DNA of 4,726 nucleotides, from IMG/VR virus record IMGVR_UViG_2648501784_000015, positions 1-4,726 of that record; one strand, written 5' to 3'. This DNA comes from a virus. Its lineage: Duplodnaviria > Heunggongvirae > Uroviricota > Caudoviricetes. A program made the position numbers and the translations under genes. Shown piece by piece: positions 1 to 4,726 of this stretch. The stretch's first letter is position 1, and the number at the start of each line of letters is the position of its first letter. The notes under the pieces were generated by a model. It ran no database searches, was not told the origin of the DNA, and saw only the letters and a list, made by a program, of their open reading frames with translations.

Positions 1-297
1 TGGCAGCAGCAGGTGGCGGCTATTGAAGTACAACTGCGCGAGCAACTGGCACCAGCCCGTGACGCCGAAATGGTTGCCGATGTGCGCGTGCTAGGGGCCA
101 TTGGCGTGGTCGAAACCACTCGTCCGGTGAATATGGCGGCGCTGCAAAAATTCTTTGTCGAACAGGGGGTATGGATCCGGCCTTTTGGCAAACTGATTTA
201 CCTGATGCCGCCCTATATTATTCTCCCGCAACAGTTGCAGCGTCTGACCGCAGCGGTTAACCGTGCGGTGCAGGATGAAACATTTTTTTGCCAATAA
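1..297 (+). CDS. bioA: Adenosylmethionine-8-amino-7-oxononanoate aminotransferase (BioA), C-terminal 98 codons; 5' end lies outside the window
   Basis: Frame 1 is open from base 1 ([32 protein letters not shown]...QDETFFCQ) and ends at TAA 295-297. The track start at 13 is an internal GTG, not the real start. The translation matches my recollection of the E. coli BioA C-terminus, and the synteny with ybhB immediately downstream fits. Confidence 0.92.
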
Positions 298-355
298 CGG
301 GAAGTCAGCGTGAGGGGTTCTGGCTACACTTTCTGCAAACAAGAAAGGAGGGTTC

Positions 356-832
356 ATGAAACTCATCAGTAACGATCTGCGCGATGGCGATAAGCTGCCG
401 CATCGTCATGTCTTTAACGGCATGGGTTACGATGGCGATAATATTTCACCGCATCTGGCGTGGGATGATGTTCCTGTGGGAACGAAAAGTTTTGTTGTCA
501 CCTGCTACGACCCGGACGCGCCAACCGGCTCCGGCTGGTGGCACTGGGTAGTTGTTAATTTACCCGCTGATACCCGCGTATTACCGCAAGGGTTTGGCTC
601 TGGTCTGGTAGCTATGCCAGACGGCGTTTTGCAGACGCGTACCGACTTTGGTAAAACCGGGTACGATGGCGCAGCGCCGCCGAAAGGCGAAACCCATCGC
701 TACATTTTTACCGTTCACGCGCTGGATGTAGAACGTATTGATGTCGATGAAGGTGCCAGCGGCGCGATGGTCGGGTTTAACGTTCATTTTCACTCTCTGG
801 CGAGTGCCTCAATTACTGCGATGTTTAGTTAA
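356..832 (+). CDS. ybhB: PEBP-family (phosphatidylethanolamine-binding / kinase-inhibitor-like) protein YbhB
   Basis: 158-aa ORF with ATG at 356 and TAA at 830-832. A Shine-Dalgarno AAGGAGG sits at 345-351. The protein (MKLISNDLRDGDKLPHRHVFNGMGYDGDNISPHLAWDDVP...CYDPDAP...) matches recalled E. coli YbhB and carries the PEBP-type DPDxP and His motifs. Same strand and 58 bp downstream of bioA, as in the known bioA-ybhB arrangement. Confidence 0.94.
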   Translation: MKLISNDLRDGDKLPHRHVFNGMGYDGDNISPHLAWDDVPVGTKSFVVTCYDPDAPTGSGWWHWVVVNLPADTRVLPQGFGSGLVAMPDGVLQTRTDFGKTGYDGAAPPKGETHRYIFTVHALDVERIDVDEGASGAMVGFNVHFHSLASASITAMFS

Positions 833-840
833 TCACTCTG

Positions 841-863
841 CCAGATGGCGCAATGCCATCTGG
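841..863 (+). terminator. Possible stem-loop downstream of ybhB (8-bp stem CCAGATGG / CCATCTGG, 7-nt loop); weak candidate terminator
   Basis: Perfect 8-bp inverted repeat seen directly, 9 nt after the ybhB stop. It is not followed immediately by a T-tract; T-rich runs start about 25 nt downstream. Function is uncertain. Confidence 0.3.
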
Positions 864-922
864 TATCACTTAAAGGTATTAAAAACAACTTTTTGTCTTT
901 TTACCTTCCCGTTTCGCTCAAG

Positions 923-937
923 TTAGTATAAAAAAGC
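923..937 (-). other. Lambda-type attachment-site core (O), 15 bp, at the host/prophage junction (attR, POB')
   Basis: TTAGTATAAAAAAGC at 923-937 is the exact reverse complement of the lambda core GCTTTTTTATACTAA (recalled). To the left, CGTTTCGCTCAAG matches the B' half of E. coli attB. To the right the sequence is phage P-arm-like. Confidence 0.88.
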
Positions 938-1080
938 TGAACGAGAAACATAAAATGTTATAAATATCAATATATTACATTTTATTTCGTATAAAAAACA
1001 GACTAGATAATACTGTAAAACACAACATATGCAGTCACTATGAATCAACTACTTAGATGGTATTAGTGACCTGTAACAGA
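938..1080 (-). promoter_or_regulatory. Lambda-like attP P arm (Int arm-type sites P1/P2, with IHF/Xis/Fis site region) retained in attR
   Basis: The reverse complement reads TCTGTTACAGGTCACTAATACCATCTAAGTAGTTGATTCATAGTGACTGCATATG...CGTTCAGC, nearly identical to the lambda P arm as I recall it. Arm-type Int consensus copies sit at about 1032-1042 (CAGTCACTATG) and 1062-1074 (ATTAGTGACCTGT). The central Xis/Fis stretch (about 975-1010) appears to differ from lambda at several positions. Confidence 0.8.
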
Positions 1081-1082
1081 GC

Positions 1083-1123
1083 ATTAGCGCAAGGTGATTT
1101 TTGTCTTCTTGCGCTAATTTTTT
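1083..1123 (+). terminator. Rho-independent terminator hairpin plus T-tract; positionally equivalent to the lambda tI/sib retroregulator
   Basis: ATTAGCGCAAG (1083-1093) pairs perfectly with CTTGCGCTAAT (1107-1117) around a 13-nt loop, followed by TTTTTT at 1118-1123. It sits about 150-190 bp from the core on the P-arm side, where lambda tI/sib lies. Orientation matches transcripts that would come from int through att in the phage. Confidence 0.6.
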
Positions 1124-1434
1124 GTCGTAAAATCGGTAACGTCTGGAAATCATTCAATATTCGCACTATCGGAAGTTCACCAGCCAACCGCAGCACGTTA
1201 TTGCATACAACGTGCTGCGGCATAAAACCAATGATTATTCCTTCCCGCACATGACATACCGCGACTTTATTTATCCCCAGCAGGAAATTTTTCATACAAC
1301 TTCGACCCACCAACATCACAGGTAATTGTTCCGCCTGTGTATTCTCGCGCCAACATCTACCACAATTTGTTTTCATAGGATTGTAGTCACTCTTCTGGTT
1401 GTTTCACATAATAACTTGTATACTTCAGATAGTA

Positions 1435-1464
1435 TTCATAACCTCAAACTATTTAATGTATAAA
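1435..1464 (+). promoter_or_regulatory. Putative sigma70 promoter for the cargo gene (-35 TTCATA about 1435-1440; TG-TATAAA about 1457-1464)
   Basis: AT-rich 115-bp leader upstream of the 1495 start codon. Hexamers chosen by eye, 18-bp spacing, TG immediately upstream of the -10. Not validated and alternatives exist. Confidence 0.25.
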
Positions 1465-1494
1465 TTAGATCTGAAAGTTTAGGAAAGATTTTCT

Positions 1495-2214
1495 ATGTTG
1501 ATCGTTTCTGTACTACGCTGCGGCAAGGATTTTACGCCGAAACATGCACAATGGCTTCATAAACAATTTGGTTCAATGCCCTCAATCTGCTTGACTGATG
1601 CTGGAAGTATTGATGGTGTGAATACTGCACCTTTGTTATTTGATTGGCCTGGTTGGTGGTCAAAAATGGAGTTATTTAACCCAAACCATCCAGTAATCGG
1701 GAATCATGACATTTTATATTTTGACATAGATGTTGTCATTACTGGAAAATTGGATATTTTTACAAAAGCTAAAAATTTCACCATGCTCAGGGAGTTTAAT
1801 CATCATGACCGTGTTAACTCCTCAATTATGATGATTCCCGTTTCTGCAAAGACAAAAATATGGGAGGAATTTACTGCCAATCCTGAACAAATAATGCAAG
1901 AATGCAAAACTGAAGATAAATGGGGTGATCAAGGTTTTATCGGTAGTGTTACTAAGCCAGACTTATGGCAGGACATTATTCCAGATGCAATTAAAAGTTA
2001 TAAATGCGATATAGCAACAAAATCAATGATTGGATACAATCCAGACCTGGCATCAAAATCAGCAACTGGGAAAGTACCTGACAGTGTTTCAGTTGTGTGT
2101 TTTCACGGTAGTCCACGCCCCTGGCGCACTGGTTTTAACTGGGTTCCATCTTTTTCTTTAAAAGATACGCTTTATGGCAAAGTAAAAAATCTCAAATTAA
2201 AGGTTAAAGGTTAA
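1495..2214 (+). CDS. Prophage b-region cargo (moron) protein, 239 aa; putative GT-A fold, GT8/glycogenin-like nucleotide-sugar glycosyltransferase
   Basis: Clean ORF with SD AGGAAA at 1481-1486, 8 nt before the ATG, and TAA at 2212-2214. Markedly AT-rich compared with both flanks. The motif order and spacing resemble GT8 hallmarks as I recall them from glycogenin/LgtC: hydrophobic strand plus DxD (ILYFDIDVVITGKLDIF, D77-D79, nt 1723-1731); NSS about 30 aa later (nt 1816-1824); DQG (aa 145-147, nt 1927-1935); and C-terminal CFHGSPRPW (nt 2104-2124), matching H-x-x-G-x-x-K/R-P-W. No obvious signal peptide or TM segment. The family call is inference; the CDS itself is well supported. Confidence 0.8.
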   Translation: MLIVSVLRCGKDFTPKHAQWLHKQFGSMPSICLTDAGSIDGVNTAPLLFDWPGWWSKMELFNPNHPVIGNHDILYFDIDVVITGKLDIFTKAKNFTMLREFNHHDRVNSSIMMIPVSAKTKIWEEFTANPEQIMQECKTEDKWGDQGFIGSVTKPDLWQDIIPDAIKSYKCDIATKSMIGYNPDLASKSATGKVPDSVSVVCFHGSPRPWRTGFNWVPSFSLKDTLYGKVKNLKLKVKG

Positions 2215-2220
2215 AATCAT

Positions 2221-2243
2221 AACCACTCGCATAGCGGGTGGTT
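2221..2243. terminator. Hairpin between the convergent cargo gene and tfa (10-bp stem with one G.U, 3-4-nt loop); possible bidirectional terminator
   Basis: AACCACTCGC (2221-2230) pairs with GCGGGTGGTT (2234-2243). It lies 7 nt after the cargo gene stop and about 70 nt after the tfa stop. Flanks are only moderately U-rich on either strand. Confidence 0.35.
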
Positions 2244-2313
2244 ATCTGTCTCAGCCACGATACGCCTGAAACTGGCTTTAAGTCAGCAATAATAAAAGGA
2301 GTAAATCCTTCCG

Positions 2314-2883
2314 TTATTGTGGTTGCACAGGCCAAACTGGCTCAAGAATATCAACACGGTTCAGCAATACCCGATACTTCTTCCAGGCTGTCAGCAACGA
2401 TATTTCTTCCTCCGTTGCAATCTCCAGATCTACCGCATCCTGAAGTGGCGAAATATGCTCACTGGCTACCTGCATCAGGCTGTTTTTTGTTTCTTCCGCC
2501 TCCCGGATCCGGAACAGTTTTTCTGCTTCTGCATCTTTCACCCAGGCTGTGCCGTTCCACTTCTGAAACTCCCCTTCCGGCGATAACCAGGTAACATTTT
2601 CCGGTAACGGACCGAGTTCAGAAATAAATAAAGCATCACCGGAAGTTACGTCATATACAGTTTTACCTCGGTGGTCTTCAACAATATTCCAAGATTTATT
2701 CTCACTGTTAAAAACAGCCACAAATCCAGCCTCCACATCTGGTGGTGCTATATCTGTAGTATTAGCTGGTAGACCTGTATACGGTGGGATATATGCGTCA
2801 CTTTCCCCAATAAATTCATTGGTTCCATCAAGTAAATTAAATACGCGGATAGTTTGTGCTTCTGCACTCATTCTGAAAGTCAT
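2314..2883 (-). CDS. tfa: Tail fibre assembly protein (lambda Tfa / T4 gp38-like chaperone)
   Basis: 189-aa ORF ([60 protein letters not shown]...[42 protein letters not shown]...) closely matches lambda Tfa as I recall it. It lies immediately downstream of stf with a TAATG stop/start overlap, and has a GAGG Shine-Dalgarno about 8 nt upstream. Confidence 0.92.
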
Positions 2884-4726
2884 TATGCAAGCCTCACAAT
2901 ATAGTTAAATGCGATGTTTTTGACGGTGTTTTCGGTATTACCAGTAGCATTTACGGTAATGGAATGCCCGTGTGAGCCAATGGCAACAGTGTGTGAATGT
3001 GCACCAATACCAACAGTATGGTTATGTGCTCCAATGTCGACTGTATGTGCATGATTGCCTGATGAACTAGTAGTCGTAGCACCTTTATCACTTCGCGGAA
3101 CACCATAATTTGCACCGCCTGATTGCACGCTCACAGCAAAACCGACGGTATGTGTATGATTGCCTGAAGTATTGGTTGATTTTGTGCCGTGGTTAAACGT
3201 ACTGACTGTCTTCGTGCCGTAATCAAATGAACTGGTCGTTTTCGTCCCTAAATCCGTATTTGACGCACTGGCGCTGTGAGTATGTGATTTAATCCCGTCC
3301 TGTTCCTGTGATAATACAGCACGCCCACTGGCGGGTTTGCCCTTGATTGTCCAGCCGCGCATATCCGGAATAACACCAGAAGGATAGGCTATAGCCAGTT
3401 TCGGATATGCAGATTTGTCAAAAGTCTGCCCCTGCATCAGGGCATAGCCAGACGGAACGGTATCTGATGGCCACGGGATTGGTGCGCCGACTGGATAAAA
3501 CTCTGCAGGAGGATGAGCCGAGGTGTAAAGCTGCGCCCACGGCGACCAGTTTGCGTCGGTCGTATCCCGTCGTGAACGAATAAATGCCGGAGCATGAGCA
3601 CCGCTTGTACCACTCCAGCCGATGAGTAACTCACCTTCGCCAACGGCTGTCATCCCTTTCAGGTGAATGATATTTCCATACGCTGTTGGATATCCGTTGT
3701 TATACACCTCGTATAACTCAAGACCTGCTGCCCCCTGCGTATTGTCTGTCAGCGCGGCTACCCGACCTTTTGAAGCCAGATTAACTGATGATACTGCTGT
3801 TCCACCTGACGGTAGCGCCCCGATCTCTGATGCCGTTGGCTTATTTCTGGAGTTATAGTCCCTTCGCCAACCAGGTGAATAATCTGTTCCGTGATTAATA
3901 TAGGTAAACTGGGCGTTGGTTGTTCCGCCACCGCTGGATGTGGTCGGAGTGGTAATGCGGATCGTCATCGCTGACTTTATCCCCATTACTTCAATGACAG
4001 CTCCGGCGAGATGAATATTACCGCAGCCAGTATCAGTAATGATTTTATTATTGCCATAAGACCAGGAACCCTTGCACATCCAGTATGGATGGTTAAATGC
4101 TCCCTGAGAATCCAGCCACTCGATAAACTGTGCAGTCGTCCAGTTTCCTGTTGTTGTGCTTACTGACCCACCGAAGGCACGGCAGGCACCAATATTTTTC
4201 GTAAAGGTGTCATTGCCAGGGATATCCGCACCGTTCTGATCTTTCTGCAGACGTTTCTCAGCATTGTCATTGGCTGCTTTTACTGCCTTCGGCGTTGCCG
4301 CCAGCGTTTCAGATGTGCTGTTGGTCGCACTGCTGAGCTGTACTATCCCCTTTTTCGTCGTGCTCGCATCCTCAAGCGCCACGGCGGATGCAATATCCTC
4401 TGCCCGTTTTGCAGCTGTCTCGGCGCGCGTTGCCGCGGATTCAGCCGCATTTTTGCTCTGAGCTGCCTCCGTCGCACTTCCTGCCGTCTCTGTCGCCTTC
4501 GTGGATGCCGTTGACGCACTCTCTGCCGCCGCTGACGCCTGTCTGGTCGCCTCATCTTTTGAATCAGACGCAGATGATGCCGATGATGCCGCCGAACTGG
4601 CTGATGATGCGGCTGCCGTCTTTGAGGATTCTGCGCTGGTTTCCGACGCTTTCGCGTTCGTTTCGGATGTCTTCGCTGCGGATGCAGACCTCGCTGCTGC
4701 GCTGGCCTGTTCAGCGGCTTCGCCAG
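2883..4726 (-). CDS. stf: Side tail fibre protein (lambda Stf / T4 gp37-like), C-terminal 613 codons; 5' end lies outside the window
   Basis: The minus-strand frame is open from the window edge (4726) to TAA at 2885-2883. The track start at 4382 is an internal GTG (my manual translation upstream gives ...[29 protein letters not shown]... with no stop). It contains the conserved [24 protein letters not shown] motif, an Ala/Ser/Thr-rich N-proximal region, and C-terminal His-x-His repeats like the T4 gp37 / lambda Stf distal tip. Confidence 0.92.
2958..3056 (-). repeat. Tandem in-frame 27-nt (9-aa) coding repeats encoding the G-A/S-H-x-H-T/S-V-x-I units of the tail-fibre tip
   Basis: The protein reads [36 protein letters not shown]. 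The corresponding DNA shows repeated (A)TGTGCACCAAT / ATGTGCTCCAAT-like units. Further HxH copies lie upstream, at about 3150-3160 and 3280-3290. Confidence 0.7.

Follow-up and report, generated by a model that had tools for sequence, protein, structure and literature searches.

In lambda, the interval between the tail fibre assembly gene and the attachment site measures 4,971 bp (22558-27528) and holds ea47, ea31 and ea59; in the viral DNA analysed here it measures about 1.2 kb, as a sequence-only reading of the same DNA had rightly noted. The question is how this interval was put together, and what its cargo could do for a lysogen. The window, by which we mean the whole stretch of 4,726 nucleotides, is the attR (right) end of a lambdoid prophage at the classical E. 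coli lambda att site, after bioA–ybhB. Its b region is a layered mosaic around one moron, and this moron probably acts in lysogenic conversion of the LPS core. The features of the window are the following.

1..297, plus strand: 3' end of bioA, an ORF of the host chromosome; the homologous position is annotated bioA in E. coli GDSC2227PM and ATCC 8739
356..832, plus strand: ybhB, host gene on the bio side of the lambda attachment site (Pfam PBP, E = 1.4e-41; annotated ybhB or kinase inhibitor in GDSC2227PM and ATCC 8739)
919..1075, no strand assigned: attR, with the 15-bp core at 923-937 (reverse complement of GCTTTTTTATACTAA) and the attP P arm; ungapped match to lambda
1076..1126, plus strand: sib/tI hairpin with T-run; inverted repeat, arms 1076-1093 and 1108-1125
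1127..1241, no strand assigned: conserved junction block with a perfect palindrome of 12-bp arms; matches in lambda, HK97, HK106 and phi80
1267..1326, minus strand: remnant of a Pin/Gin/Cin-family DNA invertase, last 19 codons and stop; blastn and tblastn
1360..1494, plus strand: putative promoter/leader region of the glycosyltransferase gene, 28% GC, co-inherited with the gene
1495..2214, plus strand: cargo gene, predicted 239-aa soluble GT8-like glycosyltransferase of PHROG 1962; profile, motif and fold matches
2219..2245, no strand assigned: hairpin between the convergent glycosyltransferase and tfa genes; inverted repeat, with a terminator-like site on the minus strand, then TTATGATTTT
2314..2883, minus strand: tfa, tail fibre assembly (Caudo_TAP, E = 1.1e-37; 80% amino acid identity to lambda Tfa)
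2883..4726, minus strand: C-terminal part of stf, side tail fibre (Pfam Phage_fiber_2 and Collar); frame open through 4726

Read in the direction of late transcription, the layout is stf, tfa, a likely hairpin terminator and the opposite-strand glycosyltransferase gene with its AT-rich putative promoter region, followed by the dead 3' end of a Pin-type invertase, the conserved hairpin block, sib/tI and attP. Three further ORFs were treated as spurious, because they span attP, sib, the hairpin block or the tfa end: the minus-strand ORFs 1053-1376 and 923-1048, which matched no family in Pfam or PHROG, and the small ORF 2204-2335, without a PHROG match. In the annotation of the lambdoid phage Chlobot all three are hypothetical proteins.

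Joints of the mosaic against lambda and its relatives

The breakpoints were mapped from matches to lambda, HK97, Chlobot and the P2-like prophage of E. coli AH19B041. From the core through the P arm into tI the window follows lambda 27742-27529 without gaps and at 94.9% identity, over a stretch that spans lambda's annotated core (27724-27738) and the Int arm sites. This much of the earlier reading holds, but not the end of the similarity at 1136: in a base-by-base comparison the collinear identity stops at 1126, where the T-run of tI has its final base (BLAST drifts to 1132). The sib/tI hairpin has a folding energy of -24.3 kcal/mol (z = -4.8), and the HK97 bases homologous to 1076..1126 carry the annotation of the sib retroregulation site. 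Nor does the likeness to lambda cease after about 1136. In fact, 1127-1221 matches lambda 24256-24161, between ea47 and ea31, at 88.5%, and 1186-1241 matches lambda 22608-22551, directly after the tfa stop, at 82.8%; lambda holds this hairpin block twice, flanking ea47, and about 115 bp of the supposed non-lambda island are lambda b-region sequence. On the other side the similarity had been expected to resume at 2314, but the nucleotide match to lambda tfa begins at 2349, and the right-hand joint lies inside tfa. Instead of a single island with sharp edges at 1137 and 2313 we found at least four joints, all elsewhere: 1126/1127, about 1241/1242, about 1327-1360 and 2348/2349. The DNA without a lambda counterpart is 1242-2348, which ends within tfa, 11 codons before its stop, and these 1,107 bp stand in place of the last 43 bp of a lambda-type tfa (lambda 22508-22550).

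No match to lambda 22609-24160 or 24257-27528, the DNA of ea47, ea31 and ea59, was found in the window. The ea31-ea59 segment (3.27 kb) is missing, with the joint exactly 3' of the tI T-run, and ea47 (1.55 kb) is missing as well, as if the two hairpin-block copies of lambda had recombined. When direct repeats flanking the island were sought as a sign of transposition or site-specific insertion, only short ones at chance level were seen. The proposed exchange point between tfa and attP is nevertheless real, with ea47, ea31 and ea59 gone and a small accessory cargo of one true gene (1495-2214, plus strand) in their stead, and the slot does swap accessory functions, having none in HK97 and an acetyltransferase fragment with IS1 in E. 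coli ATCC 8739.

The hairpin block was also found in HK97, which is collinear with the window through 1220, in HK106 and in phi80, and its part from 1137 to about 1220 occurs in about 400 complete E. coli genomes. The palindrome, with arms at 1188-1199 and 1209-1220, folds with -21.5 and -26.4 kcal/mol on the two strands (z about -5; none of 200 shuffles as stable), and in the ATCC 8739 copy the stem is kept by paired changes, CCGCAGC>CCGTGGC with GCTGCGG>GCCACGG. A PGAP pseudogene 'capsid/nucleocapsid protein', at about 1125-1223 in the annotations of GDSC2227PM and ATCC 8739, coincides with this block and is regarded by us as an annotation artefact.

Ahead of the cargo gene, a leader of 358 bp (1137-1494) with a perfect palindrome had been described; both the length and the palindrome hold, but it is not featureless, for it contains the 3' remnant of a Pin invertase, running from 1326 to 1267. 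The leader is a composite of hairpin block, the last 19 invertase codons and a 135-bp presumptive promoter region. The remnant is 82.5% identical to pinE of e14 in K-12 genomes (blastn), and in tblastn ITCDVGGSKLYEKFPAGDK with its stop agrees with PinE IIYDVGVSTLYKRFPAGDK with its stop at 14 of 20 positions (E = 7e-5). In ATCC 8739 a longer pin remnant lies at the same place, after the same sib and hairpin block, and is followed by the acetyltransferase fragment and IS1.

The AT-rich part of the leader, 1360..1494, may serve as the promoter of the cargo gene. It has a conserved block (1394-1425) with the -10-like hexamers CATAAT (1407-1412) and TATACT (1419-1424), and a ribosome-binding site, AGGAAAG, follows at 1481-1487. 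A promoter-like site at 1384-1412 is weak (9 of 12 consensus positions), and the scanned region holds 8 such sites against 5.4 +/- 2.6 in shuffled sequence, that is, no enrichment; an Rfam scan of the leader gave nothing credible. Window 1360-2217, with the 135 bp upstream of the gene included, is 83.9% identical to the P2-like prophage of AH19B041. Beyond the gene, the hairpin at 2219..2245 (-17.2 and -13.9 kcal/mol, z about -5) is likely a two-way terminator; the AH19B041 copy does not have it, 2218-2289 being absent there.

Alignment to the relatives put the breakpoints at positions other than those foreseen, and Chlobot (PP925838.1), deposited as a complete phage genome from an environmental sample, is continuously homologous to the window over the whole interval (919-3529, 98.8%). 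The exchanged DNA is not new, as the same region is already present in this sequenced phage. The gene is carried by 4 of 5426 complete E. coli genomes; the prophage that holds it in GDSC2227PM is badly degraded, the region is broken by IS1 in strain SW070917, and relics lie all around it in the window (the pin remnant, the vestigial tfa end, the duplicated hairpin blocks). One might therefore see in it inert passenger DNA of a decaying junction, with no selected function in the phage. We consider this very improbable: the ORF is intact in the window, Chlobot and AH19B041, its catalytic-type residues are invariant in 51 homologues down to 37% identity, and a phage of another type has kept the promoter-proximal block and the ribosome-binding site at 84% DNA identity.

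The cargo gene and its predicted product

The base composition of the cargo gene (GC 37.6%, GC3 30.8%) differs from that of tfa (44.6% and 37.9%) and stf (51.7% and 44.6%). Its protein matches PHROG 1962, a phage 'glycosyltransferase' family of the moron/auxiliary category, with E = 4e-76 (residues 1-225 against positions 1-226 of the 230 of the profile). No match was obtained in Pfam (E <= 0.1), NCBIfam or PADLOC, and it is therefore neither a named enzyme nor a catalogued defence gene. Database entries for members of the family are named 'hypothetical protein', or 'glycosyltransferase' from PHROG only. Among 120 homologues the precomputed Pfam families were none, except for PF01973 in fusions.

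Since the Pfam GT8 model (PF01501) is not matched either, we label the protein GT8-like and do not file it as a GT8 member. The matches of sequence and fold assign it to a predicted distant relationship with GT8. The family profile finds the GT8 structures 6mw5 (E = 4.9e-6) and glycogenin (E = 6.5e-5), with D77 and D79 aligned to the DxD of glycogenin and of the Skp1 galactosyltransferase. The residues invariant in the 51 homologues are D77xD79, G144-D145-Q146 and F203-H204-G205-x-P207-x-P209. At the C-terminal family motif, C202-F-H204-G-x-P-R-P-W, the HMMER alignment pairs the histidine of glycogenin with C202 and not with H204, the motif being shifted with respect to HxxGxxKPW of GT8. A GT-A fold is predicted with high confidence: the AlphaFold model has a pLDDT of 96, and the top Foldseek matches are all GT8 structures, LgtC included, at probability 1.0, TM-scores of about 0.5-0.57 and 10-17% identity. 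The product is predicted to be a cytoplasmic, metal-dependent (DxD) GT-A enzyme. On inspection its sequence has no hydrophobic stretch of membrane-spanning type, and the predicted C-terminal helix 222-238 (LKDTLYGKVKNLKLKVKG) is basic and Lys-rich; comparable helices serve membrane association in LgtC.

The neighbours of the gene also point to a shared history with the tail fibre. In its last 11 codons (2314-2348) tfa has a variant that is not of the lambda type, and it shares this variant with the P2-like prophage that has the same glycosyltransferase. The last 205 residues of Stf are 95% identical to the fibre of the AH19B041 myovirus, 93% to that of Chlobot and 62% to lambda orf-314, and the Tfa of AH19B041 is 87% identical to that of the window. 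Because the tfa-side joint falls within the coding sequence, the fibre-assembly tip moves along with the cassette; the glycosyltransferase cassette has travelled between a siphovirus and a P2-like myovirus in company with the tip of tfa and the end of stf that binds the receptor. On the other hand, the adjacency to the fibre genes could reflect just a tolerated insertion slot at the end of the late operon.

Possible acceptors of the transferred sugar

Outside prophages and small genomic islands, the closest relatives of the gene are LPS-core cluster genes next to waaL. A Pectobacterium homologue, 49% identical, is found inside the waa cluster (GT9, WaaG-like GT4, Kdo kinase, sulfatase, GT8, WaaZ_KDO_III, homologue, GT25), and homologues of 38-42% identity in Klebsiella spp., Raoultella, Erwinia, Rosenbergiella and Morganella directly adjoin the gene for the O-antigen ligase; most of them also have a WaaZ-like gene close by, and those of Klebsiella and Raoultella a heptosyltransferase gene; the order in Morganella is dfp-radC-homologue-waaL-waaZ-like-mutM. 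The surroundings of about 24 of 80 species-level loci include a WaaZ/MptE-like gene, and fusions of glycosyltransferase and WaaZ/MptE-like domains exist. The gene of the window itself lies in a prophage and not in a chromosomal core-biosynthesis cluster, and the waa-cluster homologues, at 38-49% identity, support by analogy the idea that its enzyme may work like an LPS core glycosyltransferase, not that it belongs among them.

For the expression in lysogens, the acceptor and the phenotype we infer the following sequence of events. The gene would be expressed in the lysogen from its own promoter, the enzyme would associate with the inner membrane via its Lys-rich C-terminal helix and transfer a sugar, either to the LPS core or to some lipid-linked glycan of the surface that is closely related to it, and superinfecting phages would then meet an altered surface, which amounts to lysogenic conversion with masking of the receptor. 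Two observations speak against the LPS core as the acceptor. The waa-cluster homologues are only 38-49% identical and mostly stand beside a WaaZ-like partner, whereas the phage has no such partner, and the roughly 19 of 80 loci located in head-module operons fit virion glycosylation better than LPS modification.

These head-operon homologues (32-39% identity) lie between the major capsid gene and the head-tail connector genes, co-oriented with them and sometimes accompanied by a GT2, radical-SAM or methyltransferase gene. They raise the question of whether the enzyme glycosylates the virion proteins of the phage (capsid, tail or the adjacent side tail fibre) rather than the host envelope, as does the finding that the copies in enterobacterial prophages are always next to fibre and tfa genes: Caudo_TAP and fibre genes flank it in the window, Chlobot, AH19B041, Citrobacter, K. 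aerogenes, E. albertii, contig ERR6046159 and Salmonella. Virion glycosylation in mycobacteriophages is cited in two papers (PMC11256854, PMC10955285), and in these phages glycosyltransferases whose genes lie beside structural ones are reported to act in this way. For the window, however, we hold this to be quite unlikely, as the gene is opposite to the late operon, with an AT-rich upstream region of its own and a hairpin in between, unlike the arrangement expected of a late, virion-directed gene; its nearest relatives outside prophages and islands are those beside waaL; and lambda and HK97 have no such gene, yet their virions, with related fibres, are functional.

An acceptor other than the LPS core, namely another host surface glycan (O-antigen repeat unit, enterobacterial common antigen, capsule or colanic acid) or a host protein, would still mean lysogenic conversion. 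It is suggested by a homologue 59% identical, paired with a hexapeptide acetyltransferase in a two-gene island next to smpB, by the acetyltransferase fragment in the same prophage slot of ATCC 8739, by an E. coli homologue about 1.8 kb from an HMW1C-like protein glycosyltransferase, and by the protein-directed GT8 enzymes, glycogenin and Skp1 galactosyltransferase, among the best structural matches. Nonetheless we judge it unlikely: for the 31 loci that are closest among the 80, Pfam counts of the neighbouring proteins gave 8 O-antigen ligases (Wzy_C) and 11 MptE/WaaZ-like proteins, and about 11 loci adjoin waaL or another waa gene in a tblastn search whose marker proteins were of three kinds only, waa, phage head and tail fibre, with none for O-antigen (wzx/wzy) or capsule loci.

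Two other ideas were dropped. DNA glucosylation does not suit a lambdoid phage in which no genes of a hydroxymethylcytosine pathway are in view, nor homologues that lie among LPS or structural genes; and a single soluble gene, with no Pfam GtrA or GT2 match, does not make a gtr-type module. A literature search brought up nothing relevant on a characterised prophage core-modifying GT8-like enzyme or on phage Chlobot, and a paper on A. baumannii KdoT/GnaT had no link to this glycosyltransferase family.

Returning to the LPS core, a wider proposal, speculative and rather doubtful as a whole, is that PHROG 1962 comprises Pfam-less LPS-core glycosyltransferases, normally beside WaaZ-like Kdo transferases and WaaL, which enterobacterial phages captured into a three-gene host-range cassette (stf tip, Tfa chaperone, receptor-masking glycosyltransferase) that moves as a unit between siphoviruses and myoviruses. 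If this were true, a new receptor specificity and the matching self-exclusion would be gained in a single recombination.

Comparison with known systems

The gtrABC and serotype-converting genes of prophages (P22, SfV, SfX, epsilon15) resemble the present case in a sugar-modifying function near the attachment site and a presumed change of the LPS that other phages meet, but the window lacks the GtrA flippase, the GtrB bactoprenol transferase and a membrane-embedded, polytopic serotype-specific transferase; as a single, soluble enzyme predicted to be cytoplasmic, the product would have to act before export, at the cytoplasmic face. The mycobacteriophage virion glycosyltransferases are comparable in that distant family members take the equivalent place, after the capsid gene in structural operons, but the window gene runs opposite to the late genes and its nearest relatives outside prophages and small islands are LPS-core genes. 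The retaining enzymes of GT8 (LgtC of Neisseria, glycogenin, Skp1 alpha-galactosyltransferase, LPS core enzymes of the WaaJ/WaaO type) are alike in the predicted GT-A fold, the DxD and profile E-values of 5e-6 to 1e-4; a C-terminal motif of ...HG.P(K/R)PW type also recurs, but in the window protein, which is shorter, at 239 aa, the conserved histidine is displaced by two positions with respect to glycogenin. For hundreds of 'hypothetical proteins' an annotation lead comes from this glycosyltransferase family, which is widespread, has no model in Pfam or NCBIfam and can be tied to LPS-core loci next to waaL and waaZ-like genes.

As for lambda biology, the locus is textbook modular exchange, an ordinary cargo swap with no new principle. 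The cargo has the same position as the lambda b region and the tfa-attP interval of HK97, beside attP where the late operon ends, but it is a glycosyltransferase gene where lambda has ea47, ea31 and ea59, and where in HK97 tfa is followed by the hairpin block, sib and attP with no gene in between. It resembles the lambdoid morons in the sense of Juhala and Hendrix, being an extra gene between genes or sites adjacent in relatives, with a base composition unlike that of the flanking genes, an upstream region of its own and a hairpin beside it; the difference is that the tfa-side joint lies inside the tfa coding sequence. At base level the breakpoints, at the terminator T-run, at the repeated hairpin block that flanks ea47 in lambda and at the tfa tip, are examples of short conserved recombination sequences.

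P2 holds Z/fun in the slot after its tail-fibre assembly gene G, and e14, with the order stf-tfa-pinE-mcrA, has pinE and then mcrA after its fibre genes. In both, as in the window, accessory or exclusion genes come directly after the fibre and tfa genes, and the window has kept the 3' remnant of pin; it differs in its cargo and in having neither a functional invertase nor an invertible segment. The P2-like prophage of AH19B041 has an 84%-identical copy of the cassette after tfa, and the co-inheritance of an enzyme gene with the fibre tip and tfa across morphotypes suggests a link between the recognition and the modification of the receptor.

The attachment site and the joints of the b region

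The anatomy of the region, in which we place high confidence as mapped, is as follows (window positions):

1-832, host DNA: 3' end of bioA and gene ybhB
923-937, lambda core, 15 bp
1076-1093 and 1108-1125, arms of the sib/tI hairpin that follows the P arm, with a T-run up to 1126
1326-1267, minus strand, invertase remnant encoding ITCDVGGSKLYEKFPAGDK-stop, the last 19 codons of a Pin/Gin/Cin-type gene
1495-2214, plus strand, glycosyltransferase gene, 239 aa, with RBS AGGAAAG 7 nt upstream
2314-2883, minus strand, tfa (Caudo_TAP, E = 1e-37)
up to the window end, minus strand, C-terminal part of the side tail fibre gene, frame still open at the last base

Phage sequence starts at 919, and the stretch with core, P arm and sib/tI aligned ungapped to lambda 27742-27529 at 94.9%; the HK97 annotation carries the label sib on the homologous bases. 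Since host bioA and ybhB are followed by phage core, P arm and sib, and then by tfa and the fibre gene, what the window shows, from the bio side, is the attR end of a prophage of lambdoid type inserted at lambda's classical site.

The sequence-only reading had proposed a non-lambda island with two edges, at 1137-2313. A foreign cargo does occupy the b-region slot, and the interval is short, ~1.2 kb against 4,971 bp with ea47, ea31 and ea59 in lambda, measured from tfa to the start of the P-arm-side homology; the 358-bp stretch ahead of a single gene is also present, with a perfect palindrome (12-bp arms, 1188-1199 and 1209-1220). The edges, on the other hand, had to be redrawn. Lambda similarity had been extended to 1136, but in a base-by-base comparison collinear identity went no further than 1126, where the tI T-run ends (the BLAST alignment drifts past it, to 1132). 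Similarity was also thought to cease after the P arm and tI, but 1127-1221 matches lambda 24256-24161, in the gap between ea47 and ea31, at 88.5%, and 1186-1241 matches lambda 22608-22551, the bases immediately 3' of the tfa stop, at 82.8%, including an apparent vestigial '...Glu-stop'. Finally, it was expected back at the tfa stop, 2314, whereas the lambda-tfa DNA match starts at 2349; in the last 11 codons of Tfa the window type differs, after ...NRVD, from that of lambda, where ...NRVD is followed by TSTAPDIEWPAVPVME.

Relative to lambda, ea31-ea59 (24257-27528, 3.27 kb) is absent, with the joint precisely 3' of the tI T-run, ea47 (22609-24160, 1.55 kb) is absent as well, and lambda 22508-22550 is replaced by 1,107 bp (1242-2348). 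As these 1,107 bp hold both a pin remnant and a segment shared with a P2-like prophage, the interval comprises at least four joints and not two. HK97 is collinear with the window over 919-1220. Phage Chlobot (PP925838.1) matches at 98.8% over 919-3529, its gene being labelled 'glycosyltransferase', and the region recurs in the same setting in 4 of 5,426 complete E. coli genomes; IS1 interrupts it in one of these, and in another the prophage is badly decayed. The phenomenon is well known, and an annotated phage genome has already made the sequence public; novelty is confined to the exact map of the breakpoints, the relic of pin and the connection between an unnamed enzyme family and LPS-core loci.

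The hairpin block, the invertase relic and the fibre genes

In lambda the hairpin block (1127-1241 in the window) is found twice, flanking ea47, with copy A 3' of tfa and copy B 3' of ea47 (22551-22608 and 24161-24256, respectively; 3552-3609 and 5162-5257 in the lambda locus L002). The lone block of the window is flanked by B-type sequence on the left and by A-type sequence on the right, as though lambda-type copies A and B had recombined, deleting ea47; a single block is present also in HK97, HK106 and phi80. The palindrome-bearing stretch folds far better than shuffles (z ~ -5, 0/200 shuffles as good), and the part from 1137 to ~1220 was found in ~400 of the complete E. coli genomes. In E. 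coli ATCC 8739 the stem is kept by paired substitutions (CCGCAGC>CCGTGGC with GCTGCGG>GCCACGG), so the hairpin itself appears to be under selection. By its appearance the block may be a joint at which recombination recurs or a terminator; an RNA-stabilising element is another candidate role for the hairpin. In RefSeq this non-coding block coincides exactly with a pseudogene fragment named 'capsid protein' or 'nucleocapsid protein' (3286-3384 in the related locus L004, 3286-3387 in L023 of ATCC 8739; window ~1125-1223), probably an annotation artefact spread from a misnamed protein record.

The invertase remnant is identical to PinE of the K-12 element e14 at 14/20 positions including the stop (tblastn E = 7e-5; blastn 82.5%), and e14 has the intact order fibre, tfa, pinE, mcrA. 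The relic implies that an ancestor once carried an invertase 3' of tfa, as in e14, and by analogy probably also an invertible fibre segment. In ATCC 8739 the same att site is again followed by sib, the hairpin block and a pin relic, the last being longer than in the window; beyond these the cargo differs (L023 3384-4452), consisting of a hexapeptide ('serine') acetyltransferase gene, truncated, and IS1.

The middle of stf, 3530-4218, has no DNA match to Chlobot, and both flanks match at 91-99%, from which the side tail fibre gene is judged to be mosaic too. Its C-terminal part has repeated HxH motifs, as in lambda orf-314, and the tip beside the glycosyltransferase gene belongs to the His-rich type of lambda Stf, a type that also resembles the T4 gp37 tip. 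Within tfa, 2342-2540 (minus strand) matches Rfam RF02111 'IS009' at full length (205 bits, gathering score 117), with the 3' end, 2342, at most 7 nt from the 2348/2349 switch from lambda-type tfa to the variant tip; this sRNA-candidate family may be merely a conserved piece of prophage tfa genes.

A cassette moving between phages

An 83.9% identical copy of 1360-2217, promoter region and gene, is carried by E. coli AH19B041 in a P2-like myovirus prophage, where it is likewise convergent with a tfa gene; the 3' end of that tfa is 77% identical to window 2290-2420, and the hairpin segment 2218-2289 is missing. Given that the last 205 aa of the fibre are 95% identical between the two prophages and Tfa 87%, fibre tip, chaperone and enzyme gene have moved as one block. 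In P2 the sheath, tube, tape-measure and U genes are co-directional with V-W-J-I-H-G (baseplate, fibre); in AH19B041 (L005 236-12826) the former converge on the latter, and the glycosyltransferase gene is placed at that convergence point.

Further prophage copies, at 50-77% identity, directly adjoin tail-fibre and Caudo_TAP genes in both orientations, in Citrobacter, K. aerogenes, E. albertii, contig ERR6046159 and Salmonella, in myoviruses plus this siphovirus. A possible reason is that the enzyme masks the receptor used by this fibre or by competitors' fibres; equally, the end of the late operon could merely tolerate insertions. Salmonella enterica strain s1 has two copies (73% and 75% identity to the gene in the window), one by tail-fibre and tfa genes and the other next to flhDC.

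To survey the contexts, one genome per species was taken, and marker proteins searched by tblastn, together with counts of Pfam families among the neighbours, served to sort the resulting 80 loci. About 11/80 adjoin waaL or other waa genes (Klebsiella spp., Raoultella, Erwinia, Rosenbergiella, Morganella, Pectobacterium), ~24 have a WaaZ/MptE-like neighbour, ~19 lie in phage head modules and one has TAP and fibre neighbours. The order in Morganella is dfp-radC-[gene]-waaL-waaZ-like-mutM; the Pectobacterium homologue (49%) lies, within a waa cluster of the chromosome, between WaaZ_KDO_III and GT25 genes, with GT9, WaaG-like GT4, Kdo-kinase, sulfatase and GT8 genes upstream. Distant homologues (32-39%) are within prophage head-to-tail structural operons. 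Glycosylation of the virion by the enzyme would fit the homologues in head modules, but it is weakened by the opposite orientation of the gene here and by the relatives in waa clusters.

In large phage contigs (L016-L018 6582-8702) MptE-like and Nucleotid_trans genes precede the family member, and fusions of 400-700 aa join an MptE-like domain to a glycosyltransferase domain (proteins P0094 and P0096; BFVD A0A6J5PVH5), a partnership that parallels the WaaZ-like neighbour in chromosomal LPS clusters. In an unrelated island adjacent to smpB (L105 4832-6116), a glycosyltransferase homologue is followed by a hexapeptide acetyltransferase; with the acetyltransferase in the ATCC 8739 slot, this suggests that the two may form a cassette.

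The enzyme and its proposed acceptor

The gene has a GC of 37.6% and a GC3 of 30.8%, below tfa and stf, and falls in PHROG 1962 ('glycosyltransferase', moron category; E = 4e-76); the 239-aa protein found no match among Pfam, NCBIfam and PADLOC models. The N-terminus MLIVSVLR is kept in homologues, and D77-x-D79, G144-D145-Q146, S168, K170 and F203-H204-G205-x-P207-x-P209 are invariant across 51 of them, down to 37% identity. This conservation makes it unlikely that the gene is inert passenger DNA. Among solved GT8 enzymes the family profile matched Skp1 alpha-galactosyltransferase (E = 4.9e-6) and glycogenin (E = 6.5e-5). With the AlphaFold model, which is confident (pLDDT 96, pTM 0.92), the top Foldseek matches were only GT8-type structures, including the Neisseria LOS galactosyltransferase LgtC, at a modest TM of 0.5-0.57; in the viral structure library the best were phage 'GT family 8' proteins and MptE-like-domain fusions (TM 0.65-0.73). 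No membrane-spanning segment was seen in the protein, and the final helix of the predicted structure, 222-238 (LKDTLYGKVKNLKLKVKG), has a strongly basic character. On these grounds we call it a putative soluble GT8-like enzyme of the GT-A type with intact catalytic-type residues, probably associated peripherally with the membrane. It was not filed in GT8, because the curated model gave no match and the conserved His is displaced.

The b region is thus mosaic and holds a self-contained cassette, moving between phages, for a GT-A enzyme with intact catalytic-type residues. The gene would be transcribed from its own promoter, with candidate -10 elements at 1407-1412 and 1419-1424 in the block conserved in the P2-like copy, and expressed independently of the late operon, from which hairpin 2219-2245 separates it. 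Working on the cytoplasmic side of the inner membrane, the enzyme would then attach a sugar to the LPS core, and the lysogen would display an altered core. We give the LPS core an even chance, or slightly less, of being the acceptor; a rival is another host glycan or a host protein, in line with the one island in which the gene is paired with an acetyltransferase gene and with the presence, among the top structural matches, of GT8 enzymes that act on proteins.

The region would work like a lambda b-region moron and like the accessory slots 3' of the fibre genes in P2 and e14, and its enzyme is similar to GT8 LPS/LOS transferases. Unlike serotype conversion of the gtrABC type, it relies on a single soluble enzyme.

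Follow-up and report, generated by a model that had tools for sequence, protein, structure and literature searches.

The window analyzed here, a stretch of 4,726 nucleotides of Caudoviricetes DNA, contains an attR junction, a single accessory gene and the tail fibre genes of a lambda-like prophage at the attλ site of E. coli. The original prediction had described the accessory gene as an AT-rich moron for a compact GT8-like glycosyltransferase (GT), and had offered LPS core, another surface receptor, a protein or a nucleic acid as its target. The window contains the following features.

923 to 937, no strand: attλ 15-bp common core, TTAGTATAAAAAAGC, at the attR junction, between host ybhB/bioA on its left and prophage DNA on its right
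1083 to 1124, plus strand: sib/tI-type hairpin with a U-run, lambda att-int region (fold -19.3 kcal/mol, z=-5.4)
1384 to 1412, plus strand: weak, uncertain sigma-70-like promoter candidate TAGTCA-17-CATAAT (consensus scan, 9/12)
1481 to 1484, plus strand: Shine-Dalgarno-like AGGA, read from the sequence
1495 to 2214, plus strand: GT gene, ATG-to-TAA ORF of 239 aa, putatively GT8-like (GT-A fold)
1663 to 1665, plus strand: predicted catalytic/ligand residue K57
1723 to 1731, plus strand: predicted catalytic/ligand residues D77-x-D79
1927 to 1932, plus strand: predicted catalytic/ligand residues D145-Q146
2104 to 2106, plus strand: predicted catalytic/ligand residue H204
2116 to 2124, plus strand: predicted catalytic/ligand residues R208-P-W
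2219 to 2245, no single strand: 12-bp hairpin, terminator-like on both strands, 5 nt past the stop codon and between the convergent GT gene and tfa
2314 to 2883, minus strand: tfa, tail fibre assembly gene and convergent neighbour (Pfam Caudo_TAP, E=1.1e-37)
2883 to 4726, minus strand: stf, side tail fibre gene, C-terminal part with His-rich HxH repeats (ORF list; tail fibre protein in phage Chlobot)

The gene had been placed correctly between the tail-fibre genes and attR, as the P arm and the sib/tI hairpin lie beyond the attλ core. The core in the window is the reverse complement of GCTTTTTTATACTAA, the established attλ core sequence, and the same layout is also annotated in E. coli genomes. 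In HK97 the DNA homologous to the hairpin is annotated as 'sib retroregulation site'. This hairpin should shield the GT gene, in the prophage against transcripts entering on the host ybhB side and in the excised phage against those coming from int. At the other end of the window the listed stf ORF begins at 4382, and its reading frame probably runs on upstream. A 107-aa ORF between att and the GT gene (1053-1376, minus strand) was rejected as a partner, since its matches cover att/sib DNA only.

The claimed 239-aa ORF is a real gene. No ORF of at least 239 codons arose in 20,000 shuffles of the local sequence, so a chance reading frame is not expected, and 390 homologues of the protein were found, with 18 invariant alignment columns. 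The gene is indeed more AT-rich than its flanks and convergent to tfa. The GC content was 0.376 for the ORF (GC3 0.31) and 0.26 for the 100 nt upstream, compared to 0.53-0.54 for bioA/ybhB, 0.446 for tfa and 0.495 for stf.

The gene also has its own Shine-Dalgarno-like sequence as proposed. It lies 10 nt before the ATG, a plausible but long spacing, and when five related cassettes were aligned with the window, four of them had a GGA/GGG core here too. Promoter-like sites near the gene were not enriched in the consensus scan (8 versus 5.6±2.1 in shuffles). The CATAAT of the promoter candidate and the next ~80 nt are common to the window and to the copy of the cassette in a P2-like prophage. In the excised phage the gene could be read from pL through int, like the ea genes of the lambda b-region. 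The hairpin behind the gene folds with -17.2 kcal/mol on the plus strand (z=-5.1) and -13.9 kcal/mol on the minus strand (z=-5.15), and none of 200 shuffles was equally stable. A terminator scan reports it as a minus-strand terminator. On the plus strand the U-tract following it is poor and the efficiency of termination is therefore uncertain.

The slot occupied by the GT gene varies: in sister attλ prophages it is either empty or filled by a gene for a 181-aa acetyltransferase, and the arrangement of the window is present in only 4 of 5,426 complete E. coli genomes. The gene itself is rare in the species (24 of the 5,426 genomes at a nucleotide identity of at least 70%). Close relatives are also found elsewhere, in P2-like prophages, either convergent to tfa or between ogr and a replication gene; these positions resemble known P2 cargo sites. 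Positions 1393-2900 of the window are 85.7% identical to a segment of a P2-like prophage. Judged from these sequences, tfa and the GT gene travel together between lambdoid and P2-like prophages.

The ORF remained intact in a prophage remnant with decayed tail genes. An identical locus is present in the free phage Chlobot, which also encodes a porin, Lom and SieB. The identical protein was found on 499 contigs, and E. coli, E. marmotae, E. albertii and E. fergusonii are all represented in its 90% cluster. The description as a moron is thus borne out by the distinct base composition, a terminator on each side, the variable slot and the lack of dependence on neighbouring genes. The GT gene can be regarded as a self-standing piece of cargo that moves horizontally, with a terminator of its own, a candidate promoter and a foreign base composition.

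All motifs named for the protein were found in place: I73-F89 (ILYFDIDVVITGKLDIF, containing D77/D79), N108-S110, D145-Q146-G147 and C202-W210 (CFHGSPRPW, containing H204). The residues K57, D77, D79, D145, Q146 and H204 were invariant in an alignment of 65 sequences. That the protein looks cytoplasmic is in agreement with our analysis as well, since no transmembrane segment was found and the highest 19-residue Kyte-Doolittle mean was 0.98.

The assignment to GT8 held in part. The motif pattern aligns with glycogenin, Skp1 α-GalT and WaaJ in profile and structure comparisons, but there was no match to curated GT8. The Pfam profile Glyco_transf_8 (PF01501) did not match the protein, nor did any Pfam family at E<=10. 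Scans against NCBIfam and PADLOC gave no match, and no precomputed GT8 domain was present among the 120 homologues listed. Without a Pfam or NCBIfam match the protein is therefore placed in a separate, undescribed GT8-like family and not in GT8 as curated.

A single-sequence search of PDB sequences returned noise only and a family profile was needed. This profile matched GT8 enzymes, the nearest solved ones being Skp1 α-GalT and glycogenin, which are both protein-modifying; LgtC was absent from the matches at E<=10. In the profile alignment the DxD (D77-I-D79) falls on DAD, GDQGF on GDQGLL and FHGxPRPW on HFLGxxKPW. FHGSPRPW in the protein aligns with HFLGQTKPW of glycogenin and HYTGATKPW of WaaJ, and E. 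coli WaaJ matched the family in hhalign with E=2.3e-5 and an unchanged motif register. The AF2 model of the protein (pLDDT 96.8, pTM 0.93) has a GT-A fold with GT8 enzymes as nearest structural neighbours, as had been expected. The best functional label came from PHROG 1962 'glycosyltransferase' (E=4e-76), with residues 1-225 aligned to profile positions 1-226 of 230. The enzyme class is thus well supported, and the product is predicted to be a cytoplasmic GT-A glycosyltransferase, soluble or peripheral, that is metal-dependent and retaining.

Compared to the CAZy/Pfam GT8 set (glycogenin, the Skp1 α-galactosyltransferase Gat1, LgtC, WaaJ/WaaO/WaaR/WaaT/WaaI and GlyE), several differences were seen. 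Identity to solved GT8 enzymes was 11-16%, the spacing from the His to the basic residue is 2 residues shorter, and the family has its own invariant motif PGWWSKxELF. Furthermore, the protein is ~100 aa shorter than the Waa enzymes of GT8 and lacks their C-terminal domain.

The family is large, with ~5,400 uncharacterised clusters at 50% identity, most of them from phages. PHROG 1962 matches it, and PmgQ of phage P1 (36% identity over 92% of the query) and HdmD of P7 belong to it. P1 pmgQ is non-essential and dispensable for plaque formation (PMC10695390), and it shares with the gene of the window the character of a non-essential accessory phage gene. Whereas the GT gene of the window stands alone at the prophage end, pmgQ belongs to an operon under a C1 operator with two WaaZ/MptE-like genes (pmgO and pmgP) and the phosphatase gene ppp.

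A WaaZ/MptE-like neighbour or fusion was present in 47 of 100 family groups. In phages this is the partner most often seen beside or fused to the family, P1 PmgO/PmgP being examples, and it is homologous to WaaZ (hhalign probability 98.2%, E=5e-14). A search of the complete genome of Chlobot revealed no such partner. Many distant members of the family are located in phage head-gene modules together with methyltransferases. In the literature searched we found no functional study of PmgQ, pmgO/pmgP, PHROG 1962, a prophage GT8 in connection with LPS, or a P2-hotspot glycosyltransferase.

Relatives with 37-49% identity were also located in chromosomal waa (LPS-core) clusters of Pectobacterium, Klebsiella/Raoultella, Morganella and Halomonas, where they adjoin WaaL, a WaaZ-like homologue of Kdo transferases, or both. 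In a NJ tree, which is rough and without support values, the closest non-prophage relative was from Pectobacterium (WP_409309911, Pectobacterium sp. B1J-3; 49% identity). The Pectobacterium operon is orientated on one strand and consists of waaG, waaP, a PEtN-transferase-like gene, a waaO-like gene, a WaaZ-like gene, the family member and a GT25 gene. Relatives with 37-42% identity lie directly upstream of waaL; those of Klebsiella aerogenes/Raoultella and Morganella morganii are 213-214 aa in size. In Klebsiella/Raoultella the gene is found inside hldD-waaF-waaC...waaQ clusters, in Morganella it adjoins WaaL, a WaaZ-like gene and coaD, and in Halomonas a WaaZ-like gene.

The relatives of Pectobacterium, Klebsiella aerogenes/Raoultella and Morganella morganii keep the invariant residues of the GT protein, and they are annotated just as 'hypothetical protein' or 'glycosyltransferase family protein'. 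The presence of family members in waa clusters and the homology of the phage partner to WaaZ are new here. Unlike its waa-cluster homologues, which are chromosomal members of core operons accompanied by a WaaZ-like gene, WaaL or both, the gene of the window is prophage-borne and lies outside any waa core-biosynthesis cluster. The homologues would thus support that it works like a core GT, but not that it is a member of the Waa enzymes.

In the reading that we favour on these data, the GT gene may well encode a retaining hexosyltransferase which acts in the cytoplasm on the LPS core and thereby masks phage receptors, although we would stop a little short of calling this probable. Comparative genomics would favour the LPS core, the first of the targets originally offered, over protein or nucleic-acid targets, because the nearest non-phage relatives lie inside LPS-core gene clusters; the frequent pairing with a WaaZ homologue points the same way. 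Like the chromosomal Waa enzymes, the enzyme would work at the inner face of the cytoplasmic membrane, where it would use a UDP-hexose donor to extend the growing core-lipid A of LPS by a sugar. The altered core would then be shown on the cell surface. In the lysogen or late in infection, a core epitope serving other phages as receptor or co-receptor could thereby be masked or removed. The receptor of the phage's own side tail fibre, whose genes the GT gene accompanies, could plausibly be masked too. The outcome would be superinfection exclusion at the receptor level or lysogenic conversion.

Such a conversion function is supported by the variable slot beside the receptor-binding stf/tfa and the co-transfer with tfa, by the acetyltransferase in the slot of sister prophages, by the porin, Lom and SieB genes of the free phage with the identical locus, and by the intact ORF in a remnant with decayed tail genes. 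Several findings count against LPS core modification. The nearest solved relatives, Skp1 α-GalT and glycogenin, modify proteins, and the gene is rare in E. coli. The promoter candidate is weak, the C1 operator of the homologous P1 operon leads one to expect repression in lysogens, and the placement of distant members in head-gene modules fits virion glycosylation better than LPS modification. As the prophage of the window has no WaaZ-like partner, the two-enzyme logic seen elsewhere is not directly transferable to it.

Phage genes with a function comparable to the proposed one are well known. GtrABC of the P22/SfV type and phage O-acetyltransferases are encoded by accessory genes between the tail or receptor-binding genes and att, a position shared by the gene of the window. 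Through their action the LPS of the lysogen is altered, and related phages are no longer adsorbed. The Gtr systems consist of three membrane proteins, which modify the O-antigen at the periplasmic face via Und-P-glucose. In contrast, the window encodes one soluble GT-A enzyme without a transmembrane segment, whose putative target is the core at the cytoplasmic face. A GtrABC-type mechanism was rejected for this locus, since a single gene is found between sib and tfa, gtrA/B/C and transmembrane segments are lacking, and the fold is GT8-like and not GT2/GT-C.

A closer parallel in logic is the inner core of E. coli K-12, where the KdoIII transferase WaaZ adds a third Kdo and its product is further glycosylated with rhamnose by the partner transferase WaaS (PMC4651636). 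Similarly, the GT family is a recurrent partner of WaaZ-like genes in bacteria and phages, but the prophage of the window has no WaaZ-like gene of its own, and homology of the family to WaaS was rejected (hhalign probability 0.6%).

It is possible, although doubtful, that phages widely carry a toolkit for remodelling of the LPS core which was copied from or exchanged with bacterial waa clusters. In this toolkit a GT8-like hexosyltransferase would as a rule be accompanied by one or two WaaZ-like enzymes of the Kdo-transferase type, and in some cases be fused to such an enzyme. The P1 genes pmgO-pmgP-(ppp)-pmgQ would represent such a module, acting on P1's own receptor molecule. The gene of the window would be a stripped-down, single-enzyme form for lysogenic conversion that travels with a tail-fibre cassette, and its product would mask the LPS receptor of the fibre from the cytoplasmic side, mechanistically unlike the periplasmic Gtr systems.

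The acceptor could also be another envelope glycan assembled on undecaprenyl-PP at the cytoplasmic face (O-antigen unit, enterobacterial common antigen or colanic acid), with the same outcome of serotype or receptor conversion. A cytoplasmic GT, the cargo slot beside tail-fibre genes and the acetyltransferase alternative in sister prophages fit this equally well, some relatives adjoin UDP-glucose dehydrogenase or polysaccharide-type genes, and WaaL as a neighbour would suit any glycan that is ligated. We consider it unlikely, since the chromosomal relatives lie in waa (core) clusters beside waaG/P/O/Z/Q/C/F and hldD, and no Wzx, Wzy or Wzz was found among their annotated neighbours. Glycosylation of virion proteins, either Stf/Tfa or the capsid, would alter particle stability, adsorption or immune recognition, and mycobacteriophage glycosyltransferases do act on virion proteins. 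In favour of it, 27 of 100 family groups are found in the midst of genes for the portal, the capsid and the head-tail connector, 21 of 100 have SAM methyltransferase neighbours, and one has a radical-SAM and GT2 cluster between capsid and connector genes. The name 'putative morphogenetic' of the P1 gene, a late promoter placed upstream of that region, the adjoining tfa/stf, the top sequence matches to protein-modifying GT8s and the occurrence of MptE-like domains in Maf flagellin glycosyltransferases point the same way. Nevertheless, this seems quite unlikely to us: the GT gene is located on the strand opposite to the late tail operon with a hairpin terminator between them, it is intact where tail genes have decayed, its nearest relatives reside in non-phage LPS-core operons, and P1 pmgQ is dispensable for plaque formation (PMC10695390).

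The enzyme might instead modify a cytoplasmic macromolecule, a protein or nucleic acid of the host or an invading phage, as an effector of defence, counter-defence or host takeover. P2-type cargo slots often hold anti-phage genes, and the closest solved relatives act on cytoplasmic proteins. GT8-like phage enzymes have moreover been shown to extend glycans on 5hmC DNA (bioRxiv 10.1101/2023.12.21.572611). Against this, no PADLOC model matched, no partner gene is present and the chromosomal relatives in LPS clusters argue for a glycolipid acceptor, so that we regard such a target as decidedly unlikely. For Chlobot, glycosylation of DNA via 5hmC glycans was rejected, as no 5hmC pathway was seen among the annotated genes. 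The only methyltransferase of Chlobot is a Dam-type N6-adenine enzyme (Pfam Dam, E=6e-65), and based on the annotation and this one Pfam check no C5-methyltransferase, 5mYOX, ThyS-like or other hydroxymethylase was present among its annotated genes, many of which are only 'hypothetical'. With no 5hmC/5hmU pathway annotated, no 5hmC substrate is therefore expected. Finally, the rarity in E. coli and the weak promoter candidate would fit a selfish or neutral passenger or an inactive remnant. This is very improbable, as all catalytic-type residues are invariant and intact, the identical protein is present on 499 contigs with a 90% cluster spanning four Escherichia species, and the ORF was kept intact in a decayed prophage.

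With the O-antigen (Gtr systems and O-acetylases) and outer-membrane proteins as targets, exclusion at the receptor level by prophages is well documented. Many coliphages, including P1 and the T3/T7 and T4-like groups, use the LPS core as receptor or co-receptor. A soluble phage enzyme that remodels the LPS core on its own was not described in the limited literature searched. If modification of the LPS core is true, a function would be assigned to a family that has thousands of members but lacks a Pfam model, including four long-unexplained 'pmg' genes of P1. The 'hypothetical' genes that are conserved in waa clusters of Klebsiella aerogenes, Raoultella, Morganella and Pectobacterium would receive a function as well, and it would be shown that genes pass between the cargo of phages and the core-biosynthesis loci of bacteria. 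Furthermore, an extra predictor of phage host range would be gained, which is relevant to phage therapy and typing. If it fails, the family would still represent a well-defined, structurally confident and easily assayable orphan glycosyltransferase.

The last residues of the GT protein (222-239) form a strongly basic C-terminal tail, which P1 PmgQ lacks. As a classic amphipathic membrane helix this tail was weakly supported, with a helical hydrophobic moment of 0.25 and alternating K and hydrophobic residues. Its basic nature is compatible with binding to an anionic membrane surface.

The window covers the right end of a lambda-like prophage that is integrated at the E. coli attλ site. The following features were located:

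13-297, host gene bioA
356-832, host gene ybhB
839-865, host terminator hairpin
923-937, 15-bp att core, with the lambda P arm next to it
1083-1124, sib/tI hairpin with a U-run
1495-2214, + strand, the 239-aa ORF studied here (transferase gene)
2219-2245, hairpin
2314-2883, - strand, tfa (Pfam Caudo_TAP, E=1e-37)
2883 onward, - strand, stf, the side tail fibre gene

Annotated E. coli chromosomes show this arrangement between ybhB and ybhC. It was also present in the free lambdoid phage Chlobot, where int and xis are restored beside att and where a protein 100% identical to the window gene product was labelled 'glycosyltransferase' by the depositors.

The transferase gene had been predicted to be an AT-rich unit of its own. 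Its GC content was 0.376 (GC3 0.31) versus 0.53 in the host genes, 0.446 in tfa and 0.495 in stf, and the proposed AT-rich leader was confirmed, with 26% GC in the 100 nt upstream. An open frame of this length occurred in none of 20,000 shuffles of the local sequence. A word-indexed search detected 390 homologues of the protein; in an exhaustive search of 1.84 billion representatives 5,430 clusters at 50% identity matched the family profile, 1,393 of them with E<=1e-30. The hairpin 5 nt past the stop codon (-17.2 kcal/mol, z=-5.1) folds on both strands; together with the sib/tI terminator on the upstream side, it delimits the gene as a separate unit. The best candidate promoter (1384-1412) scored 9/12, and such sites were not more frequent than in shuffled sequence.

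No match to the protein was found in Pfam, NCBIfam and PADLOC. PHROG 1962, annotated 'glycosyltransferase', matched it over the full length (E=4e-76, PHROGs), and PmgQ of phage P1 and HdmD of P7 shared 36% identity with it (tblastn). A profile built from 65 diverse homologues matched the solved GT8 enzymes Skp1 α-galactosyltransferase (E=5e-7), glycogenin-1 (E=1.3e-5) and GlyE (E=0.008). In these alignments D77-x-D79 fell on the DxD motif, GDQGF on GDQGLL and FHGxPRPW on HFLGQTKPW; E. coli WaaJ was aligned in the same register by hhalign (E=2.3e-5). The motifs quoted in the original prediction were all located in the ORF at the residues assigned to them, and 18 columns were invariant across the family (P52, W54, W55, K57, E59, F61, D77, D79, G144, D145, Q146, S168, K170, F203, H204, G205, P207 and P209). 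A hydrophobic segment long enough for a membrane span was absent from the protein, in line with the cytoplasmic location suggested earlier.

The proposed GT8-like GT-A enzyme was thus borne out in fold and active-site pattern, which the protein has in common with GT8, whereas it failed the curated GT8 HMM test. It is therefore filed here as a member of a separate GT8-like family, PHROG 1962/PmgQ, which has no Pfam entry. With high confidence, sequence and structural modelling predict an active GT-A glycosyltransferase with a GT8-like architecture that depends on metal and is cytoplasmic or peripheral; by GT8 precedent, a retaining mechanism and a UDP-hexose donor would be expected. The C-terminal tail (residues 222-239, nt 2158-2211) is strongly basic, with a net charge of +5 and alternating Lys and hydrophobic residues. 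The prophage clade linked to tail fibres shares a tail of this character with the LPS-cluster members of Pectobacterium and Halomonas; P1 PmgQ and the waaL-linked clade lack it. Binding to the membrane surface is one possible role.

To survey the family, 160 loci were gathered from species-representative genomes and IMG/VR, neighbours were called within five ORFs and clustered, and the enzyme was grouped at 85% identity, resulting in 100 groups. In 47 groups a protein of about 200-300 aa, with a weak match to Pfam MptE-like, was either encoded nearby or fused to the enzyme. The enzyme lay among phage portal, capsid or connector genes in 27 groups, next to SAM methyltransferases in 21, next to tfa or tail fibre genes in 6 and in LPS-type chromosomal loci in 9. 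Fusions involved MptE-like, methyltransferase and sugar-O-methyltransferase domains.

Among the LPS-type loci, Pectobacterium sp. B1J-3 carried a homologue (L014:6001-6729) with 49% identity to the window gene protein in a one-strand operon. This operon starts with waaG (62% identical to K-12), waaP (68%) and a sulfatase-family PEtN-transferase-like gene, and continues with a waaO-like GT8, a WaaZ-like gene, the family member and a GT25 LPS gene, followed by an unrelated ABC transporter. Klebsiella sp., Raoultella lignicola and Raoultella scottii carried a homologue (39-42%) directly upstream of waaL (Pfam Wzy_C), flanked by waaQ/GT4/GT4/GT2 on one side and by WaaZ-like, waaC, waaF and hldD genes on the other. 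The 213-aa waaL-linked protein occurs widely in K. aerogenes, R. planticola, R. terrigena and K. oxytoca, always under the annotation 'hypothetical'. Morganella morganii (L072:6001-6642) had WaaL and a WaaZ-like gene after the homologue, with coaD close by, and Rosenbergiella, Erwinia and Martelella had WaaL after it. Halomonas cupida carried GT4s, an HldD-like epimerase and UDP-glucose dehydrogenase, then the homologue and a WaaZ-like gene. The members in the waa clusters of K. aerogenes/Raoultella (L028:6001-6633), Pectobacterium and Morganella are conserved yet unannotated and appear to be uncharacterised core glycosyltransferases. A rough neighbour-joining tree placed the chromosomal genes, those of the P1 type and the prophage clade linked to tail fibres, which includes the window gene, in one enterobacterial group, with the Pectobacterium waa gene as the closest outgroup to the prophage clade.

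The WaaZ-like genes of the LPS clusters matched Pfam MptE-like weakly (E about 4e-6 to 7e-6), as did P1 PmgO and PmgP. Profile-profile alignment of the WaaZ-like set, K-12 WaaZ included, with the phage partner family gave a probability of 98.2% (E=4.8e-14), and members of either set were recovered by the HMM of the other. In E. coli K-12 the third Kdo of the inner core requires the transferase WaaZ, whose product is decorated afterwards by a second transferase, WaaS (PMC4651636). Homology of our family to WaaS was tested and none was found, yet the family occupies the same position as partner of WaaZ.

The receptor of phage P1 is the LPS core. In P1 the order pmgN-pmgO-pmgP-ppp-pmgQ (L003:5144-7702) was found downstream of a C1 operator and late promoter. 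PmgO and PmgP are WaaZ homologues by profile-profile comparison and share a single C1-operator-controlled operon with the GT8-like PmgQ. From sequence, pmgO-pmgP-ppp-pmgQ is a possible LPS-core remodelling module. Our literature search found no study on the function of pmgO, pmgP or pmgQ; all three were non-essential by CRISPRi (PMC10695390).

The window gene itself stands alone; no WaaZ/MptE-like ORF was present anywhere in the Chlobot genome. It is also rare: its locus was found in 4 and any copy (>=70% nucleotide identity) in 24 of 5,426 complete E. coli genomes. The identical protein occurred in 499 contigs, and its 90% cluster has members from E. coli, E. marmotae, E. albertii and E. fergusonii. 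A P2-like prophage segment was 85.7% identical to window 1393-2900, comprising upstream leader, gene and tfa, with the gene again convergent to tfa. Relatives at 70-72% nucleotide identity lay between ogr and the replication gene in P2-family prophages or in a P2/186-like remnant, and in another P2-like prophage a 56%-identical relative lay at the end, after the genes for the tail fibre and tfa; these sites are similar to the variable cargo positions that P2-like phages are known to have. In sister attλ prophages (e.g. E. coli 210205630, L172:3037-3582) the slot at 1495-2214 was occupied by a 181-aa 'serine acetyltransferase' of the hexapeptide type, oriented alike and convergent to tfa, which suggests that glycan-modifying cargo genes are swapped in this slot. 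Chlobot also encodes Lom, SieB and a porin (Pfam Porin_1, E=2e-156); phages of this type thus invest in cell-surface alteration. The porin gene (L004:2616-3773), a full-length Gram-negative porin of the Lc/NmpC conversion type, is located between the genes for the Q antiterminator and those for lysis. The attλ prophage of E. coli GDSC2227PM (L002:6001-9000) was reduced to a few kb, with an internal stop in tfa and only fragments of stf, J and other tail genes; its transferase ORF was intact and 99.6% identical.

Most probably, the enzyme would transfer a hexose onto nascent core-lipid A on the cytoplasmic side. The core shown at the cell surface would be altered and adsorption blocked for phages that read the altered part, plausibly including those with the same side-fibre specificity, as the gene is linked to stf/tfa. 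In the lysogen it may be expressed from a weak promoter of its own; in the excised genome pL transcripts may read through int and sib, since the gene is oriented like the ea genes of the lambda b-region. The enzyme class rests on sequence and predicted structure and we infer the remainder; the reading as a whole is put forward tentatively, at somewhat less than an even chance. Another Und-PP-linked envelope glycan as acceptor, leading to the same biology on a different substrate, is rather unlikely.

Glycosylation of a virion protein would fit the many distant family members in head modules with methyltransferases and the closest solved GT8s, which modify proteins. However, the strand and terminator of the window gene, its retention in a tail-less remnant and the relatives in LPS clusters argue against it, and we regard it as unlikely. 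A cytoplasmic protein or nucleic acid as target, in defence or counter-defence, appears improbable: extension of glycans on 5hmC DNA is a known activity of GT8-like phage enzymes, but the annotation of this phage type holds only a Dam-type methyltransferase and lacks a hydroxymethyl-pyrimidine pathway, and no PADLOC model matched. That the gene is a functionless passenger is very improbable.

The generic label 'glycosyltransferase' already exists in PHROGs, RefSeq (P1 pmgQ) and the Chlobot record, so the enzyme class is no discovery. To our knowledge, three points were previously undescribed: that the family has members within waa clusters, that these enzymes repeatedly occur together with WaaZ homologues both in bacteria and in phages (P1 pmgO/pmgP/pmgQ among them), and the resulting hypothesis that phages remodel the LPS core at the cytoplasmic face. 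Known prophage LPS conversion by GtrABC and O-acetylases targets the O-antigen and uses another mechanism than the cytoplasmic-face core change proposed here. Our reading, drawn wholly from comparative inference and clearly testable, would extend to a classical phage and the core loci of several pathogens.

In a metagenomic siphophage (L007:4338-7459) a distant member lay between the major capsid and head-tail connector genes, accompanied by a radical-SAM enzyme, a GT2-like protein and small unknown ORFs. SAM methyltransferases were neighbours of, or fused to, many further distant members. Such head-module loci could serve virion glycosylation or another late-expressed glycan pathway.

A 107-aa ORF (1053-1376, - strand) overlaps the att P arm and the sib/tI hairpin. 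It is a 'hypothetical protein' in Chlobot, and part of it is labelled a 'capsid/nucleocapsid protein' pseudogene in E. coli genomes by RefSeq. It is probably not a gene, because its tblastn matches in other lambdoid phages were limited to att/sib regulatory DNA, e.g. the 'sib retroregulation site' of HK97. Rfam IS009 (RF02111) matched 2342-2540 (- strand, 205 bits, full length) on the tfa strand and wholly within the tfa CDS, so that this 'sRNA' model falls on conserved coding DNA for tail-fibre assembly. The C-terminal part of Stf (2883-3120, - strand) contains repeated His-x-His motifs, which resemble the metal-binding repeats of T4 gp37-type fibre tips.
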